Shown here: positions 1 through 64,000 of the stretch, piece after piece | How the letters are laid out: each line of letters starts with the position of its first letter | How positions within the stretch are numbered: position 1 is the stretch's first letter | Assembly: GCA_000993205.1 (NCBI GenBank) | Contig: LBVU01000002.1 | Location: 117,079-181,078, forward strand | DNA length: 64,000 nt | Reading direction: 5' to 3' | Origin: Candidatus Woesebacteria bacterium GW2011_GWB1_39_10 | GTDB taxonomy: Bacteria > Patescibacteriota > Microgenomatia > UBA8517 | Position numbers and translations under genes: made by a program | The notes under the pieces: model-generated | Databases searched by the model: none | Told to the model about the DNA's origin: nothing | Seen by the model: the letters and a program-made list of their open reading frames with translations, nothing else

Positions 1-20
1 CCAAACCCTGAACGACTAAC

Positions 21-69
21 CGCTTGCGGAACAATGATGTTTCTACATCACTCCGCAAGCGTTTTTTTT
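21..69 (+). terminator. Rho-independent terminator: 10-bp perfect stem (CGCTTGCGGA / TCCGCAAGCG) followed by T8
   Basis: Inverted repeat 21-30 / 52-61 then tttttttt 62-69, read directly from sequence. Confidence 0.55.
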
Positions 70-103
70 GACAAAATGGGGCGTATGATGATATAAACCA
101 CTT

Positions 104-790
104 ATGGCCGAAAGAATTGTCGTGAGTCCCAGAGAGATAAAATTTGGCGGTGAGGGAAAGGCGGAGAACATCAATCGCGGTTTTGCGATTGCCACACTCA
201 GGAATCCCAGACCCGAATATAACTTTTCAAGAGGTGAAAGGATACTGGCCAACTGTTTTGACGACAACCAAAAGGTTCCGGTTGTGGTGGTGGCGAATGA
301 AATAAAACAACTTAAAGACTTTTCTGTCCCCCAGCTTGCCCTGGATGGATTTTTCTCCGTTCCCCACGTTGTAAACGGAATGAAAATGTATCCCGGTTAT
401 GAAAAAATAAATAAAAAATCGATAGTTCAAGCCATTACTTTCGTTAAAGAAGACGCCTTTAATAAATTACATAAAGATCTGCAAAAAGATATTTTGGCGC
501 ATTATGATGTTTTTGACGGATTGGTAAAAATGCCGGAACTCAGGCTCCTGTTCTTCCCAACCATGTGTTTCTGGCTTACCGAAAATGGCGCAAATATAGA
601 AGACTGGGTAGATTTTCTGGAAGTAAATCATCTTATTTCAGGTGAAGAAAAAAAGAAAATGGAAAGTTATACGCGTATGGGAAGCAATATGTTTAAACTT
701 CTAAAGGGCCGGTCCCGCATGTTGCAAGAGGTTTCCACAAAACCCGAGGATGGGTTATTCAGACCTTTAATTTTGGGTGCTTTTGATTAA
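104..790 (+). CDS. hypothetical protein (228 aa), no recognisable motif
   Basis: Long ORF in track; no family recognised. Confidence 0.5.
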   Translation: MAERIVVSPREIKFGGEGKAENINRGFAIATLRNPRPEYNFSRGERILANCFDDNQKVPVVVVANEIKQLKDFSVPQLALDGFFSVPHVVNGMKMYPGYEKINKKSIVQAITFVKEDAFNKLHKDLQKDILAHYDVFDGLVKMPELRLLFFPTMCFWLTENGANIEDWVDFLEVNHLISGEEKKKMESYTRMGSNMFKLLKGRSRMLQEVSTKPEDGLFRPLILGAFD

Positions 791-2026
791 TTAATCAAAA
801 AGATCTATAGCTCCCTGAAGAATTACATCTTCTTTGTCGGTATCTTTTGGCGTAATTACAATATCCGGTGTAAGTCCGATTCCATGCACCCAATTCCCCG
901 AAGGGGTCAACCATTTGGCGGTGGTTACATGTAATCCGCTCCCGTTTGCCGCATCAATAGGTTCCTGAACGGTACCCTTCCCAAAACTCTTCTCCCCTAC
1001 TAGTTTGAAATGGCGGACATCACGAAGCGCGCCGGAAAATATTTCACTGGCAGAGGCGCTTCCCCCATTAATCAAAACTGCAGCCTCATAATTTTGAAGT
1101 CTTTCAAGTCTGTCGGATCGATATTCAATCTTTCTTCCGTCTCCTCTTTCCTCAATAACGACCGTTGTCCCTACGGGAACAAAATCACTGGCCACGTCAA
1201 CCGCAGATTGCAAATAACCACCAGGGTTATTTCTAAGATCTATAATTATTCCTTTTATTTTTCCGTTTTGCAGGATCTGATCAACAATTTTATCCCACTC
1301 ATCGGTCGTTTGGGAATCAAATTTACTAAGTTTAACATGAGCGATACTTTTATCCTCTCCTACAAGATTAAGGGTAACAGACGGAACATTAAGCTTTGCT
1401 CGAGTAAGTTCGATTACAATAGGAGTCTTGTCCCCATCACGAATTAGAGTTAATGTAACTTTTGTCCCTGCCGGTCCTCTTATATCCTGAACGGCCTCGG
1501 GAAGAGTTATTGCGCTGGTTGAAACATCGATTTTTTTAGATACGTCGGTAATACGTACTATAAAATCTCCCGCCTTGACCCCGGCGCGTTCGGCCGGAGA
1601 ATCTGGCAAGGGGCTTACTACCGCCAATCTATTTTCTTTATAACCGATCTCAATACCAACACCTTCAAAAGAACCGCTCAAGTCCTCGTTGACTACTTTG
1701 TTTTCTTTTGGAGGCAAAAACATTGTATAAGGGTCTCCAACCGCCGCAACCATTCCGCTAATTGCGCCATAAACCATTTCTGAAGGCCTAAGTTTGCTTT
1801 TATCATAATATTTCGCGCTCAACGTATCCCAAACCTGCCAAAAAAGGGAAAAGTCTACATTCTTATCAGGAGGGGTTTGTCTGTCTATTTTTACCTGAAG
1901 TGATTTTGAAACTTCGGCCGTAAATCCCCTTACCCCGAGTTGATAGCCAAAGGTAAAGACAATAAGAAGTACGAAAATCCCGAGAACCGATTTTCTAACT
2001 TTTGAAAAACTAAGTTTGAAAGCCAT
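791..2026 (-). CDS. C-terminal processing (tail-specific) peptidase, S41 family, N-terminal membrane anchor plus PDZ
   Basis: LINGGSASASEIFSGALRD motif typical of S41 peptidases; hydrophobic N-terminus. Confidence 0.8.
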   Translation of the reverse strand: MAFKLSFSKVRKSVLGIFVLLIVFTFGYQLGVRGFTAEVSKSLQVKIDRQTPPDKNVDFSLFWQVWDTLSAKYYDKSKLRPSEMVYGAISGMVAAVGDPYTMFLPPKENKVVNEDLSGSFEGVGIEIGYKENRLAVVSPLPDSPAERAGVKAGDFIVRITDVSKKIDVSTSAITLPEAVQDIRGPAGTKVTLTLIRDGDKTPIVIELTRAKLNVPSVTLNLVGEDKSIAHVKLSKFDSQTTDEWDKIVDQILQNGKIKGIIIDLRNNPGGYLQSAVDVASDFVPVGTTVVIEERGDGRKIEYRSDRLERLQNYEAAVLINGGSASASEIFSGALRDVRHFKLVGEKSFGKGTVQEPIDAANGSGLHVTTAKWLTPSGNWVHGIGLTPDIVITPKDTDKEDVILQGAIDLFD

Positions 2027-2064
2027 ATGGAGATGATATCGGCTTTGAGCCGTTAACTCAAGAA

Positions 2065-2319
2065 CTAAATTCTGGGAGTGTATGGCAGAAGTGCCAAATG
2101 TCTGGCGCGTTTAATGGAAAGGGCAACACGCCTTTGATGTTTTGCACAAAGCCCGGTTCTATCTTTTCCCAAAAGTTTAGCACGGTCGCTTATATATTTG
2201 GTCAAGATTCCAATATCTTTATAGTCGGGCTCTGTTTTATTTTTGTCAAAGGGACAATTACGTGCAACAGGCGCTTCTTTCAATATCCTTCTTTTTTTAT
2301 TGTCTTTTTTCTTTGCCAT
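2065..2319 (-). CDS. rpsR: 30S ribosomal protein S18
   Basis: RRVALSIKRARHLALLPY motif; rpsF-ssb-rpsR operon context. Confidence 0.9.
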   Translation of the reverse strand: MAKKKDNKKRRILKEAPVARNCPFDKNKTEPDYKDIGILTKYISDRAKLLGKDRTGLCAKHQRRVALSIKRARHLALLPYTPRI

Positions 2320-2355
2320 AAAAATAGTTATTAGATTTTAGTTATTAGTTCTTAG

Positions 2356-2859
2356 TTAAAATGGTATATCCTCCTCACCGACTTCCTCCTTGTCCGCCGT
2401 AGCCTCGACGGAGGCGGATGCCTTTTTGTCTTTTTTAGCCGGCTTCTCTACTGACTCGACAGGTGCTTCTTGTGATTCAATCTTTGGCTCAGGAACTTCA
2501 ATTTCCCCTCCACCAACTTCATCGGATTTCTTATCCAAAATCAGCATATCGCTTATAACTACTTCTGTTCTTTGTTTTTGGGTTCCGTCAGTACCTTGCC
2601 AGCTACGTGTGGCAAGACGTCCCTCTACGTAAACTTTTCGGCCCTTTTTCAAAAGATTCGCGCAGATTTCGGCCAACTTGTTCCAAGCGACTACGTTGTG
2701 GAATTCAACATCCTCCTTTTTTTCACCACTGTCGGTATTCCAGCTTCTATTGGTTGCAACCCCAAAAGTACAAACCGCAGTTCCTTGCGGCGTATAACGC
2801 ATTTCGGGATCGCGAGTCATATTCCCGATCAACATTACTCTATTTAGTGATTTTGCCAC
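2356..2859 (-). CDS. ssb: single-stranded DNA-binding protein
   Basis: N-terminal OB-fold sequence MAKSLNRVMLIGNMTRDPEMRYTPQG and acidic C-terminal tail ending DIPF. Confidence 0.9.
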   Translation of the reverse strand: MAKSLNRVMLIGNMTRDPEMRYTPQGTAVCTFGVATNRSWNTDSGEKKEDVEFHNVVAWNKLAEICANLLKKGRKVYVEGRLATRSWQGTDGTQKQRTEVVISDMLILDKKSDEVGGGEIEVPEPKIESQEAPVESVEKPAKKDKKASASVEATADKEEVGEEDIPF

Positions 2860-2878
2860 TTCGTCTCGCCGTAGCTCC

Positions 2879-3178
2879 TTAAGCGGAGGCGGATCCTTCC
2901 TTTCTAATTAAAAGATAGCGTATCACATCAACGTCCGTTCTTAGTTTATCATCAAGCGCTTTGGCCCCGGTTGGGTCAAGCTCTATCTCAAAAAATAGGT
3001 ATAAACCGGTTTCGCTTTTGCCGATTTTGTAGGCCAATTCTTTAACTCCCCACTCTTTGGACTCTTTGATAGCGCCTTTAAAAATCTGAAGGGTTTTTTC
3101 AAAAGCCTCGACAACCTTCTTTTTCTTGGCCGCCCCGGCCTTGCCGTCCAAAACTACAGTCAGTTCATATTTGTTCAT
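2879..3178 (-). CDS. rpsF: 30S ribosomal protein S6
   Basis: MNKYELTVVLD start typical of S6; operon context. Confidence 0.88.
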   Translation of the reverse strand: MNKYELTVVLDGKAGAAKKKKVVEAFEKTLQIFKGAIKESKEWGVKELAYKIGKSETGLYLFFEIELDPTGAKALDDKLRTDVDVIRYLLIRKEGSASA

Positions 3179-3193
3179 ACAATTGGAATTATA

Positions 3194-4375
3194 TCAGCTT
3201 CCGATTTTGAACTCAACCACATCTCCGTCGTGCATTATATAGTCCCGGCCCTCGCTCCTGACTTTGCCTTCCTCACGACAAACCTTCCACCCGCCTACGC
3301 CCGGCTTCGGCGAGGCAGGCCCTCCAATAAAGTCACTAAAATCACAAACATCAGCTTTAATAAATTTTTTAATAAAATCCGTATGAATTACACCGGCGGC
3401 TTCTTGGGCACTGATCCCAACCGGAATGGTCCAAGCCCTAACTTCCTTCTCCCCTGCCGTTAAAAATGTAATTAGGCCGAGGGTTTTAAAAGCTTTCTGG
3501 ATTAACCTCTCCAATCCCGATTTTTTAATTCCAAGATCCTCCATGTATATTTTTTGGTCATCGTTAGAAAGTTCCGCAAGCTCGCTTTCGGTTTTGGCGC
3601 AAATTGCCACAACTTGATCGGGATTTAACTTGAGCTTTTCGGCAAAAGAAATTTCCAGATCATGCGCGTTTGCTAAATCTTTCTCATCCACATTCATAAC
3701 GACAAGGACGGGCTTGATTGTCAAAAGTCCTAGTTCTTTGGCTATTTTCCTCTCCTCCTCTGATACATCGTTATATAACGATGTATCACTGGATAAAATT
3801 GTTTTTAATCTCTGAACTGCTTGCCAGCGATCTTTTAATTCTTTATCCGGGGTATTGCCTGGGTCTTTTTGTTTTTCTAAAGTTTGAAGATCGGCCAGCG
3901 CAAGTTCAGTATTTAAGACCTCAAAGTCGCTTACGGGATCTTTTACTCCCTGTTTTACAATATCAGGGTCGGTAAATGCGCGAAGAACAAAACAAATCGC
4001 ATTGGTTTCCCTAATATGGCTTAAAAATTTGTTTCCTAATCCCTCACCTTTGCTAGCCCCGGCGATGAGACCAGCTATATCTACGAATTCGACAGTTGCT
4101 GGAACAATGGGGATACTCGATACTCGATACTCGATACTGGGTGGTTTTTTGTCCCCGCTTAGTATCTTAGTATCTCTATATCCTAGTATCTCCGACTCGA
4201 CAACTTTTCTAAGTTGTTCGAGGCGGCCGTCCGGAACCGGTACAATCCCTATGTTTGGTTCAATCGTTGCGAACGGAAAGTTCGCCACGTACGCCTGCTG
4301 CTTTTTAAGCAAAGCGTTAAAAAGTGTGGACTTCCCAACGTTTGATAACCCTACAATTGCCACACTAAGACTCAT
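3194..4375 (-). CDS. ychF: ribosome-binding ATPase YchF (Obg-family GTPase) carrying an about 30-aa in-frame insertion
   Basis: MSLSVAIVGLSNVGKSTLFNAL G1 motif, C-terminal TGS-like region; insertion ESEILGYRDTKILSGDKKPPSIEYRVSSIPI encoded by repeat 4112-4190. Confidence 0.88.
   Translation of the reverse strand: MSLSVAIVGLSNVGKSTLFNALLKKQQAYVANFPFATIEPNIGIVPVPDGRLEQLRKVVESEILGYRDTKILSGDKKPPSIEYRVSSIPIVPATVEFVDIAGLIAGASKGEGLGNKFLSHIRETNAICFVLRAFTDPDIVKQGVKDPVSDFEVLNTELALADLQTLEKQKDPGNTPDKELKDRWQAVQRLKTILSSDTSLYNDVSEEERKIAKELGLLTIKPVLVVMNVDEKDLANAHDLEISFAEKLKLNPDQVVAICAKTESELAELSNDDQKIYMEDLGIKKSGLERLIQKAFKTLGLITFLTAGEKEVRAWTIPVGISAQEAAGVIHTDFIKKFIKADVCDFSDFIGGPASPKPGVGGWKVCREEGKVRSEGRDYIMHDGDVVEFKIGS
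4112..4190. repeat. Palindromic oligonucleotide repeat (GATACTC)x4 ... (AGTATCT)x3 inside ychF coding sequence, in frame
   Basis: gatactcgatactcgatactcgatact at 4112-4138 and inverse agtatcttagtatc..tagtatc at 4161-4190; same heptamer family at 18470-18498 and 57339-57367. Confidence 0.8.
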
Positions 4376-4436
4376 TTTTTAGCCTCCCTTTCTTGACTTC
4401 TTGGGTAAATAGACATATAATATCCTCAAATTGGCG

Positions 4437-4880
4437 TTAGCCACGACCTTCTCGCTTCGGCGGGAAGGGCAAAACAAAGAATTTCGAAACTTCCTCTAAG
4501 ACTCTGAAAAAGTCACCCTCATCCATTTCTGATAATTTATTCCAAATTCGTTTTGAACTAAACACACGGATTTGTGAAATCATAACAGAAACAGTTTTAC
4601 CTTGCACTGATACCGGAACATAATATTTATTATCCTTAAGCTTTGTGCTCATGGGGATTCCCAAAAACAATTCACGATTGAATTTTTTGATAATTAGAAC
4701 GGGTCTAACAAAGTTTTCATTTTTACCATCCTCTTCAAAACCAACATTTACACCAACAGAAACCCACCAAATATCACGTTCTTTAAAAAGAGGTGGTGTT
4801 TTGATTTTGTAATGAGACTGCTTTTTCTTTTCAATCCATCCATCAAAATCTTTTGGGAAATTTACATCCATATAAAGCAA
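4437..4880 (-). CDS. PemK/MazF-family toxin-like protein (likely true start at an internal ATG, MDVNF...)
   Basis: RDIWWVSVGVNVGFEEDGKNENFVRPVLII and FLGIPMSTK match the PemK/Kid pattern GEIWLVSLDPTAGHEQQGTRPVLIV...LPVVVPVTS; track start is TTG. Confidence 0.6.
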   Translation of the reverse strand: MLYMDVNFPKDFDGWIEKKKQSHYKIKTPPLFKERDIWWVSVGVNVGFEEDGKNENFVRPVLIIKKFNRELFLGIPMSTKLKDNKYYVPVSVQGKTVSVMISQIRVFSSKRIWNKLSEMDEGDFFRVLEEVSKFFVLPFPPKREGRG

Positions 4881-4982
4881 TTATAATACTTTGAAGGAAA
4901 ATATTTACCTTGAAGTAGAAATTTATCCCTCAAAGTTTCAGCGAAGTGGGATCAAACTGTCCTTCGGCATGCTCAGGATAAA

Positions 4983-5008
4983 TTGGGACAGTGAAAAGAC
5001 TGTCCCAA
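4983..5008. promoter_or_regulatory. Perfect 10-bp inverted repeat TTGGGACAGT-gaaaag-ACTGTCCCAA in the divergent region between the PemK-like gene and the 5088 ORF
   Basis: Read directly; no T-run so probably an operator rather than a terminator. Confidence 0.4.
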
Positions 5009-5087
5009 TAGAAAGCGACGTGGCTAGATTTTAACATACTCTTTCCCCGATTTTTACTCGTCAGAAAAGAAGTGTATAATTCCCGCC

Positions 5088-5453
5088 ATGAAACAAGAAA
5101 TACTATTTGCGGAAGCCAAAAACCTGAAAGCTGAATTCACCTTTTCAAAACTGGATGCAGAGGAAAAAGAAATAGTTGACTCACTTGTCACATGGTCCAA
5201 TCCGGAAAGGTTTTCGGGTCAAATCAAACAACTTCACGGCAGAAGCGTTGTTATCAAAAGTCCGACAAGACACGTTTCTGATCCCATCGACTTTTTCATG
5301 GAAAAATATGACGGAATCCAAATTTTCGGATTTGGAGGCGCAAGGACAATGATCCGTGAAGGTGTCGCAGAAGTACCAAGCAAAATTGAAATTACACAAC
5401 TTAACGAATCCGACCATTCAAAAGAGCTTGCACAGATTCAGGAAAATTTTTAA
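5088..5453 (+). CDS. hypothetical protein (121 aa)
   Basis: ORF only. Confidence 0.45.
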   Translation: MKQEILFAEAKNLKAEFTFSKLDAEEKEIVDSLVTWSNPERFSGQIKQLHGRSVVIKSPTRHVSDPIDFFMEKYDGIQIFGFGGARTMIREGVAEVPSKIEITQLNESDHSKELAQIQENF

Positions 5454-5485
5454 GAACTCTTCACCAGACATTCGATTTAGCTTAT

Positions 5486-5917
5486 ATGGATGGACATTTG
5501 GGAAATATGAGTCTTCTTAGAACTGAGAAAAAAGCCGGAATTTATGCAACCGATTTGGGAAGCGTCAAAGATATAAAAAGCCACCCGTTTGCAGAAAAAT
5601 TCAGAGGAATTGATATATACACTTATATAGCAACATCACGTCGGCTTATGGCAAGCTATGCTAGTTATTTGGAAGCAAGGCATGGACAAGATAATGCAAT
5701 AAAAGATTTCCAGAATTTACTTACATTTATAAGTATTTCCGGCCTTGCTTCCGGATATTTTGAAACAGAAATAACAGATGGTGAAAGTATGTCTCCAACA
5801 GAAGTTGTTAAGAAAGGGAAAAAATTTGGAAACGATCTGGTAAAAATTTTCTCTCCGAATATCAGTCCTCAGGTCTCACTGGACATGTTCGAGATATACC
5901 TTAAGGAAATTATTTAG
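5486..5917 (+). CDS. hypothetical protein (143 aa)
   Basis: ORF only. Confidence 0.45.
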   Translation: MDGHLGNMSLLRTEKKAGIYATDLGSVKDIKSHPFAEKFRGIDIYTYIATSRRLMASYASYLEARHGQDNAIKDFQNLLTFISISGLASGYFETEITDGESMSPTEVVKKGKKFGNDLVKIFSPNISPQVSLDMFEIYLKEII

Positions 5918-6255
5918 AAGTAATTATACCGCAATTGTCTTTTGTTCCAGTTTGGAGACTCTTTTTTCCAATTTATCGAATTCTTCAACCGTCGGCGCAT
6001 CATCCTCCAAATTTGCAACCTGTAAACCGATTTTATCTATTCGCTTGGTTAACCTTTTTTCAACACCATCAATTTTTTGTCTAACTCTCCAAACTTACCT
6101 TCAAGTCCATCGATTCTACCTGACAATTTTTTGTCTAAACCATCAATTTTTTGCAATAATTCACTTTTCATGACACTTTGGCCATTAATTATTATTCGTA
6201 GCATTTTCTTTGTATCGTCCATTGGAATTAATATACTATCAAAAAACAGCCGATT

Positions 6256-6930
6256 TCAATATCCTTTATATACAATCTTTATTCTTCCCCCATTAAATGT
6301 TGCGTCGGCACCGTTTAACGACTTAATTTGCACCCGATAAATGTTTTGGCCTCTCCAAAAATAAAGTCTCCCGGATGCAACCCTAACACCGATTGTATCA
6401 TTGCTTTCGAGTTCGCTTCCGTTAACGGCAATTTTATTTGTCGCATCATAAAGTCGAACAAACACTTTGCTTCCGGAACTGGATGTGTTAATTGACGCAT
6501 CCCAATCAACATAGGCATCTTTACCGTATTCAGTCTCTAAATTAATCGGGGTATCGGTCCCACCAATGTCTGCCCAATCAGTATTTTTTGTAGTAAACGT
6601 ACCGTTTAAATTCAGATAAGCTGTCCTTTTTGTAAAAGGAGTAGTTGAAACAACCCTAACCGGTATCGGCGTTGATGTCTGTGTAGAAGCCGGAGTCTGC
6701 GATTTTAAAACTGACTCAATAACTTGAGTGACATAGTCTTTTATGTCATTTAAATTTACCTGCTGTACAGCTGTTTTTGCACCGTCTTGAGTAACAATTT
6801 TACTGTCTTTGACTTTTTTGACTTCACCAAAGAGAAAGAGAAAACCAACTGCCAACGCTACTATGCAAATTGAGAAAAATATATGAATGAGCGTGTCCGA
6901 AGATGTTTTTTTGTAATTCACCAGACCCAT
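6256..6930 (-). CDS. hypothetical membrane-anchored protein (N-terminal TM helix, extracytoplasmic Thr/Ser-rich domain)
   Basis: Hydrophobic segment IHIFFSICIVALAVGFLFLF near N-terminus. Confidence 0.5.
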   Translation of the reverse strand: MGLVNYKKTSSDTLIHIFFSICIVALAVGFLFLFGEVKKVKDSKIVTQDGAKTAVQQVNLNDIKDYVTQVIESVLKSQTPASTQTSTPIPVRVVSTTPFTKRTAYLNLNGTFTTKNTDWADIGGTDTPINLETEYGKDAYVDWDASINTSSSGSKVFVRLYDATNKIAVNGSELESNDTIGVRVASGRLYFWRGQNIYRVQIKSLNGADATFNGGRIKIVYKGY

Positions 6931-7091
6931 ACTAAAATCTTAACCTTTTTTATTCAGACTTTGCAAATACTAGCATCTTGATGCTAGGACGAAGCAATCA
7001 GTGAATATACCTACCCGAAGGAATATCTTACGGTTCAACGCATAGAAACCTACTCACAAATTCAATTTCGCTGGTTAGTGTTGCCGAAAGG

Positions 7092-7406
7092 TTATGCTAG
7101 TGTAATTTCAAAAATACTTTTAATCTTTGGGCTTGCGACCTTGTAAAAAATATTTTTACCCTGGCGTCTTGAATTAACTAGCCCAGTGAGTCTTAATATT
7201 TTTAGATGTTGGGAGGTGTTTGACTTTCTGACCTTCAGAATTTTTGATAGCTCATTTACCGTAACCTCGGAATTCATAGTCATACTTAAAATTTCGAGTC
7301 TTTTGGAGTTTGCGATAGCTTTGAATAGTTCAGCCATCTGTTCGTAAGCTTTTGGAGTGAATGAAAGTTTGTTTAATACCATATCTAATATGCTAATATG
7401 TTGCAT
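7092..7406 (-). CDS. ArsR/SmtB-family winged-helix transcriptional regulator (start taken at MQHIS; track ORF extends to 7460)
   Basis: KAIANSKRLEILSMTMNSEVTVNELSKILKVRKSNTSQHLKILRLTGLV is an ArsR-type HTH. Confidence 0.75.
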   Translation of the reverse strand: MQHISILDMVLNKLSFTPKAYEQMAELFKAIANSKRLEILSMTMNSEVTVNELSKILKVRKSNTSQHLKILRLTGLVNSRRQGKNIFYKVASPKIKSIFEITLA

Positions 7407-7429
7407 ATTTGTAACATGTAATTTCAGGG

Positions 7430-7460
7430 TTGTCAAGTTCCAACTGCTGGCACTTGACAA
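7430..7460. promoter_or_regulatory. 9-bp inverted repeat TTGTCAAGT-N13-ACTTGACAA, putative ArsR autoregulatory operator
   Basis: Read directly, 24 bp upstream of the MQHIS start. Confidence 0.5.
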
Positions 7461-7515
7461 TGTTTGGTATCTGCGATGTAATGAAACTAAGTTACTGATT
7501 TGTAACTATATATAA

Positions 7516-7935
7516 ATGAAGAAAATACTTATAGTTGAGGACGAACCGTCGTTTCTTAACCTACTCCACAAAGAGTTGACATCAAAAGGATATACGGTAG
7601 TTGACGCCAAGGATGGGAAAGAAGGATACGATACAGCAATGCTGGTTAAACCCGACCTTATTCTTCTGGACATTCTTATGCCCGGAGTCGACGGCCTAAC
7701 TATGCTCGAGCTTCTTCGAAAAAACAGAGACGGAAGGGATAAGGTCATTATCCTTACCAACCTAGAATTGGATAATAACGTTATGAAACGGGCGCTGGAT
7801 GCCAAACCGTTATATTATTTTGTTAAAAGCGACATCTCTCTTTCCGCCTTGATTCAAAAAATTGACGAGGAGCTTATGGAACAAGAAGTAAAAGAACTGG
7901 TTGAAGAAGACAATGAACACAGGGGGATAATTTAA
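7516..7935 (+). CDS. response regulator receiver-domain protein (CheY-like, no output domain)
   Basis: MKKILIVEDEPSFLNLLHKEL...LILLDILMPGVDG receiver motifs with conserved Asp positions. Confidence 0.8.
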   Translation: MKKILIVEDEPSFLNLLHKELTSKGYTVVDAKDGKEGYDTAMLVKPDLILLDILMPGVDGLTMLELLRKNRDGRDKVIILTNLELDNNVMKRALDAKPLYYFVKSDISLSALIQKIDEELMEQEVKELVEEDNEHRGII

Positions 7936-7943
7936 TACACCAC

Positions 7944-8186
7944 ATGAATGTTATTATCTGGATTACAATCGGAATTGTGGGCGGGTGGCTAATCGCCACG
8001 TTTGTAAAACACTCTACAAGCAATCTAATTGACCTAATCTTTGGACTTGTTGGTAGTCTGGTTGGCGCTTTTATTGCCAATTTGTTTATTGGGACTCCGT
8101 CAACAAGTGTTTACACTTTTATATCAGCCGCAATCGGAGCAGTTGTTTTTATTTTCTTGGGAAGACTGCACGGGATTTTTAAGTAA
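7944..8186 (+). CDS. GlsB/YeaQ/YmgE-family small membrane protein (transglycosylase-associated)
   Basis: WITIGIVGGWLIATFV...GLVGSLVGAFIANLFIG pattern typical of the family. Confidence 0.7.
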   Translation: MNVIIWITIGIVGGWLIATFVKHSTSNLIDLIFGLVGSLVGAFIANLFIGTPSTSVYTFISAAIGAVVFIFLGRLHGIFK

Positions 8187-8208
8187 GTTTGCACAGACTT
8201 AATATTCT

Positions 8209-9177
8209 TTAATGAAGTTTATGTCCATAATTAAGAGCTTTTACTCCATCTTTTGCTTCATTAATTTCTCTAAATGAAAGGAATAGAAAAATGCCGAGAA
8301 GTAAAAATGTGTTAACAGGCGCCAACCAAAAAGGATATTCGTTGCCAAAAGCCTCAAGAACCATTATTCCCCCAAGAAAACCTATTGAATACATCGCCCC
8401 GTTTTTGAGATATGCAAACTTGGTAATTAAATCAATTCCACGAACCGTAAACTCCCGAACAACGTATGCGCCCAAACCATTTCCTAAAATAATTAAAGGG
8501 ACTGAAAGTGTAAACGCAAATGCACCGATTACTCCATCAATCGAAAAACTTGCATCCAATATCTCTAAGAAAAGAATTTTGCTCAAAGCGCCCATATGAG
8601 AAGTCATTAGCTTCTCTTCTTCTTTTGCGGCATTCTTTTTAAATCCGTCTGTAATAAAAAATGCTGTCGCCCCGATTGATGCGGAAAGAGCCAAAATCGG
8701 ATGAAGATTTACAGAGAAATAAATAATCGCAGTTACGAAAACTGACGAGAGTGCATAAAACCAGATCGATGCTTTATGAATAAACCCCTCAACCAAAAAC
8801 GCGTATTTTTTTTCTTCGGTAAAAAGCCATGACAAAAAAACCAGAAAAAGATAAACTCCCCCACCAAGAAGTAAAATCGGTTTTGAAGCTTCCATTGATT
8901 TTTCCACTACTCCATCTTGCGCAAAAGAAGAACCAACGACCTGAATTAAAGTAAATTCAGGATTTGCAATCCAAACAATTAAAAATGGCAGTATCCCGCG
9001 TATTATAACTACCGCGAATATCAGTCCCCAAAACAAGAAGAATTTTTTATATTTTTCCGGGACCGTGGAGAGAACGTGTGCATTAACTATTGCATTATCA
9101 ATGGAAGAAACAGTCTCAAAAAGAGCAAGTCCGAAAATTACGATTATTGTATGCAAAACCATAAAACTATTATACAA
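8209..9177 (-). CDS. multi-pass integral membrane protein, possibly TerC/DUF475-like
   Basis: Multiple hydrophobic helices; SSIDNAIVNA motif reminiscent of the TerC family. Confidence 0.45.
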   Translation of the reverse strand: MYNSFMVLHTIIVIFGLALFETVSSIDNAIVNAHVLSTVPEKYKKFFLFWGLIFAVVIIRGILPFLIVWIANPEFTLIQVVGSSFAQDGVVEKSMEASKPILLLGGGVYLFLVFLSWLFTEEKKYAFLVEGFIHKASIWFYALSSVFVTAIIYFSVNLHPILALSASIGATAFFITDGFKKNAAKEEEKLMTSHMGALSKILFLEILDASFSIDGVIGAFAFTLSVPLIILGNGLGAYVVREFTVRGIDLITKFAYLKNGAMYSIGFLGGIMVLEAFGNEYPFWLAPVNTFLLLGIFLFLSFREINEAKDGVKALNYGHKLH

Positions 9178-10856
9178 TGAAATACATGAAGTTCGTCTTC
9201 GTGTCTGGTGGAGTTTTATCGGGCCTTGGAAAAGGGATTACTGCTTCAGCCCTTGCTCTTCTTCTCAAATCGCGCGGAATAAAAGTAACGCTAATGAAAT
9301 GTGATATGTATTTAAATATCGACGCAGGCACCATGAACCCCATGGAACACGGTGAAGTTTTTGTAACACACGACGGCCTGGAAACCGATCAAGACTTGGG
9401 ACATTACGAACGTTTTACGGGACTTACCCTTAACAAATCAAATTATCTAACCAACGGACAAATTTACAAAGTTGTTTTAGACAAGGAGCGGGCTCTGGGA
9501 TATGGAGGAATTTGTGTACAACCATATCACCACATTCCTCCCGAAATTATAAAAAGATGGAAAGAGGCTGGTGAAAAAAATAAAGCAGATGTTGTAATCG
9601 TTGAATTCGGCGGAACTGTTGGAGAATATGAAGGCCTCCTTTTTTATGAAGCATACCGGAGACTAAAGATGGAAAATCCGTCAGGTGTTTGTTTAATTCA
9701 TGTTGGTTACTTACCCGCACCGAATCACATTGGTGAACTTAAAAGCAAGCCCATGCAACAATCTATTATCAACCTTAATTCTCTTGGCGTTCAACCAGAC
9801 TTTATTGTTGGTCGAGCGGAAAATAACATTGACCTTAAAAGAAAAGAGAAAATTGCCTTTATCGCGGGACTTCCAATAGAAAACATTATTAGCAACCCCA
9901 ACTTATCATCTGTTTATCTACTTCCGGACAAACTTGAAAAAGAAAAATTGGCAGAAAAAGTAATTAAAAAACTACGTCTTGGAACCGGTAAATTAAATTT
10001 GAGCAAATGGCATGCCTTGATCAAAAAGATAGAAAAGGCCAATAAGGAAACCAATATCGCCATCGTTGGTAAGTATCAAAAAACCGGCGATTATATTCTG
10101 GAAGATACATATGTCAGCGTTATCGAAGCCCTAAAACACGCAGGATTTGAACTAGGAATTAAGCCAAAAATCACATGGATAGATTCCGAAGATTTTGATT
10201 ATAAGGAATTAAAAAATTTTGATGGGATTATTGTTCCTCAGGGTTGGGGCAAGCGCGGTGTTGAAGGGAAAATTAAAGCGGTTAAATTCGCCCGAGTTAA
10301 TAAAATTCCGTATTTGGGGCTTTGTTTTGGAATGCAAATGGCAGTTATAGAATTTGCAAGGACAGTCCTTGCAATGAAGGACGCAAATACAACTGAGGCA
10401 GATCCAAAAACAAATTGCCCGGTGATTCATGTAATGAACAATCAAAAAGAGTATCTGCTAAATAAACAATACGGTGGAACAATACGTCTTGGGGCCTGGC
10501 CGTGCAAATTAACCGGAGGGACAATTTTAGAAAAAGCCTACAAAAAATACGGAATGGACAAAGACGCCCCTTGGTTTGTGTCAAATACAAAGCACGAAGC
10601 ACGAAGCACGAAGACGGACATCGTTGTCTACGAAAGACATCGTCATAGATATGAGTTTAATAATAAATTCAAAGAAGAGTTTGAAAAAAATGGTTTTATA
10701 ATATCGGGGACTTCACCGGATGGAACATTGGTAGAAGCGATTGAGTTAGAAAACCATCCATTCTTTGTCGGTACGCAGTTTCATCCTGAATATATTAGTC
10801 GTCCGCTCTCCCCCCACCCAATATTTTTAGCGTTTGTTAAAGCATGTAAAAAATAA
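9177..10856 (+). CDS. pyrG: CTP synthase
   Basis: MKFVFVSGGVLSGLGKGITASAL N-terminus and C-terminal GATase domain (GLCFGMQ); contains in-frame KHEARSTK repeat insertion. Confidence 0.93.
   Translation: MKYMKFVFVSGGVLSGLGKGITASALALLLKSRGIKVTLMKCDMYLNIDAGTMNPMEHGEVFVTHDGLETDQDLGHYERFTGLTLNKSNYLTNGQIYKVVLDKERALGYGGICVQPYHHIPPEIIKRWKEAGEKNKADVVIVEFGGTVGEYEGLLFYEAYRRLKMENPSGVCLIHVGYLPAPNHIGELKSKPMQQSIINLNSLGVQPDFIVGRAENNIDLKRKEKIAFIAGLPIENIISNPNLSSVYLLPDKLEKEKLAEKVIKKLRLGTGKLNLSKWHALIKKIEKANKETNIAIVGKYQKTGDYILEDTYVSVIEALKHAGFELGIKPKITWIDSEDFDYKELKNFDGIIVPQGWGKRGVEGKIKAVKFARVNKIPYLGLCFGMQMAVIEFARTVLAMKDANTTEADPKTNCPVIHVMNNQKEYLLNKQYGGTIRLGAWPCKLTGGTILEKAYKKYGMDKDAPWFVSNTKHEARSTKTDIVVYERHRHRYEFNNKFKEEFEKNGFIISGTSPDGTLVEAIELENHPFFVGTQFHPEYISRPLSPHPIFLAFVKACKK
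10591..10613. repeat. Tandem heptamer (AGCACGA)x3 in frame inside pyrG
   Basis: agcacgaagcacgaagcacgaag read directly; encodes KHEARSTK. Confidence 0.75.
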
Positions 10857-10942
10857 ATTGTGGATACTAAAAGAATATTCCGAACCACAAGAAATGCCTG
10901 AAAAATCGCCAATCCTTTGACCAAGAGTTTGGTCACGAACTG

Positions 10943-11821
10943 CTAAGTCCGCGAAGAAATAACTGTTTCTAAAGCCGGAGCAATATCAATGATTTCGAAT
11001 TTCTTGGGCAAATGGGACGGTGGCTTTACCGAGTTAGAAGTTATTACTTTTTTAATCAATTTACTTTTCTCCAACTTTTTCCAACCACCTCCGCTGTAGT
11101 CCATGTGTACTGAAGCGACATAAATATTTTTTGCTCCGTTTTCTTTAAGAGTCGCTGTCGCCGTGATAGTTGTACCTCCGGATTGAACCATATCGTCCAC
11201 CAACACGACATTTTTATCCTTGACATCGCCCAGAACTTCCAAAATTTTAACACTTGTGGGAGATATTCGATTTTTTCTAATCCTCACGATTTTTTTCTGT
11301 CCTAGATATTTGGCAAATTCCATCGCTCTATTTACTCCCCCCTCGTCGGGGGAAACGATTGAAAGATTTTTTAAATATTTGAATCTTTCTGCCAACTCTT
11401 TTATTAAACTTATATGCCGTAGTGGTACTTTGAAAAATTTTACGATTCTTTTACTATGAAGGTCTACGGCAATTATTTTGAGTTTCATTCCCCCTATAGA
11501 TTCAATCAAATTCACCAAAACTCTGGAACTCACGGATTGTCCCGGTACTTTCTCCATATCGCTTTTACTATAGCCAAGATATGGAATCACAACAGTAATA
11601 CTTTTTGCTCCGTGATGAAAAACGGTATCGATTGATAGCAAGAGCTCAACTAAATTCTCCGCCGGTGGCTCAGTGGAACCGATAACAACTACGTTCTTAT
11701 TTTTAACATCTTCATTTAACACAACTGATACTTCTCTGTCCGGAAACCTCCCTATAATCAGGTCTCCGTTATCAAGTCCTAAATGTTTAGCGTTACTCGT
11801 TGCCAAAATTATATTTTTCAC
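10943..11821 (-). CDS. prs: ribose-phosphate pyrophosphokinase
   Basis: VLVDDMVQSGGTTITATATL PRPP-binding motif. Confidence 0.85.
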   Translation of the reverse strand: MKNIILATSNAKHLGLDNGDLIIGRFPDREVSVVLNEDVKNKNVVVIGSTEPPAENLVELLLSIDTVFHHGAKSITVVIPYLGYSKSDMEKVPGQSVSSRVLVNLIESIGGMKLKIIAVDLHSKRIVKFFKVPLRHISLIKELAERFKYLKNLSIVSPDEGGVNRAMEFAKYLGQKKIVRIRKNRISPTSVKILEVLGDVKDKNVVLVDDMVQSGGTTITATATLKENGAKNIYVASVHMDYSGGGWKKLEKSKLIKKVITSNSVKPPSHLPKKFEIIDIAPALETVISSRT

Positions 11822-11892
11822 GACTAAAATTATATATCAAATTATGAAGCTGTGTTTTTCGGCATTGATTTAATATAAATTTTTAGCGAAAA

Positions 11893-12225
11893 TTGGACAT
11901 GACAAAATACAAGGAATACTTTAACCGAATGGTTGAAGAAAATAAGGAGGCCTTTGATAAATTTACGCAAAAACACTTTGAATATTCTACGGATGAGGAT
12001 AAATTTCAGACAGAATTCAATAAAGCAGGGGAAGAAATATTAAAGATTATTCACGAATGGGAAGACAGACTTTGTAAAACTTCAGAGAAAGCCGGTTTTA
12101 GCACCTACACAGGTAATCTTGCAGAAAAGTTTCAGGAAGAAGTGCGCGGCCATTTTCCCCTGATTGATCACGTAGGAATCATCGTTAAGCCCGCATTTTC
12201 CCTTAAAAAAATAGTACCCAGATGA
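11893..12225 (+). CDS. hypothetical protein (110 aa)
   Basis: ORF only. Confidence 0.4.
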   Translation: MDMTKYKEYFNRMVEENKEAFDKFTQKHFEYSTDEDKFQTEFNKAGEEILKIIHEWEDRLCKTSEKAGFSTYTGNLAEKFQEEVRGHFPLIDHVGIIVKPAFSLKKIVPR

Positions 12226-12233
12226 ATCCGGAG

Positions 12234-13490
12234 CTATAAAGCTAGTAGTATTGAAGCAATTATCACCAATATCCCCACTCCGCCCGCAACAACTGTCGGC
12301 CAATCCGTACCCGTAACAGGAATTGGCCTGGGTGTTGAACTGGTTCCCGCTGAGGAGCCACTTGCAGTCCCTGTCGCGGTTGGTGTCGCAGTGGCAGTGG
12401 CGGTTGCTGTGGGAGTAGCCGTTGCTGTGGGAGTAGCTGTCGCGGTTGGTGTCGCAGTGGCAGTGGCGGTTGCTGTGGGAGTAGCCGTTGCTGTGGGAGT
12501 AGAAAGACATGTAATCGAAAAATTATCAAATTTTGCAGTAGTTGCTGGAAGTGGGTTGCCAGTTACCGGCATAGCAGCAAGACTGATAATCAAATCATCA
12601 GTTAGCGTGGTTGTAAAAACAATTAATTCTGTGAAAGTTGACGAGTTGGATAGTTTGTATGAAGTTGTAATTTTACCAGACTTTCTTTCGACCTTAAAGC
12701 TGACACTGTCAGTTCCATTAATTACCACAGATTTGTTTTGGTTGCCTGGAACAAAATTAACAGCCACATTATGCGCTTCTTGTTTAATATTTCTTCCAAC
12801 TGTAACTATTTTTGAACCATCTGGACTCACCAAAATAAGTGTTCCAGTAACCGCTCCTGTCCCCGTCTTAGTAAGAGCAGGCGCATCAAAAGTAATCACA
12901 AAATCTCCTGTTAAATATTTGGTACTGGTTATTTTAGATCCAGTTTGTTGCCCAGAAGTTACATCGAGAACCAACTGACCAGAAGACACTTTTGCATCCC
13001 CGACCTTACTCCATTTAGCAGAATCAATTGTGCTATCAAAACTATCAGAAAAGTTGTCTGAACAAGTCATACTTCCAGTTGGCCCCGGAGTTGGGGTCGC
13101 GGCAGCGCACTCAGTCATATCTTTGGTCCAAGCTCCGTTAAGTGACGGGCAGCAATATTGACTCCCTCCACATGATCCTATCCTACCGACTCGGTTACAA
13201 AGCTGTTCGTCCGGAGATCCATCGGCCTGGGCAGGGGTACAATTTCTTAAATGCGAAGGCGCCCCCGTGACAGGACACTGCTCGGCAGTAGGACAAGTTG
13301 TAGTCTGGGCCTTCTCTTGAATATTCTGTCTTTGACGCACAAGAAGTACTCCAGCAACAACACTAAGGATTAAAAAAACAACAATTAAAAAAGTCACTAT
13401 GATCCCCTTTTTTCCAAAACTCTTCTTCTTTGTTGAGGTTACTATTTCAAACGGAGAGGTTGTTTGCTTGTTAAGATTTTGGTCAGGCAT
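12234..13490 (-). CDS. cell-surface protein: N-terminal signal anchor, Cys-rich module, jelly-roll (LamG/ConA-like) segment, Pro-Thr-Ala repeat linker, C-terminal IPVTG plus hydrophobic anchor
   Basis: N-terminal TM IIVTFLIVVFLILSVVAGVLLV; (PTATAT)n repeats; C-terminus PIPVTGTDWPTVVAGGVGILVIIASILLAL resembles an LPXTG-type sorting signal. Confidence 0.6.
   Translation of the reverse strand: MPDQNLNKQTTSPFEIVTSTKKKSFGKKGIIVTFLIVVFLILSVVAGVLLVRQRQNIQEKAQTTTCPTAEQCPVTGAPSHLRNCTPAQADGSPDEQLCNRVGRIGSCGGSQYCCPSLNGAWTKDMTECAAATPTPGPTGSMTCSDNFSDSFDSTIDSAKWSKVGDAKVSSGQLVLDVTSGQQTGSKITSTKYLTGDFVITFDAPALTKTGTGAVTGTLILVSPDGSKIVTVGRNIKQEAHNVAVNFVPGNQNKSVVINGTDSVSFKVERKSGKITTSYKLSNSSTFTELIVFTTTLTDDLIISLAAMPVTGNPLPATTAKFDNFSITCLSTPTATATPTATATATATPTATATPTATATPTATATATATPTATGTASGSSAGTSSTPRPIPVTGTDWPTVVAGGVGILVIIASILLAL
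12340..12510. repeat. DNA-level tandem repeat (about 66-bp unit x2 plus partials) encoding the PT/AT-rich linker
   Basis: gttgctgtgggagtagccgttgctgtgggagtagctgtcgcggttggtgtcgcagtggcagtggcg repeated. Confidence 0.7.
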
Positions 13491-13542
13491 ATCTACAAAT
13501 CATAATACAATGTATACCAATAGCTAGTCAATCGCGTTTTTA

Positions 13543-14928
13543 CTATTCGATCGGAGAATCGTTGACACCAAATCCCGCGTCTTCAATCTGCTTTCTGATT
13601 TCGTCAGCCTCCTCAAACTTTTTCTCTTTTCTTAGTCTCTCCCTTTCAGTCATTAGAATTTTGATATTGTTTGGAATTTCGGATTTAGAATTTCGGATTT
13701 GGCCTAAATTTAGGCCTAATACTTCATCAAAACTAATTGCAAGATCGTATTTATCCTCCGATGGAATGTTACTTTTTAGCACCTCCCACAAAACAGCCAA
13801 TGCCTGAGAAACATTGATGTCATCCGAAAGAGCCATTACAAAATCGTTTCTAAAAGATTCAATTTTTGTTTCCTTGTCCTGAGAAAGAACCGTACGATTT
13901 GTTTGGGATTTAAGATTAGATATCTGAGACCTGAGATTATCAAGCGCATTCTGTGCCGATTTCAGAGATTTCCAAGAAAAGTTAATGCCTTTTTTGTAAT
14001 GAGATGTCAATATAAGATATCTCATGGCCAGTGAATCAAACTCTTTCGCTACAAGTTCCTGAGCAGTAACAAAATTTCCAAGACTTTTACTCATTTTTTC
14101 TCCACCCTTACCCATCAACCAACCATTATGGAGCCAATAATTTGCTGTTTGTTTGCCGAATGCCGCAAACCCCTGAGCAATCTCGTTAGTATGGTGAACC
14201 GCGATGTGTTCAATTCCACCGGTATGGATATCAAAATTATTACCTAAATATTTTGTGGACATTGCAGTACACTCTATATGCCAACCGGGATAACCTTCGC
14301 CCCAAGGACTCGGCCATTTCATAATGTGTTTTGGATTAATTACCCAAAGAAAAAAGTCCCAGGGAAGTTTTTTATCGGGGTCGACCTCTACGTCATTTCT
14401 GGTTTTAGTTTTTTCTAAATTTAGATTCCCAAATTTTGCATAATCAGGAAATTTAGACGTGTCGTAAATTAAACCTTTTTTAGTAGTATAGGAGAATCCA
14501 TTTTTTTCTATTGCCTGGTTTAGTTTTATTTGTTCCGAAATATTTTCAGTGGCCCGGCATAAAACATCCGGTGGACTTATTCCCAAAAGTTTCATACTGT
14601 CTTTAAATTGATTTATATATTTATCGGCAATTTCCCAAACAGTTAATCCTTCTCGTTTTGCGCCTTTTTCCATTTTATCTTCACCAAAATCTTCGTCCGA
14701 TGTCATATGTCCCACATCTGTAACGTTCATTACCCATTTAACATCATTTCCAGCAAAACGAAGGAATCGGACCAATATGTCCCATTGAACGTATGCATAC
14801 ATATGTCCTATATGCTGGTTCCAATATACAGTTGGACCACAGGAATAAATGCCTACCACACCGGGAACATTGGGTATAAACTTTTCTTTTTTGCGGGTTA
14901 GAGAATTTGTAAGGAAAATATCAGCCAC
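13543..14928 (-). CDS. cysS: cysteine--tRNA ligase
   Basis: HIGH-type motif GHMYAYVQWD region and KMSKSLGN motif. Confidence 0.92.
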   Translation of the reverse strand: MADIFLTNSLTRKKEKFIPNVPGVVGIYSCGPTVYWNQHIGHMYAYVQWDILVRFLRFAGNDVKWVMNVTDVGHMTSDEDFGEDKMEKGAKREGLTVWEIADKYINQFKDSMKLLGISPPDVLCRATENISEQIKLNQAIEKNGFSYTTKKGLIYDTSKFPDYAKFGNLNLEKTKTRNDVEVDPDKKLPWDFFLWVINPKHIMKWPSPWGEGYPGWHIECTAMSTKYLGNNFDIHTGGIEHIAVHHTNEIAQGFAAFGKQTANYWLHNGWLMGKGGEKMSKSLGNFVTAQELVAKEFDSLAMRYLILTSHYKKGINFSWKSLKSAQNALDNLRSQISNLKSQTNRTVLSQDKETKIESFRNDFVMALSDDINVSQALAVLWEVLKSNIPSEDKYDLAISFDEVLGLNLGQIRNSKSEIPNNIKILMTERERLRKEKKFEEADEIRKQIEDAGFGVNDSPIE

Positions 14929-14933
14929 GAGCT

Positions 14934-14965
14934 AATTGTAAATTGTAAATTGTAAATTGTAAATT
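14934..14965. repeat. Intergenic tandem octamer (AATTGTAA)x4
   Basis: aattgtaaattgtaaattgtaaattgtaaatt; reverse-complement copy caatttacaatttacaatttacaa at 39589-39612. Confidence 0.8.
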
Positions 14966-15512
14966 AGCCAGAAGGAGGAACTGGTTTTTCTACTCTTGTT
15001 TGCTGTTTTTCTGCCTCCTGTTTTTGTCCCCCCTGTTTTCTTCCCTTTTTGGCAGTACCAAACAACGAGCCACCACCTTGCGACTCAGCAAACTCATGTT
15101 GTTTCTTTTGGAATGCCACCGCTTCCATTTGGGCTTTGAGTACTTGTTTTTGTTCCATTGAAAGCTCCGAATAATCCTCCAGTGGAATTATTTCTCCATC
15201 AGTAATTCTGGCTTGAAGATCTTTAAAAATATCCTGTTTGTGAATATCCCCAAGCTCACGTTCCAAGGCTTCTATTAACCTGCTGCTTTTCATTTTATCT
15301 TGAATTTCCTGCTGGTGATGAATAAGTTTTGTTTGTTCTTCTTGGGTTTGGGGTTGTGATTGAAATTCTCCGGAAGATCGTTTTTCCTCTCCGGTTACCT
15401 GAGAACTTGCGGTTTTTAGAACCTCCAGTGGCTCCCGAGCCATTTGCTTGGCAATCTGTTGGGCCAGATTTTTTGCAGATTTAGTTGTGTCTTGGGCAAG
15501 TCCTGTTTTCAT
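14964..15512 (-). CDS. hypothetical Gln/Glu/Lys-rich protein (182 aa), probably coiled-coil or disordered; co-oriented immediately downstream of the 906-aa ORF
   Basis: ORF with 6-bp gap to upstream gene. Confidence 0.45.
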   Translation of the reverse strand: MKTGLAQDTTKSAKNLAQQIAKQMAREPLEVLKTASSQVTGEEKRSSGEFQSQPQTQEEQTKLIHHQQEIQDKMKSSRLIEALERELGDIHKQDIFKDLQARITDGEIIPLEDYSELSMEQKQVLKAQMEAVAFQKKQHEFAESQGGGSLFGTAKKGRKQGGQKQEAEKQQTRVEKPVPPSG

Positions 15513-15518
15513 ATATCT

Positions 15519-18239
15519 CTAGTTTTTAAGGGCAAATTCCGCCTTTAATCCCAGTCTACTATATAGTTTTGTTAACTCCACCACATCGTTAGGGTTTAGA
15601 GTCATTAAGTAATCAAAAAATCCTACACCAAATTTACCGTCTATCACCTTTTTCGCCTCATCTTCAGCTTTCTGGTCGCCAATCCTAGCTAACATCAAGT
15701 TGTCATATAGGCCATGTTTTTTTGTGCCCGTTTTCTCAATTAGCATTCTTAAAGGTAAACCGGCGGCATTGAGATATGACATAGGTGAATCTGCTTGACC
15801 GATAAATCGCTCCTTATACAGAAAATTATAATACGTAATTGACGAAAGCGCTTCTTCCAGAAATCTGCCCCTAACTTTTACATCAGGATTATCATAATCA
15901 AAACTATTTTGGAAAGCACGAACAAATCTCTTTTCTCCATTAAATTCAATAAAATGCCTGCCAGTACTATGGAATAACTCCTCAAACAACCTGTCTAAGT
16001 CATCTAATACGAATTTCTGGTCATTTTTCAAGATTGCAAAAGCAATATTTGTATTAGCCCTGTATAACCCTTTCGGTTCGTATTCTGGGTCCAACTCACC
16101 AATCCGAACACCCGCTCTAAAAAATCTATCCGCATCTGCTTCAGATACTATATAAAGTTCACAGCCTTTATAATCTACGCCTAACGGCACATTTTGCTCA
16201 AGAAAATCTTGAGCTTGTTTTTTAATTATTTCCACTCCTGGCATGGCTTCGTCGAAGGCCTCATAAAACGCTTTTGTCCTGTCAATCAAAAAAACTTCGT
16301 GCTCATCTTTTTTCACCGGATCTTCAACAAAATCAGGATAGCTCTCGGGCCTGGGAAGTAAAACTTGAATGGCATCTAAGTCTTCTGGCTTTAGTTTTTT
16401 TTCAAATGATTTTACTGAATCGTAGCCAACAAATTTACTAACTTTCCCCATAATTTGCTTTACCAATCTTCCGGCCAGCCAATCAAGCGTTTCTTTCTCG
16501 CCAAGGTCCCCGCCATCCATGTCAAACTCACTCCCCCCAGGTGCCATACTTTTTACTTTTTCTACAAACTCAAGTGGATTATCCTTATCATGCATCGCAG
16601 CGTAATAAGGTGAATCTACCTGGTCAGCCAGTTCAAGCATTCTTTTTAGAAGATTATCCTTCTTTTCGATGTTTTCAATCTTTAAAAGTTTTCTTGCCAA
16701 AACAAGCCAGTAAATTCCCACATCCATTTTTAAGGACCCCCTGGGAATTACAAGGGTGTCAACTTTCCCAGAAATTAAGGACATATACATCCTAGAAAGC
16801 GCCCTCGGCGTGGGAAACCTAGTTTCACGCACGTAGAAAAAATCCACAGGCCCTGCACCCTCAAGTAAATAATTTGCCCCAATATTTATTACATGTGTTC
16901 CGAAAATGTTTCTTACAGGGTCCGCTGAAACTTGGGACGATTCCTGAAGGTAGCTGGCAAGCGCGTTTAAAGAAATTACTAAACCGTCTTTGGTAAAAAG
17001 AACTTCGTTCAAGGTTTGGTCTCTATCCCCCAGATAAAGTGTATAACCTGTCGGGCCTGTTGAGTTAATTCTTTCGACGTCTTTCGGATCAACTCCGTAT
17101 TTATCTTTTAAAACATTCAGCTCAAATTCATGGTCTATTTTGCCAAAAGTTACAAGATCTAAGTCAGATAGGGGGAGTTCGGCATCTGCTGACAGATTAA
17201 AAAGTATCTTTGCGACAACCCTTGCAAGTCCGCCCTTAATTGCCACTTCGCCATTTACATTTCTTTCTGGCAATGGGTATTCAAAAGTTCCCATTTTGGA
17301 ATGTATAGTTAATTTTTTGTCACTTAAAAAGATTGTGGTAGAACCTGATTGAGCTCCCTGGAACTCTGTTATTGGAATTAATATACCTTCATGGTTTGCT
17401 TCTTTTTGAGGCCCAACTAAAATATCTGATTGAAAATGCATAATATTCAAAACAAAGTCATAGTTAATCAAACTTTCGACTGCTAATTCCGACCTGTCAG
17501 CCGTAGCCAAACGATATTCTAGATATTCTATAAGCGGACTTATATACTTCTGGCAAAAAATCTTCTTAGGATCATTTGCTTCGTCTCCTTCGATAGCGTA
17601 GACACCGTTTCGAACTGCAACCAATCCTTTCAACATGGTTTTTGGATAATCTGCTACAGATTCGACTCCATGTAGACCAGCCAGAAACTTCTCTGTTAAA
17701 GCAGTTTCGTAATAGGTTTTAATTTTTTCTCGCTCACTTTCGCTTAACCCTTTAAAAACTGTTTCATCTAACTGATTCGGAACCTTTGGCTTTTTATCTA
17801 GTTCTGACAATGCATAACTTAAATCAGTCTTTTCAGCAATGGATGCAATTCCCCGAACGGCATCTACTTTGTTTTCAAAAGTTAGATAACGATCACCGCC
17901 TTCTTCATTTTTTTCAAATCCGTAAACGGCATATGGGCCAAAAAATCTAGCAATCTCAAGCTTTACACCTTTTCGTTCCATCGAGGCTACAACATCTTCA
18001 GACAACGGGCCGTCGCTTATTAAACAAGGCTCGTAAACCAAATGGGAAAGTTTTTGTAAAACCTGTGGAGTTAATTCTAAAGGTGGCAATAGCTCCTCCC
18101 CAGTATCAATATTTAATGACTCGCTATCTACTAAGCTAAAAAGTCTTGGATCTGGTTCTTGCACTAAAACAAGTAACGGCTTCGTTAATCCATGAAGTTC
18201 TTCTTGAGATATTTGTTGTTCAGTAAATTGTTCCCCCAT
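15519..18239 (-). CDS. large hypothetical protein (906 aa); possible nucleotidyltransferase-fold segment
   Basis: Uninterrupted 2.7-kb ORF; segment IKGGLARVVAKILFNLSADAELPLSDLDLVTF resembles the GlnE/GlnD/Pol-beta NTase signature G[GS]...SD[IL]D[LI] but with a long spacer. Confidence 0.55.
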   Translation of the reverse strand: MGEQFTEQQISQEELHGLTKPLLVLVQEPDPRLFSLVDSESLNIDTGEELLPPLELTPQVLQKLSHLVYEPCLISDGPLSEDVVASMERKGVKLEIARFFGPYAVYGFEKNEEGGDRYLTFENKVDAVRGIASIAEKTDLSYALSELDKKPKVPNQLDETVFKGLSESEREKIKTYYETALTEKFLAGLHGVESVADYPKTMLKGLVAVRNGVYAIEGDEANDPKKIFCQKYISPLIEYLEYRLATADRSELAVESLINYDFVLNIMHFQSDILVGPQKEANHEGILIPITEFQGAQSGSTTIFLSDKKLTIHSKMGTFEYPLPERNVNGEVAIKGGLARVVAKILFNLSADAELPLSDLDLVTFGKIDHEFELNVLKDKYGVDPKDVERINSTGPTGYTLYLGDRDQTLNEVLFTKDGLVISLNALASYLQESSQVSADPVRNIFGTHVINIGANYLLEGAGPVDFFYVRETRFPTPRALSRMYMSLISGKVDTLVIPRGSLKMDVGIYWLVLARKLLKIENIEKKDNLLKRMLELADQVDSPYYAAMHDKDNPLEFVEKVKSMAPGGSEFDMDGGDLGEKETLDWLAGRLVKQIMGKVSKFVGYDSVKSFEKKLKPEDLDAIQVLLPRPESYPDFVEDPVKKDEHEVFLIDRTKAFYEAFDEAMPGVEIIKKQAQDFLEQNVPLGVDYKGCELYIVSEADADRFFRAGVRIGELDPEYEPKGLYRANTNIAFAILKNDQKFVLDDLDRLFEELFHSTGRHFIEFNGEKRFVRAFQNSFDYDNPDVKVRGRFLEEALSSITYYNFLYKERFIGQADSPMSYLNAAGLPLRMLIEKTGTKKHGLYDNLMLARIGDQKAEDEAKKVIDGKFGVGFFDYLMTLNPNDVVELTKLYSRLGLKAEFALKN

Positions 18240-18276
18240 ATTTGTGGATACGTGACAGGGTCCGACCCTGTCAATG

Positions 18277-18882
18277 CTATAGTTCGCGGCGGCCTTCTAA
18301 GGCTTGGGTCAGAGTTGTCTCATCAGCATATTCTAAATCTGCTCCCGTTGGAATCCCCATCCCCAGGCGCGTAATTTTTAATTTTAAATTATTAATTTTT
18401 AATTGCTTGCCGAGGTACATGGCGGTAGCATTCCCTTCCATTGTGGGGTTTGTAGCAATAATTAGTTCAGATACTGGATACTCGATACTAGATACTCGCT
18501 TCAGTAAATCGTCAATATATAGTTCATCCGGGCCTATATTTTCCAATGGATTAATCGCCCCATGAAGAACATGATAAACACCTTTAAAATGAGTTCTTTC
18601 GAACGCAAGAATATCTAGGGGTTGCTCTACTACCATCACTAACGATTTGTCCCGCATCGGGTCTGTGCAAATCGGACAAGGGTCGTCCTCACTAATATTT
18701 TTGCAAATTGAACAAAGTTTTGTGTTTTTCTTCAAATTTAGGATTGAATCGGCAAACTCATCGAGTTGGACTTGAGGAACATGCAAAAGATAATAAGTAA
18801 GGCGCTGAGCGCTTTTTGGCCCGATACCAGGAAGCTTGCTAAAAGATTCAATTAGAGCGGTAATGGGACGAGCTATTTTCAT
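18277..18882 (-). CDS. recR: recombination protein RecR
   Basis: C4 zinc finger CSICKNISEDDPCPIC and Toprim LIIATNPTMEGNATAMYL; dnaX-ybaB-recR context. Confidence 0.92.
   Translation of the reverse strand: MKIARPITALIESFSKLPGIGPKSAQRLTYYLLHVPQVQLDEFADSILNLKKNTKLCSICKNISEDDPCPICTDPMRDKSLVMVVEQPLDILAFERTHFKGVYHVLHGAINPLENIGPDELYIDDLLKRVSSIEYPVSELIIATNPTMEGNATAMYLGKQLKINNLKLKITRLGMGIPTGADLEYADETTLTQALEGRREL
18470..18498. repeat. GATACT(G/C/A) heptamer tandem x4 in frame inside recR
   Basis: gatactggatactcgatactagatactcg; encodes ...SSIEYPVSE... Confidence 0.75.
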
Positions 18883-18905
18883 AACATCATCGTGTCGTTC
18901 TAGAC

Positions 18906-18962
18906 CTTGTCATTCTGGAGTCCCGCCCTGCGGGACGATAGAATCTTATTAGTATAGAATCT
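18906..18962. mobile_element. MITE-like palindromic intergenic element, copy A (inverse orientation, core about 45 bp)
   Basis: cttgtcattctggagtcccgccctgcgggacgatagaatctta is the reverse complement of 41148-41192. Confidence 0.6.
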
Positions 18963-18966
18963 AACT

Positions 18967-19263
18967 ATGATATCAAAAAGTTACTATATATACATCCTCA
19001 CTAATAAATATAACAAAGTCTTATATATTGGTGTCACAAACGACCTGATTAGAAGAGTTTATGAGCACAAAAAACATTTTATTGAAGGCTTCACTCAAAA
19101 ATATCATGTCGACAAATTGGTTTATTACGAGATGTTTGACGATCCTCTAACAGCAATTAAAAGAGAAAAAACTCTAAAAAATTTGTTAAGGAGAAAAAAG
19201 GAAGAACTAATAAACAAAATGAATCCTATGTGGAAAGACTTATATGAAGAAATCTTGAGTTGA
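18967..19263 (+). CDS. GIY-YIG domain nuclease-like protein (98 aa)
   Basis: YYIYILTNKYNKVLYIGVTNDLIRRVYEHK is a canonical GIY-YIG motif. Confidence 0.8.
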   Translation: MISKSYYIYILTNKYNKVLYIGVTNDLIRRVYEHKKHFIEGFTQKYHVDKLVYYEMFDDPLTAIKREKTLKNLLRRKKEELINKMNPMWKDLYEEILS

Positions 19264-19264
19264 T

Positions 19265-19331
19265 AAGATCCTATCGGCCTTCGGGCCTCCAGGATGACAA
19301 TTGGCCTCCAGGATGACATCCTCAGGATGAC
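19265..19331. mobile_element. MITE-like palindromic intergenic element, copy E (with internal duplication of the CTCCAGGATGACA end)
   Basis: agatcctatcggccttcgggcctccaggatgacaattggcctccaggatgacatcctcaggatgac; same architecture as 41108-41192. Confidence 0.55.
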
Positions 19332-19618
19332 TATTTTCCCAATCCCCCCAGAAGCCCTCCCAAACCCCCGCCCATTTCCATCATTTTCTTAGCAGATTCT
19401 TTTTGCACCCTCTTCATTGCTTCGTTTATCAAATCAACCAACTCCTGCAAATCTTCACCATCTTTTTTGATATAGCGGATTTTCTGATCCCCTGTAACGG
19501 AAACGGTCCAGCCCTTTTTTTCCAAAGTTTCAATTATTTTTTCAAGTTCCTTCTGAAGTTCTGCGGCCTTTTTCCGCATTTCGTTGAGTTGTCCCAGTTG
19601 TTTAAATTTGTCAAACAT
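19331..19618 (-). CDS. ybaB: nucleoid-associated protein YbaB/EbfC (start taken at MFDKFKQ)
   Basis: Size, DNA-binding central region, gly-rich C-terminus; located between dnaX and recR. Confidence 0.8.
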   Translation of the reverse strand: MFDKFKQLGQLNEMRKKAAELQKELEKIIETLEKKGWTVSVTGDQKIRYIKKDGEDLQELVDLINEAMKRVQKESAKKMMEMGGGLGGLLGGLGK

Positions 19619-19619
19619 A

Positions 19620-21062
19620 TTAATTCCCAAATATCTCTTCTGCAACCTTGATTATATCCTTATCCTTTCCTTCAGTCAAAATTGGTTCAATTTTTGTCTC
19701 TTCAATTATTTTTTTAGCCGGAGGCTCAACCAATGTACAAACGACTCTCGTGGGCGACTGTAAAACTCTGGCAACTATATTCTCTAAAACCTGTCTGTGC
19801 TGTGTATCTTCCAAGCGTTCTTTATGAAATTTGTAATAAACTCCCAAGGTCAGAGTTTTACCATCATAAGCCACTGGGCGAGCAGCCCGAAGTAACGCTT
19901 CGATTGAGGCATTTATTGGTTTTATTGAAGACAAAATAGTATTCCAAATCTCTCCTTCAACCTCCATATTTTCGACAGCCGCCTCAACTGTTTCTACAAC
20001 TTCCTCGACAGAAGTCTTGTCTCCCATGTCCCCACTCTTAGTTATCAGTTCTTCGTTCTTAGTTTCACCTCCACACCATTTTATTACGGCGATCTCGAGT
20101 GGTAATTCTTCGATAGGCGAGTCGGGTACTTGTCGGTTGGCCTCAATCAGGAGTTCTGCCAAAACTATCAGTTCGCGATTTTCTGAAATATCCAAGATAA
20201 TATTTTTGTGTATTTCAATTAGAGCCTGCTTAAGTATTCCTTCGGCACCCGCACCTGCCTCAACTGCGTTCTTAATGTAATTAAGGGCATTATGCAGATT
20301 TTTCTTGTATAGAAAACCGACAAACTCATCTACCCCCTGCGCTTTGCCTTTTTCCAAAAAATTATTACCTTCAACACTAACCTGCTCTAAAAGCTTTACC
20401 GCGTCCCTAAACGATCCGTTGGCGGCGCCGGCGATATCTTCCAAAGTTTTTGGATCAAAATCGAGTTTTTCCCCTTTAATCACACGTGTTAAAGATTGCC
20501 GGATTTCTTCAGAGCTTGCTTTCCTGAACCTGATAAATGTTGTCCTCGACCGGATTGTATCAATAAGTTTTTCCGGATTTGTTGTTGCTAAAATAAAAAC
20601 TACGTGTTCCGGGGGTTCCTCAATGGTTTTGAGAAGTGCATTACTGGCCTCAGTTGTTAACATGTGAGCCTCATCAATAATATATACTTTTTTATTCGCT
20701 TTTACCGGGGAGAGTTTGACGACGTCTCTTAGTGTTCTTACATCATCAATTCCACGGTGAGAAGCGGCATCCATTTCAATTACATCCAAATTATTACCTT
20801 TTGTTACGGAAACACATTGTTCACACTTATCACAAGGTTCATAGCTTTTCACTTTTAGCTTTTCACTTTTAGCTATCTCCTCACAGTTTATTATCTTTGC
20901 CATTATTCTCGCCGCGGAAGTTTTGCCTGTCCCTTTTGGCCCGGCGAATAAGAAAGCATGAGGAATTTTGCCCGAACTTACGATCTTTTTTAATGACTCA
21001 CGAACCTCAGGCAAGTCAAGTTCATCTAAATTATTTGAACGGTATTTTAGATAGAGAGTCAT
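19620..21062 (-). CDS. dnaX: DNA polymerase III subunit gamma/tau
   Basis: AAA+ Walker A GPKGTGKTSAARI, zinc module CEEIA..CDKCEQC; contains in-frame KSEKLKVKS insertion. Confidence 0.92.
   Translation of the reverse strand: MTLYLKYRSNNLDELDLPEVRESLKKIVSSGKIPHAFLFAGPKGTGKTSAARIMAKIINCEEIAKSEKLKVKSYEPCDKCEQCVSVTKGNNLDVIEMDAASHRGIDDVRTLRDVVKLSPVKANKKVYIIDEAHMLTTEASNALLKTIEEPPEHVVFILATTNPEKLIDTIRSRTTFIRFRKASSEEIRQSLTRVIKGEKLDFDPKTLEDIAGAANGSFRDAVKLLEQVSVEGNNFLEKGKAQGVDEFVGFLYKKNLHNALNYIKNAVEAGAGAEGILKQALIEIHKNIILDISENRELIVLAELLIEANRQVPDSPIEELPLEIAVIKWCGGETKNEELITKSGDMGDKTSVEEVVETVEAAVENMEVEGEIWNTILSSIKPINASIEALLRAARPVAYDGKTLTLGVYYKFHKERLEDTQHRQVLENIVARVLQSPTRVVCTLVEPPAKKIIEETKIEPILTEGKDKDIIKVAEEIFGN
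20843..20873. repeat. Tandem repeat (CTTTTCACTTTTAG)x2 inside dnaX, reverse complement of the AAAGTGAAAAG family
   Basis: agcttttcacttttagcttttcacttttagc; encodes AKSEKLKVKS in dnaX. Confidence 0.75.
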
Positions 21063-21172
21063 AAAACTAATTAAAAACTAATAACTTAGATCTAAAAATC
21101 ATAACTTAAATCTTAAAACTTTTGTTTTTTGTCTTTAGATAGGGTTATTAGTTATTAACTTTTAGATATTAA

Positions 21173-21562
21173 TTAATCATCTTCGTGGTGTATACCAAGA
21201 AGATGATTTGCTCCGTGTTCAGCCAGTTCGTAAACCCTTTCGTCGATTAAAATATTTTCTTCTTTTGCTTCCTTAAGCGCTTCGGGATAACAAATAATTA
21301 CCTCCCCAAGATGTATAGTTGCATCCGGGGGGTATACGAACCCTTTTACTTCAGTTGGAGTAAAGGAAAGAACATTGTGAAGTTTCCGATCTTTAAGATA
21401 TTTTTTGCCAATCTCCGACATTTTGGCCTCTCCCACAATGGCTACCGAAATTTCAGCGTCAGAAACTATACCATTTTTAGCCAAAAAATCGGCTAGTTTT
21501 TTCTTAATAACCGTTGCCTTAACGGGATAATTTGACTGTTTCGTAACGAAGACTCGAATCAT
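21173..21562 (-). CDS. ybeY: rRNA maturation endoribonuclease YbeY
   Basis: HGANHLLGIHHEDD metal-binding H..H.....H motif. Confidence 0.8.
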   Translation of the reverse strand: MIRVFVTKQSNYPVKATVIKKKLADFLAKNGIVSDAEISVAIVGEAKMSEIGKKYLKDRKLHNVLSFTPTEVKGFVYPPDATIHLGEVIICYPEALKEAKEENILIDERVYELAEHGANHLLGIHHEDD

Positions 21563-21996
21563 GATAATTTGTTTTTGACCAGTTCTGCAATTTTTCCTCC
21601 TTCAACACTTGGGGCCTTGGCCTTGACCGCCCCGATTACTTTTCCAAGGTCAGAAATTGTTTTAGCCCCCAACTGACTTATTGAATCACTGATTAGCTGA
21701 TTTAGCTCCTCCTCCCCCATCTCCGGAGGTAGAAATTCCTGAAGTATGGTTAGTTCCAATTTTTCCGATTCAACCAAATCGGACCTCCCCGCCTTTTCAT
21801 ATGCGTCGATGGAATCTTTTCTTTGTTTGGCCTGTTTACGAATTACGTTTAATTCTTCATTATCCGTTAAATCATGTTGTTTCGCGATTTTTTCATAGTT
21901 AAAAGAGCTAGAAAGCAGTTTAAGAGTCGAAAGCCGCACCGTATCGTGCGCCTTCATCGCGTCTGCTATTAATTTAGTAATATTTTCAGTCAGCAT
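21559..21996 (-). CDS. GatB/YqeY domain protein
   Basis: Sequence pattern KQAKQRKDSIDAYEKAGRSDLVESEKLELTILQEFLP typical of YqeY. Confidence 0.75.
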   Translation of the reverse strand: MLTENITKLIADAMKAHDTVRLSTLKLLSSSFNYEKIAKQHDLTDNEELNVIRKQAKQRKDSIDAYEKAGRSDLVESEKLELTILQEFLPPEMGEEELNQLISDSISQLGAKTISDLGKVIGAVKAKAPSVEGGKIAELVKNKLS

Positions 21997-22000
21997 TTTG

Positions 22001-22396
22001 TTATTTTGTAGCGGATTTTATTTTATCTGCAATTTCCGACATTTCCTCAGGTTTAAAACTTTTACGTCTCGAGGTGTTGATAAACGCCTCTTTTTCATAA
22101 ATAGGAACTACCCAAATGTGAGCATGACGGACATCCATTCCGTGAGTCAAAAATTCCACCATCGGAGCCCCCAACGCCTTCATCGCACCCATCGCCACAT
22201 TCCTGGCAACCTCCCAATACCCCCCAAAATTGGGAACATCCCATGTCCATCGAAAATGCTCCTTCGGAATCACTTGGATGTGTCCTTTATTAAGGGGTGA
22301 AATATCTAAAAAGGCCACAAAATCGGCATCTTCGTACACTTTGTACGAAGGAATCTCCCCATTAACAATTTTACAAAAAACACAGTCAGAATTCAT
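22001..22396 (-). CDS. HIT-family (histidine triad) nucleotide hydrolase
   Basis: Histidine triad HAHIWVVP near C-terminus; N-terminal CVFCKI. Confidence 0.8.
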   Translation of the reverse strand: MNSDCVFCKIVNGEIPSYKVYEDADFVAFLDISPLNKGHIQVIPKEHFRWTWDVPNFGGYWEVARNVAMGAMKALGAPMVEFLTHGMDVRHAHIWVVPIYEKEAFINTSRRKSFKPEEMSEIADKIKSATK

Positions 22397-22503
22397 AGCC
22401 GAACCAGTATATCCATTTTCACGGAGTACAACAAGAGATCAAACTATCCCGATTACTTCAATACTATATAGTATTGAAGTATTTGAGCACAAATCTGAAT
22501 TAG

Positions 22504-23715
22504 TTATTCTTGAAGCCTTCGGGCCACTTCCTCAAAACTTAAAAGTTCAGATTTATCAGATGTTCTTTCCTTGTGTTCAATTTTATCACCAGTCTTGTCC
22601 GAAACCACAAGTCTAACCGGAATTCCAATTAAATCGATATCTCCAAATTTTTCCCCAGCAGAGACATCTCTATCATCCCACAACACATCAAATCCCATCT
22701 GTTTTAATTTATCATAAATTTTTTCAGCTTTTCCTTCTCCGCTATCGCTTTTTAACTCAACCAGATGAACATCGTATGGCGCAATTTGTTTACTCCAAAT
22801 AATCCCTTTATCATCATGCGAAACTTCCACCCATGTTCCCATTACACGAGTCGGGCCAATTCCGTAGCTTCCAAACCAGATTGGCTTCTTGCCACCGTCA
22901 CGGTCTGTAAAGTACGCCCTCATTCTTTCCGAATAAAAAGTTCCAAGAGGAAAAATATTTCCGACTTCAATAGACTTTGCGCTTTTGTATTCCGCTTTAT
23001 CCCCCTCCATCACTTCTTCATTAACGGCCTCTTCGTCCCCTTCTTTCCAATAAATTGTATCCTCACCAACGTCACTTAGAACCTGAAATTCGTGGGTAAA
23101 TTTATCTGTAAATACCCCACCCGACGCTTTGGCAATTTTAAAATTGAAGCCCAAGCGGGTAAAAATCTTAGAATAAGCTACTTTAACTTTTTCGTAATAT
23201 TCCATTAAATCCACTTCATTTGCATGAGCGGAGTACAAATCTTTCATCATGAATTCCCTACCCCTTAAAATTCCGCTTTTGGCGCGTAGCTCGTTTCTAA
23301 ACTTAGTTGAGAAGTGGTAAATAGAAACAGGAAGATCTTTATAGCTACTTATGGTTTTCCTCAAAAGATCCATAACTATTTCTTCGTGAGTAAAAGAGAG
23401 GGCGTATTCTTTGTCTCTTGAATCTTTAAGCTTATACATTATTTCGTCTGCCTTATCCCACCTTCCTGTTTCGTTCCAAATAGTTTTTGGGTGAAGTAGC
23501 GGCATGAGCATCTCCTGCCCCCCGACAGCATTAATTTCTTCCCTGATTATTTGGTTAATTTTTTGCACAACCTTAAAACCCATCGGAAGAAGTGTCCAAC
23601 TACCCGCCATAAGTTGATCCATAAACCCTGCACGAACCAGGAGTTTATGATTAATGCTTTCCGCGTCCTTTGGCGCTTCTTTTTTAGTTTTTGGGAAAAG
23701 TTGAGATTGCCTCAC
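22504..23715 (-). CDS. proS: proline--tRNA ligase (short form without editing domain)
   Basis: N-terminus MRQSQLFPKTKKEAPKDAESINHKLLVRAGFMDQLMAGSWTLLPMG parallels bacterial ProRS. Confidence 0.8.
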   Translation of the reverse strand: MRQSQLFPKTKKEAPKDAESINHKLLVRAGFMDQLMAGSWTLLPMGFKVVQKINQIIREEINAVGGQEMLMPLLHPKTIWNETGRWDKADEIMYKLKDSRDKEYALSFTHEEIVMDLLRKTISSYKDLPVSIYHFSTKFRNELRAKSGILRGREFMMKDLYSAHANEVDLMEYYEKVKVAYSKIFTRLGFNFKIAKASGGVFTDKFTHEFQVLSDVGEDTIYWKEGDEEAVNEEVMEGDKAEYKSAKSIEVGNIFPLGTFYSERMRAYFTDRDGGKKPIWFGSYGIGPTRVMGTWVEVSHDDKGIIWSKQIAPYDVHLVELKSDSGEGKAEKIYDKLKQMGFDVLWDDRDVSAGEKFGDIDLIGIPVRLVVSDKTGDKIEHKERTSDKSELLSFEEVARRLQE

Positions 23716-23735
23716 AGGAGTTATTTTACTATATA

Positions 23736-24824
23736 TTACTTAACAATGCTTTTCAGGAATCCGTCTATACTTCCTGCTATCACCAGCCTCCGAATATCTC
23801 CTACCGTGATTAAAAGAATAAGTGCTAAAAGAATTATCATTCCGATTGTATGAACTATTGCCTCCACCTTAGGGATAATTTTTTTACCGATGATCGTTTC
23901 TATCACGATAAACAGCAGACGCCCGCCATCCAACGCCGGAAAAGGAAGAATGTTTAAAATGGCCAAATTTACGGACAAAACTCCGACAAAATTAATTAAC
24001 GTTATGATTCCATTTTTTGCAGCCTCGGTTGTCACTGCAAATATCCCTACCGGCCCGCTAACGTCCGTCGGGACGTCTCCTTGCCATAAGCCATAAGCCA
24101 TATGCCATAAACCAGACAGTATTGTTCGTCCCCAGAAAAACGCGTCTTTAAATCCGTAATAAATTCCGTAAAAAGGTCTCTGCCAAACAGGTGGAAAATA
24201 AATTTCAGTTGAGGTGATGGTTACACCTAAAGGCCCCTCTCCGGCAGGCGGACTAACCCTTGGGGTTACGGTAATCTTACCTTTTTCGGTCTCAATAATA
24301 ACTTTTTGCCCTTTTTTGGCATCAACATTTTTTATAAAGCTATTAACATCGGTTACATCTTTTCCGTCAACTTTATTGATAACATCCCCCACAACCAGAC
24401 CGGACGAAATCGCCGGAGAATTTGCGGAAATATCTACTACTTTTATTTGATGGGTGTCTTTTGGAATTCCGGTAAATGAGTAAACTATAGCAAAAGCAAC
24501 AACGGCCAAAGCGAAATTCATGATGACTCCGGCAACAACAACGGAAGTTCTCACACTTTTGCTTTTATTAAGAAAGGCGCGTTTGGGATCGGTAATTCCA
24601 CCTTCCTCTTGTTCGCCATGAAGGCGGACAAATCCACCGAAAGGAAGAGCGTTTACAGAATAAATTGTTTCCCCTATTTTTTTGCCAAATAAACGGGGGG
24701 GGAGTCCAAAACCAAATTCCTCGACCCAAATTCCGGCACGCCTGGCCATTACAAAATGGCCAAGTTCATGAACTAAGATTAGGACTGAGAGGACAAGGAG
24801 AAAAATTAATATCGAAACAAGCAT
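23736..24824 (-). CDS. rseP: RIP zinc metalloprotease RseP (M50 site-2 protease with PDZ)
   Basis: HELGHFVMAR zinc motif, PDZ segment, multiple TM helices; contains in-frame (GCCATAA) repeat. Confidence 0.88.
   Translation of the reverse strand: MLVSILIFLLVLSVLILVHELGHFVMARRAGIWVEEFGFGLPPRLFGKKIGETIYSVNALPFGGFVRLHGEQEEGGITDPKRAFLNKSKSVRTSVVVAGVIMNFALAVVAFAIVYSFTGIPKDTHQIKVVDISANSPAISSGLVVGDVINKVDGKDVTDVNSFIKNVDAKKGQKVIIETEKGKITVTPRVSPPAGEGPLGVTITSTEIYFPPVWQRPFYGIYYGFKDAFFWGRTILSGLWHMAYGLWQGDVPTDVSGPVGIFAVTTEAAKNGIITLINFVGVLSVNLAILNILPFPALDGGRLLFIVIETIIGKKIIPKVEAIVHTIGMIILLALILLITVGDIRRLVIAGSIDGFLKSIVK
24083..24113. repeat. Tandem repeat (GCCATAA)x3-4 in frame inside rseP
   Basis: gccataagccataagccatatgccataaacc; encodes repeated (M)AYGLW. 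Confidence 0.7.
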
Positions 24825-24914
24825 GAATAAAAGTATATCGTATATTGAATATCGTATGAAGGGTTAAAAACGTTGGATCGCGCTTCGACCTGCCTGAAGT
24901 GGATTTTGTGTAAA

Positions 24915-26405
24915 CTAAGGATAAAAATCAGATTTTTTAGCACCTCTAGGGTAAGAGGATGTGTCAAATCTGACCTTGTTGACTACAAAATCCCTATTTA
25001 AAACCTTACCATTGAATGTCAATTTGCCCAATATACTTTTTGCTATAGCATCTGTGGTTCCAGCGTAAATATATGCCCCACCCTCGCCACCAAAACGAAT
25101 ACCGTTAGGTTTATCCGAGTTTTTTGTCTGGAAAAGTTCAGCACCATCAAATATTCTGCAAAAATCTTCAAGAGTGAGGGAAGCACTTTTTACTTCGTTA
25201 GGTGTTCCGCTACTTTCAGATATTCCCACTGAGTCAACTAATCCTCGTTGGATGCCAAATGCCCATTCAAAAACCTTTCCCGATTTGGCAATCCGCACAA
25301 ACCTGACGGCCTCTCTAACCACAGCCGGAGAACTTTTTTCCAACTCGTCCTCGTTAATTTTTAGTCCACAACCCTCACTCTTTTTCTCTTTTTTCTCCTG
25401 CTTGGGTCTTTGCCTGTGTTCAACTGCAAAACTTTGACCCCTAAAGACCTCTGTTCCAATTTTTAGATGCTTAAGAACATCCATAACTGCCTCACGATCA
25501 TCGGCAGATTTAGGTCGAGCTATTTGTAAATTAATTCCTGCTTTTCGTAAAACATAATTAAAATCGTCAACATTCACAGAAAGCTGTGTTGGTCTTTTTG
25601 CTTGCTCCTTCCTTCTACCCAATTGATAAGAATACTTTTGAGTAAAATCTTCTGACATTGCTTTTAACGGCCTTGGGGGTTCTGCAATTTTATCACTAAC
25701 AAAAACTATTCTGTCATCTTCGGGTCTACTGGCAATGATATAACCCACTCCGGCGTTGGGGTCATCCCAAACACGCCTCAGTTCCAAATAATGGTCACTA
25801 ATTGGATTGCCCTCATCAACAAATGGTTGCCTATCGGTGCGCGAGGCTGGTTGACGGGAAAGCATAGAGGGGGTTCTTACTTCGGCTGTTTTTTTATTTG
25901 CCCACCAACGTCCACCACTTACATTACTTAATTTTGAAAAATCTAATGTATAATTCCCATCACTGTCGGGTCCTACTCCATCGACCTCAGCATTCCCATT
26001 TTTTTCTTCTAAATCTTGCCCATCCAACCATTTTGAAAACTCCGCTTTAAGCTCTTCTTCGTCTACATCTTCATACGGAATTAAACCCACAGGTTTTCCT
26101 CTTTCATCTAAAGGGAGTGAATAACCATTTGCGGGAACAAACTCGTTAACATAACGAGCGCGAAGCTCCGGGTCTACTTCACCTGGCCGGTCAAAAAGCA
26201 TGTCTACTGCATCGGTCTTGCCCATGTCACCAATATATTTCTTCTTATCGGGGTTTCCGTGCGGCCAAGCATTACTACCCTTCTCGTACATTTCTTCCAA
26301 TTCTTCTGGTTCTTTTACCGTATCTATACTACCTTTCACACCACTTTCCAGCAACACATCGTAAGCACTACCTGAAGGATACGGATGAAACGGTCTGTCT
26401 GCCAT
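24915..26405 (-). CDS. hypothetical acidic protein (496 aa), no recognisable domain
   Basis: Uninterrupted 1.5-kb ORF between rseP and frr. Confidence 0.5.
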   Translation of the reverse strand: MADRPFHPYPSGSAYDVLLESGVKGSIDTVKEPEELEEMYEKGSNAWPHGNPDKKKYIGDMGKTDAVDMLFDRPGEVDPELRARYVNEFVPANGYSLPLDERGKPVGLIPYEDVDEEELKAEFSKWLDGQDLEEKNGNAEVDGVGPDSDGNYTLDFSKLSNVSGGRWWANKKTAEVRTPSMLSRQPASRTDRQPFVDEGNPISDHYLELRRVWDDPNAGVGYIIASRPEDDRIVFVSDKIAEPPRPLKAMSEDFTQKYSYQLGRRKEQAKRPTQLSVNVDDFNYVLRKAGINLQIARPKSADDREAVMDVLKHLKIGTEVFRGQSFAVEHRQRPKQEKKEKKSEGCGLKINEDELEKSSPAVVREAVRFVRIAKSGKVFEWAFGIQRGLVDSVGISESSGTPNEVKSASLTLEDFCRIFDGAELFQTKNSDKPNGIRFGGEGGAYIYAGTTDAIAKSILGKLTFNGKVLNRDFVVNKVRFDTSSYPRGAKKSDFYP

Positions 26406-26450
26406 AACTTAAATATAGTCTACTTGGAAACTATTAATCAAGAGGTTAAT

Positions 26451-27005
26451 TTATATTTGGAGCAACTCAGCTTTTTTCTTTTCCCCCATCTCCTCTATTT
26501 TTGCAATAAAGGAATCTGTTATTTCCTGAAGTTTCTTTTCACTGCCAAACTTTTCATCCTCTGTAATTTCCTTTTCCTCAAATTTCTTTTTAATTTCGTG
26601 CATTTCGTCGGCGCGGACTTGCCTGATCATTACCTTGCCGTTTTCTAATTTAACGGAAAGGAGTTTTACATATTTTTCCCGGTCTTCAGTTGTTAAGGGC
26701 TGTATGACTATTCGAAGAATTTCCCCGTCGATAGAAGGATTCATACCTATGTTTGCCTCTAATATTCCCTTACGGATATCCCCGATTATGGACTTATCCC
26801 AAGGGTTAATTACAATAGAAGTTGGGTCGGGTGAGGTAATACTGGCCACCTCCATTACTCTAAGGCGTTGTGTTCCACCGTATGCAGGAACAATAATATT
26901 TTCTACAAGGGATGGTGTTGCGCGGCCAGTACGGACACCGGCAATATCCGAGGCAATAGAGTCCACCGATCCTTGCATCTTGTCTCTTATTGAAGATTCA
27001 TCCAT
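26451..27005 (-). CDS. frr: ribosome recycling factor
   Basis: Typical RRF sequence RTGRATPSLVENIIV; frr-tsf-rpsB neighbourhood. Confidence 0.92.
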   Translation of the reverse strand: MDESSIRDKMQGSVDSIASDIAGVRTGRATPSLVENIIVPAYGGTQRLRVMEVASITSPDPTSIVINPWDKSIIGDIRKGILEANIGMNPSIDGEILRIVIQPLTTEDREKYVKLLSVKLENGKVMIRQVRADEMHEIKKKFEEKEITEDEKFGSEKKLQEITDSFIAKIEEMGEKKKAELLQI

Positions 27006-27084
27006 TTAATAAATTCCCAATTATTCTAATTGATCTAATTATTTTAATCAAATCCCAATTAGAAATTAGGTTAATTAGAGCAAT

Positions 27085-27537
27085 TTATCGGCCAAGCTCT
27101 ATCCGATAGACACGGCCGATTTTGATATTTTCTCCGGTCTTGGCAATAACTTCTTTAACAAGATCCGAAATTTTCTTTGACGGGTCTTTTATAAAATCCT
27201 GTTTTTCTAAATCGGCTTCCCCCATTGAAGCGGCCTGCATGGCGATTTCGCGGCCCAGGTTTTCAAAAAGCTCGTTTTTGGCAACAAAATCAGTCTCACA
27301 AAGAAGTTCGACTACTCCGACGACTTTTCCTGTGTGGTGGGTGTAAACAAAAATCTTTCCTTGTGAAGTGGCTCTTCCTTCTCTTTTTTCTGCTTTGGCC
27401 AATCCTTCTTTCTTGAGAATTACCAAAGCTTCCTTCTCATTACCTTTTACATCCTCCAAAACTTCGCGGATACGAATAAAAGCAACCCCTGTTTCTTCAC
27501 GAAGTTTTTTGATAAGTTCTATGTTGATTTTAGACAT
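27085..27537 (-). CDS. tsf: elongation factor Ts (short form)
   Basis: N-terminal UBA-like LIKKLREETGVAFIRIREVLEDVKGNEKEAL and dimerisation region. Confidence 0.88.
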   Translation of the reverse strand: MSKINIELIKKLREETGVAFIRIREVLEDVKGNEKEALVILKKEGLAKAEKREGRATSQGKIFVYTHHTGKVVGVVELLCETDFVAKNELFENLGREIAMQAASMGEADLEKQDFIKDPSKKISDLVKEVIAKTGENIKIGRVYRIELGR

Positions 27538-27629
27538 CTTGGTAATTAATAACTGAGAATTAATATCTAATAACTCGAATTAAAAACTTAAAGCAATCTC
27601 GGTTTTTAGATTTAAGATATGGTTATTAG

Positions 27630-28337
27630 TTATTGGTTATTAGTTTTTAATTTGGACTTACCCTCTAAAATTGCCTCCTTCACCAAACCAAGTACATATT
27701 CCAGCGCTTTGCTTGCATCATCATTCATAGGAATTGGGTAATCAATTGCATCCGGATCGGAGTTGCTATCGACTATACCAACGACGGTCACATGCCCCGC
27801 GTTTGCTTCCCTTACCGCCGATGCTTCTCTTTTTGTGTCAATAACAAAGAGCACGTCCGGAACTTTTTCCAGAGTTTCGACTCCCCCAAAAAATCTTTCA
27901 AGTCTGGTTATTTCGCGGTCAATTAAAAGCCTCTCTTTTTTTGTAAATTTAGCGTAACCACCCGAGGCCATATTTTCCCTCATCTCTTCCATTTTTTTAA
28001 GTGACTTTTTGATTTGACCAAAATTCGAAACTGTTCCACCCAACCATCTTTCGTTAACATATGGCACCCCGATTTCTTCCGCAACTTCCTTTACCTTTTC
28101 CTTGATTTGTTTTTTTGTTCCCAAAAGAAGTATTGTTTTGCCTTCTTTGGCAGATTTTGTTAGAAATTCCAAAGCTTCTTCGATAAGGGGTTTGGTTTTG
28201 GTTAAATCGAAAATATGAACTCCGTTTTCCGAGCCATAGATATACTCCTCCATTTTGGGGTTCCAACGTTTGGTTTGATGCCCAAAATGGGCACCTGCAT
28301 CCAATAAATCTTCGAGTGAAACTTTAAGTTTATTCAT
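27630..28337 (-). CDS. rpsB: 30S ribosomal protein S2 (start at MNKLKV; the track ORF is extended upstream through a repeat element)
   Basis: LLDAGAHFGHQTKRWNPKM conserved S2 N-terminus. Confidence 0.92.
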   Translation of the reverse strand: MNKLKVSLEDLLDAGAHFGHQTKRWNPKMEEYIYGSENGVHIFDLTKTKPLIEEALEFLTKSAKEGKTILLLGTKKQIKEKVKEVAEEIGVPYVNERWLGGTVSNFGQIKKSLKKMEEMRENMASGGYAKFTKKERLLIDREITRLERFFGGVETLEKVPDVLFVIDTKREASAVREANAGHVTVVGIVDSNSDPDAIDYPIPMNDDASKALEYVLGLVKEAILEGKSKLKTNNQ

Positions 28338-28340
28338 AAT

Positions 28341-28452
28341 GTCATTCTGGAGCGCTTTGCGCGATATGCTAAGCATTCGCTGCGCGATAGAATCCCAGAC
28401 ATTCCGTTTCCTTTGTCCGCCGCAGATCGGAAGTAATCCAGGAAACCTGACC
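28341..28452. mobile_element. MITE-like palindromic intergenic element, copy B, immediately upstream of rpsB
   Basis: gtcattctggag-cgctttgcgcgatatgctaagcattcgctgcgcg-atagaatc ... ggaaacctgac; ends related to copies A, C, D. Confidence 0.55.
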
Positions 28453-28479
28453 TGCGTGTGAGACTGTAGTATAAGACAA

Positions 28480-29010
28480 CTAACCGAGCTTGACAAGAGC
28501 AAGCTTGTTTATCTTGATATTCTCCAACGCGCTTTTGGCTGCGGCGCGGGCAAGATGAATTGCGACTCTCCCGTCGCTTACGGCATTTTTATTGCCCACC
28601 TTGGAAACTCTATAACCAAGCTCTTCAAGTTCATGGGAAAGCTTCCTAACTTCCATCGGAACCTCGATTGCATATTTTAGCGTCTTTTTTATGTTTTCTT
28701 TTCTACTTGTACCTGTAATACTTGTATCACTTTTTGCTTTATAAGCTTCCATAACCTTTTGGTATGCTTTTGCGTCGTCTTCTGCAAGAACCGATAGGCG
28801 TTTTTTGATTTCTCCCGTGTCCTTGGCAATCTTTAAAAGGATTTTTTCTTTATCTTCATAACCCTTCTTGCCGATAGTGAGATTTACCACCATTTCGATT
28901 AAGGATGCCGCAAAGCTTGCCGCAAGTGCCGCAACAACTCCGCCACCGGGAGTCGGATTCTTGCTACTCAATTCTCTTTGAAATTCTTCGATTGTTTGTT
29001 TGTTTAACAT
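28480..29010 (-). CDS. formiminotetrahydrofolate cyclodeaminase-like protein (FTCD C-terminal domain, stand-alone)
   Basis: NPTPGGGVVAALAASFAASLIEMVVNLT matches the cyclodeaminase/cyclohydrolase family signature. Confidence 0.75.
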   Translation of the reverse strand: MLNKQTIEEFQRELSSKNPTPGGGVVAALAASFAASLIEMVVNLTIGKKGYEDKEKILLKIAKDTGEIKKRLSVLAEDDAKAYQKVMEAYKAKSDTSITGTSRKENIKKTLKYAIEVPMEVRKLSHELEELGYRVSKVGNKNAVSDGRVAIHLARAAAKSALENIKINKLALVKLG

Positions 29011-29051
29011 ATTTAGCTTCGAATACTACAATACTATATAGTATTGTAGTG

Positions 29052-29930
29052 CTATTCATATAACTTTTTTTCAAGAATTTGATCTGATTTAAAGTTATCG
29101 GCTTGAAATGTTGATTTAATCGCCGCAACAAGCGATTCCAGCGGAATCATACCATAAATTTCCGAGCTTTTAATTTTAATTCCCAATTTATTTGCTTCCG
29201 TTTCAATTGCACGATATACCTTATCAAAATTCGTAACCTCAAAATCCACCAAATTCATTGAAACCTGAGCAAATCCGTCTACCTCAAAACCCAAAGCTTT
29301 TACAGCTTTAAAACCGCCATCTTTTTCTCTAATTTTTTTGGCAATGTCTTTTGCGATTTGAGCATCGGGTGTATCGAGATTCACATTATATGCCACCAAA
29401 TACTTTCTGGCCCCAATCACCATGGCGCCAGCTGTAGGATGGACTTTATCAGGACCGTAGTCCGGAGTTTTCATTTTTACTCTTAGACTCTCCAGCTCCC
29501 CCGCTCTAACATCAGCCAAATTTTTATTTTCCGGTTTTGTTGCAGCTTCCTCGTACAAAAAGACCGGGATCCCAAGTTCTTCACCAACTTTTTTGCCCAA
29601 TTTATTGGACAATTCCACACATTCTTCCATGGATACTCCCGAAACAGGGACAAAAGGAACAACATCTGTTGCCCCAATTCTGGGGTGCTCACCAACGTGT
29701 TTATTCATGTCAATTAGTTTTGTAGCGGTTTTAATTGATTCAAAAACAGAATTCATTACTGCTTCCGGCTCTCCGACTATTGTAAATAGCATGCGATTGT
29801 GTGAGGCATTAAATTCAAGTTCAAAAACTTTAACTGATTTGATAGATTTGGCTGATTCGAAAATGGCATCAATAATTTTTTTGTCTTTCCCCTCGCTGAA
29901 GTTTGGAACGCATTCTACAATTTTTTGCAT
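29052..29930 (-). CDS. glutamate formiminotransferase (FTCD N-terminal domain, stand-alone)
   Basis: MQKIVECVPNFSEGKDKKIID is the characteristic formiminotransferase N-terminus. Confidence 0.8.
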   Translation of the reverse strand: MQKIVECVPNFSEGKDKKIIDAIFESAKSIKSVKVFELEFNASHNRMLFTIVGEPEAVMNSVFESIKTATKLIDMNKHVGEHPRIGATDVVPFVPVSGVSMEECVELSNKLGKKVGEELGIPVFLYEEAATKPENKNLADVRAGELESLRVKMKTPDYGPDKVHPTAGAMVIGARKYLVAYNVNLDTPDAQIAKDIAKKIREKDGGFKAVKALGFEVDGFAQVSMNLVDFEVTNFDKVYRAIETEANKLGIKIKSSEIYGMIPLESLVAAIKSTFQADNFKSDQILEKKLYE

Positions 29931-29948
29931 TTCAAGGATATTATAACA

Positions 29949-30668
29949 TTAACGTCTCTCGTGCCCCCCGCGATTCCCTTCGGGAGATTTGAATGCTTTT
30001 TCCCTGACCTCATTCCATACAAGGTTGTGAATTTCTTCGGGAGTCTTAAGTTTGCCCTCTTTTGTACAATCTATTCCAACTATATTAGGAAAAAAATTTG
30101 GAATATCTTGATATATTCCGGCAACTTCTAACTGGTATGCAACATCGGCCTCATGAATATCTTTTTTACCACCATCTAGGTATGCCCTAGCCTTTTTCAG
30201 TTCTATAAGTTGGGCACTTATTTCTGCGGGTATGTGCAAAACGATATTTAGGTCTTCTTTTGGAATTCCGTAAACTACATATTCCAACTCCTGTAAAAAT
30301 TGTATAAATTTTGGACGCTCCTCAACTGGGAGTTTTGCTGACTGGTGAGCCACATTTGATAAAAAATATCTGTTCGACACCACATTCACTCCACCCAATA
30401 ACATTTCATTAATTTTTGAACTGGCCTGCCATCTGTCACCGGCATAAGTTAATGAAGCGAGGTATGGATTTACTTCCTTAAGACCCCCAAATTCACCTTT
30501 TAAAAACCGGCCAACCAAATTTCCAAAAAAACTTGTCTCATATTGGGGGAGGTCAAAAAACTCAACAGGAATTCTCTGTTCTTGAAAACGCGACATTAAC
30601 AGCTTGGCCTGTGTCTCTTTTCCTGTTCCATCAGGACCCTCAATGACAACAAAGCTTCCTTTCTTCAT
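29949..30668 (-). CDS. tmk: thymidylate kinase
   Basis: FVVIEGPDGTGKETQAKLL P-loop in dTMP kinase context. Confidence 0.85.
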   Translation of the reverse strand: MKKGSFVVIEGPDGTGKETQAKLLMSRFQEQRIPVEFFDLPQYETSFFGNLVGRFLKGEFGGLKEVNPYLASLTYAGDRWQASSKINEMLLGGVNVVSNRYFLSNVAHQSAKLPVEERPKFIQFLQELEYVVYGIPKEDLNIVLHIPAEISAQLIELKKARAYLDGGKKDIHEADVAYQLEVAGIYQDIPNFFPNIVGIDCTKEGKLKTPEEIHNLVWNEVREKAFKSPEGNRGGHERR

Positions 30669-31288
30669 GATTTATTTTTACCCGGTCGCCCTGGAACTTC
30701 GTGATGCTGACGACACCTGGCTTCATAGTCACTTTCTGCCCCAACTAGAATTAACGGATCGTCATAATTTGCAGGAATTCTTTTTCCGTCTATTATCTTG
30801 ATTCTTTGCGTAAATGAAGCCTCCCTATGACAAACGTTGCAAAAAGCATGCATCGAATGCACGTCCTCCGCCTCCTGTTTAAGAACTGCCATTGGTCCAA
30901 AAGGTTCACCTCTAAAATCTTTATCAAGTCCTGCAACAATCACTCTTTTTCCACGCAGAACAAGTTCACGACAGATGTCGGTAAGCCCCATATCAAAAAA
31001 ATTTCCTTCGTCGATACCTACAATGTCATGTTCAGGTGAAACCAGGTCCAGGATTTCAGATGAATTGTGTACTGTCACAGCAGGATATTGCGCCCCATCA
31101 TCGGAATTAATTGTATTTTTTTCCCGCCTGTCATCGACCGCCGGAGTAAAAGCTATCACCTTTAAACCCGCATGAGGGGCTCGCCTTAGTTCCGTAATTA
31201 ATTGGCTGCTCTTTCCGCTAAACATCGGTCCGCAAAATATTTCGAGTCCGGGATGCAAATGTTCTTTTTCTGTGATTCTTTCTTTCAT
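30665..31288 (-). CDS. tdk: thymidine kinase
   Basis: FCGPMFSGKSSQLI P-loop and C-terminal zinc ribbon CNVCHREASFTQR. Confidence 0.88.
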   Translation of the reverse strand: MKERITEKEHLHPGLEIFCGPMFSGKSSQLITELRRAPHAGLKVIAFTPAVDDRREKNTINSDDGAQYPAVTVHNSSEILDLVSPEHDIVGIDEGNFFDMGLTDICRELVLRGKRVIVAGLDKDFRGEPFGPMAVLKQEAEDVHSMHAFCNVCHREASFTQRIKIIDGKRIPANYDDPLILVGAESDYEARCRQHHEVPGRPGKNKS

Positions 31289-31289
31289 A

Positions 31290-31499
31290 TTATTTTTTAA
31301 CTATTCCAAGTTTTGTAAGTTTTTCCATTAACTCTTCTCTTTCTCTTTTATTAGTAAGGCCGACAGCCTTTGAGGCCTGATTTACCTGATCTTCAGTAAA
31401 AACCAGTCCCGGTATAACTTCCCCAAGCCATTTTTCAGCACCGGGATTAACGGTTCGTTTTGTTGGTTCGGGTTCCCGATTTTGAAATTCAGCGCTCAT
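31290..31499 (-). CDS. small hypothetical protein (69 aa)
   Basis: ORF only. Confidence 0.4.
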   Translation of the reverse strand: MSAEFQNREPEPTKRTVNPGAEKWLGEVIPGLVFTEDQVNQASKAVGLTNKREREELMEKLTKLGIVKK

Positions 31500-31600
31500 G
31501 TTATCTTTATCTGAAAGCTTTTTATCAGTTGACGAAGAGGGGTGTCAATACACAAATTGTGTCTCTTTATTTTTGCGCAATTTCTTGATATTAATATTGT

Positions 31601-32176
31601 ATGAAAGAGCTTCTGTGTATAACAGGACTTACTGGTTCCGGTAAAAGTGTCGCTTCAGACTTTTTTGTAGACAAAGGTTACCAATATGTTAGGTTTGGTC
31701 AAATAGTTTTGGATGAAATCAAAAGAAGAAACTTGGAGCCAATTGAAGCAAATGAGCGGCCCATCCGTGAAGAGTTCAGACAAAAATACGGAATGGCCGC
31801 AATGGCAATATTGAATCTTCCAAGGTTTAAAAAACTATTAGAAATTGGGGATGTTTTGGGTGATGGGCTTTATAGTTTTGAAGAATACAAAGTCTTAAAA
31901 AAAGAATTCGGAAAACAATTTATTACTGTCGCAGTTTATGCCCCGCCTGAGTTGAGATACGAAAGGCTGACGAAACGGAAATTAGTAAGCTCAGATACGG
32001 CGCTTAGAGATCGTCCCGCAACCAAAGAAGCCGCCGAGTCCAGAGATTACGCAGAACTTGAAAATTTAAACAAAGGCGCGACTATCGCCATGGCCGACTA
32101 CACCATTTTGAATACAAAAGATTTAGATTTTTTTAAAAAACAATTGGAAGAAATTTTTAACGAAATTCAATCCTAA
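31601..32176 (+). CDS. P-loop nucleotide/nucleoside kinase-like protein (dephospho-CoA kinase-like fold)
   Basis: ITGLTGSGKSVASDF Walker A at N-terminus. Confidence 0.55.
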   Translation: MKELLCITGLTGSGKSVASDFFVDKGYQYVRFGQIVLDEIKRRNLEPIEANERPIREEFRQKYGMAAMAILNLPRFKKLLEIGDVLGDGLYSFEEYKVLKKEFGKQFITVAVYAPPELRYERLTKRKLVSSDTALRDRPATKEAAESRDYAELENLNKGATIAMADYTILNTKDLDFFKKQLEEIFNEIQS

Positions 32177-32185
32177 ATATGGTGA

Positions 32186-32213
32186 TGTTCTACTGTTCTA
32201 GAACAATAGAACA
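32186..32213. promoter_or_regulatory. 28-bp near-perfect palindrome TGTTCTACTGTTCTAGAACAATAGAACA (CTAG core), putative operator of the TrpR-like regulator
   Basis: Identical 28-mer at 63008-63035 and related 20-mer at 63537-63556 flanking the TrpR/YerC-like gene. Confidence 0.55.
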
Positions 32214-32299
32214 GACAAGCCAAGTGAAACACAAAATTTCTAAAGACATGAGTGATACATCTATATATAACGATATATCATAGAGTTGCCTCCATATCT

Positions 32300-34339
32300 T
32301 TATATTTCTTCCTTTTTCGGACTCCTCCAAGAGGCATATTTACAATCCGGATAGCGGGAACAGCCAAAAAACCTTCTACCCTTTCCCGTCTTTTTTACAA
32401 TCACTTCACCCTTTTTACACTCCGGGCAAATTACTCCCACTTTTTCCAAATATTTTTCGGTGTGTTTACATTCAGGGAAAAGCGAACAGGAAATGAACTT
32501 TCCAAATCTTCCGGTCCTTACTACCAACTCACCTGTTCTGGTTTTGTCGCCATCTGTCCTAGCTTGATCGCAGTCGGGGCAAGGTCGGCCCAGTTTTTCC
32601 GTTTCAATTTTTACCCTTTCGCTATTTTTCTCAACATCTTTTAACTTCTTTGCAAATGGTTCGTAAAATTCTTTAATTGGGGACTCCCACTTTATTTTGC
32701 CATTTGCTACATCGTCCAAATCATTCTCCATTTTCGCAGTAAATTGATAGTCAAAAGTTTCCGGAAAATTTCCGATCAAAAAATCGTTAACAGCGATACC
32801 TATGGATGTGGGGGTAAATTGCTTGCTTTGGTTTTTTTCAATATAGTTTCTAACCTGAACGGTTGAAATTGTGGGGGCATACGTTGAAGGTCTTCCAATC
32901 CCCAACTTTTCCAAGGTTTTGATTAATGACGCCTCGTTATACCTTGCCGGAGGTTGCGTAAATTTCTGATCTCCCCAAGTTTTAATTAGATCAAGTTTTT
33001 CATCCTTTTCAACATCGGGTAAAACATTCACCTCGGGAGAGTCAAAGACCACTCCCGAGGTGTCTTTCATTTGTTTAACCGGAATCACTTTACGCCAACC
33101 GTCGAAATTCATTATTTGACCGCTGGATCTAAGCGTATAGATGTTAGCATTTAGCGTACAGGTAGCTAAAATTTCAAGAACAGTCTCGTCAAAAATTGAG
33201 GCACTCATCTGACATGCAACAAATCTCGCCCAGATTAATTCATATAGTTTTTGTTCTTCTTCGAAGAATTTGTCATTTGTTATTTGCTTGTCCCCAGAGG
33301 GGGATAATTTGTTATTTACAGACGTCGGCCTGATGGCTTCATGCGCTTCTTGAGCTACTTTAGAGGTGGTCTTAAAAAATCTGGGAGAGGCCGGCAAATA
33401 TTTATCGCCATATTCTTTTTGAATAAATATCCTGGCAGAATCCACCGCGGTTTTGGCTAAGTTCAACGAATCGGTTCTGTGGTATGTAATATAACCCTCT
33501 TCATATAACTTCTGAGCGACTGACATTGTTTTTTTGGATGACCATCCAAAAACTCTCGACCCCGCTTGAGATAACGTTGATGTTGTAAAAGGAGGGTAAG
33601 GACTTTTTGTAACCTGACGTTTTTTTACGTCCGCAACCTTGTATTCCGATTTTTCCAGTTCAGCAGTGATCAGTTCAGCAGTTTTCATATCTTTAGCCTC
33701 ATTTTTTACCAACTGAACAGTGAACGCTGGCGAACTGTTAAACTGTTTAACTGTTGCAAATATTTCCCAATACTCCTCTGCTTTAAACTTTCCAATCTCC
33801 CGTTCTTTTTCGACAACCAAACGAACCACAACCGATTGGACCCGACCGGCAGACAAACCAACTCTCACCTTTTTCCAAAGAAGTGGAGAAAGCTTATAAC
33901 CCACAAGCCGATCGAGAACACGTCGAGCTGTTTGAGCATCAACAAGATTGGTATCAATATCGTGTGGATTTTTAAGAGCTTCATCAACAGCACCTTTAGT
34001 AATTTCATGAAAAGAAACTCGCTTTATGCTATATGCTTTATGGGGTACGGTCAGGATTTCACTCACATGGGATGCGATTGCTTCACCTTCGCGGTCAGGA
34101 TCGGATGCAATAAAGATTTGCTTTGCGCTTTTGGCTTTATGTTGTATGGCTTTGATTGTATCTTTTCTTTTTTCTACGTCCACAAATTCAGGTGCAAAAT
34201 CATGTTCAATGTCTACCCCAAGTGTGCTTTTGGGCAAGTCCTTAATGTGACCCATGGTCGCCTCCACGTCATATTCGCCCCCGAGAAATTTGGAGAGTGT
34301 ACGAGCTTTTGTCGGACTTTCTACGATAATTAATTGCAT
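32300..34339 (-). CDS. topA: DNA topoisomerase I with C-terminal zinc ribbons
   Basis: MQLIIVESPTKARTLSKFLG Toprim N-terminus, active-site Tyr region, C4 zinc ribbons at C-terminus. Confidence 0.93.
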   Translation of the reverse strand: MQLIIVESPTKARTLSKFLGGEYDVEATMGHIKDLPKSTLGVDIEHDFAPEFVDVEKRKDTIKAIQHKAKSAKQIFIASDPDREGEAIASHVSEILTVPHKAYSIKRVSFHEITKGAVDEALKNPHDIDTNLVDAQTARRVLDRLVGYKLSPLLWKKVRVGLSAGRVQSVVVRLVVEKEREIGKFKAEEYWEIFATVKQFNSSPAFTVQLVKNEAKDMKTAELITAELEKSEYKVADVKKRQVTKSPYPPFTTSTLSQAGSRVFGWSSKKTMSVAQKLYEEGYITYHRTDSLNLAKTAVDSARIFIQKEYGDKYLPASPRFFKTTSKVAQEAHEAIRPTSVNNKLSPSGDKQITNDKFFEEEQKLYELIWARFVACQMSASIFDETVLEILATCTLNANIYTLRSSGQIMNFDGWRKVIPVKQMKDTSGVVFDSPEVNVLPDVEKDEKLDLIKTWGDQKFTQPPARYNEASLIKTLEKLGIGRPSTYAPTISTVQVRNYIEKNQSKQFTPTSIGIAVNDFLIGNFPETFDYQFTAKMENDLDDVANGKIKWESPIKEFYEPFAKKLKDVEKNSERVKIETEKLGRPCPDCDQARTDGDKTRTGELVVRTGRFGKFISCSLFPECKHTEKYLEKVGVICPECKKGEVIVKKTGKGRRFFGCSRYPDCKYASWRSPKKEEI

Positions 34340-34422
34340 ATGCTTTTGCTTGCCCCGTTAGAAGCGATAGCTTTCTAATGGGGTTGGTGACTCGACAATA
34401 ATTAAATCCATATCGTTAAAAT

Positions 34423-35508
34423 TTAGGCCTTTTTAAAAACCCCCTGGCCTAAATTTCTAACCATTCCTTTCATTTCCATAATGGTAAGTCTAGCAGACAC
34501 TTCACTTGTAGCGCCACCTGATATTCTAACAAGCTCGTCAAGATGCAGGGGCTCTGTCATCAATATTTTTAAAATTTTCTCTTCATACACATCTCCCGGC
34601 ATAACTTTTTTGACTGCTTCTTTATCTACCTTAAATTGCAAATGAAGTTCGTCCAAAATGTCCTTTGTGGAAGTTGCCAACTTACTACCGTTCTGAATTA
34701 AATAGTTTGGAGCCTCTGAAGTCGGTGAAGTTATTGGGCCCGGCACCGCAAAAACAGTGCGCCCCTGATCTGCCGCAGCCTTAACGGTATAAAACGTCCC
34801 ACTTTTCATTCTTCCCTCAACAACGATAACCGCTTTAGATAAACCAGAAATTAGTCTATCTCTCACCGGAAAATCGTAAGGATGAGGCTCATAACCCAAA
34901 GGGTTTTCGGAAACGACAGCGCCTCCGTCCTTTGAAATAAACTCAAGAGCAAGTTTTTTATTTGTATAGGGAGAGATGATGTCCAACCCCGACGCAAGTG
35001 CTGATATGGTCCGTCCGCCAACAGAAAGCGCCGCTCTTTGAGCTTCCGCGTCCACCCCAAGCGCCAAACCGGAAACGATGGTAACACCAAAACTTGCGAG
35101 TTCCCCAGCAAACTTTTTGGCTACCTCGCGACCGTAAGAAGTCATCATGCGCGATCCCACTATGGCAACTGCGTTTGAATCTGTATTTTTAAAATTACCC
35201 CGAATATACAAAACGAATGGCGCGTCAGACAAACCTTTAAGATTTTCCGGATAATCGTCGTCAAAAATCGTTACAACTTTTATTGAAAGTTTTTCTAGTT
35301 TTGAAAGATAATCTTGAATATTGAAAGAATCCCTATGCTTGATAAATTTTTCAGCAGTTTCTTGTTTGACACCAACTTCTGTTAATTCTGACAATTTGAG
35401 ATCCCAAATCTTTTTGGCAGATTTGAAGTAAGAAAGAAGAAGTTTTGTCCTCGCCGGACCAAACATTGTAAAGGTGTTTAGAGCAGTTAAATATTCTTTT
35501 TCGGTCAT
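34423..35508 (-). CDS. dprA: DNA-processing protein DprA
   Basis: Rossmann-like GLALGVDAEAQRAAL region typical of DprA/Smf. Confidence 0.85.
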   Translation of the reverse strand: MTEKEYLTALNTFTMFGPARTKLLLSYFKSAKKIWDLKLSELTEVGVKQETAEKFIKHRDSFNIQDYLSKLEKLSIKVVTIFDDDYPENLKGLSDAPFVLYIRGNFKNTDSNAVAIVGSRMMTSYGREVAKKFAGELASFGVTIVSGLALGVDAEAQRAALSVGGRTISALASGLDIISPYTNKKLALEFISKDGGAVVSENPLGYEPHPYDFPVRDRLISGLSKAVIVVEGRMKSGTFYTVKAAADQGRTVFAVPGPITSPTSEAPNYLIQNGSKLATSTKDILDELHLQFKVDKEAVKKVMPGDVYEEKILKILMTEPLHLDELVRISGGATSEVSARLTIMEMKGMVRNLGQGVFKKA

Positions 35509-37118
35509 TGGGTAGTTGAAACTCCGGCAAAATAATAATCAAAAATTTTTCTTGCAACGGGACCTGCAACTTGCGACCCTTGTCCGCCTTTTTCAAATAA
35601 TATCGTCGCGACAATCTGAGGTTTGTCGATAGGAGAAAATACCGTAAACCATGCATGAGGGTTCCCGTCTGCAGAAACTTCAGCTGTTCCTGTTTTACAA
35701 GCAACTGTTTGACCAGAATGTTTGGCAGAAAAATCAAAAAAAGTATATGCAGTTCCACCCTCGCTACACACTCCTTTCATTCCCTCTTTAACCAAATTTA
35801 TATTTTGTTGATTAATCCTGTAGTTTTTACACCTAGCGGGTGTGGAAGCTATAAGATGTGGGACGCAAGATAATCCATCATTCGCAATTCCAGTTATAAA
35901 GGTATTAATTTCTATTGGGGTTAAGGCAACATATCCCTGACCTATACTCATGTGATACGTGTCTCCCAAATACCACTGTTCTTTTATTGTGTCTTTTTTC
36001 CAATCTGTTGAAGGAATCAGACCACTGGTTTCACCCGGTAGATCGATCCCTGTAATTTTATCAAGTCCAAAGGTTTTTGCCCATTTTGTAATATTGTTTG
36101 GACCAACCATTTCCCCAACCTTGTAAAAAAATGTGTCAGTTGAACGCGCAATTGCGCGCGTCAGGTCTATTTCTCCTTCTGTACGGCCATATTCCACCAG
36201 ATACCAATTTCTGTAAGTAAATCCATTGACAGTAATTGAACCAGTATCGTTATAACGAAAATTTTTATCGATAACATTTTCCTGTAAGGCTGCGATTGCT
36301 GTGACGGGTTTAAAAACACTTCCCGGATGGAATGTCCCGCTTACCACTCTATTAAAAAGAGGGAGATTTTGATCATTCAACGAAGCAGCAATATTATCCG
36401 GATCAAAAGACGGCGAAGAATAAAAAGCTAATATTGCGCCTTCTACGTCGGTTACAATAGCGGCCCCTTTTTGGTTATCCATGTCGTTTGCTACTTCGGT
36501 CTGTAAACCAAAATCAATTGTTGTTTTAATATCTTGCCCGGGGATCGGATTACGTTTCCCAAGTGATCTAATTTTAACTCCTTGGGTATTTACTTCGATA
36601 AGTTCTTCGCCGGGCATGCCCAATAACAGACATTGATATTCTTCTTCCAACCCCGTTCTCCCAACTAACGTACCCGAAAGTGTTTGGCCTTTTTCAGAAC
36701 ATTTTGGATCAATTCTACCAACTTCAGTGTCTCCTGCCTGGGTTAAATAGCCGATCGCATGTGCTCCTTTGCCACCGAGTGAATAATATCTTTTATAATC
36801 AGTGATTATTTCATCGGGAGACGCATCTGTTAGATCGTCCGTAATTTCAAAGCTTCCATTTTTGTTAAATTTAACCCTTTTTTTTGTCTCGAAATTCCCC
36901 GCCAAAATCTCACCACCACGCGCGATTATTTTCCCGCGAGGGGCAGGAATCGGAATATGGCGGACTCTATTTTCCTCGGAAAGTTTTCGGTAGTAATCAC
37001 CTTTGATTATCTGAACCTCAATAAGTTTTGCAAAAAGAACTAAAAAAACGACAATTAAAAGTCCTCTCAAAAACCACGAAAGCCAAGACTGTTGATTGTT
37101 TGAAGAGAAAGAATTCAT
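35505..37118 (-). CDS. mrdA: penicillin-binding protein 2 (peptidoglycan D,D-transpeptidase)
   Basis: N-terminal TM, SVFK (SxxK) and KTGTAE (KTG) motifs; adjacent to mreB. Confidence 0.85.
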   Translation of the reverse strand: MNSFSSNNQQSWLSWFLRGLLIVVFLVLFAKLIEVQIIKGDYYRKLSEENRVRHIPIPAPRGKIIARGGEILAGNFETKKRVKFNKNGSFEITDDLTDASPDEIITDYKRYYSLGGKGAHAIGYLTQAGDTEVGRIDPKCSEKGQTLSGTLVGRTGLEEEYQCLLLGMPGEELIEVNTQGVKIRSLGKRNPIPGQDIKTTIDFGLQTEVANDMDNQKGAAIVTDVEGAILAFYSSPSFDPDNIAASLNDQNLPLFNRVVSGTFHPGSVFKPVTAIAALQENVIDKNFRYNDTGSITVNGFTYRNWYLVEYGRTEGEIDLTRAIARSTDTFFYKVGEMVGPNNITKWAKTFGLDKITGIDLPGETSGLIPSTDWKKDTIKEQWYLGDTYHMSIGQGYVALTPIEINTFITGIANDGLSCVPHLIASTPARCKNYRINQQNINLVKEGMKGVCSEGGTAYTFFDFSAKHSGQTVACKTGTAEVSADGNPHAWFTVFSPIDKPQIVATILFEKGGQGSQVAGPVARKIFDYYFAGVSTTQ

Positions 37119-37251
37119 CGAATTATTCTAACATTAAAAAGAAGTATGTCTAACTCACTATATTGATATGTACCAATATAGTGTCGGCAACAAATCTGAC
37201 TTAGAATTGTACCATTGTTACATAACAATGGTACAAAACGTCAATTTATTA

Positions 37252-38328
37252 TTAAAGACCTTTTGTTATCCTTATCTTCTTCAAAAGCCCGTTGTCTTCA
37301 AGGCACGCGCCACAACCCCGTACTACGCAAGTTAATGGGTCTTCAGCTATCCAAACAGGCATTTTAGTTGCCTCAGAAATTACTTTATCAATTCCCCCAA
37401 TGAGTGAACCACCACCTGCAAGTGTTATTCCTTTTTCCATAATATCGCTGGTAAGTTCCGGCGGAGTCTCCTCCAGAGTGTCGACTATATTCGCAACAAT
37501 TTCCTGGATAATGGTTGAAAGAGCTTCCTGAATTTCACCGCTCGTTAATTTGATTGATTTTGGCAACCCTGTTTCCAAATCCCTCCCCCGAACAACTGTA
37601 AATTTACCAGCAGGTTGATCCTTTGAAGTAAAGCCTGCAATTTCTATTTTTACTTTTTCGGCTGTGGGTTGTCCCAAAAGAAGTGAGTATTTAAGTCTGA
37701 CATAATTTATTATAGCCTCATCCATTTCATCTCCGGCAACACGGACACTTCTCCCGAGAACTATTCCGCCCAATGAAATTATCGCAATTTCGCTTGTTCC
37801 TCCTCCTATATCAACTATAAAATTGCCCTCGGGGCCTTCTATTGGCAACTTTGCTCCAATTGCCGCAGCTATCGGCTCTTCGATTAAATACGCTTCACGG
37901 GCGCCGGCATCGAGTGCCGCGTCCGCCACGGCACGCCTTTCCACATCCGTTACGCCCGAAGGAATTCCGATAACAACTCTTGGACGCGGAATTTTTGGCA
38001 TTATGGTTCCTGATTCGTGAACTTTCTGAATGTAGTGCTTAAGCATCGCCGCCGTTGCATCAAAATCGGCAATTACCCCGTCCCGAAGCGGCCTGATTGT
38101 TTCAATTGTTGCGGGCGCTCTTCCATACATCCTTTTTGCGCTTGTTCCGATTGCCAAAATTTCTTTGGTTTTTTTGTGACGCGCAACAGCCGAAGGTTCT
38201 CGTATTACAATACCTTTACCGCGGACGTAAACTAGAGTATTGGCCGTCCCCAAATCGATACCAATGTCATGCGAGAAAAGTCCCAAAAAGCAGTCTATCG
38301 GATTTACAAATCTAACAAAATTTCGCAT
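37252..38328 (-). CDS. mreB: rod shape-determining protein MreB (start taken at MRNFVRF)
   Basis: DIGIDLGTANTLVYV actin-fold phosphate-1 motif. Confidence 0.9.
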   Translation of the reverse strand: MRNFVRFVNPIDCFLGLFSHDIGIDLGTANTLVYVRGKGIVIREPSAVARHKKTKEILAIGTSAKRMYGRAPATIETIRPLRDGVIADFDATAAMLKHYIQKVHESGTIMPKIPRPRVVIGIPSGVTDVERRAVADAALDAGAREAYLIEEPIAAAIGAKLPIEGPEGNFIVDIGGGTSEIAIISLGGIVLGRSVRVAGDEMDEAIINYVRLKYSLLLGQPTAEKVKIEIAGFTSKDQPAGKFTVVRGRDLETGLPKSIKLTSGEIQEALSTIIQEIVANIVDTLEETPPELTSDIMEKGITLAGGGSLIGGIDKVISEATKMPVWIAEDPLTCVVRGCGACLEDNGLLKKIRITKGL

Positions 38329-38406
38329 CGCAACGCAGTATAACCAGTCATGCAAAATAATCAAATATCCAAATCTCAAATTACAAATAAATGATAAAAT
38401 GCATAA

Positions 38407-40524
38407 ATGATTAAATTACAAAAAATTATTTTCATTCTTTTTGCAATTCTTTTTTTCTTCGTTCCTTTAGTTTTGTGGCCGTATACATCTGAAGTTTTTG
38501 AATTTAACAAAATAGTCTTGGTATACATATTTACGGTTTTGATAGTTGCCGCATGGTTTGCAAGGACTGTCCTTGCACAAAAGATAATATTTCGTCGCAC
38601 AATATTAGATATACCACTTTTGGCATTTTTAGCTTCGCAATTTAGCTCAACCATTCTTTCGATAGACCCATCAACTTCTTGGTTGGGATATTATTCCAGG
38701 TTTAACGGCGGACTGCTTTCTACTATTTCCTATTCCCTACTTTATTGGGCCTTCGTTTCCAACTTAGACCGAAAACACGCCCTATATACTATATATTATA
38801 TACTTGCCTCCGCCTCGCTTGCTTCTGTTTACGGCGTATTAGAGCACTTCGGCATCGATAAAGCCCTCTGGGTTCAGGATGTTGCTTCCCGTGTATTTTC
38901 TACTCTTGGACAGCCGAATTGGCTGGCGGCGTTCCTCGTCGCGCTCCTGCCTATTACATGGGCTTTGGCGCTCACAAGATTCCAGATTCCACAACGAAGT
39001 TGGTTACGTAATTCCAGATTCTTGATACATTTCTTGCTTTCGATCCTATTTTTTTGGACATTAATATTTACCAAATCAAGATCGGGGCTTTTAGGATTTG
39101 GTGTAGCATTTCCGATTTTTTGGATGGGATATTTTTGGCTAAACCGAAAAAGTTTCTTGAAATGTCTTTCCCCTTTTGCCATTATTAGTTCTTCACTATT
39201 AATTATTAGTTTAATTTCCGGTACTCAATATACTCCCAACCTATATAACTTCTTAATTAAAACCAATAAAGGCTTGCCGGCCGAAACCCTGGTGAAGGCT
39301 GGGCCGGCTCTTGAAGTCGGTGGAACCGAGTCCGGTACTATCCGGAAAATCGTATGGCGCGGGGCTATCGAAATATGGAAACAGTACCCGATTTTTGGAA
39401 CAGGCGTCGAAACTTTTGCTTTTTCTTACTACCAATTTAGGCCCGTCGAACACAATTTAGTCTCCGAATGGGATTTTATTTACAACAAAGCACACAATGA
39501 GTACCTTAATCTCGCAGCCAATACAGGTAGTTTTGGATTAATTGCCTATTTAGTTCTTGTTAGTTTCTCGATATATCAAATGATTAAGAATTTACAATTT
39601 ACAATTTACAATTTACAAACAAATTCTAAGTTTGAAAATTTCAAAAATGAAAATTTATTGAAAATTGGTAATTGGAAATTGGTAATTCTCGGCCTCTTGG
39701 CCGGTTATACAAGTCTTCTCGTAACCAATTTTTTTGGTTTTTCGGTCGTTCCAACCCAACTCCAGTTATTTTTATTTCCGGCGATAGCGATTATTTTAGC
39801 TAAAAGTGAAGAGGTAAAAGTGAAAAGTGAAACGATAAATACCAATCAAAAAGTTCTAATTCTTATAACGCTCTTAGTTCTTAGTTATTCGCTTTTCGTT
39901 ATCGGCAAATATTGGTATTCCGATACTCTTTATGCCAAAGGTAAGGGATATAACAGCATTCAACGACCGGATGCCGCCATCAACTATTTAGTCCGGGCTA
40001 CTAATATGAAACCCAACCAACCACTATTTCACAGTGAGTTGGCAAACTCATACGCGGCCATGGCGCTTGCTCTTTATAACCAGAAAGACATAAATGGATC
40101 TAAAAAGTATGTCGATTTGGCAATTAGCGAATCAGACAAATCTGTTACCCTTTCTGCCTCTATGCTGAATTTAAAAAGATCGCGTTTTGGAGTATTCGTA
40201 GTGCTTTCAACTATAAATCCGAACCATCTTCTTATTGCCCAAGAAACTTTAATTGATGCTATAACATTTGCTCCAACCGATGCAAAACTTTATTACAATT
40301 TAGGTCTGACCTACGCAAGAACCGGCCAACCGGACCGCGCAATTGAAATTCTAATTAAAACAATCGGTTTAAAAGCCAATTACAGAGACGCAAGGCTTGC
40401 ATATGCATATCTCTTAATTGACAAGAACAAGAACACTGAGGCAAAAGAACAACTCGGATATATTCTTAAATCTATCGACCCCAACGATTCACTTGCCAAA
40501 CAGGCGCTTGAGAGCATCAAATAA
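38407..40524 (+). CDS. O-antigen ligase (Wzy_C) family membrane protein with C-terminal TPR repeats
   Basis: RKIVWRGAIEIWKQYPIFGTGVETF matches the R..W....P.GxGxG.F ligase motif; about 10 TM helices; TPR-like C-terminus; contains three in-frame oligo repeats. Confidence 0.75.
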   Translation: MIKLQKIIFILFAILFFFVPLVLWPYTSEVFEFNKIVLVYIFTVLIVAAWFARTVLAQKIIFRRTILDIPLLAFLASQFSSTILSIDPSTSWLGYYSRFNGGLLSTISYSLLYWAFVSNLDRKHALYTIYYILASASLASVYGVLEHFGIDKALWVQDVASRVFSTLGQPNWLAAFLVALLPITWALALTRFQIPQRSWLRNSRFLIHFLLSILFFWTLIFTKSRSGLLGFGVAFPIFWMGYFWLNRKSFLKCLSPFAIISSSLLIISLISGTQYTPNLYNFLIKTNKGLPAETLVKAGPALEVGGTESGTIRKIVWRGAIEIWKQYPIFGTGVETFAFSYYQFRPVEHNLVSEWDFIYNKAHNEYLNLAANTGSFGLIAYLVLVSFSIYQMIKNLQFTIYNLQTNSKFENFKNENLLKIGNWKLVILGLLAGYTSLLVTNFFGFSVVPTQLQLFLFPAIAIILAKSEEVKVKSETINTNQKVLILITLLVLSYSLFVIGKYWYSDTLYAKGKGYNSIQRPDAAINYLVRATNMKPNQPLFHSELANSYAAMALALYNQKDINGSKKYVDLAISESDKSVTLSASMLNLKRSRFGVFVVLSTINPNHLLIAQETLIDAITFAPTDAKLYYNLGLTYARTGQPDRAIEILIKTIGLKANYRDARLAYAYLLIDKNKNTEAKEQLGYILKSIDPNDSLAKQALESIK
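39589..39687. repeat. In-frame tandem repeats (CAATTTACAA)x3 and (GAAATTGGTAATTG)x2 inside the O-antigen ligase-like gene
   Basis: aatttacaatttacaatttacaaa 39589-39612 and gaaaattggtaattggaaattggtaattc 39654-39687. Confidence 0.75.
39798..39832. repeat. AAAGTGAAAAG-family tandem repeat in frame (encodes EEVKVKSET)
   Basis: agctaaaagtgaagaggtaaaagtgaaaagtgaaa. Confidence 0.75.
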
Positions 40525-40567
40525 CTTGAAATATCAGATTAATCCGATTCTCTGGTATAATTCGTAA

Positions 40568-41101
40568 ATGATCAGAAAGATAATTCAATCGGGTAACCCG
40601 ATTTTAAGACGAAAATCCAAAAACATTGCCAAGGTGGACAAAAAGGTTCAGGAGATAATCAGGGATCTGAAGGATACATTAAAGACCCAAAAAGAACCGG
40701 AAGGTGTGGGCCTGGCAGCTCCCCAAATCGGCAAGAATCTGAATATCTTCATTGCTAGCTACAAAAATTTTCAACGAGTGGTAATAAACCCTGAAATTTT
40801 GAAAATTTCAGGAGCTAAAAGTGAAAAGCTAAAAGTGAAAAGTAAGAAGGAAATACTCGAAGGCTGCTTGTCACTTCCTTATTACTACGGACCTCTAAAA
40901 CGAGCGGATAAAATCACCGTTAAATATCTAAACGAAAAAGGAGAAGAAATTACGGAAGATTTAGAAGGTTTTGATGCTCAAATAATTCTTCACGAAATTG
41001 ATCACCTTGAGGGAAAATTGTTCATCGACAGACTTTTTGAAGAAAAGAAACCCTTGTATAAAGTTGATGGAGATGAATGGGAAGAGGTGGAGCTTTCGTA
41101 G
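40568..41101 (+). CDS. def: peptide deformylase
   Basis: EGCLSLP and HEIDHLEG metal-binding motifs; def-fmt pair; carries in-frame KSEKLKVKSKK insertion. Confidence 0.92.
   Translation: MIRKIIQSGNPILRRKSKNIAKVDKKVQEIIRDLKDTLKTQKEPEGVGLAAPQIGKNLNIFIASYKNFQRVVINPEILKISGAKSEKLKVKSKKEILEGCLSLPYYYGPLKRADKITVKYLNEKGEEITEDLEGFDAQIILHEIDHLEGKLFIDRLFEEKKPLYKVDGDEWEEVELS
40813..40842. repeat. AAAGTGAAAAG-family tandem repeat in frame inside def
   Basis: agctaaaagtgaaaagctaaaagtgaaaag. Confidence 0.8.
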
Positions 41102-41107
41102 GAAAGC

Positions 41108-41192
41108 GACATCCTGAGGCGGCAGCCGAAGGATCCTGTCAATATTAAATAAGATTCTATCGTCCCGCGTTGCGGGACTCCAGAATGACAAG
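41108..41192. mobile_element. MITE-like palindromic intergenic element, copy C (85 bp, between def and fmt)
   Basis: gacatcctgagg...gaaggatcct...aataagattctatcg-tcccgcgttgcggga-ctccagaatgaca; imperfect TIRs GTCATCCTGAG / GTCATTCTGGAG. Confidence 0.65.
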
Positions 41193-41200
41193 ATAACATT

Positions 41201-42046
41201 ATGAAAATAGTATTTTTTGGCACACCGGATTATGTTCTTCCTGTTCTTACCACCCTTCACAAGAAGTTTGTATCTGGACCGGGAAAGTCCCCAATTGTTG
41301 CTGTGGTTACCCAAAGTCCCAAACCAACCGGCAGAAAACAATATCTAACGTATTCTCCGGTAGACAAATGGGCTCATGAACGCAAAGTTTTTACACATTA
41401 TTCGGCCGAGGAACTAATTGATGCCAATCTTGATACGGAGGTCGGGATTCTGGCCTCCTACGGACAGATTATTTCTAAAGAGGTAATAGATTTATTTCCC
41501 AAAGGAATACTTGTAATCCATCCGTCTCTTTTGCCAGCATATAGAGGCGCTTCCCCCATTCAGGCGGCAATTACAAACGGTGACACTCAAACTGGTGTCA
41601 CGATATTTAAGATGGATGAAAAGATTGACCACGGCCCAATCGTCTCTCAGTTTAAGGAAAATATTCACCTGAATGATACATTTGAGACTCTCCGGATACG
41701 ACTTTTTGAAAGGTCTGCAGAAGTTTTAGCAGAACTTATCGAACCTTATTTAAAGGGTAAAATTAGTTTAAAAACACAAGATGAAGGCGGTGCCACCTAC
41801 ACCAAAATCGTCAAGAGAGAAGATGGATTTGTTGATCTTAAAAAAGACAGTCCCGAGAAAATCGAACGATTGTCCCGTGCAATGTATCCCTGGCCCGGCA
41901 TTTGGACCTATTTGCCTAACGAAAAGCGCCTCAAAATCCTTAAATGCCACCTCGAAGATGGTAAGTTGATTCTTGATGAAGTCCAGTTGGAAGGCAAAAA
42001 TCCTGTGAGTTGGAAGCAGTTCACAGAGGCATACCCAGAGCCGTAG
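41201..42046 (+). CDS. fmt: methionyl-tRNA formyltransferase
   Basis: MKIVFFGTPDYVLPVL and HPSLLPAYRGASPIQ formyltransferase motifs. Confidence 0.88.
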   Translation: MKIVFFGTPDYVLPVLTTLHKKFVSGPGKSPIVAVVTQSPKPTGRKQYLTYSPVDKWAHERKVFTHYSAEELIDANLDTEVGILASYGQIISKEVIDLFPKGILVIHPSLLPAYRGASPIQAAITNGDTQTGVTIFKMDEKIDHGPIVSQFKENIHLNDTFETLRIRLFERSAEVLAELIEPYLKGKISLKTQDEGGATYTKIVKREDGFVDLKKDSPEKIERLSRAMYPWPGIWTYLPNEKRLKILKCHLEDGKLILDEVQLEGKNPVSWKQFTEAYPEP

Positions 42047-42281
42047 TGTGTTTTGGGGCCAATTTGCCGACATTTTTAAATTTACTAATACAGTCGGTAC
42101 ATAACTTCATTTGTGTCTTTTTACCATTGACCATAACAGCAATCTTTTGAAGATTGGGCGCAAAGGTGCGGAGTGTGACCTGGGCTCGTTTCTTCCAACG
42201 TTTACCTGCAACACCTCGGTGATGAGTGCTGGTTCTGCCTGAAACTGTTCCTTTTCTGCAATTGTCGCAAATGTAAGCCAT
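42021..42281 (-). CDS. rpmB: 50S ribosomal protein L28 (start taken at MAYICDNC)
   Basis: CDNC...C zinc-ribbon-like L28 pattern with FAPNLQKIAVMVNGK. Confidence 0.75.
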   Translation of the reverse strand: MAYICDNCRKGTVSGRTSTHHRGVAGKRWKKRAQVTLRTFAPNLQKIAVMVNGKKTQMKLCTDCISKFKNVGKLAPKHTTALGMPL

Positions 42282-42320
42282 TGAGAAATAGATTATACTA
42301 TACATTGAGGCTTAAATTCA

Positions 42321-42962
42321 ATGGAGTTACTATTAATTATTTTAGGAATAGCCGGACTTGCCTATACCATAATCATTCATGAGGTCGCCCACGGCTGGGT
42401 GGCCAATCGTCTGGGCGACCCTACCGCAAGATTAACGGGCAGGCTAACCCTTAACCCTATTCCGCATATTGATCCTTTGGGAACTATAATTGTCCCACTC
42501 CTTATGTATTTTTCCCCTGCGCATTTCGTTTTTGGTTGGGCAAAACCGGTCCCCATTGACCCATATAACCTCAAGAATCCAAAAAAAGATACTCTCCTAA
42601 TTGCCTTGGCTGGGCCACTCTCCAATATAATTCTAGCTGTAATTTTAGCCATCATTTTTTGGCTCATACCAATGCCACAAATCTTCGCGGATTTGGTCAA
42701 AACCATGGTCGGACTTAACGTAGGCTTGGCTGTTTTTAATTTGATCCCGGTCTCCCCACTCGATGGAGAAAAGATACTCGTCGGACTTTTACCTGACAAA
42801 GAAGCCAGAGAATTTGAATATTTTATGAACAAATTTGGATTCATTCTTCTTGCATTCTTAATATTCCCGATTTTTGGAGGCGTATCTCTAATATCCCCAA
42901 TTCTATACCCAATAATTAACTTTATATTGAATCTTCTAATACCGGGTTTCCCACGGTATTAA
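42321..42962 (+). CDS. site-2 protease family (M50B) membrane zinc metalloprotease
   Basis: IIIHEVAHGWVANRLGD HExxH in first TM, multiple TM helices. Confidence 0.8.
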   Translation: MELLLIILGIAGLAYTIIIHEVAHGWVANRLGDPTARLTGRLTLNPIPHIDPLGTIIVPLLMYFSPAHFVFGWAKPVPIDPYNLKNPKKDTLLIALAGPLSNIILAVILAIIFWLIPMPQIFADLVKTMVGLNVGLAVFNLIPVSPLDGEKILVGLLPDKEAREFEYFMNKFGFILLAFLIFPIFGGVSLISPILYPIINFILNLLIPGFPRY

Positions 42963-43586
42963 CTTTTTCACATTGACTTACATGGTACAATTATATTGAC
43001 CCTGTTAAAGAAGGATGCGGTCGGAATTTCCTGATCAAGTATATTCTAAAATGGGAGGACGGAGTCCGTTAAGTAATGCGCAAGCTAGCTTGATGGCAGT
43101 TCACCCACCTGGTTTTTCCAGGAATATCGCCGTACTTTTGATAGCAGGGTCACTTTTTTGCCTGAGAACAAAAACAGGGGTCAATCTTTTTCAAAACAAG
43201 GCACTTCGGCATTGTACAAGAGCGAAGTGCCAAAGAGGATATTATGCCTGTGTAAGTTTATTTAGGCTTTGGTTGCAGGAATCTCTGTCGGTGTACTGGG
43301 GAGGGAAGTTAGCTGTACTTGTTTTAATTGTACCTGCCTTTGCCTAGCTAATTCGGCGGTCCTGTAATCTAGAACTTTTTCCATATCTTGTTTGTTTTGA
43401 CCTTTCGGTTTTTTAATGGCCGTCTTGGACAGATCCGAAAGGGTTTGAGTACACCGAGGCGGCCATTTAAGATCTAAAAAGAAAATTTTTGTGTTTTTGG
43501 GTACAAAGGAATTCTCGCCGACACTTTGCGGAGGCGCAGGCTTTAGGCCGAGCCGGCCTGCCCTGCCGATCTGACTTCCATTTCAG

Positions 43587-43671
43587 TGCCAAGAGCAGGA
43601 TTCGAACCTACGTAGCCCTTCCGGGCGCCTGATTTACAGTCAAGTGCGTTTGACCACTCCGCCATCTTGGC
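43587..43671 (-). tRNA. tRNA-Tyr (anticodon GTA), class II with long variable arm
   Basis: Manual fold: acceptor GCCAAGA/TCTTGGC, anticodon loop CTGTAAA, variable hairpin GCCC-GGAA-GGGC, T-loop GGTTCGAATCC. Confidence 0.8.
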
Positions 43672-43673
43672 AT

Positions 43674-44306
43674 CTAATTCAAAAGGTCAGTAGCAATTAT
43701 ATCAATATCTAAAAGGATTTGCCTTAACAATCTGGTATCGTAATATCTTACATGGACAAGTCCGTACGGCATTTTCCCCACTTTTTCGGTTTTAAAATCT
43801 CTACGTACATATGGCTTAGAAAATTGTTTTTGAGGAATATTCAATTTCTCCGACCAGTATTCAATTAATTTGCCACTATTCTGATTGGAAAAACAGTAAA
43901 TATATACTCTCAATCGCTTTTCATTCACAAAGTAAATTTTTCTAAGCATTCTAGTAAATATTAAGAGCATTTTCTCGTTACTGTTAGCAAAATCGACAGC
44001 CGCTTTGTTTGCTTTTGACCCTTCGGCCCAGTATAGCGACAGCCCACTAATAAATAATTTTTGTAAGTTTATATCTAACTTATCTATTCTCTTAAAAGAC
44101 AGAGGGCTTCTCTCAAATTGAATTTTAATAGTTTCTGACGGTTTTCTTCTTTTGATTTTATTTCGCCTCATAAAACTAATAACTCTCCAAACAGAAATAT
44201 TATATTTCTGGGCAATTTCATTGGCACTCAAGCCGAACTTATTGTAAAGCTTCAATACATCAATCTTGTCAAGCATACCAGATCTATGGTATTCTCCACT
44301 TGCCAT
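43674..44306 (-). CDS. HTH DNA-binding protein, possibly LAGLIDADG-like homing endonuclease
   Basis: N-terminal HTH GLSANEIAQKYNISVWRVISFM; segment LFISGLSLYWAEGSK weakly resembles a LAGLIDADG motif; located between tRNA genes. Confidence 0.4.
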   Translation of the reverse strand: MASGEYHRSGMLDKIDVLKLYNKFGLSANEIAQKYNISVWRVISFMRRNKIKRRKPSETIKIQFERSPLSFKRIDKLDINLQKLFISGLSLYWAEGSKANKAAVDFANSNEKMLLIFTRMLRKIYFVNEKRLRVYIYCFSNQNSGKLIEYWSEKLNIPQKQFSKPYVRRDFKTEKVGKMPYGLVHVRYYDTRLLRQILLDIDIIATDLLN

Positions 44307-44402
44307 ACTGTCAACTATTCAAATTTGATATAATTCACACTACATGCAGGGATAAACAAGTTTCGTCTAACGACGTAAACAAAGTTTGTCCCAGCATTGC
44401 AT

Positions 44403-44474
44403 GCCGGGATAGCTCAACGGTGGAGCAACGCTTTTGTAAAGCGAAGGTTGAAGGTTCAAATCCTTTTCCCGGCT
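44403..44474 (+). tRNA. tRNA-Thr (anticodon TGT)
   Basis: Manual fold: acceptor GCCGGGA/TCCCGGC, D-arm GCTC..GAGC, anticodon loop TTTGTAA, T-loop GGTTCAAATCC. Confidence 0.7.
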
Positions 44475-44574
44475 CTTGGCAAACTTTCATTCCACCCACT
44501 CCGGCTGGGCAAAGTTTTGCATATAAACCGACTTCCATAACCACGTACACATTTTTTGGTATAATTGAGTCCGC

Positions 44575-44646
44575 GCCTGGGTAGCTCAGTGGTAGAGCAC
44601 CAACTTGGTAAGTTGGGGGTCGTGAGTTCAATCCTCACCTCAGGCT
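44575..44646 (+). tRNA. tRNA-Thr (anticodon GGT)
   Basis: Manual fold: acceptor GCCTGGG/CTCAGGC, D-arm GCTCAGTGGTAGAGC, anticodon stem CCAAC/GTTGG loop TTGGTAA, T-loop GAGTTCAATCCTCAC. Confidence 0.75.
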
Positions 44647-44666
44647 CAAAATGAAGTCTCAAAAAC

Positions 44667-45092
44667 TTACTTTTCCTCAATGGATCTCAAAACAACATAT
44701 TTGAGATCTCCTTCGTCGTCGTTCACCCTAACATAATCAACTCCGTGTATAACCGATTTCGCTCCCCATTCGTCCTTACCCCTCGGAGTTAGATTACCAT
44801 TTTGAAAAGTATGTTCAATTTGCATCAAAAGCTCTTTTGATTCTCCCGGTTTCCAAAGTGCTATATCAGCGTCAATTTCACCCTTCAAAAAAACCTGCTT
44901 CAAACTCTCGGCTATATTTTCAACCCTAGAACTATCTTTAACCGAGCCAACACCGCCGCTGGGCAATGTCACAGCTAAGGCCTCCGGGACTCTTAACCCC
45001 TCCTCCACAAAGACTTCATCTTTAACGGACACTTTTTTAAGCCATTCCGGGGTTGCCGTGTCAGACATATATTTATTGTATAACATGAACAT
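44667..45092 (-). CDS. hypothetical protein (141 aa)
   Basis: ORF only. Confidence 0.45.
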   Translation of the reverse strand: MFMLYNKYMSDTATPEWLKKVSVKDEVFVEEGLRVPEALAVTLPSGGVGSVKDSSRVENIAESLKQVFLKGEIDADIALWKPGESKELLMQIEHTFQNGNLTPRGKDEWGAKSVIHGVDYVRVNDDEGDLKYVVLRSIEEK

Positions 45093-45126
45093 TGCGGTAT
45101 TGCAAATTTAAGTATAAAATAGGCAC

Positions 45127-45312
45127 ATGGCAAAAAAGGGGGCGCGAGAACTTGTGAGCATGATTTGTTCCGTCTGTAAAAATCAAAATTACATTACAAA
45201 CAGGAATAAGGTAAATATGGATGTTAAAGGCAAAGGCAAGCTCCAAATCAAGAAATATTGTAAATTTTGCCGCAAATCTCAACTTCACAAAGAAAGCTCC
45301 AAACTAAAGTAA
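45127..45312 (+). CDS. rpmG: 50S ribosomal protein L33
   Basis: CSVCKNQNY...CKFCRK zinc-ribbon pattern and size typical of L33. Confidence 0.85.
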   Translation: MAKKGARELVSMICSVCKNQNYITNRNKVNMDVKGKGKLQIKKYCKFCRKSQLHKESSKLK

Positions 45313-45963
45313 GATTTTTTCTCCCAACTTCCGAGCCTCATTTTCAAAAAACCTAATCATCTTCTGCCTATCAAGTTTGATTTTCATTCTGGGAAAATCT
45401 TCCAATTCATTCACCTTGAGTAAGTTCTTGACCAACTCAACCTCAGAAATCTTAATATCAAACTTTATTCTGTGAAGATCCAACGCGCGTTTGAGCCTCC
45501 ATTTTTTACGCTTCGCGATTTCATACAAATCAATAAAATCGCGCGCTTTTTTACGAAGTAAAATTGTTTCAACCTTATTTGCATAAATATCTTTTATTGA
45601 ATCTATTTTGACTCCTCTGAAATAACTTGGTTTCCCGAGCTGTGGAAATGAATAATAGACAAAATCGATTATCAGCTCTTCTCCGTTATTCCACTTAAGC
45701 TTAAACCCGTTCACATTAGTTTTTAATCTTTCGATTGTTGTATAACCCAATTCCTTTTTGGAGCTAAAGATGAAGTTTGCAACATCGACAAAGGTGAATT
45801 CTTCCGTGGAAAAAAAATCCAAATCTTCGGAATATCGGTGATTTAAATAATAACCAGCAAGAGCGGTTCCACCGGTTAAATAGAAATTGCTAAATTTTTT
45901 GTTTTGACCAACCAATCCAAGTAGTTGCTTCTGTCTGGTTGTAAACCAGGTTCTTTTTTCCAT
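45304..45963 (-). CDS. AbiEii/AbiGii-family nucleotidyltransferase (type IV toxin-antitoxin / abortive infection toxin-like)
   Basis: FYLTGGTALAGYYLNHRYSEDLDFFS matches the DUF1814/AbiEii G-G...S-E-D-[IL]-D-F signature. Confidence 0.75.
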   Translation of the reverse strand: MEKRTWFTTRQKQLLGLVGQNKKFSNFYLTGGTALAGYYLNHRYSEDLDFFSTEEFTFVDVANFIFSSKKELGYTTIERLKTNVNGFKLKWNNGEELIIDFVYYSFPQLGKPSYFRGVKIDSIKDIYANKVETILLRKKARDFIDLYEIAKRKKWRLKRALDLHRIKFDIKISEVELVKNLLKVNELEDFPRMKIKLDRQKMIRFFENEARKLGEKILL

Positions 45964-46166
45964 TTTCTTCCCCATACCAGGAATTCTATCGCCTTTTTGG
46001 TATCAATATCCAGGTCTTCCGAAATCTTACCCCAATTTTTGATAATCTCTGCCCTTTTTACCCTTTCCCCACCGTAAGTTAAAGCCTGCTTTATCCTCCA
46101 AAGTTTGTATTCTTTAGGATTGTTTTTCCTAAATAATTTTTCGTCCGTGTTCCAATTTACGATCAT
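45876..46166 (-). CDS. hypothetical small protein upstream of and overlapping AbiEii-like gene (possible cognate partner)
   Basis: 97-aa ORF starting at MIVNW after removing the part antisense to tRNA-Trp; overlaps AbiEii ORF by about 88 nt in another frame. Confidence 0.35.
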   Translation of the reverse strand: MIVNWNTDEKLFRKNNPKEYKLWRIKQALTYGGERVKRAEIIKNWGKISEDLDIDTKKAIEFLVWGRKWKKEPGLQPDRSNYLDWLVKTKNLAISI

Positions 46167-46199
46167 ATGCCATGATATAATATCACCTAGAAGATAGAT

Positions 46200-46273
46200 A
46201 GGCTCGTGATGAAATGGTATCATAGCGGTCTCCAAAACCGCTCTTTCAGGTTCGAATCCTGACGGGCCTGCCA
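46200..46273 (+). tRNA. tRNA-Trp (anticodon CCA) with encoded 3' CCA
   Basis: Manual fold: acceptor AGGCTCG/CGGGCCT, D-arm ATGA..TCAT, anticodon stem GCGGT/ACCGC loop CTCCAAA, T-arm TCAGGTTCGAATCCTGA, discriminator G then CCA. Confidence 0.8.
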
Positions 46274-46344
46274 ACAAAGTTCGACTGTGTCCTTCTGAAG
46301 CTTTAGCGGAAGAGGATTCTATCCACCCCTGCAAGATAGCCTGC

Positions 46345-47289
46345 TTACTCTTTAATCCCCAATAACTCATTAACCTGAATATTTACTCCCCGGTGGTCTT
46401 TTATACTTACCCTGTAGCCATATTGAGTTTTGGTTCTCTCGAATAATTCGGGTCGAGTGAGATAAATTGGGACAATCATGTCTTGGATACACATTTTCCC
46501 GTCTCGTTTTTCTGACTCAGGTAAGACTCCGGGCAGATTTCTTCCAACACTGCGGGATATTGCAGAAAGTCTTTGAAGTTGTCTGTTCCGTGTTTCTAGC
46601 CCCTCAGAGACAAACTTGGCAAGTGGGTCAGTCGATTTCTCCAAAACCTGGACCATTTCCCTTGTAACTCCATGCTCCAACACCCCACCCCAATCATAAA
46701 GTAAGGTTTGCCCTGAATCTCGTAGATAATCTAAGGCAGCTCGGTCTTGTTTTGTATTAAAACTCATTCCTTGCCCTTCTACATCCTCCGCCGGAGCGGT
46801 GATTACTATTTCGGATATTTTCTCAGCTAACCCTTTTTCTTTTGCCAACCTGACAACTTCAGCAAAGTCTGTAAAAGCACCCAATCCAACAAGTGTGATT
46901 GGTTCGGGAGAATTAGAAAGCAATTCGACAACTCTCTGTACGGCCTCCAGGTTTGGTTTTCTCGCCTCAACCGCACCTTGAGCTATCGGTGGAATACCCT
47001 CGCCCCAAGCATCCCTTACCCTTGATAGCGAGTTATAACTCGTCCGACCATCCCCGTTATTTGTAAAAATTGACATTATAAATAATGGGTTTAGTTTTTG
47101 GTCTTTCGTGGCTGTTCGGATCATAAACAAGGCTAACCCATCATCTCTTTCCTGCGGAGCTTCTTTAATTCCACCAAAATATGCACCCGAAGTTATATCT
47201 GTGGAGATAATTAACCTTTTTCTTATTTCACGCTTAACTTCCGGGGTAATCTGTGATTCCTCAATCGGAATTTCACCAACCTCACCCAT
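46345..47289 (-). CDS. hypothetical protein (314 aa); weak resemblance to nucleoside hydrolase N-terminal Asp cluster
   Basis: ORF; LIISTDITSG...ERDDGLAL only loosely like DxDxxxDD of IU-nucleoside hydrolases. Confidence 0.45.
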   Translation of the reverse strand: MGEVGEIPIEESQITPEVKREIRKRLIISTDITSGAYFGGIKEAPQERDDGLALFMIRTATKDQKLNPLFIMSIFTNNGDGRTSYNSLSRVRDAWGEGIPPIAQGAVEARKPNLEAVQRVVELLSNSPEPITLVGLGAFTDFAEVVRLAKEKGLAEKISEIVITAPAEDVEGQGMSFNTKQDRAALDYLRDSGQTLLYDWGGVLEHGVTREMVQVLEKSTDPLAKFVSEGLETRNRQLQRLSAISRSVGRNLPGVLPESEKRDGKMCIQDMIVPIYLTRPELFERTKTQYGYRVSIKDHRGVNIQVNELLGIKE

Positions 47290-47416
47290 AACTACATTCT
47301 AACACCAACCCCGGAAATCCAAACTTGAAGAAGTTCCCTACATCGTTCATTAGCCCCTGCATAATAGGTACTGAATAGTACTTGACAAGACCTTTTTTAG
47401 GTACTAATATAGTACC

Positions 47417-47680
47417 ATGTCTAACACACAAGCAACACAGGTTAAGATAACTCTCCCAGACGAATTATATCTGCATCTTAGAAGTAGGGCTGAAAGGTTT
47501 GGTCTAAATTTGGCAGCTTACATTAGGAACCTTATTATTAACGATGTTAAGGGTGTTGATATTCCTGTTTTTAAAATGAGCGAAGAGAGAGAAAAAATAG
47601 CTTTAAAAGCGTTGAAAGATTATAAGAGCGGAAAAACCAAGGTGGTAGACAATCTAGATAACTATCTTGCCAACCTGTAA
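47417..47680 (+). CDS. ribbon-helix-helix (CopG/ParD-like) antitoxin
   Basis: KITLPDELYLHLRSRAERFGLNLAAYIRNLI is an RHH motif; 14-nt overlap with downstream toxin gene. Confidence 0.7.
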   Translation: MSNTQATQVKITLPDELYLHLRSRAERFGLNLAAYIRNLIINDVKGVDIPVFKMSEEREKIALKALKDYKSGKTKVVDNLDNYLANL

Positions 47681-47945
47681 GGAAATGAATATCAGGACTA
47701 CAACCTATTTTGACAAAAATCTCTCAAAGAAAATAAGAAAAAACCCTCAACTTAAAGCAAAAGTTAAAAAACAAATTGAACTATTAAGGGAAAATTTTCG
47801 TCATCCTTCCCTCAGACTTCACAAACTAACCGGAAAAAGAGCGCAGGAATATTCCTTCTGGATAGAAGGAAACTTAAGAATTACTTTTGTGATTATTGGT
47901 AATGCAATTCTGTTTACAGATATTATTACCCACGACGAATATTGA
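47667..47945 (+). CDS. RelE/ParE-family toxin
   Basis: HPSLRLHKLTGKRAQEYSFWIEGNLRITFVIIGNAILFTDIITHDEY matches the RelE/ParE C-terminal pattern. Confidence 0.7.
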   Translation: MPTCKEMNIRTTTYFDKNLSKKIRKNPQLKAKVKKQIELLRENFRHPSLRLHKLTGKRAQEYSFWIEGNLRITFVIIGNAILFTDIITHDEY

Positions 47946-47949
47946 TTTA

Positions 47950-48705
47950 TTAGGCTTTTGTCATCCCCAACTTTTTGGGCCAGGAGTCGCCCTTCGGAGT
48001 AATTACAAACATCATTCTTTTGTCAGTCACGGTACGGGGTTTGGAAGTTCCCCCAACTTTAATCTCGTTTGAATCCCACCAGCGCCTTTGAAAATCCTTG
48101 ATTCTAAATCTTCTATCCACCCCTGCGAACTTATGGAACGGGTCTGCAATCCGAATATAGCCCCGTTCTTTATCTACCCGAGTAATAACGCCGTAATGCC
48201 CATCGTCTTCGTCGGCGTCTTCATAAAATACCCCTTGCCACTCCACACCCACAGGAAACCTGTATTTATTTACAATTGCGTCCAAATCGCTGATTTTAGA
48301 ATTTGCCTTTTTCCAGAAAGAAAAACCCCCTTTGCCGGCTATTTTGGCGCCGCGCGCCAAATCTTTTATGCTCATTCCCCATTTCCTGATTTTCTTCTGC
48401 GCGCGGAGTGAGACTACAATCCTCTTCTGAAAAGTTTTAACACCCAAGAAAGAAAACAACATAGTGATCACCGCCGGCCCACAGCTATAAATATCAACCT
48501 GACGTAATCTTGACATGCCGGGAAACGCAACCCCGCGGATTCTGTCTTCTAAGGCTAAAAGACGTCTAATGACCTCCCGAATTGTCTTATTTGTATTGAT
48601 TTCCATTTGGCCCAATTGTACGGCCATTAAACAAATTTGTCTACTGAAGATTCTTGGCGTATTTGGAAAGAAGACTCCCCAAAGTTTCCGAAAATTCCAC
48701 GCCAT
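47950..48705 (-). CDS. papain-like cysteine peptidase/acyltransferase, peptidase C39-like fold
   Basis: RQVDIYSCGPAVITML (Q...CGxA) plus downstream DDGHYGVITRVD (His) resemble the C39 / BtrH-like catalytic arrangement. Confidence 0.55.
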   Translation of the reverse strand: MAWNFRKLWGVFFPNTPRIFSRQICLMAVQLGQMEINTNKTIREVIRRLLALEDRIRGVAFPGMSRLRQVDIYSCGPAVITMLFSFLGVKTFQKRIVVSLRAQKKIRKWGMSIKDLARGAKIAGKGGFSFWKKANSKISDLDAIVNKYRFPVGVEWQGVFYEDADEDDGHYGVITRVDKERGYIRIADPFHKFAGVDRRFRIKDFQRRWWDSNEIKVGGTSKPRTVTDKRMMFVITPKGDSWPKKLGMTKA

Positions 48706-49717
48706 TCATAGCCATTACTTCCGTCATTGGAAGACCCATATCTGGTCCGAATGCTGTATTGGGGTTACTATCAGTAAAATATGGAATGTGAGTGTTCTCG
48801 TCTACTCTAATATCAAACTTTGCATAATCTTTGTGTTGAAGACCTCCAAAGGCCCGTACAGCAAGTTTTTTAATTTCATACTTAAGACTTTCTTCTACAG
48901 GAACGTATTTATACGCTCTGGCATCTGAATACGATTCAAAACTTGTAAAAAAATGTTTGCCGTCAGGTCTTTTCCTGAATATTTTTTGCGCCATATAAAC
49001 GTGACGTTTGATATTGTCTTCAAAAACCACCACTGTTATTTCCGGACCGTCAATAAACTTTTCTACAATGACAGGAACTTTATATAGTGTAATCATGTTG
49101 TTAACCCTGAGTTTGGCGGCTCTGTCTGTTTCCTTTACTGCCGTGTCATTTATACCAACACTGCCACCACCCTCGTTCAATTTAACTATCAGAGGCAAAC
49201 CCAAATCTTCATCTATGTTTGTTCCGACACGCCTTATAAATTGAAACGGAGGTGTTGGAACATCGTAGGCCATGAGAAGTCTTTTTGTTAGATTGCGGTT
49301 GTTGCCAATAATAAGGCCTTCCATTCCCGCCCCGGTATATGGAATATTGGCAAGCTCAAGAGCCGCTGGGACCGACGGCTGAAGCTGATCCCGACCTTTT
49401 AAGGTGTCAACAAGATTAATGACCAAGTCCGGTCTATCTACCAACAAATTCGTATAAAAATATTGATCTCCGGGAAGGGTGCGTGTGGGAATTCCAAGCT
49501 TACGTACCTCCTCCGATACCTCTATCGCCCTCGCCTCCACTTCAATTTCCGCTTCGTAAGCGTCTTTTGTGGCAAAATTTTCCCGTTCAACAGAAGAATA
49601 TGCAACCACAACCAGCCGAAATTTTTTGAGAGCTTCTTTGTCTATAGACAAACGGATATTTTCCCTGGACGGAGATTTTTTTATTTCAACTTCTTCCTCA
49701 ACTTTGGCAGTGGGCAT
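48641..49717 (-). CDS. ATP-grasp enzyme of the D-alanine--D-alanine ligase family with atypical N-terminal region (start taken near MPTAKVEE)
   Basis: LIVKLNEGGGSVGI, IDGPEITVVVFED and C-terminal KFDIRVDENTHIPYFTDSNPNTAFGPDMGLPM parallel Ddl motifs. Confidence 0.7.
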   Translation of the reverse strand: MPTAKVEEEVEIKKSPSRENIRLSIDKEALKKFRLVVVAYSSVERENFATKDAYEAEIEVEARAIEVSEEVRKLGIPTRTLPGDQYFYTNLLVDRPDLVINLVDTLKGRDQLQPSVPAALELANIPYTGAGMEGLIIGNNRNLTKRLLMAYDVPTPPFQFIRRVGTNIDEDLGLPLIVKLNEGGGSVGINDTAVKETDRAAKLRVNNMITLYKVPVIVEKFIDGPEITVVVFEDNIKRHVYMAQKIFRKRPDGKHFFTSFESYSDARAYKYVPVEESLKYEIKKLAVRAFGGLQHKDYAKFDIRVDENTHIPYFTDSNPNTAFGPDMGLPMTEVMAMNGVEFSETLGSLLSKYAKNLQ

Positions 49718-49753
49718 ATACATATAGTAAAAGGTAAAAAGTAAAAGGTAAAG

Positions 49754-50194
49754 ATGTATAATTTTAGTATGAAGAAAAAGGTCTTGGTCGGCGGGTGTTT
49801 TGATATCCTCCACTATGGACATATTCATTTCCTTAAAAACGCCAGGGCGCTTGGCGATTACCTGGTAATTGCGCTGGAATCAGATAAAAATATAAAAAGG
49901 ATAAAGGGATCTTTCCGCCCTATTCATGATCAGGATAAAAGGCGCGAAATTCTTGAATCTTTAAATTTTGTAGATGAAGTAATAATTTTAAAAGACGAAA
50001 TGCAGGATAGCGACTATTTTGAGTTGGTTGACAGGGTGCGACCCTGTACAATCGCCGTAACTTCGGGAGATTCCATGATTGAAAAGAAAAAAGCTCATGC
50101 GGCAAAGGTCGGGGCCAAAGTCATTGAAATCCCCAAAATTGAGTCTGCCTCAACTTCCAAGATTACCAAACTGCTGGAACTGGAAACGTCATAG
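49754..50194 (+). CDS. cytidylyltransferase-like (HIGH-motif nucleotidyltransferase) small protein
   Basis: VLVGGCFDILHYGHIHFLKNA is the (H/T)xGH nucleotidyltransferase signature. Confidence 0.75.
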   Translation: MYNFSMKKKVLVGGCFDILHYGHIHFLKNARALGDYLVIALESDKNIKRIKGSFRPIHDQDKRREILESLNFVDEVIILKDEMQDSDYFELVDRVRPCTIAVTSGDSMIEKKKAHAAKVGAKVIEIPKIESASTSKITKLLELETS

Positions 50195-50249
50195 GGGAAA
50201 AGACTAATTGAAAAACTAATAGTCTTTTCCCCTTTTTGTCACAAACCCA

Positions 50250-50741
50250 CTATTGAGACGCAGAAATTGTTACTTTCGAAGATTTTTCCTGGCTCGAAAT
50301 CTGTTTTTTCATATACTGTGCGCCCGTCAGGGTCCATTTTCCCGATTGGAAAATGTATGTATTGCCTTTTTGGTCGTAGCAAAAGTCTCCCACTTTATGC
50401 AGGGGAACACTGTTTGCAAATATTGTAGGCAAAACATATACCCCTGGCGTGCTCTCAACAAGAATCTTTATGCCGAGAGATGCAAACCCAAACTCCAATA
50501 CTTCAACCTCATCTTCCTCCCAAAAAAATCTGTCGCTGTATGGGCTATTTCCGCCGGACATTTCGGCCCACCCTTTAGACGAGCGTACGTAATAATTTCC
50601 ATCCTTGTCGATAACTGTATCAGAATCAACTCCCGTTACCTCCAAAATTCTTCCATCATGAAAAATTTGTTTTCTTGTTGGTTTTGAAAAAAATGGAGTG
50701 CCCGGAACCCATCTTTCTCTCTTTTTTCTTTTTCTGCCCAT
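50250..50741 (-). CDS. hypothetical protein with basic N-terminus (163 aa)
   Basis: ORF only. Confidence 0.4.
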   Translation of the reverse strand: MGRKRKKRERWVPGTPFFSKPTRKQIFHDGRILEVTGVDSDTVIDKDGNYYVRSSKGWAEMSGGNSPYSDRFFWEEDEVEVLEFGFASLGIKILVESTPGVYVLPTIFANSVPLHKVGDFCYDQKGNTYIFQSGKWTLTGAQYMKKQISSQEKSSKVTISASQ

Positions 50742-50807
50742 TTGGGCTCCTTTCTGGTAATGTACGATTTGTGACTTGGGTATTTTAGCACAAAATACCT
50801 CCAGCTA

Positions 50808-50835
50808 TTGACAAAATTCCTGTTGACCCTATAAT
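50808..50835 (+). promoter_or_regulatory. Sigma70-like promoter TTGACA-N16-TATAAT upstream of the 50891 ORF
   Basis: ttgacaaaattcctgttgaccctataat read directly. Confidence 0.5.
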
Positions 50836-50890
50836 AAAGCCGAATACACACGAATGTTGTGTAAATCTTGTACATTAATTAAGGAGTAAC

Positions 50891-51124
50891 ATGGGTGAAT
50901 CCACTCAAACAGCACCAACGACAGTGACTGTAAAAGGCTCAAAAAAGTCCAGGCAAAGGCCATTGTTGACCCCGGATGAATTGGAAGCAATCAGGCTGAA
51001 CGACATCGAATGTAACAGTCGTCGAAAAGGCCATGCCGGGAAAACATGCCCAAATTGCGAAGCATTCAATTTGGCTGACCAGTATAAATGTCATACCTGT
51101 GGCTATGTTTTCGCCTGCCAGTGA
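50891..51124 (+). CDS. small zinc-ribbon protein (77 aa)
   Basis: CPNCEAFNLADQYKCHTCGY CxxC...CxxC pattern. Confidence 0.5.
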   Translation: MGESTQTAPTTVTVKGSKKSRQRPLLTPDELEAIRLNDIECNSRRKGHAGKTCPNCEAFNLADQYKCHTCGYVFACQ

Positions 51125-51258
51125 ATAAGTTCTTTTTTAAAGGAGAGCAGAAAACAACCAAATCACAAAAATTTGATTGCATACTCTACTCTCCGCACCA
51201 CCCCTATCCCCAATTTTTGGAAATAAACAGACAAAATAGTCCTCTTTTATGCAAAATT

Positions 51259-51286
51259 TTGAAAATTGGAATTTTGTGTATATAAT
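51259..51286 (+). promoter_or_regulatory. Sigma70-like promoter TTGAAA-N16-TATAAT upstream of the 51340 ORF
   Basis: ttgaaaattggaattttgtgtatataat read directly. Confidence 0.45.
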
Positions 51287-51339
51287 AATGGCCTGTATCT
51301 GGCACGTTCGAAAATAAAAAAATTTTTCGGAGGTTCACC

Positions 51340-51597
51340 TTGAAAGAGATTAAATGCATCTGCAAACCGGAAGGCTCGGGATTAAACAAGAAATGCAAAC
51401 ACTGCCATCCAACGAGCAGATTACTCGCCAAACGTGAAGAGAAATGGTCCGCCAGAAAAGCCGGACATGACAAACATCGGTTGGCCGAAGATGTGCGGCG
51501 CGCAGCCAAAGGATATAAATTGGGAGAAATTCTCGCTGGTCACGGACCTGTCCAAGTCCCAGATCAAGAGGAAGAGGATTATGTCCCCCTCGCGTAA
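51340..51597 (+). CDS. small Cys/His-rich hypothetical protein (85 aa); an overlapping alternative-frame ORF at 51434-51712 makes the frame uncertain
   Basis: ORFs in track; CICKPEGSGLNKKCKHCH motif. Confidence 0.35.
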   Translation: MKEIKCICKPEGSGLNKKCKHCHPTSRLLAKREEKWSARKAGHDKHRLAEDVRRAAKGYKLGEILAGHGPVQVPDQEEEDYVPLA

Positions 51598-51729
51598 TAT
51601 GTACAAGCAAGCCAAACCAATCTACCCAAAAGGTCCTTCTAAACCCAAAAAGTCGGCCAATAAACATAAAAGCCAAGGGGCAAGAAAGATCACAAGGGAC
51701 GGGAAAAAGTAGTTTTAGTTGAACAAAAA

Positions 51730-51780
51730 TACCGAAAGGTGGAATGAAAATTTTTCAGCCCACCTTTCGGTACGTCTTTT
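51730..51780. terminator. Bidirectional terminator hairpin, 13-bp perfect stem TACCGAAAGGTGG / CCACCTTTCGGTA with T-runs on both sides
   Basis: Read directly between convergent genes (51597/51712 plus strand and gmd minus strand). Confidence 0.6.
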
Positions 51781-51803
51781 AAGTTCTTCTTATTCGCTAT
51801 TCG

Positions 51804-52811
51804 CTATTTTAGCCTAGCTATATGCGCATCAACCATCATTCGCACTAATTCTTTAAAAGTTGTCGTCGGCGTCCAACCTAAAATCTTCTTGGCCTTTGCC
51901 GGGTTGGCCACCAAAGGACCTGTCTCGGTCGGGCGTACAAACCGCTTGTCAATCTCAACATATTCTTCCCAATTCAACCCAACGTACTCAAATGCCACTT
52001 CGCATAGCTCCCGAATCGAATGAGTTTCCCCCGTCCCGATTACAAAATCGTCCGGCGTAGATTGTTGCATAATCAACCACATTGCTTCAACAAAATCCCC
52101 TGTAAAACCCCAATCCCGTTTTGCTTCCAAATTCCCCAAGGCAACTTTTCCGTCTTTGACGATCGACTCCCCTTCTTCGTTCAAGTGGTCCGAGTTTTTG
52201 ATTCCCAGCTTCGCCGCTGCGGCTGCGTAAGTTACTTTTTGTGTCACAAAATTCAAGTGCCTCCTGGGAGATTCATGATTAAATAGTATTCCACAGGTGG
52301 CAAACATGTCGTAACTTTTCCTGTAAATTTTAGTCATCGCATGGGCATAGAGTTTGGCCGCTGCATAGGGGTTTGCGGGATTAAAGGGAGTTTCTTCGCT
52401 TTGGGGGATTTCCTTTACCCAACCATACATTTCGGAAGAGCTTGCTTGGTAAAACTTGGCTTTGGGAACCACGTCCCAGACTGCGTCAAGCACTCTGTGA
52501 GCCCCAATTGCCGTAATTTCAGCAGTGTGTATTGGTTGTTTAAAACTTTCGGCAGGATGGCTTTGGGCCGCTAAATTATAGACTTCATCCGGCTGGACCT
52601 TTTGTATAGCTTCACGGAGTGATACCGGGTCAAGTAAATCTGCCTGAATCAGGCGTAATTGGTCCTGAATATGGCCGATATTGTCATAAGCCATATTGCT
52701 GGTCTTCCTTACGATTCCTGCAACTTCGTACCCCTTGCCAAGAAGAAGTTCAGCTAAATATGAACCATCCTGACCGGTAATTCCTGTGATGAATGCTTTC
52801 TTCTTTGCCAT
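51804..52811 (-). CDS. gmd: GDP-mannose 4,6-dehydratase
   Basis: FITGITGQDGSYLAELLLGKGYEV Rossmann N-terminus and ILFNHESPRR motif. Confidence 0.88.
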   Translation of the reverse strand: MAKKKAFITGITGQDGSYLAELLLGKGYEVAGIVRKTSNMAYDNIGHIQDQLRLIQADLLDPVSLREAIQKVQPDEVYNLAAQSHPAESFKQPIHTAEITAIGAHRVLDAVWDVVPKAKFYQASSSEMYGWVKEIPQSEETPFNPANPYAAAKLYAHAMTKIYRKSYDMFATCGILFNHESPRRHLNFVTQKVTYAAAAAKLGIKNSDHLNEEGESIVKDGKVALGNLEAKRDWGFTGDFVEAMWLIMQQSTPDDFVIGTGETHSIRELCEVAFEYVGLNWEEYVEIDKRFVRPTETGPLVANPAKAKKILGWTPTTTFKELVRMMVDAHIARLK

Positions 52812-52814
52812 TCT

Positions 52815-53846
52815 TCATATATTAATGATAATTATCAATAAAATCCAGTGGACAATACTCAAAGGTTGAAACATTGAGTAGATTAGAAAAGACAAAAACG
52901 CGATTTTCTTGTTTATCTCAAGCCTAATGAACGCCTGATATAAAAATCCCAAAAATAAAATGAGACCAAGAATCCCCGTCCACATGGCAACATCCAAAAA
53001 TAAATTATGAGCGCGATCGACCGTTAAATCCGATAAAGGAAAGCCACTCTTAATAAAGGCATTGTCAAAAACAACTTCTCCACTCTCTGCCCCATAACCC
53101 AAAAGTGGCCTTTGTAATATTTGGCCAATTCCAAGTTTCCAAATAATCTGTCTGTTCTCAAAAGGAGAAATTCCTTTTCCTACTGTAAAAATATACAAAG
53201 ACAAAACCGCAACCGGAATTAAAATTATCAAGAAAGATTTTTTGATTCTCGCTAAAAGTGGAACTACCGCGAGAATTCCCGATCTTGATTGAGCGAAAAA
53301 AATCGCAAGAACGGGGATCAACAATAATAATTTGGGAAAGGACTCAAAGACAAAATATGAACCAATTGCTAAATATCCCGCCACTGCATTTGCCTCACCA
53401 ATTGTTCCCAGAGGATGACCCAGATATAATTTATTTCCCAAAAACTGAAAGAGTACAATCGCGCTTTCGATTAGAATTACCGCACTAACACTTTTGACCA
53501 AAAGTTTTTTGCGGTTACTACCCAAGATTCCAACAGTTTTACCGATAAGCCAAAGGGCAAGAAAAAAAATTACCCCTTGGTGTCTGTAACTTCCTCCCAA
53601 AAACGATTCCGCCGGATGGGCCCCGAAAAAACTGGAAATCGCTAAAATCAAAAGCCACACAAGAAAAAGGTAATCGGTTCTGGAAAAAACAAAATATTTT
53701 TTGTATCTCAATGCGCGCAATACCCAAAAAAGAATGAGCGGTATGCTTCCTATTAAAAAGTAGAAAATTTTAGGACCTTCGTATCCGCCTTTCCAAACGA
53801 CCAGAGGGAGAAGTGATACCCACAAAACAAAGAGGTATAAAATCAT
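52815..53846 (-). CDS. O-antigen ligase/polymerase (Wzy_C-like) membrane protein
   Basis: RQIIWKLGIGQILQRPLLGYGAESG and AHNLFLDVAMWTGILG motifs; multiple TM helices. Confidence 0.65.
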   Translation of the reverse strand: MILYLFVLWVSLLPLVVWKGGYEGPKIFYFLIGSIPLILFWVLRALRYKKYFVFSRTDYLFLVWLLILAISSFFGAHPAESFLGGSYRHQGVIFFLALWLIGKTVGILGSNRKKLLVKSVSAVILIESAIVLFQFLGNKLYLGHPLGTIGEANAVAGYLAIGSYFVFESFPKLLLLIPVLAIFFAQSRSGILAVVPLLARIKKSFLIILIPVAVLSLYIFTVGKGISPFENRQIIWKLGIGQILQRPLLGYGAESGEVVFDNAFIKSGFPLSDLTVDRAHNLFLDVAMWTGILGLILFLGFLYQAFIRLEINKKIAFLSFLIYSMFQPLSIVHWILLIIIINI

Positions 53847-53905
53847 TAAATTTAATTATACCCAAAATAGCTATTGATATTAAATAATTACATGACTAAT
53901 ATTAA

Positions 53906-55726
53906 TTGATGGATTTTAAAACCAGATTTGATTCTCTGCCGGTACCCACCAAAAGGCTCCTTGGAATAGGTGTTGTTTTGGCCCTCGCAGTTGCTCTTCC
54001 CCTTTTTGTTTGGTCCATTATTACTCAAAGATTTCTAATCAATAAACGCGCCGCGTCCGGAGAGCCGGGTGTTTGTATCGCGCAAAATAAAATCATTATA
54101 GTTACCCCATCCTCAAACTCCAACGGAACCTGTCATGATATCCAAATGGCGATTAATGCGGTAACGGGAGAAGGATACACTGTTCAAATTGAGCCGGGAA
54201 TTTATAACATTGCTTCTACTATTAATGTAAGTGGAAAAACAACTATAAACATCACGGGTAATCCGCAGGCAGGTTCCGGCGCAACCGTCATAAACTCAAC
54301 TCCGGGTGGCGGTTGGGGTATTTTAGTAGAAAACTCGTCGGGAACGATTCAGTACCTGACAATGCAAGGAGGAAGTTCAAACGGAATGCTGAGTATTAAA
54401 AATAGCAACAATTTTTCGGTGGGATATGCAAACCTTAATTCTCAGACCTCTCATACCATGGACATTCAGGGTTCAAACACAATTAGTGTTTTTAATACAG
54501 AAATAACAAGCTCGGCCGGCGCGCTCGAAATCGGTGGATCAGCAAATATAAATATTTCGAATAATAAAATTCACAATTCCAATAATGCCATTGCAATCAA
54601 CAATTCATCCGGTGTTAGACTACTCGGTAATCTTATATACGGGAATCGTGAATCAGGCCTTGTTATTAACACCTATACGAATAATGTTAGGGATTTTAAG
54701 GCCATGCATAATACTTTCGTAAACAACGCTTTGGGCGGCAACACTATTCCAACCATATCTTTATTGGGAACATCCGGCCGCAATCTTGAATTCAGCAATA
54801 ATATAGTTTTGGGAGGCTTGGGGGCAGGGATTGGCTCCAAAAATCGTTTGCTTTTTAACACTTTTACTCTCAACGATATTTTTGGAAATACTCCAAATTA
54901 CGAGAGATATCCAAATCAAACCGGCAGGAGCGGGAACATTTCAAAAGACCCGCTTTTGAATAGCAACAACTTTATTTACTGCCCCTCACCCGCATCTCCC
55001 GTAGTTTATGGAAATATCGCAAACGGCAAATACATGGGCTATATCGGGCCCTGCGGAACATCAACCCCGCCACCGACTCCGACTCCATCTCCTACCCCAA
55101 CCGGATATCCGAGTCCGACACCGACTACGACGCCGACTGCTGTGCCGTCAGGAACGCCGGGAACAACTCCTCCCCCAACCGTAAGGCCTTTTCAAATTCT
55201 ATTTAAGTTTGATGGTGTAACAGACGGCTCGGCGGCAACCTCGGGTGCCACCGTCCGGTTTAGAGGAGGTCCAAATGGTTCCATTGACTTGATAACACCC
55301 ACAATTCCAACGACTTATATTGGCAGCGGAATCTATCAACTATATTTTGCAACGAATTTGCCTGACGATACCAACTACTCGGTTTCATTAAAAGGAGAAA
55401 AACACCTTGCAATTAGATTTTGCTACCCAAGCGAACAAACTACTTATTGTTCAGATAGTCAAGGACACATTGGTGTTTACAACGCTTCCGGTCCTGAGAA
55501 TTTGGACTTTACAGGAATTCCTCTTCCTGCAGGCGACACATACCCGCAAGACGGAGTTGTCAATTCTACCGACTACGACAGAGTAAGAAGTTTATTTAGC
55601 AAACCGGATTCCGAATTAACAACTACTGACAAACTTGTAGGCGATCTTAATTACGATGGGTTCATCGATATCCGAGACTCATTCCTGATTAGGAAAACAT
55701 TAGGAACCAGATACGATGAAAGCTAA
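53906..55726 (+). CDS. secreted right-handed parallel beta-helix protein with Pro/Thr linker and C-terminal dockerin-like module
   Basis: N-terminal signal/TM; repeated N-x-G/I-x-N beta-helix rungs; PPPTPTPSPTPTGYPSPTPTTTPT linker; two Ca-binding-loop-like repeats DGVVNSTDYDRVRSLF and DLNYDGFIDIRDSFLIRKTLG. Confidence 0.65.
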   Translation: MMDFKTRFDSLPVPTKRLLGIGVVLALAVALPLFVWSIITQRFLINKRAASGEPGVCIAQNKIIIVTPSSNSNGTCHDIQMAINAVTGEGYTVQIEPGIYNIASTINVSGKTTINITGNPQAGSGATVINSTPGGGWGILVENSSGTIQYLTMQGGSSNGMLSIKNSNNFSVGYANLNSQTSHTMDIQGSNTISVFNTEITSSAGALEIGGSANINISNNKIHNSNNAIAINNSSGVRLLGNLIYGNRESGLVINTYTNNVRDFKAMHNTFVNNALGGNTIPTISLLGTSGRNLEFSNNIVLGGLGAGIGSKNRLLFNTFTLNDIFGNTPNYERYPNQTGRSGNISKDPLLNSNNFIYCPSPASPVVYGNIANGKYMGYIGPCGTSTPPPTPTPSPTPTGYPSPTPTTTPTAVPSGTPGTTPPPTVRPFQILFKFDGVTDGSAATSGATVRFRGGPNGSIDLITPTIPTTYIGSGIYQLYFATNLPDDTNYSVSLKGEKHLAIRFCYPSEQTTYCSDSQGHIGVYNASGPENLDFTGIPLPAGDTYPQDGVVNSTDYDRVRSLFSKPDSELTTTDKLVGDLNYDGFIDIRDSFLIRKTLGTRYDES

Positions 55727-56732
55727 ATTTTTTCTAAAGACTTTATTTGCTACCTGCCTTTTTTTTGTGGTAAGCGGATTTATGGGATCTGTGTCAGCAG
55801 CCCCCAGAATCTATTTCGAACCAGCCACTTACACCTCCTCTAAAAATACTGACTTCCAAATAAATTTAAAAATTGATGTCGAAAGTAAATCTACAACCGG
55901 CGCAAAAGTCACTCTTAATTTTCCATCCGATATCATAACTCTTAAGGATCCTGTCAGCGGAGGATATTTTAGCGATTTTTTGTTTTCACGAAGTGAGGGA
56001 AAAATTGTTATCAACGCTCAACCGGCTTTGGGCGACAGCAAAACTGGAAGTGGAATCTTAGCGGTTTTGACTTTGAGCTCCAACAAGGACACAGGAACCG
56101 GCGCAGTTATCATGGCTTGTTCGGGTAACGGAAATGATAGCTTTATACTTGACGCAACTGGCGCAAACATTTTGGACTGCGGGTCTATTAATCAATTAAA
56201 TCTTACGTACTCTTCAAGTGGCTCAAACGAGGGATCTGGCCCAACGAACGCGTGCGGAGGAACTTGTGGTAGTGTCTATAATTGCAACTCGGGACTATTC
56301 TGTTATCAAGGTTATTGTAGAAATCCGGACTGTAAAACCGATCTTACTTGTGGTTGTAAGGCCAGTCCGACACCGTCACCTACTGCGAAACCCAAAACTC
56401 CTGCCCCCACATTAAAGGCTTCGTCTACTCCCACTGTCGTCACATTGACAGAGTTTACTCCACTGCCCTCATCATCCGCTTCTGCTATACCGGCTTCGGT
56501 AAACTCAAAGCCCGGAGTCAATTTACAAAGCCTGGCGCTTTGGGCCGGGTTGGGAATTTTGGGGTTTGCTGTAATGTTTGCTGTAATCGGAATGATCAAA
56601 AGCAGAAACAAACCGCCAAAAATCACCCCTCCAACAGGATCAACAACTGAATCGCCTGTCCCTTCGGCGTATAATGTTCCGTCCGAGCCACCGCCCACAC
56701 CTCCGGTTGAGTCTCCTCCCGCCACTTTCTAA
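55716..56732 (+). CDS. membrane-anchored cohesin-like protein (signal peptide, cohesin-like beta domain, Cys-rich module, PT linker, TM anchor, Pro-rich cytoplasmic tail)
   Basis: Signal peptide FFVVSGFMGSVSA; domain PRIYFEPATY...FQINLKIDVES...KVTLNFPSD...GKIVINAQ...GILAVLTL resembles cohesin; TM WAGLGILGFAVMFAVIGMI. Confidence 0.5.
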   Translation: MKAKFFLKTLFATCLFFVVSGFMGSVSAAPRIYFEPATYTSSKNTDFQINLKIDVESKSTTGAKVTLNFPSDIITLKDPVSGGYFSDFLFSRSEGKIVINAQPALGDSKTGSGILAVLTLSSNKDTGTGAVIMACSGNGNDSFILDATGANILDCGSINQLNLTYSSSGSNEGSGPTNACGGTCGSVYNCNSGLFCYQGYCRNPDCKTDLTCGCKASPTPSPTAKPKTPAPTLKASSTPTVVTLTEFTPLPSSSASAIPASVNSKPGVNLQSLALWAGLGILGFAVMFAVIGMIKSRNKPPKITPPTGSTTESPVPSAYNVPSEPPPTPPVESPPATF

Positions 56733-56795
56733 AATTTCGGTTTTTGTGTTAAAATGGTAACTTAGAAAGATAGGTGATTTTATCAGACTATAAAA

Positions 56796-56990
56796 ATGTT
56801 CATACTAAAAAAGAATAAAGGCGAAAGCGACGACAAATTAATTGCCCGCTTTCGCAAAAAAACTATTGTAGAAGGTGTAATGCAGGAATATCGCGATCGC
56901 GAACACTATAAAAAACCTTCTGAAAAAAGAAAAGAGGCCAAATACAGAATTGCCCACTCTATTGAACTGGAAAAGAAACGCCACTTCTAA
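56796..56990 (+). CDS. rpsU: 30S ribosomal protein S21
   Basis: EGVMQEYRDREHYKKPSEKRKEAKYRIAHS matches S21 core. Confidence 0.75.
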   Translation: MFILKKNKGESDDKLIARFRKKTIVEGVMQEYRDREHYKKPSEKRKEAKYRIAHSIELEKKRHF

Positions 56991-57021
56991 AATAACTAAG
57001 AGCTAAAAAGTAAGAACTAAT

Positions 57022-57051
57022 AGCTTTTCACTTTTCGCTCTTCACTTTTAG
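57022..57051. repeat. AAAGTGAAAAG-family repeat (reverse complement) encoding the C-terminal KLKVKSEK of RNase HII and forming an imperfect hairpin with 57000-57021
   Basis: agcttttcacttttcgctcttcacttttag opposite agctaaaaagtaagaac. Confidence 0.65.
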
Positions 57052-57720
57052 TTTGTTGAGCCAAGTGGCGACGAAGGCTTTCCTGTGCAATTTAGTCGCT
57101 CCATATTTTTTGATGGCATTTTGGTGTTCTTTTGTCCCATACCCTTTGTTTTTACCCCATTTGTAAACTCTAAATTTTGGATTTTTGGAGATTTTTACCA
57201 TTAGTTTATCCCGATAGACTTTGGCGACAATTGAGGCTGCTGCGATTGAAATCGATTTCGTATCCCCTTTAATAATGGCCTTTTGGTTTTTTCTTCTTAG
57301 ACTCCTTACGTAAGGTATGAAGAAGGCGTCAATGAGTAGATACTCGATACTGGATACTTTGATACTCACACTTTTGATCGCTTTACGGAAAGCTATTTCT
57401 GAGGCTTTTTTTATCCCAAACCGATTTATTTGTGCCACACTTGCCTGTCCGATTCCAATCGCAAGTGCATTTTGCCGTATCCATTTATCTGCAACTTTCC
57501 TCTGTCTTGGAGTAAGTTGTTTTGAGTCGTTGATAATTATTTTGCGATTACCTTTCAAGACCGTGTCTTTAAAGGTGGTTATAGTATTTCTGTCAAAGAC
57601 AACACATCCTGCCACAATTGCGCCGGCAAAACAGCCTCTACCTACCTCATCCATACCGGCAACAACCTTAAAACCTTTATTCCACAGCTTCTTTTCAAAG
57701 GAGAAATCCGGAAGTGTCAT
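57028..57720 (-). CDS. rnhB: ribonuclease HII
   Basis: VAGMDEVGRGCFAGAIVAGCVVF catalytic N-terminus; contains in-frame SSIEYLLID insertion and KVKSEK tail. Confidence 0.88.
   Translation of the reverse strand: MTLPDFSFEKKLWNKGFKVVAGMDEVGRGCFAGAIVAGCVVFDRNTITTFKDTVLKGNRKIIINDSKQLTPRQRKVADKWIRQNALAIGIGQASVAQINRFGIKKASEIAFRKAIKSVSIKVSSIEYLLIDAFFIPYVRSLRRKNQKAIIKGDTKSISIAAASIVAKVYRDKLMVKISKNPKFRVYKWGKNKGYGTKEHQNAIKKYGATKLHRKAFVATWLNKLKVKSEK
57339..57367. repeat. GATACT(C/G/T) heptamer tandem x4 in frame inside rnhB
   Basis: gatactcgatactggatactttgatactc. Confidence 0.75.
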
Positions 57721-58103
57721 TTATTTATCTTTTGCTTATATTTTTCGGGGTATGCGTCAAAAAGCCTATCGGACAAGACGCCAATCATTCTATTCTTCTC
57801 TACGGGAAGAATGGTTCCTAAAGCAACAGCCGTCCTCACATTAGGAAAACTATTCACAATCATAGTTGCCAAGGTTTTATGTCCTCGACCTGCAAGATAA
57901 TACTGAAAAACTGAATCCTTCAAACTCATTGTTTGTTTTTCCTCTATTGGCTGCCAAAAATCACCATCGGCCACACCAAAAACATCTTCGGGAAGAAATT
58001 CTTTTATCCCAACCAAAACAGATTCCCATGACCCCTCTTTAGGCCGATAGCCCTTTGCCTTCTCTCTTTGGAATCTTGTATTCCTTGTCCTTTCTTTGTC
58101 CAT
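57717..58103 (-). CDS. hypothetical protein (128 aa)
   Basis: ORF overlapping rnhB start by 4 nt. Confidence 0.45.
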   Translation of the reverse strand: MDKERTRNTRFQREKAKGYRPKEGSWESVLVGIKEFLPEDVFGVADGDFWQPIEEKQTMSLKDSVFQYYLAGRGHKTLATMIVNSFPNVRTAVALGTILPVEKNRMIGVLSDRLFDAYPEKYKQKINK

Positions 58104-58146
58104 CGCCTTGATTATACCACCTGTAATCTGCTACAATTTAGCTTCG

Positions 58147-58332
58147 ATGAAACAAATTTTCAGCTTCTTTTCTGAGGTCAAAATCGAGCTTTCCAAGGTA
58201 ACCTGGCCCAGACGCGACGAGGTTATAAAGCTCACCTTGATAGTATTCGCCGTCTCGGCTATAATTGGAGCCTACGTCGGAGGTTTAGACTATTTGTTCA
58301 CAAAACTTCTAGCGTTAATTGTCACAAAATAA
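58147..58332 (+). CDS. secE: preprotein translocase subunit SecE (start taken at MKQIF)
   Basis: ELSKVTWPRRDEV motif then single TM helix; secE-nusG-rplK context. Confidence 0.85.
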   Translation: MKQIFSFFSEVKIELSKVTWPRRDEVIKLTLIVFAVSAIIGAYVGGLDYLFTKLLALIVTK

Positions 58333-58335
58333 TAT

Positions 58336-58962
58336 ATGCCTAACGATCAAAAGCCAGAGGATATAACTCAGATTGCCGAACGTGGAACCGGAAAAAAGAA
58401 AATTCCGGGACATATGATTATTGCGGTAACTGAAGATCCCAAGGCCAAATGGTATGTGGTTCACACGTCCTCGGGACATGAGGTACGCGTTATGGAAACC
58501 TTGCGCCAAAGGGTTGAGACTATGAATTTGGTGGGTAGAATCTTTGAAATGCTTGTCCCCACCCAAGACAGAGTCATCATTCGCGGAGGTAAAAAGGCCA
58601 CCATAAAGGAAAAGATTTTCCCGGGATACCTTCTGGTTAAGATGATTTTGGACGACCCAACTTGGTTAGCCGTTCGCACTACAGCAGGAATCACGGGATT
58701 TGTGGGCGCAGGCAATAATCCCACACCTCTATCAGAAATCGAAGTTGCCAACATTCAAAAGTTCGTAAGCTCCCCAGCCCCCAGATTCAAAACAAAGTTT
58801 ACAGTTGGAGAGGCAGTTAAAATTACCGACGGGCCTTTCAGCGACTTTCTTGGGACAATTCACGAAATGGATGACGAAAAAGGAAAAGTTAAAGTATTGG
58901 TAAGCATTTTCGGACGAGAAACCCCGGTTGAGCTGGACTTTCTACAGATCCAGAAGGTATAA
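58336..58962 (+). CDS. nusG: transcription termination/antitermination factor NusG
   Basis: KWYVVHTSSGHEVRV NGN domain and C-terminal KOW (GEAVKITDGPFSDFLGTI). Confidence 0.92.
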   Translation: MPNDQKPEDITQIAERGTGKKKIPGHMIIAVTEDPKAKWYVVHTSSGHEVRVMETLRQRVETMNLVGRIFEMLVPTQDRVIIRGGKKATIKEKIFPGYLLVKMILDDPTWLAVRTTAGITGFVGAGNNPTPLSEIEVANIQKFVSSPAPRFKTKFTVGEAVKITDGPFSDFLGTIHEMDDEKGKVKVLVSIFGRETPVELDFLQIQKV

Positions 58963-59071
58963 TATAAATACCACGGTTTTTCTGTGGGAGACGTAGGTCG
59001 AAACTTCTTTATAGTTTCTTCCTTGCGTTTAGAACAAAACTTGTGGTGAGCGAGTTTTACGAGTCGAATCC

Positions 59072-59500
59072 ATGGCCAGAAAAGTAAAAACAATCGTTAA
59101 GATCAATTTAAAGGCGGCTGAGGCAACCCCAGCCCCTCCTGTGGGAACAGCGTTGGGACAACACGGCGTTGCCATTATGGAGTTTGTTAAACAGTATAAT
59201 GATAAGACTAAAGATCTTAAAGGTCAGGTTGCTCCGGCTGTAATCACGATCTACGACGACAGAAGCTTCACTTTTACTATCAAAAGAGCACCTGTTGCCG
59301 ATATGATCAAAAAAACCTTGGGTATAGAAAAAGGTTCCGGTAAAACCCCAAGGGAAACCGCAGGAACTCTAACCCGCGAAATGGTCAAAAAGATTGCCGA
59401 GGAAAAGTTGGAAGACTTAAATACTAAAGATGTAGAAGCTGCAATGAAAATCGTAGAAGGAACAGCAAGAAGTATGGGAGTGACGGTAGCGTCATCCTGA
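59072..59500 (+). CDS. rplK: 50S ribosomal protein L11
   Basis: PAPPVGTALGQHGVAIMEFVKQYN conserved L11 N-terminal domain. Confidence 0.93.
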   Translation: MARKVKTIVKINLKAAEATPAPPVGTALGQHGVAIMEFVKQYNDKTKDLKGQVAPAVITIYDDRSFTFTIKRAPVADMIKKTLGIEKGSGKTPRETAGTLTREMVKKIAEEKLEDLNTKDVEAAMKIVEGTARSMGVTVASS

Positions 59501-59563
59501 GTTTTACGAAGGATCCTATTAATATAACAAAAGATTCTATCGCTAACGCTCCAGAATGACATC
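59491..59563. mobile_element. MITE-like palindromic intergenic element, copy D (overlaps last three codons of rplK, ends 7 bp before rplA)
   Basis: gtcatcctgag-ttttac-gaaggatcct-attaatataacaaaagattctatcg-ctaacg-ctccagaatgacatc; colinear with copy C. Confidence 0.65.
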
Positions 59564-59569
59564 AAAAAA

Positions 59570-60406
59570 ATGGGAAAAACTAAAACAGCATTTGTAAGTG
59601 AGACCCCGACTTCCGTCGGGGCAGGCAAAAACGAAAAGAAAAGTCACCTTGCTCACAAAAGTGAGGAGGGTAAAGTTCATGTCGCCGGACTTAAGGGTGG
59701 TCAAAGAGTTAAAGTGGTTGAAGCCGCCCCAACCGAGGAAGCACCTATTTTTGAGGAAGGAAAAGCGGGTTCTCTTGAAGTCTCGAAAAGTGGTGAGCGA
59801 AGTCGAACCAGAGTCGAACGGGTCAGGTCCGTAAAGTATAAAGACGCTAAAAAGAAAATCGAGCCGGGTAAAACTTATGCAATAGAAGCGGCAATTAAAC
59901 TAGTTAAAGAGGCGTCATATTCCAAATTTGACGGAACAATGGAAGCTCACCTAGTACTCAAAAAGGCCGGAATTTCGGCCCAAGTCACCCTCCCCCATGC
60001 CGCGGGACGCGAGAAAAAAGTAGAAATTGCGTCAGATGAAACAATAGAAAAATTAAAAGCAGGAAAAATCGATTTTGATATTTTGATTGCAACCCCGGCA
60101 ATGATGCCGAAACTTGTTCCCTTTGCCAGACTTTTGGGACCTAAGGGACTTATGCCAAACCCCAAAAACGGAACGCTTGTAACGGACCCAAAAAAAGCCA
60201 ACAGTTTCTCTGCAGGAACAGTCACCATCAAAACCGAAAAAGAGGCTCCACTTATTCATACAGTTGTCGGGAAAAATAGCCAGAAAGATGAAGAAATTGC
60301 AGACAACCTTAAAGCAATTTTCAAAGCTTTCGGAGGAGACAAACAAATTGTCAGAGCTTTTATTAAATCAACAATGAGCCCAAGTGTTAAAGTGGAGGTT
60401 AAGTAA
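59570..60406 (+). CDS. rplA: 50S ribosomal protein L1 with about 80-aa N-terminal extension
   Basis: Core from KTYAIEAAIKLVKE...VTLPHAAGREKKV matches L1; preceding Lys/Glu-rich extension. Confidence 0.88.
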   Translation: MGKTKTAFVSETPTSVGAGKNEKKSHLAHKSEEGKVHVAGLKGGQRVKVVEAAPTEEAPIFEEGKAGSLEVSKSGERSRTRVERVRSVKYKDAKKKIEPGKTYAIEAAIKLVKEASYSKFDGTMEAHLVLKKAGISAQVTLPHAAGREKKVEIASDETIEKLKAGKIDFDILIATPAMMPKLVPFARLLGPKGLMPNPKNGTLVTDPKKANSFSAGTVTIKTEKEAPLIHTVVGKNSQKDEEIADNLKAIFKAFGGDKQIVRAFIKSTMSPSVKVEVK

Positions 60407-60596
60407 TTTTTCCTTTGTCTCCAAAAATTGAAGTAAGTAACTCCTCTTTCAAATTGTCCGAAATCGGCAGTTTGCGAACCCATTCTGCAATTTTACTAGC
60501 CGAATCTTCAACGAAATTGGGAGATTTACCCGGAAATTCTACATGAACAACCCCTTTTATTCGACTAGATTTTTTATCTTTTTCTATTGCACTCAT
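60399..60596 (-). CDS. small hypothetical protein (65 aa), co-oriented downstream of the 276-aa unknown
   Basis: ORF only; 4-nt overlap with upstream ORF. Confidence 0.35.
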   Translation of the reverse strand: MSAIEKDKKSSRIKGVVHVEFPGKSPNFVEDSASKIAEWVRKLPISDNLKEELLTSIFGDKGKIT

Positions 60597-61423
60597 TTTT
60601 TGTCAGGCAAAAGGCCATACGCTTTTGCGTCGTATACAAACGTATCTATTGAGTTAGTGTTTGTTATTCTACCATAACAGTTCCTAACGGATTCCGAAGC
60701 ATACCCCGGAACAATGACTATAAATGGTCTTATAACTGCATTTCCCGTGTCTTGCTCACCCATTATCCAATGTGTTTGCCTAACCGTCGCCAAAAGAGTC
60801 CTGACATGCTCGGGCCCTACCTGACCATGAGTATCCAGGTTGGGATCGTCAGCTCTGAATATCTCAGGATTAATTACACTAGAATGTGACTTAAGTTGAA
60901 TAACACGAACAATTTCTTTGCCTTCTTGATCTCTTTCCCCGAACTTTAATATCAAATCAACCTTCCCCTTAACATCCATCGTAGCCGGGGCAATTATATC
61001 CAAAGCGCGAATTGCGACTCCGGCTTTCCTTGCTAAATCTATAAAAGTCACGATAGAGAAAGCCCCATACAAATGGTCTCTTACAACATCTTTAGAATTC
61101 GGTAAGCCATTAACCACTGAATCTTTTTCTGCGGTTGAGAACAATGCTTTGTCCAACAAGCTTTCAATTGCTAACCCCTGTCCTGTCCCAGCGAAATCTT
61201 GGGAAAAAATGTCAATTACGGCGGCTAATGAACCTTGTAAACTTGCTAATTTTTCCGGGTGACGATTGCCTTCTTTTTGATGAAGTTCGGAAATAAGTCC
61301 ATTTTTAAAATCAGTGCCAATCCACTTTAAAAGTATGTCATGCGATTTGCTTTGCAAACGTTCCTCTTTCGGCATCTCTAAAATCTGTCTTATGGGAACT
61401 TCAGCAATGGCGTCCAACATCAC
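60593..61423 (-). CDS. hypothetical protein (276 aa) inserted on the opposite strand between rplA and rplJ
   Basis: Uninterrupted ORF; no family recognised (weak nuclease-like VDLILKF...RVIQLK segment, not a canonical PD-(D/E)xK). Confidence 0.5.
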   Translation of the reverse strand: MMLDAIAEVPIRQILEMPKEERLQSKSHDILLKWIGTDFKNGLISELHQKEGNRHPEKLASLQGSLAAVIDIFSQDFAGTGQGLAIESLLDKALFSTAEKDSVVNGLPNSKDVVRDHLYGAFSIVTFIDLARKAGVAIRALDIIAPATMDVKGKVDLILKFGERDQEGKEIVRVIQLKSHSSVINPEIFRADDPNLDTHGQVGPEHVRTLLATVRQTHWIMGEQDTGNAVIRPFIVIVPGYASESVRNCYGRITNTNSIDTFVYDAKAYGLLPDKK

Positions 61424-61534
61424 CTAATTTAAAGGTATTTAACAAGAAAATACAACCAGGTGAAAGTTCCCTGCCTTGTTTTCTCGCCACTCCTATAGTA
61501 CAATTCCCCCTCGTAAGCCATTTTTTAATTAAAT

Positions 61535-61759
61535 ATGAAAGATAATATCGAAAATGAGGCTAGAAAAAGAGACTTGTTGAGGCTTGCCAGAAATATTAGC
61601 TTGGCTGAAACAGGAAAACTTGGATCGGAGATTGAAACCGGCTACCCGGAGGGTGAAATACCCGGCGAAAGCCCAAGAGTTAAACAAATACGCCTAGCGC
61701 GATCAAGGCAAGAATTGCTTGAGTATAAACCGGAAGGTGAATCTTCCCCTGTTGCATAA
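61535..61759 (+). CDS. small hypothetical protein (74 aa), uncertain
   Basis: ORF only, upstream of rplJ leader. Confidence 0.3.
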   Translation: MKDNIENEARKRDLLRLARNISLAETGKLGSEIETGYPEGEIPGESPRVKQIRLARSRQELLEYKPEGESSPVA

Positions 61760-61890
61760 ACATATTAGTTTGATATAATTACTCTTGTCCTAAGAAAGTG
61801 CGTGGCGAGCGTAGTCGAACCATAAATCGCGCTGGAGGAAGCTAATTTCTTCAGTGTTGGCGTACCCCTCCCCCTCTTTAGACAAAAAAT
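61760..61890 (+). promoter_or_regulatory. Untranslated leader upstream of rplJ, candidate L10(L12)4 autoregulatory leader
   Basis: 130-nt non-coding stretch with GC-rich segments directly 5' of rplJ; structure not verified. Confidence 0.3.
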
Positions 61891-62412
61891 ATGCTTAAGG
61901 CTCAAAAGATTACATTCGTAGAAGATTTAACCGGAAAACTGAAAGATGCAAAGTCGTTGGTTCTTGTTAACTACTCCGGACTTAACGTCAAAGCTCAACA
62001 AGACCTAAAAGAGAAGCTAAACGCGGCAGGAGCCCGTATGGTGGTAATTAAAAACACCCTGCTTAAAAGAGCCGGCAAGGCGGCAAAAATCGACGATGGC
62101 ATGCTTGAAGACTCCATCCTCCAAGGTCAAACAGCCTTGGTTATATCAAATGAAGACGCTGTTGCCCCTATTCAGATTTTGGGGAAGTTTGCAAAAGAGA
62201 ATGACGTACCAAAGTTTAAAGTCGGGATTATCGACGGAATGTTCCAGGATACCGTTTCTCTAACCAAACTTTCCACCCTTCCGGGACGAGATGTTCTTTT
62301 GAGCCAGCTTTTGGGAAGCTTAATGTCACCTATGTATGGATTGGTGGGAACTCTAAATGGACCAATGCAGAAATTAGTGTATATTTTGGACCAAAAATCC
62401 AAATCGAGCTAA
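61891..62412 (+). CDS. rplJ: 50S ribosomal protein L10
   Basis: Typical L10 sequence and position before rplL. Confidence 0.9.
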   Translation: MLKAQKITFVEDLTGKLKDAKSLVLVNYSGLNVKAQQDLKEKLNAAGARMVVIKNTLLKRAGKAAKIDDGMLEDSILQGQTALVISNEDAVAPIQILGKFAKENDVPKFKVGIIDGMFQDTVSLTKLSTLPGRDVLLSQLLGSLMSPMYGLVGTLNGPMQKLVYILDQKSKSS

Positions 62413-62439
62413 TAATATTTCGGACGGAGGTGAATATAT

Positions 62440-62847
62440 ATGGCAGAAGAAACAACAAAAGCAAACAAAGCAGTAGAAAAATTAGTTGAAGAAATTGCAA
62501 AACTTAGTGTTTTGGATCTTTCAGAACTAGTTAGCGCACTTCAAGAAAAACTTGGAGTTTCTGCTATGCCAGTAGCAGCAGCCGCGGCACCCGCCGCCGT
62601 CCAAGAGGGCTCTGGCGAGGCAAAGGACGAAGGTGGTCTTAAAACAGTTGTCATGACAAATGCGGGAGGAAACAAAATTGGTGTAATCAAAGCTCTTCGG
62701 GAGATTAACCAAAACTTGACCCTCATGGATGCAAAGGGCATGACAGAAGCGGTTCCTGCAGAAATTCTTAAGGACGCCAAAGCAGAAGATGCTAAAGCGG
62801 CCGAGGAAAAATTGAAAGCGGCAGGTGCCACAGTAGAATTGAAATAA
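62440..62847 (+). CDS. rplL: 50S ribosomal protein L7/L12
   Basis: Ala-rich hinge AAAAPAAV and C-terminal AGATVELK. Confidence 0.93.
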   Translation: MAEETTKANKAVEKLVEEIAKLSVLDLSELVSALQEKLGVSAMPVAAAAAPAAVQEGSGEAKDEGGLKTVVMTNAGGNKIGVIKALREINQNLTLMDAKGMTEAVPAEILKDAKAEDAKAAEEKLKAAGATVELK

Positions 62848-62935
62848 ATTTCAATCTACGTGGTAAACAACAGTCGAGCTTAAATAATCAAATTATTGTT
62901 ACTCAGTAATTCGTTACTTAAGCTGACAACAAATT

Positions 62936-62962
62936 ATCCCGCTTAAAATGCGGGATTTTTTG
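62936..62962 (+). terminator. Rho-independent terminator after rplL (ATCCCGC-ttaaaat-GCGGGAT then T6)
   Basis: Read directly. Confidence 0.7.
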
Positions 62963-63007
62963 TGCCCGAAAAAATACATTACTTCTCAATTATCCTTATC
63001 TGTTAAG

Positions 63008-63035
63008 TGTTCTACTGTTCTAGAACAATAGAACA
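63008..63035. promoter_or_regulatory. 28-bp palindrome TGTTCTACTGTTCTAGAACAATAGAACA directly abutting the stop codon of the TrpR-like gene
   Basis: Identical to 32186-32213. Confidence 0.55.
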
Positions 63036-63536
63036 CTATTTGCGATATAATTCACTATTCATTTCAGCTATTTCTTTATCTATTACCTCTTTTTCCGACA
63101 TTTTCTCAATTAGCTCTTTGGGAGTTTTATCTTGTTTCTCTGCTACAGCATATTGCCCAGTGGCTAACAGTAATTCCGGTAAATGAAATTCAATCGGACC
63201 ATGTGGAATTTTGGTTGGTTTGCCCCATTTTAATGGCAACTTCGCGATCGCCTTCTTAAATCCATTTCCACCTTTTTCCAACCAAATGTTAACTTTATTC
63301 ACAGTTCCCAAACTTGAATGAGTTTCCCGAACGACTTCACGCTGATGTTTGCCAGAGAGCAATAGTTTGGCTATACGAAGCCTTATTGAAAGAATTTTTA
63401 TTTCGTTGGCGGTAAGCAGATCCTCAAGGAAATCCGCTATTTCAGAAGCATTTCTTAAGTCCTTAAATGAGTTTACCAAATCAAACATCAAACTTACCTT
63501 TTCCTCGTTTCCTAATTTTTCCGCTTTCTGTTTCAT
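63036..63536 (-). CDS. TrpR/YerC-YecD-family DNA-binding protein with C-terminal extension
   Basis: FLEDLLTANEIKILSIRLRIAKLLLSGKHQREVVRETHSSLGTVNKVNIWLEKGG matches the Trp-repressor-like family pattern. Confidence 0.7.
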   Translation of the reverse strand: MKQKAEKLGNEEKVSLMFDLVNSFKDLRNASEIADFLEDLLTANEIKILSIRLRIAKLLLSGKHQREVVRETHSSLGTVNKVNIWLEKGGNGFKKAIAKLPLKWGKPTKIPHGPIEFHLPELLLATGQYAVAEKQDKTPKELIEKMSEKEVIDKEIAEMNSELYRK

Positions 63537-63556
63537 TGTTCTAGAACATTAGAACA
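63537..63556. promoter_or_regulatory. Palindrome TGTTCTAGAACA plus TTAGAACA directly abutting the start codon of the TrpR-like gene, putative auto-operator
   Basis: Shares the 12-bp CTAG-core palindrome with 32186-32213 and 63008-63035. Confidence 0.55.
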
Positions 63557-63720
63557 TGTACGGTGAAGGCTTGTCAAGAATGGCAAGACAAACAATAGCT
63601 GAAAGAATTTACTCGATATAAATTCGTGAAATGTTTGGGTGTGAAATAAGGTCGTATTTTCACGAACTGCTGGATAAAGGATTTGTTCGAAAGTGATAGT
63701 TAATACCCTATTTTGGGCAT

Positions 63721-64000
63721 TTATGCCAGGAGGTAATTTATAACTTTTTGTGCCACATTTATCTTAGTTGCAGATTCAAACCCCTCAAATTGACAGGATC
63801 TATTAACCTCCAAAACTATCCAGTTACCTTGGGTGTCCCGCATAAGATCTAAACCACAGTATTCCAATTTAAACAGTTTAACGGTATTCACAGCTACCGA
63901 ACTCGCTTCTGAATCTTCCCCTATTTTATATTCTTCTACCAGTCCGCCCTGAGAAAAATTACTTAGAAAATTCCCTGGTTTAGCAATCCTCTTCATAGCG
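63721..64000 (-). CDS. C-terminal part of a RimK/GshB-like ATP-grasp ligase (gene continues beyond window end)
   Basis: GLDLMRDTQGNWIVLEVNRSCQFEGFESATKINVAQKVINYL matches the ATP-grasp C-terminal subdomain. Confidence 0.6.
   Translation of the reverse strand, partial: AMKRIAKPGNFLSNFSQGGLVEEYKIGEDSEASSVAVNTVKLFKLEYCGLDLMRDTQGNWIVLEVNRSCQFEGFESATKINVAQKVINYLLA

Follow-up and report, generated by a model that had tools for sequence, protein, structure and literature searches.

A hairpin-capable pair of short tandem arrays inside ychF of a Woesebacteria bacterium and its relation to the heptamer arrays of Microgenomates

The ychF gene of Candidatus Woesebacteria GW2011_GWB1_39_10, a groundwater bacterium of the candidate phyla radiation, contains a palindromic segment of about 80 bp that is translated as part of the protein, which raises the question of whether a discrete mobile element has entered a housekeeping gene in frame or whether the segment was assembled in another way. 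The gene (positions 3194-4375, minus strand, of the window, as the whole stretch of 64 kb that was analysed is called here) encodes a ribosome-binding ATPase YchF of 393 aa, with the Pfam domains MMR_HSR1 and YchF-GTPase_C and similarity to E. coli YchF (8kie) at E 9e-86. The segment is translated without a stop or frameshift (...VVESEILGYRDTKILSGDKKPPSIEYRVSSIPIVPATVEFVDIAG), and the open reading frame is open through it, as was claimed in the original prediction, which described an oligonucleotide element inserted in frame and likened it to the palindromic elements of Rickettsia.

The segment is made up of two tandem arrays. Array A (4112-4138, plus strand) is a perfect GATACTC array of 3.9 units (TRF period 7, 100% matches), consisting of three GATACTC units followed by GATACT, just as predicted; on the mRNA strand it reads (G)AGTATC x4 and encodes the peptide SIEYRVSSI. 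Array B had been described as the inverse (AGTATCT)x3 at 4161-4190, and exact AGTATC hexamers are indeed present at 4161, 4169 and 4185 with a degenerate unit among them, but the array has a period of 8 and comprises four units at 4158-4191 (plus strand; CTTAGTAT x4.2 in TRF, 78% matches), reading CTTAGTAT CTTAGTAT CTCTATAT CCTAGTAT CT; its units on the mRNA strand are of the type AGATACTA and encode EILGYRDTKIL. Because the periods differ (7 versus 8), arrays A and B are not simple inverted copies of each other. Array A is young and perfect and array B is degenerate, the hexamer core GATACT/AGTATC being common to both. Between them lies a G+C-rich spacer of 19-22 nt (4139-4157 or 4139-4160) that constitutes the loop of the hairpin. 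Matches to GATACTCGATACT with at most two mismatches numbered 8, versus 0.72 expected.

On the sense strand, array A is preceded by CCA CCC and runs as AGTATC and three GAGTATC units to a second CCC, after which ATT follows. Since orthologues read PP-IVPAT at this place, array A looks like an insertion of 30 bp (10 codons) flanked by CCC, without a local AGTATC seed. The direct repeat GGG...GGG (sense CCC; 4109-4141 together with the array) was read in the sequence around array A only; it could be a target-site duplication, a repeat of 3 bp being weak evidence.

The capacity to form a hairpin, also predicted, was confirmed by folding. The 101 nt from 4100 to 4200 fold with -30.3 kcal/mol as the mRNA strand (z -4.1) and with -36.4 kcal/mol as the plus strand (z -4.4), none of 200 shuffled sequences was as stable, and the hairpin consists of four stems of 5-6 bp each. 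The hairpin of ychF and the other hairpins of the window fold about equally well on both strands, so strand asymmetry is uninformative as to whether selection acts at the RNA or the DNA level. Several known kinds of element were considered and set aside. A known structured RNA was ruled out, as no Rfam covariance model matched positions 3800-4500 at E up to 1; the idea that the element in ychF is a promoter or a terminator was rejected, a weak antisense match of 9/12 positions being all that is present (2 such sites versus 0.8 expected); and a REP or REPIN sequence does not fit, the element being intragenic, its arms being tandem arrays and the GTAG tag being absent.

Residues 62-89 of the protein are missing from E. 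coli and H. influenzae YchF and are unaligned to solved structures. The net gain of the loop over the usual Woesebacteria YchF of 367 aa is 18 aa and not the approximately 30 residues originally predicted; the remaining 8 extra residues form a separate C-terminal insert. The insertion follows the RLxxL helix and precedes the strand that runs into DIAG. The insert is missing from the closest YchF orthologues (at most 82% protein identity), and no orthologue was found to carry the 30-residue segment, with or without a repeat in its DNA. In the AlphaFold model (mean pLDDT 74.9), residues 51-73 form a helix, 74-89 a loop and 93-99 a strand, with pLDDT below 50 at residues 77-84. Because this amounts to an extension of the helix followed by a low-confidence loop, the insert is predicted to protrude from the YchF fold, which agrees with the surface location that had been anticipated; in the model it is a solvent-exposed, structurally tolerated loop of variable length. 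Three of the five other Woesebacteria YchF proteins examined have different arrays in the same loop: an inverted TCAGNNN / CTGAAAA pair (z -5.1), a direct AAATTCT array, and an inverted pair of period 8, GATTAAGC / ACTTAATA. The other two have a non-periodic insert and no insert, respectively. The YchF loop of P0005 was also inspected and does not represent an AGTATC array in decay. The sequence TCAGTTA was found in the YchF loop of L010.

It is extremely improbable that the segment is an artefact of assembly or sequencing, or that ychF is a decaying pseudogene. In six contigs, taken from ENA, JGI and Logan assemblies of different samples, the ychF DNA has the same sequence (100% identity over the element), on which grounds an assembly artefact is rejected, and decay is contradicted by the open frame and the presence of the G-domain motifs. 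Array copy number, at the level of assemblies, is the same in all independent assemblies of the population, between which the sole length variant is a 66-bp repeat at 12371-12502. What might favour an artefact is L007 (GWA2_40_7), a sequence of the same population that matches at 100% identity throughout 12.8 kb apart from two gaps, in which window positions 4110-4226 (117 bp of ychF) and 10537-10659 (123 bp of pyrG, holding an AAGCACG array) are absent. However, conserved residues are lost in both gaps as well, RLxxL in the first and ERHRHRYEF in the second, and at 10660, where the pyrG gap has its right edge, the original scaffold L131 has a run of 10 Ns and L137 has a contig end. Both therefore look like scaffold gaps that were closed wrongly, and L007 was rejected as evidence of an empty site. 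The lengths of both gaps are multiples of 3, for which nothing beyond chance is offered in explanation. The rnhB gene of L007 is intact, its array included. Further contig ends fall at arrays (14937, about 18403-18410 and 18494-18497), and one contig is chimeric at a TAATTTT array. The arrays clearly disturb metagenome assembly, and the practical consequence is that they break assemblies and can create false in-frame deletions in deposited genomes.

The window was examined for other arrays. Those of period 7 number 15, versus 0.3 in shuffled sequences, and periods 4-6 and 8-12 are at expectation; by TRF, the 64 kb contain 28 period-7 arrays. Of 23 arrays that were examined there, about 18 stand alone. 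A search of the window for arrays of the ychF unit found GATACT x4 in recR (18277-18882, minus strand) at 18469-18498 (plus strand; RVSSIEYPVSE) and in rnhB (57028-57720, minus strand) at 57339-57367 (plus strand; SIKVSSIEYLL), but neither of these arrays has an inverse partner. The peptide SSIEY is thereby encoded in ychF, recR and rnhB, and VSSIEY in recR and rnhB. Units of other families recur likewise: in addition to GATACTN (4112, 18469 and 57339), AAATTGT is found at 14934 and 39589, AAAAGTG at 39802 and 57024 as well as embedded in 14-nt units at 20842 and 40813, and AACTAAT/AACTAAG at 2325, 27622, 20036 and 39872. Five identical-class pairs of units occur among the loci of the window, versus 0.4 expected (P about 0.0005). 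The genes that host arrays are the housekeeping genes ychF, recR, rnhB, dnaX and pyrG, all with intact frames. A phase-variation locus was ruled out, given the housekeeping hosts, the intact frames and zero length variants of the arrays among assemblies. TAACTAA arrays are present in spacers of the window.

Four hairpins in the window have arms that consist of arrays. Besides that of ychF, one is within a gene, an open reading frame (38407-40524) for a membrane protein of 705 aa, where AATTTAC x4.3, a spacer of 38 nt and ATTGGNA x4.4 occupy 39589-39687 on the plus strand (z -4.0 and -4.6). The other two are intergenic: one of the AACTAAT / TTATTAG family at 21063-21172 (z -2.7 and -3.5), and one made of about five TAATAAC and four GTTATTA units at 27538-27655 (z -3.6 and -2.9). 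The inverted pattern GATACT..AGTATC is present at ychF only within the window.

In 542 kb of related Microgenomates loci, arrays of period 7 number 157, versus 35 of period 6 and 51 of period 8, and copy number peaks at 4-5 units (24 arrays of 3 units, 48 of 4, 38 of 5 and 4 of 6). The modules of ychF belong to a class of arrays, about 30 bp long and built of 4-5 heptamers, that pervades the genomes of Woesebacteria and of other Microgenomates. A partner with the same unit is present within 110 bp in inverted orientation for 15 of 118 arrays and in direct orientation for 22 of 118; since direct partners are about as common as inverted ones, array orientation looks unselective. Arrays of GATACTN, some of them in inverted pairs, were found at more than 120 loci, mostly apparently intergenic, in many phyla, including Bacteroidota, Omnitrophota and Planctomycetota, and their presence in unrelated phyla is a hint of something specific to the GATACTN unit.

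Comparison of recR and rnhB between species indicates how such arrays evolve. In many of 80 lineages, RecR has arrays at two fixed sites, R129-E139 and K159-R172, that are constant in length and differ in unit by lineage (AGTATCN, AATCACN, AATCAGG, AGTACNN, AATTAAA, AATTAAC, TTATTAA, AAATTGG and AAAAGTG). An example of change throughout a whole array is AATTAAA x5 versus AATTAAC x5, in which the identical base change in every unit signifies concerted change. Compared with solved structures, RecR and RNase HII are no more than 2-3 aa longer at their arrays. The array peptide V-S-S-I-E/D-Y of RNase HII is common to several lineages at 66-74% identity, and the same peptide is kept in both recR and rnhB across several lineages. 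From lineage to lineage, arrays with lineage-specific units are found in the same permissive loops of proteins and the same spacers between genes, as under turnover or concerted evolution; whole arrays switch unit in concert, and units recur at unrelated loci of one genome.

Some arrays, in contrast to the genes around them, have hardly changed between species. Between the window and L147 (Woesebacteria GWB1_41_10), the two recR arrays are identical at 33/33 and 44/45 nt, whereas recR outside the arrays is 68% identical and its third codon positions 36% identical; compared with the window, a recR array is identical at 32/33 nt in a third species (L225) and 29/33 nt in a fourth (L226), and decayed in a fifth (L224). 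The mean conservation over all lineage pairs is nevertheless 0.50 and 0.57 at the two array sites of recR, versus 0.69 for the rest of the gene. Near-identity of arrays despite saturated synonymous sites points to selection at the nucleotide level (DNA or RNA), or else to exchange between species or re-writing, and neutral turnover does not account for it.

These observations bear on the proposal of a discrete element, which in its most explicit form would be a single insertion of about 80 bp, similar to a MITE or a Rickettsia palindromic element (RPE), with terminal inverted repeats made of hexamer binding sites for a transposase encoded elsewhere and with the solitary arrays as half-elements or footprints. 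Four direct and four inverted hexamers surround a spacer and form a hairpin, the in-frame insertion is absent from orthologues and array A is bounded by a 3-bp direct repeat, all of which would suit such an insertion, as would the window's three further hairpins, 80-110 nt long, whose arms are arrays, the similar ones in other lineages and phyla, and the breaking off of contigs at arrays in several assemblies, as happens at dispersed repeats. We nevertheless regard it as quite unlikely. Within the 64 kb of the window, the spacer (4139-4160) has no second occurrence even when up to 3 mismatches are allowed, and no second 80-bp unit was found in the window or the flanks of the genome that were searched; the arms have unequal periods, the spacers of the four hairpins look unrelated, and arrays, including GATACT x4 outside ychF, are mostly solitary. 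Direct pairs with the same unit are as frequent as inverted pairs, the recR and rnhB arrays add just 2-3 aa at sites fixed over long evolutionary spans, and a non-systematic look at open reading frames identified no transposase beside any array. The original analogy with the Rickettsia elements accordingly stands insofar as it describes an in-frame insertion capable of forming a hairpin, but not as to a discrete mobile palindrome.

The explanation that we prefer, with about an even chance of being correct, is that the ychF element consists of two array modules that lie side by side in opposite orientation within a permissive loop, and that the hairpin is a by-product of their arrangement and not a unit of mobility. 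Slipped-strand mispairing, or short-patch templated repair inside an array, would probably make the arrays and keep their units homogeneous, and new sites would probably be seeded by the copying of existing arrays, whether by ectopic conversion or by template switching. For the ychF copies, old AGTATC arrays such as those of recR and rnhB may have been the source. Selection would then retain only those insertions that are in frame, free of stop codons and in tolerant loops. Not all of the evidence sits easily with this account of two modules. Plain slippage predicts a monotonic fall in copy number, whereas the observed mode is 4-5 units, and it leaves the presence of one non-trivial unit in three genes unexplained; the recR arrays are far more conserved than the gene between some species, GATACTN arrays, inverted pairs included, are found in unrelated phyla, and the GGG...GGG flank of array A is possibly a target-site duplication.

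Alternatively, the arrays, and perhaps the hairpin, would be functional cis-elements under selection at the nucleotide level, the ychF pair being a new recruit to the same system, an explanation that we consider possible, if on the unlikely side. The arrays could be multimeric sites to which a protein binds on DNA or mRNA, or they could be promoter, terminator or translation signals. The identity or near-identity of recR arrays between species with saturated synonymous sites is as expected of such elements, and the persistence of the V-S-S-I-E/D-Y peptide in recR and rnhB of several lineages is in agreement, as are the intergenic hairpins formed by inverted arrays of the AACTAAT family and the GATACTN arrays and inverted pairs of Bacteroidota, Omnitrophota and Planctomycetota. 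Upstream of cysS, an AATTTAC array fills the spacer and gives TTTACA-N17-TACAAT in the correct orientation, and the same unit precedes cysS in L226 and rpsB in L224 as well. By our own reckoning, a heptamer array would need about 29-30 bp to supply both promoter hexamers at a spacing of 17 bp, so that the span from -35 to -10 would equal the modal array length. There is also a precedent in the TAACTGA heptamers of Beggiatoaceae, which have been proposed as translational regulators (PMC4679880). Against a cis-acting role, the ychF arrays are limited to one species, conservation in recR over all pairs is lower at the array sites than elsewhere in the gene, and the many units of one genome do not fit a single binding factor; the lack of Rfam matches and the weakness of the promoter-like match at ychF, reported above, also count against it. 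Other resemblances that were considered are HutP-type NAG-N4 binding arrays, Fur-box hexamer arrays, DnaA boxes and the -10 hexamer GATACT of lambda PL; presumably the period of 7 or 8 nt and the diversity of units fit none of these.

A bolder reading may also be entertained, namely that Woesebacteria and other Microgenomates actively maintain a system of heptamer-array modules of about 30 bp that are written into, homogenised at and exchanged among fixed sites within essential genes and gene spacers, some of them invariant in nucleotide sequence across species. We think this unlikely. If it were true, the modules would represent sequence-specific cis-elements, or mobile modules of very small size, of a class not described before; the palindrome of ychF would have arisen by two recent insertions of them, and the mode of 4-5 units could be a molecular ruler, set by promoter-like geometry or by a multimeric binding protein.

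Among known systems, the RPEs resemble the ychF element in that a palindromic segment lies in frame within a housekeeping gene and adds a peptide at a position that the fold tolerates. The RPEs, as described by Ogata et al. 2000 and reported in PMC10969869, are about 150 bp long and form families of dozens of near-identical full copies, each with a conserved peptide. In contrast, the ychF unit is of 80 bp with a unique spacer, recurrence is limited to the tandem arrays of 28 bp, and each arm is built from a tandemly repeated hexamer core and not from a unique inverted repeat.

Tandem heptamers have been described in other bacteria. According to Mrazek 2007, as reported in PMC4692102 and PMC4679880, heptanucleotide repeats are the most abundant class of long simple repeats in bacteria and are attributed to polymerase slippage, and the STRR heptamers of Calothrix and Nostoc were known earlier (Mazel 1990, as reported in the same two sources). 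The arrays of Woesebacteria are like these LSSR and STRR sequences in the over-representation of period 7, the shortness of the arrays, the number of different units and the proposed origin by slippage. LSSR and STRR arrays are described as mainly intergenic, and those within genes are said in PMC4679880 to have units in multiples of 3, whereas the arrays of Woesebacteria are mostly inside essential genes at conserved sites, and show a mode of 4-5 units, concerted change of units and recurrence of units between loci. Similarly, the GGGAATC and GGGGAYT heptamers of Xanthomonas and Nostoc are dispersed through the genome as one heptamer family, with some inverted pairs that give stem-loops or cruciforms, but they are G-rich, quadruplex-forming and intergenic (PMC4692102), whereas the GATACT arrays are not G-rich and in this case are coding. 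The TAACTGA arrays of Beggiatoaceae, cyanobacteria and Bacteroidetes consist of 2-6 heptamers, often just before start codons, can be read through in one orientation only, and are patchily distributed across phyla by a mechanism that is not known (PMC4679880). Near-identical units are present here (TAACTAA in the spacers of the window, and the TCAGTTA of L010 mentioned above), but the TAACTGA arrays have a single dominant unit and are mostly intergenic, whereas those of Woesebacteria have many units and are mostly intragenic. The small dispersed repeats (SDRs) of Nostoc, attributed to Elhai et al. in 2008, are reportedly of 21-27 nt, mobile-like, associated with tandem heptamers and hairpins, and without a known enzyme; they are said to be unique sequences inserted into heptamer arrays, whereas in Woesebacteria the arrays themselves are the dispersed unit.

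A search of the literature turned up no work on GATACT arrays and none on tandem repeats or inserted hairpins in genes of the candidate phyla radiation, nor any description of conserved intragenic sites with changing units, of units recurring across genes or of arrays frozen between species. Odd insertions are well known in proteins of the candidate phyla radiation, and heptamer arrays that repeatedly colonise the same permissive loops of conserved proteins are, as seen here, one concrete source of them. The arrays of Woesebacteria go beyond the described bacterial heptamers in having fixed sites with changing units, units shared by unrelated genes, and arrays frozen between species, which together point either to a process of templated copying that has gone unrecognised or to a cis-acting function within coding sequence.

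The recR gene (18277-18882, minus strand) carries heptamer arrays at two fixed sites, and the unit at these sites varies by lineage, a pattern of concerted change seen across the window, Woesebacteria GWB1_41_10 (L147), three other related species (L224-L226) and further compared loci (L144-L223). Between two species the recR arrays are identical at 33 of 33 and 44 of 45 nucleotides despite saturation of synonymous sites. A recurrent peptide, KVKSE, is encoded by arrays of the AAAAGTG family at four sites in the window: within dnaX (20842-20874), within a membrane protein gene (39802-39832), within an ORF encoding 177 residues (40813-40843), and, for RNase HII, in the C-terminal tail (57024-57049). 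At its array, the DnaX protein of the window is 7 residues longer than those of L224 and L226, equivalent to three units.

Two other coding repeats were noted. An ORF encoding 418 residues (12234-13490) contains a perfect tandem duplication of 66 bp (12371-12502), which is present as a single copy in some assemblies of the same population, giving a protein of 396 residues; this difference in copy number is a length polymorphism, either real or at the level of assembly. The period-6 array (CCGACT)x11 (55073-55138; 64% matches), within the ORF at 53906-55726, is a class of coding repeat separate from the heptamer arrays.

Compared with the window, the GWA2_40_7 assembly (GCA_000994565.1, LBZO01000031.1), which belongs to the same population, has in-frame gaps of 117 bp in ychF (4110-4226) and 123 bp in pyrG (10537-10659); both are array-bearing segments, and catalytic or conserved motifs are lost with them. 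In other assemblies, gaps within scaffolds (runs of N in the original scaffold, L131) and contig ends coincide with the places of these gaps or with other arrays.

YchF has a second in-frame insert at residues ~351-360 (~3290-3330), G+C-rich and encoding (L/P)ASPKPG(V/I)G. The occurrence of this insert among Woesebacteria is scattered by lineage, and its DNA sequence is almost the same in the window and in L008. The P-loop of the window protein reads GLSNVGKS, versus GLPNVGKS in nearly all aligned orthologues (residue 11, 4343-4345). A PemK-family toxin-like gene (4437-4880) lies directly upstream of ychF. In a related genome (locus L227), the gene for a large serine recombinase and the 5' end of ychF, as annotated, overlap (3129-4760 and 4723-5820 of L227), which suggests an integrated element adjoining ychF.

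Arrays also occupy entire intergenic spacers. The ssb-rpsR spacer (2325-2358) is a CTAATAA-type heptamer array that begins at the ssb stop codon and provides stops in several frames; it is kept in L008 (12788-12817), and an unrelated hairpin takes its place in L227. The spacer upstream of cysS (14934-14965) is entirely taken up by (AATTGTA)x4.6, within which TTTACA-N17-TACAAT can be read towards the gene (minus strand, 14963..14935). A heptamer array of ~29 bp may by itself constitute a whole promoter. The AATTGTA-array unit is also found in two other species, 5' of cysS in L226 (5752-5782) and 5' of rpsB in L224 (1246-1275).

Follow-up and report, generated by a model that had tools for sequence, protein, structure and literature searches.

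The pyrG and rseP arrays

The stretch analysed here, referred to as the window, is 64 kb of the genome of a groundwater bacterium of the Woesebacteria (CPR), and all counts of period-7 arrays given below refer to it. Two of its genes, pyrG and rseP, carry a short tandem array of a 7-base unit inside the reading frame. The genes, their arrays and the hosting loop of PyrG are located as follows.

9177..10856, forward strand: pyrG, CTP synthase, 559 aa (ORF, translation, Pfam)
10545..10622, forward strand: lineage-specific hypervariable loop of PyrG, residues 457-482, which hosts the array (ortholog and structure alignment)
10590..10613, forward strand: perfect (AAGCACG)x3.4 array in pyrG (TRF, period 7, 100% match)
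23736..24824, reverse strand: rseP-type site-2 protease, Peptidase_M50 plus one PDZ domain, 362 aa (ORF, translation, Pfam)
24083..24114, reverse strand: heptanucleotide array (GCCATAA)x4 in rseP, with one mismatch (TRF, period 7, 4.6 copies, 88% match)

PyrG comprises the Pfam domains CTP_synth_N (residues 5-268) and GATase (residues 308-555), and its homologs carry the name CTP synthase and come from Candidatus Woesebacteria. The array is read in the pyrG frame as K472-HEARST-K479, the very peptide (KHEARSTK) named in the original prediction. However, it does not lie near the start of the GATase domain, where it had been placed, but at residues 472-479, at 84% of the gene length. A degenerate fourth unit, AAGACG, extends it to 27 bases, which correspond to nine codons.

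RseP contains Peptidase_M50 (residues 8-335) and PDZ (residues 124-182) domains, and its homologs are annotated as regulator of sigma E protease or as site-2 protease. On the coding strand its array reads TTATGGC ATATGGC TTATGGC TTATGGC and encodes G238-LWHMAYGLWQ-G249, at 66% of the gene length. Three to four such units had been predicted, together with a duplicated AYGLW segment; the array is there, but GLW alone recurs (GLW-HMAY-GLW). Neither the pyrG nor the rseP pattern occurred once in 100 dinucleotide-preserving shuffles.

Host sites and comparison with orthologs

The 26 residues of the PyrG loop directly precede the conserved ERHRHRYEFN motif. Only two residues stand opposite them in the solved CTP synthase structure 3nva, and some Woesebacteria orthologs are devoid of the loop. 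Among the homologs, the length from PWF to ERHRHRYE ranges from 13 to 39 aa. In the ortholog comparison, the loop measures 18 aa, a length shared exactly with the closest orthologs (P0002-P0004 and P0006, 84-85% identity). A megablast search of the ortholog locus L081 against the window gave no match; the pyrG genes were compared by codon alignment. In this alignment the array falls within the 10 most diverged codons of the gene, with 23 of 30 bases differing as against a mean of 7.5. The loop DNA of the orthologs L081 and L220 shows no 7-base periodicity, and we found no relative bearing the pyrG array.

In RseP, the anchors FWG and SGPVG are separated by 23 residues. Of 120 listed homologs, 114 showed both anchors, and 112 of these have the same spacing. 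The close orthologs are all 362 aa long and align without any gap. Furthermore, the family consensus already reads GLWxxxxGLF, so that GLW and GLF stand at a spacing of seven residues. No other 30-base stretch of the gene is as diverged as the array, where 18 bases differ from L094, the nearest complete-genome relative, against a mean of 5.6. At 81% nucleotide identity L094 lacks the array, whereas L097, at 86%, retains it with one synonymous difference which still fits a unit variant. The rseP array is therefore old and fixed: it predates the split to 86% DNA identity and is not recent.

Since the lengths of both proteins are unchanged at these sites, the 7-base periodicity appears to have been imposed on existing sequence. 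Judged by the alignments, neither array represents a net insertion relative to the orthologs. For pyrG, a deletion may have offset an insertion, because the loop length varies across the family. Both arrays occupy the most variable stretch of their gene, and the tolerance invoked in the original prediction thus fits well.

Stability across assemblies

The exact PyrG protein was recovered on 16 contigs, and so was the exact RseP protein; these contigs differ in sample, assembler and project (ENA, JGI, Logan, NCBI). Over the pyrG array, five of six fetched assemblies are free of mismatches and the sixth carries a single one, with no gap at the array. Compared with the window as a whole, 10 of 12 fetched assemblies are mismatch-free, and the other two carry one and five substitutions at unmapped positions. 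No gap was observed at any period-7 array which the fetched assemblies cover, and all cluster members covering the array sites encode the same peptide.

No copy-number polymorphism of the pyrG and rseP arrays was seen in these consensus assemblies of essentially one population, so the comparison of copy number across strains that had been proposed yielded, at this level, no length variants at either array. Other copy-number alleles were also sought in metagenomes with the left flank of the pyrG array plus its first unit, and nothing was found. The draft GW2011_GWA2_40_7 is exceptional in that its pyrG is short of 123 bases, which include the array and the conserved ERHRHRYEFN motif. At the consensus level, the two arrays are identical in many independent assemblies and are thus not artefacts; they are real and stable. 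The ‘active’ expansion suggested at the outset finds no support in 16 contigs for each protein, in gap-free assemblies, or in the age of the rseP array. The divisibility by three of total array length, which had also been put forward as a test, carries no information: it is a change in length, and not the total, which must be a multiple of three.

A period-7 excess in the window

The pyrG and rseP arrays do not stand alone. The window holds 17 period-7 arrays, against 1.3 expected from dinucleotide shuffles. Shuffling codons within genes leaves 2.4 arrays (maximum 4), a figure which still counts three gene-end arrays that remain largely intact under this shuffle. No enrichment was detected in the window at the other periods considered (5, 6 and 8-15). 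As observed over these 64 kb, the two focal arrays are members of a period-7-specific, genome-wide excess.

Fourteen of the 17 arrays lie wholly within predicted ORFs, and the remaining three are at, straddle or adjoin gene ends. ORFs make up 92% of the window in a greedy longest-ORF map, so this distribution indicates that coding sequence is not avoided. Array-bearing genes include ychF, recR, dnaX, topA, rnhB, pyrG, rseP and an O-antigen-ligase/TPR gene. The expectation of many frame-keeping arrays in conserved genes was therefore correct; the accompanying idea that repeats colonise these genes by insertion or expansion does not hold for pyrG and rseP, the lengths of which are unchanged.

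Some heptamers recur within the window, namely GAGTATC (in ychF, recR and rnhB), AATTTAC (twice) and the AAAAGTG family (several genes), whereas AAGCACG and GCCATAA each occur in a single array. Outside the arrays, autocorrelation revealed no elevation of matches at lag 7, which means that the underlying process yields discrete arrays; a pervasive low-level signal of 7-base templating was rejected on the same ground.

The excess is also present in some other CPR lineages. Across a panel of CPR and non-CPR loci, array density ranges from 0 to 0.7 per kb. The panel was assembled by a PyrG search of genome contigs, which returned no close relative (68% identity at best) and served for this purpose only.

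Concerted evolution of the recR array

Five further arrays of the window inform on how such repeats change.

18372..18404, reverse strand: heptanucleotide array in recR, residues about 160-171, encoding QLKINNLKLKI (TRF)
14934..14965, reverse strand: (AATTGTA)x4.6 array touching the end of a 182-aa ORF after its stop codon, upstream of cysS (TRF, 100% match)
4110..4142, reverse strand: ychF array, coding-strand unit GAGTATC, encoding SIEYRVSSIP (TRF)
18469..18498, reverse strand: recR linker array, NGATACT x4, of the ychF/GAGTATC unit family, encoding RVSSIEYPVSE (TRF)
20842..20874, reverse strand: dnaX array of 14 bases (2 x 7), encoding KSEKLKVKSY (TRF, 100% match)

The recR array at residue 160 consists of five orthologous units and, by codon alignment, has equal length in three species. 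Its unit consensus differs between them: CAATTAA-like in the window, CAGTTAA in L097 and AAAGTCA-like in L094. Within a genome, 5.2-5.9 of 7 bases are identical between units, as against 3.2-5.0 of 7 between orthologous units. In addition, the differences between species fall preferentially at equivalent positions of the units (p = 3e-4 and 2e-3). These positions rotate through all three codon positions, and selection at the protein level therefore cannot yield the pattern. The units change together, which suggests that the DNA itself is homogenised in a 7-base register, with selection on frame and length sieving the outcomes.

The same pattern of unit replacement is seen at the orthologous intergenic array before cysS, where L094 has a 4-unit array with the unit ATTCGAA in place of TTTACAA. 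In dnaX, the array peptide is kept in all three species compared, and L094 differs by C/T in each of the two repeat copies.

Other members of the class do change in length. The ychF array is a net insertion: the L220 ortholog shows a gap of 10 residues, within a loop which in the window exceeds its counterpart by 19 residues. An inverted GATACT array at 4158-4191 is the pairing partner of the ychF array, and the composite folds as a hairpin (z -2.5). The recR linker which holds the array at 18469-18498 differs in length among the three species, and such differences at array sites also exist in the dnaX linker and in the C-terminal ends of S2 and yqeY.

Relation to known heptanucleotide repeats

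Many prokaryotic genomes contain an excess of heptanucleotide simple sequence repeats (SSRs), for which slippage of the polymerase across its contact of about 7 nt has been suggested as a hypothetical cause (Mrazek et al. 2007, as summarised in PMC4679880 and PMC4692102). Known heptamers include the cyanobacterial STRR, GGGAATC of Xanthomonas and TAACTGA of Beggiatoaceae (PMC4679880, PMC4692102). As these papers describe them, the SSRs resemble our arrays in their head-to-tail 7-base units, typically in 2-6 copies, in the specificity of the excess for period 7, in its restriction to some lineages and in the presence of several unit families per genome. In contrast, STRR, TAACTGA and GGGAATC are, in the same papers, predominantly intergenic, whereas most arrays of the window lie wholly in predicted ORFs, essential genes included. 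Moreover, the units seen in the window are many and AT-rich, with some recurrent families, and may differ in this from SSRs with one dominant motif.

Length variation between close relatives, as expected of an SSR, was not found at the pyrG, rseP and recR (residue 160) arrays; the ychF array and the recR linker do vary. A full-text literature search returned no paper tying heptamers to CPR names, and nothing relevant on heptamer repeats of CPR/Patescibacteria. The heptanucleotide-SSR literature examined likewise gave no description of length-neutral concerted evolution within an ORF. The heptanucleotide excess as such is already known; what we describe is its CPR variant, which lies mostly within genes.

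Origin of the arrays

We consider it fairly probable that the pyrG and rseP arrays result from DNA-level copying in a 7-base register, in place and without change of length, and that they themselves are probably without function. Copying of this kind would repeatedly overwrite a unit with its neighbour, possibly through strand slippage or template switching when DNA is replicated or undergoes short-patch repair. In essential genes, the surviving variants would be those which keep the frame, avoid stop codons and retain an acceptable loop length. Arrays would thus settle, with no net change of length, in the stretches most tolerant to mutation. For PyrG, the host site would be the lineage-specific surface loop. 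For RseP, it would be the variable GLWxxxxGLF stretch, in which two in-phase seeds 21 bases apart presumably pre-existed. Once fixed, arrays could persist for long as ordinary coding sequence.

Simple slippage adds or removes whole units; the length-neutral conversion step, and any enzyme acting as a 7-base ruler, are postulates of this scheme. The concerted evolution documented here concerns recR and one intergenic array rather than the two focal arrays. That pyrG and rseP acquired theirs by the same homogenising process is our inference, as are its molecular nature and the arrays' lack of function.

A recent net insertion or expansion is the first alternative. Slippage in blocks of three units, or the arrival of ready-made arrays of 21-30 bases, would keep the frame and could be tolerated. 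The ychF array, of the same class, adds 10 residues relative to its ortholog, and here the original idea of insertion is confirmed. The length differences in the recR and dnaX linkers and at the S2 and yqeY C-termini, the variable length of the PyrG loop across its family and the nine codons spanned by the pyrG array with its degenerate unit are also in keeping with such events. However, for the two focal genes we regard this origin as unlikely. The anchor spacing of RseP is nearly invariant and its close orthologs align gap-free, the PyrG loop is exactly as long as in the closest orthologs, the rseP array is common to genomes separated by 14% DNA divergence, and the assemblies contain not one copy-number variant.

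An ectopic or mobile origin, in which gene conversion or a tiny mobile element from loci with the same heptamer replaced the resident sequence, seems less probable still. Precedents for repetitive DNA in tolerant protein loops are in-frame palindromic insertions: the palindromic elements of Rickettsia and, in heterocystous cyanobacteria, very small dispersed repeats. Our arrays are similar to both in their location and in the preservation of frame, and the composite inverted array of ychF, with its hairpin, resembles them. The recurrence of GAGTATC, AATTTAC and AAAAGTG in unrelated genes of the window would also suit this origin. Unlike these elements, the pyrG and rseP arrays bring no net insertion, have no inverted partner in the window and are single-copy there. 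Furthermore, predicted RNA/DNA structure at the pyrG array is no better than in shuffles (z -0.9), so that hairpin potential is missing, and the rseP array rests on resident GLW and GL(F/W) codons which are conserved in orthologs.

Metagenome matches were considered in the same context. (AAGCACG)x3 matches more than 120 unrelated contigs, some with several copies, in a search made without a control heptamer. Their GC content of 32-71% signifies unrelated organisms and not one shared element. The matches show AAGCACG to be a common unit which ORFs can accommodate; on the pyrG locus itself they are uninformative. Part of the array class may nevertheless stem from insertion or ectopic copying and not from local homogenisation, given the recurrence of units in unrelated genes and the net insertion in ychF, which has a partner for a hairpin.

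It is very improbable that no DNA-level process was involved and that codon usage, chance or selection for a 7-residue periodic peptide, such as a helix face of RseP, produced the arrays. The AT-rich genome has biased codons, and RseP orthologs already display the 7-residue, hence 21-base, spacing of GLWxxxxGLF. A peptide repeat, however, accounts for a period of 21 bases and not of 7, codon shuffles yield far fewer arrays than observed, and the exact focal patterns never appear in shuffles. Together with the recR substitutions, which follow unit positions through all codon positions, the shuffles refute codon usage, chance and peptide selection as a full explanation.

We find it scarcely credible that the arrays are phase-variable contingency loci, acting as frameshift switches in the manner of neuO of E. 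coli K1. The neuO repeat, carried by the CUS-3 prophage, numbers 3-53 copies and differs both among strains and within them, frequently leaving the gene out of frame; translation requires a copy number divisible by three (PMC13001214). With it our arrays share a 7-base unit inside an ORF, a frame which depends on copy number, so that a change by one unit shifts it, and a 7-residue periodic peptide (PMC13001214). Unlike neuO, the arrays of the window have 3.4-4.6 copies, are invariant in consensus assemblies and reside in housekeeping genes. The focal ones count 3.4 and 4 units, against commonly about 20 in neuO (PMC13001214), and a unit variant interrupts that of rseP. Copy number is the same in every assembly, and that of rseP is shared by the relative at 86% DNA identity. 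Contingency loci are typified by a long array near the 5′ end of an accessory, surface or modification gene, and pyrG and rseP, with their short and late arrays, depart from this; out-of-frame copy-number alleles are absent from the consensus assemblies.

An assembly error in which a repeat was collapsed or expanded, as the 123 bases missing from the 2015 draft GW2011_GWA2_40_7 might suggest, can practically be dismissed, given arrays of 24-32 bases (below read length), the agreement among independent assemblies described above and the presence of the rseP array in an independent species.

Implications

Taken alone, the finding is modest: both repeats are small, fixed and located in variable loops of housekeeping enzymes, and nothing suggests that they are functional or unstable. 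We believe its value lies in a clean example of a CPR period-7 excess which is mostly inside genes, with one orthologous array evolving in concert across species. It offers a comparative handle on why long prokaryotic SSRs favour 7-base units. Orthologous intragenic arrays are informative in this respect because selection fixes their length, so that only a homogenising process can act. On the practical side, such arrays cause local bursts of amino-acid change in CPR protein families, and these resemble misalignments or hypervariable regions.

A broader reading, which we put forward tentatively and with more doubt than conviction, is that some CPR lineages (this Woesebacteria clade and Peregrinibacteria/Peribacteria-like ones) possess an unusually active 7-base templated copying or conversion which rewrites loops of essential proteins in place. 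If this were true, one base change would spread to neighbouring units and alter three codons at once. This would constitute a distinct mutational mode, generating rapid peptide novelty without indels. The distribution among lineages could then expose the ruler, be it the replisome or a repair enzyme, behind the long-noted heptanucleotide excess of prokaryotes.

Heptamer arrays in pyrG and rseP

The stretch derives from a Candidatus Woesebacteria (CPR/Patescibacteria) genome of the Rifle aquifer; its PyrG has exactly the sequence of KKQ92478.1 and its RseP that of KKQ92493.1, both from Woesebacteria GW2011_GWB1_39_10. Both genes carry a tandem array with a 7-base unit, called by Tandem Repeats Finder (TRF) as follows (window positions).

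9177-10856, plus strand: pyrG (CTP synthase), ORF of 559 aa
10590-10613, plus strand: pyrG array, unit AAGCACG, period 7, 3.4 copies, 100% match
23736-24824, minus strand: rseP, ORF of 362 aa
24083-24114, minus strand: rseP array, unit GCCATAA, period 7, 4.6 copies, 88% match

The pyrG array is read in frame as AAG CAC GAA GCA CGA AGC ACG AAG, which gives K472-H-E-A-R-S-T-K479. These residues fall in the last third of the GATase domain (residues 308-555, Pfam) and not near its start, where the original prediction had placed them. On the coding strand of rseP, the units TTATGGC ATATGGC TTATGGC TTATGGC encode G238-L-W-H-M-A-Y-G-L-W-Q-G249, a peptide of the form GLW-HMAY-GLW rather than the duplicated AYGLW formerly read there. 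That both in-frame arrays are real and non-random is confirmed by the TRF calls and by shuffling: 100 shuffled versions of the window with dinucleotide content preserved contained neither pattern, and the observation made from the sequence was therefore correct.

A period-7 excess in the window

When arrays of at least three copies and at least 85% match are counted, the window contains 17 with period 7 against 1.3 in dinucleotide shuffles, while periods 5, 6 and 8-15 stay at the shuffle expectation. Codon shuffling within genes, which keeps the codon usage and amino-acid composition of each predicted gene, yields 2.4 period-7 arrays (maximum 4), a residual that includes three gene-end arrays largely untouched by the procedure. 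Outside the arrays, lag-7 matches are unremarkable (0.261 versus 0.254-0.263 at nearby lags not divisible by 3), so discrete arrays make up the signal. A greedy longest-ORF map assigns 92% of the window to ORFs; 14 of the 17 arrays are wholly contained in predicted ORFs, and each of the remaining three straddles a gene end or adjoins one.

The hosts include ychF, recR (two arrays), topA (two), rnhB, pyrG, rseP, a D-Ala-D-Ala-ligase-like gene and an O-antigen-ligase/TPR gene with four; arrays in dnaX are listed by TRF and fall outside the count of the stricter scan. The O-antigen-ligase (Wzy_C)/TPR gene (38407-40524) harbors the densest cluster of the window, with at least four separate arrays (38781, 39583, 39662 and 39812), plus 39872. 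As counted over the 64-kb window, the two focal arrays are part of a genuine genome-wide pattern. Of the interpretation placed on them, about half is supported, namely tolerance and a repeat process at the DNA level; insertion or expansion at pyrG and rseP and ongoing instability find no support.

Stability across assemblies

Assembly artefacts had been named beforehand as the refuting outcome, and the arrays proved identical on many contigs from different samples and assemblers, so they are not artefacts. The exact PyrG and exact RseP proteins are each present on 16 contigs (ENA, JGI, Logan, NCBI). Twelve of these loci, fetched for comparison, align to the window gap-free over all period-7 arrays that they cover, ten of them without mismatch, one (L086) with a single mismatch and one (L089) with five. 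Within the 90% protein clusters, every member covering the focal sites has the same PyrG or RseP peptides. Copy-number polymorphism, which a comparison of strains was to reveal, did not appear at the level of consensus assemblies: no period-7 array changes length among the 12 fetched loci that cover it.

The only length variant among assemblies is a 66-base perfect tandem duplication (12371-12502). It lies in a predicted membrane-anchored protein of 418 aa, in a tail rich in Thr, Ala and Pro; two copies are found in the window and in the loci L082, L084 and L085, one copy in L083, L086 and L096. In the last of these (GW2011_GWA2_40_7, LBZO01000031.1, a 2015 draft), pyrG is short of 123 bases (41 codons) at 4300-4420. 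The gap takes out the heptamer array together with the conserved ERHRHRYEFN motif, and its junction shows no obvious repeat. Given the 16 intact copies, it is likely a draft-assembly error or a defective allele.

Replacement of resident sequence

The pyrG array sits within a 26-residue loop (residues 457-482), opposite which the solved CTP synthase 3nva has 2 residues and which is entirely missing from some Woesebacteria orthologs. Measured from PWF to ERHRHRYE, loop length is 13-39 residues among homologs; the 18 residues of the window equal those of the closest orthologs (P0002-P0004 and P0006, 84-85% identity). The gene diverges most from the pyrG of a relative (locus L081, 85% amino-acid identity) over the 10 codons where the array lies (23/30 differences versus a mean of 7.5), and the two align there without a gap. 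The 7-base periodicity is absent at this site from the ortholog DNAs of L081 and L220, and no carrier was found among the relatives searched. In other Woesebacteria, the PyrG homologs P0037, P0030 and P0036 have repetitive peptides in the PWF-ERHRHRYE loop, e.g. QNTNLKQILNLKSQIL, and to judge from these the loop may be an independent host of repeat arrays in other lineages.

For rseP, spacing was measured between the anchors FWG and SGPVG, both of which are present in 114 of the 120 listed homologs. It amounts to 23 residues in the window and in 112 of these 114, and every one of the closest RseP orthologs has 362 aa. The homolog consensus at the array site is GLW-x-I-x-x-GLF-x-G. Codon by codon, comparison with the syntenic locus L094 of the complete Woesebacteria genome CP066686.1 (88% amino-acid, 81% nucleotide identity) shows zero gaps, and nowhere else in the gene do 30 bases diverge as far as at the array (18 differences versus a mean of 5.6). 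The array is absent from L094 and is carried by P0248, the RseP of a second related lineage (locus L097; 92% protein, 86% DNA identity), as TTATGGC ATATGGC ATATGGC TTATGGC. The sole difference from the window, GCT to GCA, is synonymous and makes unit 3 the other unit variant. Because it is common to the window and L097, the array is older than a split of ~14% DNA divergence, and its copy number has not changed from then on. Between rseP and the tRNA synthetase gene, the L097 lineage has an inserted hypothetical gene whose length differs by 18 bases in two assemblies of that lineage (L097 11434-12165, 243 aa; L098 11434-12147, 237 aa).

Since loop and spacing lengths match those of orthologs and the arrays lie at divergence maxima, sequence comparison indicates that neither array is an insertion: in pyrG and rseP the periodicity took the place of native sequence without altering its length, at the point where each protein is least constrained. 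The proposed tolerance is borne out by this location, and the proposed insertion or expansion finds no length gain relative to the closest orthologs.

Insertion or ectopic copying is accordingly an improbable source of the focal arrays; we keep it as an outside chance because part of the heptamer class may spread in this manner. Relative to the ortholog of L220, the ychF array (GAGTATC x4 on the coding strand, encoding SIEYRVSSIP) adds a net 10 residues, within a G-domain loop that is 19 residues longer in the window. Its partner, an inverted GATACT array, lies 20 bases off and the pair folds as a long imperfect hairpin (z -2.5). The extra DNA (4105-4200, minus strand) combines an 8-base array of GATACTAA with an inverted 7-base array of AGTATCG and resembles a very small palindrome inserted in frame. 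Coding-strand GAGTATC arrays occur in three unrelated genes, ychF (4110-4142), recR (18469-18498) and rnhB (57337-57359), with similar peptides (SIEYRVSSIP, RVSSIEYPVSE and KVSSIEYL), a recurrence that favours a common source, or else a preference for this sequence. The focal arrays, in contrast, have no second array of their own unit in the window. As inserted palindromic elements they fail the tests, with no net insertion, inverted partner or structure; as neuO-type contingency loci they also fail, being short and invariant.

Concerted evolution in a 7-base register

A recR array at about residues 160-171 is common to three syntenic genomes (the window, L097 and L094), with equal length and in native RecR sequence. 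The units are as follows.

Window: CAATTAA AAATTAA TAATTTA AAATTAA AAATTAC
L097: CAGTTAA CAGTTAA CAGTCAA CAGTTAA CAGTGAC
L094: AAAGTCA AAATTCA AAATGCA AAAGTCA AAATTAG

Units resemble each other more within a genome (5.2-5.9 of 7 bases) than orthologous units do (3.2-5.0 of 7). The window and L097 differ at 12 bases of the array, nearly all of them in unit position 1 or 3, and this clustering by position is supported by permutation (p = 3e-4 for window/L097, p = 2e-3 for L097/L094). The peptide changes from KLKINNLKLKI (window) to QLTVNSQQLTV (L097). Selection at the protein level cannot account for the pattern, since from one unit to the next each unit position moves through codon positions 1, 2 and 3. 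Right after the stop codon of a 182-aa ORF, an intergenic array reads TTTACAA x4 in the window and ATTCGAA x4 at the same site of L094. Both sites show concerted evolution in a 7-base register at constant length. In dnaX, a perfect 14-base (2 x 7) array (20842-20874) encodes KSEKLKVKSY, within an extension of DnaX that separates the NCE motif from the PC motif; the peptide is kept in all three species. In L094, each of the two copies has a C to T change, at corresponding positions, which is weak evidence alone.

Other lineages and known heptamer repeats

Among 80 pyrG loci of other species, those labelled CPR contain 0.139 arrays per kb versus 0.019 for the others. The CPR density is uneven, from 0 in many loci to 0.37-0.70 per kb in several contigs labelled Peregrinibacteria, Peribacteria or Patescibacteria; these values, above that of the window, belong to L018, L025, L026, L043 and L068, across which the AT-rich units CTTAAGA, AAGCTTA, GAAATCA and AATTTAC recur. 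The pyrG unit AAGCACG has no stop codon in the three frames of both strands. Arrays of at least three such units are common on unrelated metagenome contigs, 72% of them within an open frame of 450 nt or longer. It follows that heptamer arrays inside genes are probably widespread and too little described, and not unique to this genome. Several separate (AAGCACG)n arrays per contig are seen in metagenome loci of GC ~0.39-0.43 (L107, L138, L124, L130, L133, L100 and L122). L107 has five in 14 kb, and AAGCACG is the dominant unit family in such genomes.

An excess of heptanucleotides among long SSRs of many prokaryotes was described in a 2007 report, as relayed by PMC4679880 and PMC4692102. Examples are cyanobacterial STRR, G-rich repeats of Xanthomonas and Nostoc and TAACTGA in Beggiatoaceae, described as chiefly intergenic and of unknown origin (PMC4679880, PMC4692102). 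In neuO, a long hypervariable heptanucleotide repeat in coding sequence acts as a switch, read through only at copy numbers that are multiples of 3 (PMC13001214). The window arrays share the tandem 7-base units and the period-specific excess. Unlike the known repeats, they are mostly intragenic, in essential genes, short and invariant, and some at least keep their length while their units evolve in concert. In open-access full text, no paper was found that connects heptamer repeats with CPR lineages. The heptanucleotide SSR excess is already known, and the arrays are a mostly intragenic CPR form of it.

Proposed origin and significance

The arrays are most likely without function, and we lean, with some reserve, towards reading them as footprints of a homogenising process in 7-base register acting in tolerant loops. 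The pyrG and rseP arrays would then have been produced by the same process that is seen in recR and at the intergenic site. In rseP, the conserved GLW and GL(F/W) codons provide two in-phase seeds at a distance of exactly 21 bases, and two more units would have filled the intervening 14 bases. Candidates for the molecular step are transient slippage with realignment, template switching or short-patch conversion. For the 7-base ruler, PMC4679880 and PMC4692102 offer a single hypothesis, namely that ~7 nt is the polymerase contact length.

The two focal arrays are modest in themselves, and greater weight lies on the concerted, length-neutral evolution, a behaviour which opens the question ‘why seven?’ to testing by comparative genomics.

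Follow-up and report, generated by a model that had tools for sequence, protein, structure and literature searches.

The two heptamer arrays and their neighbours

The window, that is, the whole stretch of 64,000 nucleotides analysed here, belongs to Candidatus Woesebacteria bacterium GW2011_GWB1_39_10, which we take to be an ultra-small groundwater bacterium, the source of the GW2011 genomes being presumably the Rifle aquifer. The cysteinyl-tRNA synthetase gene cysS (13543-14928, minus strand, Pfam tRNA-synt_1e) is preceded on the same strand by an open reading frame (ORF) of 182 amino acids (14964-15512), for which no Pfam family was found and whose C-terminus, ...PVPPSG*, is kept in relatives. 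Between them lies a perfect tandem array of the heptamer AATTGTA, (TTTACAA)n on the sense strand (14934-14965, minus strand, AATTGTAAATTGTAAATTGTAAATTGTAAATT), to which TRF assigns period 7, 4.6 copies, 32 nt and 100% matches. The array fills the 35-nt spacer from the stop codon of the ORF to 5 nt before the cysS start, and the TAA stop of the ORF overlaps its first bases. A second array, (AATTTAC)x4.3 (39589-39618, plus strand, AATTTACAATTTACAATTTACAATTTACAA, period 7 and 100% matches in TRF), is in frame within a membrane-protein gene having O-antigen-ligase (Wzy_C, PF04932) and TPR families (38407-40524, plus strand), whose product has a counterpart of 100% identity in Microgenomates group bacterium GW2011_GWC1_39_7b. 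Reverse-complementing AATTGTA and rotating the result gives the unit AATTTAC, the array at 39589-39618 is the exact reverse complement of that at 14934-14965, and on the sense strand of the local genes both read AAUUUAC. The 14-mer AATTTACAATTTAC is restricted to these two sites in the 64-kb window.

An earlier note on this DNA had described a tandem array at 14934-14965, which TRF shows to be perfect, and its reverse complement in frame in the O-antigen-ligase/TPR gene, which also holds, the translation in ORF 38407-40524 being KNLQFTIYNLQT; the further array that it saw beyond 39618 is found by TRF at 39657-39687. Its repeat unit, an octamer AATTGTAA or a decamer CAATTTACAA, has to be replaced by the heptamer AATTGTA or AATTTAC, and the coding array ends at 39618, not at 39612. 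It had also placed the first array in the downstream spacer of cysS; since cysS is on the minus strand, the array is in fact upstream of cysS and downstream of ORF 14964-15512. The idea that the intergenic copy forms a hairpin with neighbouring sequence failed, the spacer RNA with its flanks folding at -12.3 kcal/mol (z = +0.47 against shuffles). Rfam at the gathering threshold gives nothing at either array and, in the whole window, four tRNAs only; these tRNA genes lie within 43587-46270, at 43587-43671 on the minus strand and at 44403-44474, 44575-44646 and 46200-46270 on the plus strand.

Period-7 arrays in the window and in other genomes

Exact period-7 runs of at least 2.5 copies number seven in the window against 0.15 in shuffles, and no exact run of at least 2.5 copies was found there at periods 8 to 18. 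A mismatch-tolerant scan gave six arrays of period 7 and seven of period 14 against none in shuffles, and about 24 period-7/14 arrays are present in the window as compared with about 0 in shuffles. The genome-wide k-mer periodicity scan proposed in the earlier note, carried out on 64 kb of the genome, thus yields an excess of period 7/14 over shuffles. One and the same scan detected 15 period-7 arrays in the window and 3-6 per 22 kb in three syntenic relatives; the controls, E. coli K-12 and the AT-rich phage T4 (34% GC), gave 0 over 50 kb each; in the window and in the relatives period 7 exceeds both the other periods and chance. The arrays are short (21-34 nt) and AT-rich. About 15 of the 24 are inside ORFs whose identity is confirmed by Pfam, namely ychF, pyrG, cysS, recR (two arrays), dnaX, an M50 protease gene, the O-antigen-ligase gene, def and rnhB, unlike the cyanobacterial STRR and the long simple sequence repeats (LSSR), which are described as mainly intergenic.

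Several units recur on the sense strand of different genes. A 14-mer array, AGCTAAAAGTGAAA x2.4, is present in dnaX (20842-20874, minus strand) and the same unit in the peptide deformylase gene def (40813-40842, plus strand); these unrelated genes share an identical 30 nt and its reading frame, so both encode AKSEKLKVKS, in the case of def in a variable loop just before the EGCLS motif. Related copies are found at 39801-39832, a further array in the O-antigen-ligase gene, and at 57027-57049. The unit GAGTATC forms arrays in ychF (4112-4138, minus strand), where a VSSIEY-type peptide is encoded, and in recR (18470-18498) and rnhB (57339-57358), which are also read as VSSIEY, and the unit AACTAAT occurs at 2325 and 27620. 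In cysS itself, a period-14 array (13674-13700) lies in a linker of conserved length, and the L135 genome has a VSSIEY/GAGTATC array in the same linker. That the arrays are insertions was considered and rejected: the O-antigen-ligase loop is rich in indels, but at the def loop and the cysS linker an array takes the place of other sequence, the length being roughly kept. A coincidental pair without further copies, the outcome by which the earlier note would have given up its claim, is not what is seen, because recurrence in the window is seen for at least three further families of units and AATTTAC occurs in many other genomes: the unit has two loci in the window and at least 120 stretches elsewhere, a same-unit dispersal that is characteristic of LSSR/STRR.

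Such recurrence could be explained by a mobile or templated mini-element, whose repeat cassettes are spread by transposition, gene conversion or templated repair. This would account for the identical 30-nt arrays in dnaX and def, which are hard to attribute to independent local origin and which keep a copying mechanism alive as a minor rival, and also for the occurrence of GAGTATC in three genes as well as in the L135 cysS linker, and for AATTTAC at two sites; the recurrence of units within the genome looks to be above a rough chance estimate. We nevertheless consider a mini-element very improbable, as the arrays have no terminal inverted repeats, target-site duplications, shared flanks or hairpins such as mark MITE, REP or SDR-like elements, each of the two focal arrays has a plausible local precursor at the orthologous site of relatives, and the vocabulary of units is very diverse. 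A separate dispersed element of about 40 nt was observed in the window, in which a GTCCCGC...GCGGGAC stem is followed by TCCAGAATGACAAG. It is located at 18906-18926 (minus strand) and 41172-41192 (plus strand), with a related sequence near 59540-59570, just upstream of recR (18277-18882), the divergent ORF 18967-19263 and fmt (41201-42046); a 21-mer of it is identical at two sites, where 0 would be expected.

When the 21-mer (AATTTAC)x3 was searched in species-representative genomes, at least 120 stretches matched. The matches listed include about 24 Patescibacteria loci, many from Bacteroidales, Paludibacteraceae and Prevotella, cyanobacteria (Hormoscilla, ESFC-1 and Richelia), and also Ignavibacteria, Acidobacteria and uncultured Gammaproteobacteria. 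In 818 kb of the listed stretches there are 297 period-7 arrays against 8-38 for other periods, so genomes with the AATTTAC unit share a general heptamer excess. Likewise, in 435 kb of related Microgenomates loci the arrays of period 7 number 86 and have 57 distinct units, while the periods 5, 6 and 8-12 reach only 4-18. Among the matches listed, the AATTTAC unit in other taxa is intergenic in 77 cases and within ORFs in 27, and it is never antisense in a long ORF. AATTTAC arrays of all taxa, again among the matches listed, show no orientation bias with respect to the nearest gene start (22 sense, 25 antisense), so the unit is not a general promoter module; a universal promoter function of the unit in bacteria is thereby ruled out, and the promoter role discussed below is claimed only for this lineage and this locus. 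A difference in length between coding and intergenic arrays, which might be expected from steps of 21 nt, was also looked for, and the two length distributions are similar and uninformative. Two further observations concern individual genomes. In some of Parcubacteria type (loci L003, L070 and L106), the reverse complement (AAATTGTAAATT) stands no more than about 30 nt beyond an AATTTAC array, a potential hairpin unlike the situation in the window, and in another Microgenomates genome (L056, 6666-6695) an AATTTAC array is translated in a prepilin-like leader peptide, M-KFTIYNLQ...GFTLIELLVV.

The spacer upstream of cysS as a candidate promoter

The 78 genes of the window have a characteristic start region. 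In 11 of them TA.AAT begins at -13/-12 from the start codon, against about 0.3 per background position, and a good -10 box is present in 20 or more, in many cases with a weak -35 and a TG extension, the box ending 6-7 nt before the start codon; a Shine-Dalgarno-like motif is found in only about 10. Examples are the TAnAAT boxes upstream of genes at 40552-40567, 38391-38406, 37119-37134 and 46290-46305, and the start regions of def (TGgTATAAT-TCGTAA-ATG) and of the O-antigen-ligase gene (TAAAAT-GCATAA-ATG). A -10 box at a distance of 6-7 nt with no Shine-Dalgarno motif would be the signature of leaderless transcription, and the genome appears to be largely leaderless.

The array in front of cysS has the same layout. 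On the minus strand the promoter scan reads TTTACA-17 nt-TACAAT-6 nt (TAGCTC)-GTG, with 10/12 matches, both hexamers being near consensus and their distance within the usual 16-18 nt. The -35-like hexamer TTTACA (14958-14963, minus strand) is within the array and is present at the same place in the ortholog L140; the -10 hexamer TACAAT (14935-14940, minus strand) is part of the last unit of the array and occupies the commonest -10 position among the genes of the window. The GTG (14926-14928, minus strand) is the first possible start of cysS because an in-frame TAG stands two codons upstream, and the 6 nt between -10 and GTG, without a Shine-Dalgarno motif, agree with the leaderless layout of the other genes. 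Leaderless translation from a GTG at the 5' end is supported in mycobacteria (PMC4633059). The candidate has no extended TG, and its -35 match is among the best in the window. TTTACAA resembles TTGACA at offset 0 and TATAAT at offset 2, and TTTACA falls in register because 3 x 7 + 2 = 23, which is the offset between -35 and -10. From what can be read directly from the DNA, namely the repeats, their excess and positions, the promoter geometry and its conservation in orthologs, we infer promoter activity and a transcription start at the cysS GTG. On this ground we hold it to be rather probable that the array at 14934-14965 is a sigma-70-type promoter of a leaderless cysS mRNA, that both focal arrays come from a lineage-wide class of heptamer repeats and arose locally and independently, and that the coding copy is a loop filler.

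Of 80 orthologous cysS loci retrieved, the 52 distinct ones were counted. The pattern TAnn[AT]T stands 5-8 nt before the start in 29 of the 52, at 6 nt in 16 of them, the commonest -10 hexamer is TACAAT (10 loci), and the extended TG accompanies the -10-like hexamer in 15 of the 29; most orthologs have an extended -10 without a clear -35. Promoter elements are thus conserved in 29/52 loci, and L140 has both hexamers: its spacer reads TAA-TTTACA-ATTTAGCGATATCAATT-TACAAT-TGAAGCT-GTG, with 17 non-repetitive nucleotides between them. The L138 locus has the proximal unit only, TTTACAATTAGGTCGTGGCTGAT, and its fuller stretch, gcTTTACAATTAGGTCGTGGCTGAT, is nearly identical to the 3' end of the window's array. 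L138 and L140 would represent intermediate states, and hexamers kept while the spacer diverged, as in L140, would be what a promoter predicts.

The same geometry is shown by independent TTTAC-core arrays. The cysS loci L144 and L136 have TTTACC-17-TATAAT-6-ATG inside (CTTTTAC)n, TTTACAA arrays of 32 nt in Levybacteria (L058) and Daviesbacteria (L046) stop 6 nt short of an ATG, and in the window a TTTACCT/TTTACTT array upstream of ddl (49726-49752, minus strand) gives TTTACC-17 nt-TACTAT-6 nt-ATG. The ddl array is identical in all 27 positions in the Woesebacteria relative L001 (L001 22081-22107). Array and flanks together are nearly identical in the window and L001, though the O-antigen-ligase ortholog is only about 71% identical, and for this divergent promoter region strong constraint or recent exchange is indicated.

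It must be considered, however, that AT-rich heptamer arrays are in general likely to contain promoter-like hexamers. The coding copy, which in its own register ends in TACAAA without the final T, makes together with its flanks a weaker promoter match that still scores 9/12, and the ddl array scores only 8/12. Both arrays might be neutral slippage debris, functionless by-products of heptamer-prone replication or repair, with only the pre-existing TACAAT mattering to cysS and TTTACA being incidental. Most arrays of the window are coding and their units have no resemblance to promoters, 57 distinct units occur among 86 arrays in relatives, most cysS orthologs manage on an extended -10 without a clear -35, and orientation bias across taxa is absent among the matches listed, all of which would suit such debris. 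That TTTACA is incidental is harder to reconcile with the window's cysS itself, which has, in place of the TG extension seen in 15/29 orthologs with a -10, one of the window's best -35 matches; with L140, which keeps an exact TTTACA at 17 nt while the spacer has diverged; and with the recurrence of TTTAC-core arrays at the -35 of other leaderless promoters. We regard neutral debris as unlikely, while giving it some weight.

The promoter reading is also weakened by the upstream ORF, which ends on the same strand only 35 nt before cysS, no terminator lying between, so that cotranscription of cysS is possible. If it occurs, the unstructured, AU-rich (AAUUUAC)n before the GTG could be an intercistronic translation signal, that is, a landing pad for the ribosome or S1, or a site for a post-transcriptional regulator; for the heptamers of Nostoc a comparable idea has been put forward. 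No terminator-like site separates the two genes, cysS has no Shine-Dalgarno motif, the spacer RNA is unstructured, and the position of the array just before the start fits a TAACTGA-type site; heptamers in 2-6 copies a few nucleotides from start codons have been described (PMC4679880), also in Nostoc, and in other taxa arrays abut start codons in both orientations, among the matches listed. What orthologs conserve, however, is a -10 hexamer, in many cases TG-extended, at a fixed 5-8 nt from the start, which is a signature of DNA and promoters and not of a repeat or an AU tract, and the same layout is found at the first genes of divergent units, for example def and the O-antigen-ligase gene. 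A translation signal in place of a promoter is in our judgement improbable.

Perfect repeats are prone to slippage, and a phase-variable switch would be a further reading, in which the gain or loss of 7 nt toggles the cysS promoter or the reading frame of the membrane protein: the loss of one unit (from 32 to 25 nt) would remove the -35, and a 7-nt change in the coding copy would frameshift a surface-polysaccharide gene, a typical target of phase variation. This is extremely improbable, as cysS is essential and four other assemblies of this population, whose CysRS is identical, show no difference in the array (100% identity over 5.6-7.4 kb). No variation in copy number of the array was seen among these four assemblies, a comparison of low power, the assemblies being otherwise 100% identical apart from a nearby 66-nt repeat that does vary. 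The latter, 2.4 kb from the array, is a perfect tandem repeat of 2.0 copies (12371-12502) in ORF 12234-13490 (minus strand) and encodes the Thr/Pro/Ala-rich tail of a 418-amino acid protein without a Pfam match; three other assemblies of the population have a single copy (396 amino acids), all else being 100% identical, and it is a genuine copy-number polymorphism.

Origin of the arrays and relation to known repeats

The coding copy at 39589-39618 encodes NLQFTIYNLQ, part of a hypervariable loop flanked by two predicted membrane helices, and the following array (39657-39687, plus strand; ATTGAAA/ATTGGTA/ATTGGAA/ATTGGTA, in TRF either period 7 x4.4 at 83% or period 14 x2.2 at 94%) encodes LKIGNWKLVI in the same loop. 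An alignment of 24 homologs, in which two hydrophobic segments flank the loop, shows the array-bearing part to be rich in indels and absent from some homologs. In the homolog L206 (60% identity) the conserved IYQM(I/A)K is directly followed, at exactly this site, by a decayed array, AATTTTC AATTTTC AACTGAC AATTCTC; in L001 and L207 other heptamer-periodic units run across the loop; and the NWKLV motif, conserved in homologs, is encoded by repeated AATTGGN, a periodicity that the window extends upstream. It follows that heptamer turnover at the loop is of long standing, and the perfect array looks like a recent homogenisation of a local seed.

The coding copy is possible in this orientation only, because the complement GTAAATT gives TAA stops in every frame. 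The orientation that both focal arrays share relative to transcription would thus be due to stop codons for the coding copy and to promoter direction for the intergenic one. It follows transcription and not replication, because the GC skew has one sign across the window; a replication-strand cause was rejected on this basis.

Both arrays would belong to a lineage-wide class of short heptanucleotide tandem repeats resembling cyanobacterial STRR and LSSR, generated presumably by local slipped-strand or template-switch amplification of AT-rich seeds and persisting wherever the sequence is weakly constrained. The ancestral element at cysS was probably a single -10 unit, TTTACAAT, whose upstream amplification in steps of 7 nt would put the -35-like TTTACA in register, and the coding copy would be translated as filler of a hypervariable membrane-protein loop. 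The two focal copies are probably convergent products of one mutational process, local and independent, and not copies of a mobile element, because they have orthologous precursors (the promoter of L138 and L140 and the loop of L206), unrelated flanks and neither inverted repeats nor hairpins. As to the earlier note's view of a repeat family in both non-coding and coding contexts, one unit does occupy both, in opposite orientation on the plus strand; a family in the sense of copies of one element does not agree with the orthologous sites of relatives, which suggest local growth from pre-existing seeds. Slippage itself meets a difficulty, as plain 7-nt slippage in a coding sequence causes a frameshift, and the several arrays that replace sequence at unchanged length are not readily explained by it.

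Heptanucleotide repeats are the most abundant long simple repeats and polymerase slippage has been suggested for them, according to the summaries of Mrazek et al. (2007) in PMC4679880 and PMC4692102; the latter also deals with the GGGAATC repeats of Xanthomonas. Repeats in coding regions tend to have unit lengths in multiples of 3, and repeats such as these are mainly intergenic (PMC4679880). Both focal arrays consist of at least three 7-nt units head to tail, as in the LSSR/STRR class of Calothrix and Nostoc, and share with that class the small number of copies, the many units per genome, the dominance of period 7, a sporadic lineage-specific distribution for which slippage has been proposed and, in cyanobacteria, even the AATTTAC unit. 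They differ in that the host belongs to the Microgenomates (CPR), most arrays of the window are translated in conserved housekeeping genes, and the arrays are short, AT-rich and often length-conserving replacements. In Nostoc PCC 7120 three or four contiguous heptamers lie 30-100 nt from the start codons or -10 boxes of many genes, and a heptamer deletion changed reporter expression, suggesting a regulatory role (bioRxiv 10.1101/2022.06.06.494920); the Nostoc repeats, however, modulate separate promoters and NtcA/LexA binding, whereas the repeat of the window itself spells -35 and -10.

TAACTGA direct repeats are known from marine Beggiatoaceae, Cyanobacteria and Bacteroidetes, and a binding site for a post-transcriptional regulator on RNA has been proposed for them (MacGregor 2015, PMC4679880). 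Similarities are the heptamer in 2-6 copies, the ends a few nucleotides from start codons without canonical ribosome-binding sites, a coding orientation limited by stop codons, and a scatter over Gammaproteobacteria, Cyanobacteria and Bacteroidetes. In contrast to them, the array of the window matches -35/-10 at leaderless geometry, its orthologs conserve a DNA -10 box, and the unit is different and one of many in the genome, while Beggiatoaceae have one dominant unit. Repeat tracts upstream of surface-protein genes of Moraxella catarrhalis are an example of phase-variable promoters (PMC4679880), which resemble the cysS array as perfect tandem repeats in the core promoter region; here, however, the gene is essential, no copy-number polymorphism is seen, and added units leave the -35/-10 spacing unchanged. 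Repeats in frame within proteins are another point of comparison, and in the ORFs of Borgs the tandem repeats have units in multiples of 3 (PMC9879509). In such repeats, as in the window, in-frame copies are tolerated and add or replace surface-loop or disordered segments, a likeness that extends to the Rickettsia elements. Rickettsia palindromic elements are palindromic mobile elements of about 100-150 nt, present in frame within genes. Unlike these and the Borg repeats, the unit of the window is 7 nt, so that the reading frame changes from one unit to the next and a 7-residue repeat takes three units.

In the literature searched, no report of heptamer repeats in CPR bacteria was found. The class of heptanucleotide repeats as such is known, and what sets this case apart is the host lineage, the abundance of arrays translated within housekeeping genes, the length-conserving replacement and a repeat that spells a complete leaderless promoter. 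Cyanobacteria and a small number of other lineages have for decades been known to carry such repeats, and the window offers a testable case of a repeat spelling the promoter of an essential gene in a largely leaderless CPR genome. For annotators, low-complexity inserts in CPR proteins and short intergenic spacers may be of heptamer-array origin. The routine translation of 7-nt repeats in housekeeping enzymes is unexpected, because the unit is not a multiple of three, and suggests how protein loops of CPR bacteria diverge quickly. A bolder proposal, which we regard as speculative and rather doubtful, is that a heptamer-generating process, dedicated or strongly biased, is at work in Microgenomates and related CPR bacteria as a general sequence writer, which overwrites loops of housekeeping proteins with frame and length kept and would build a leaderless promoter in one step from a -10-bearing heptamer. 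If this were true, the heptamer arrays would supply these reduced genomes with both regulatory and protein novelty and would be more than slippage debris.
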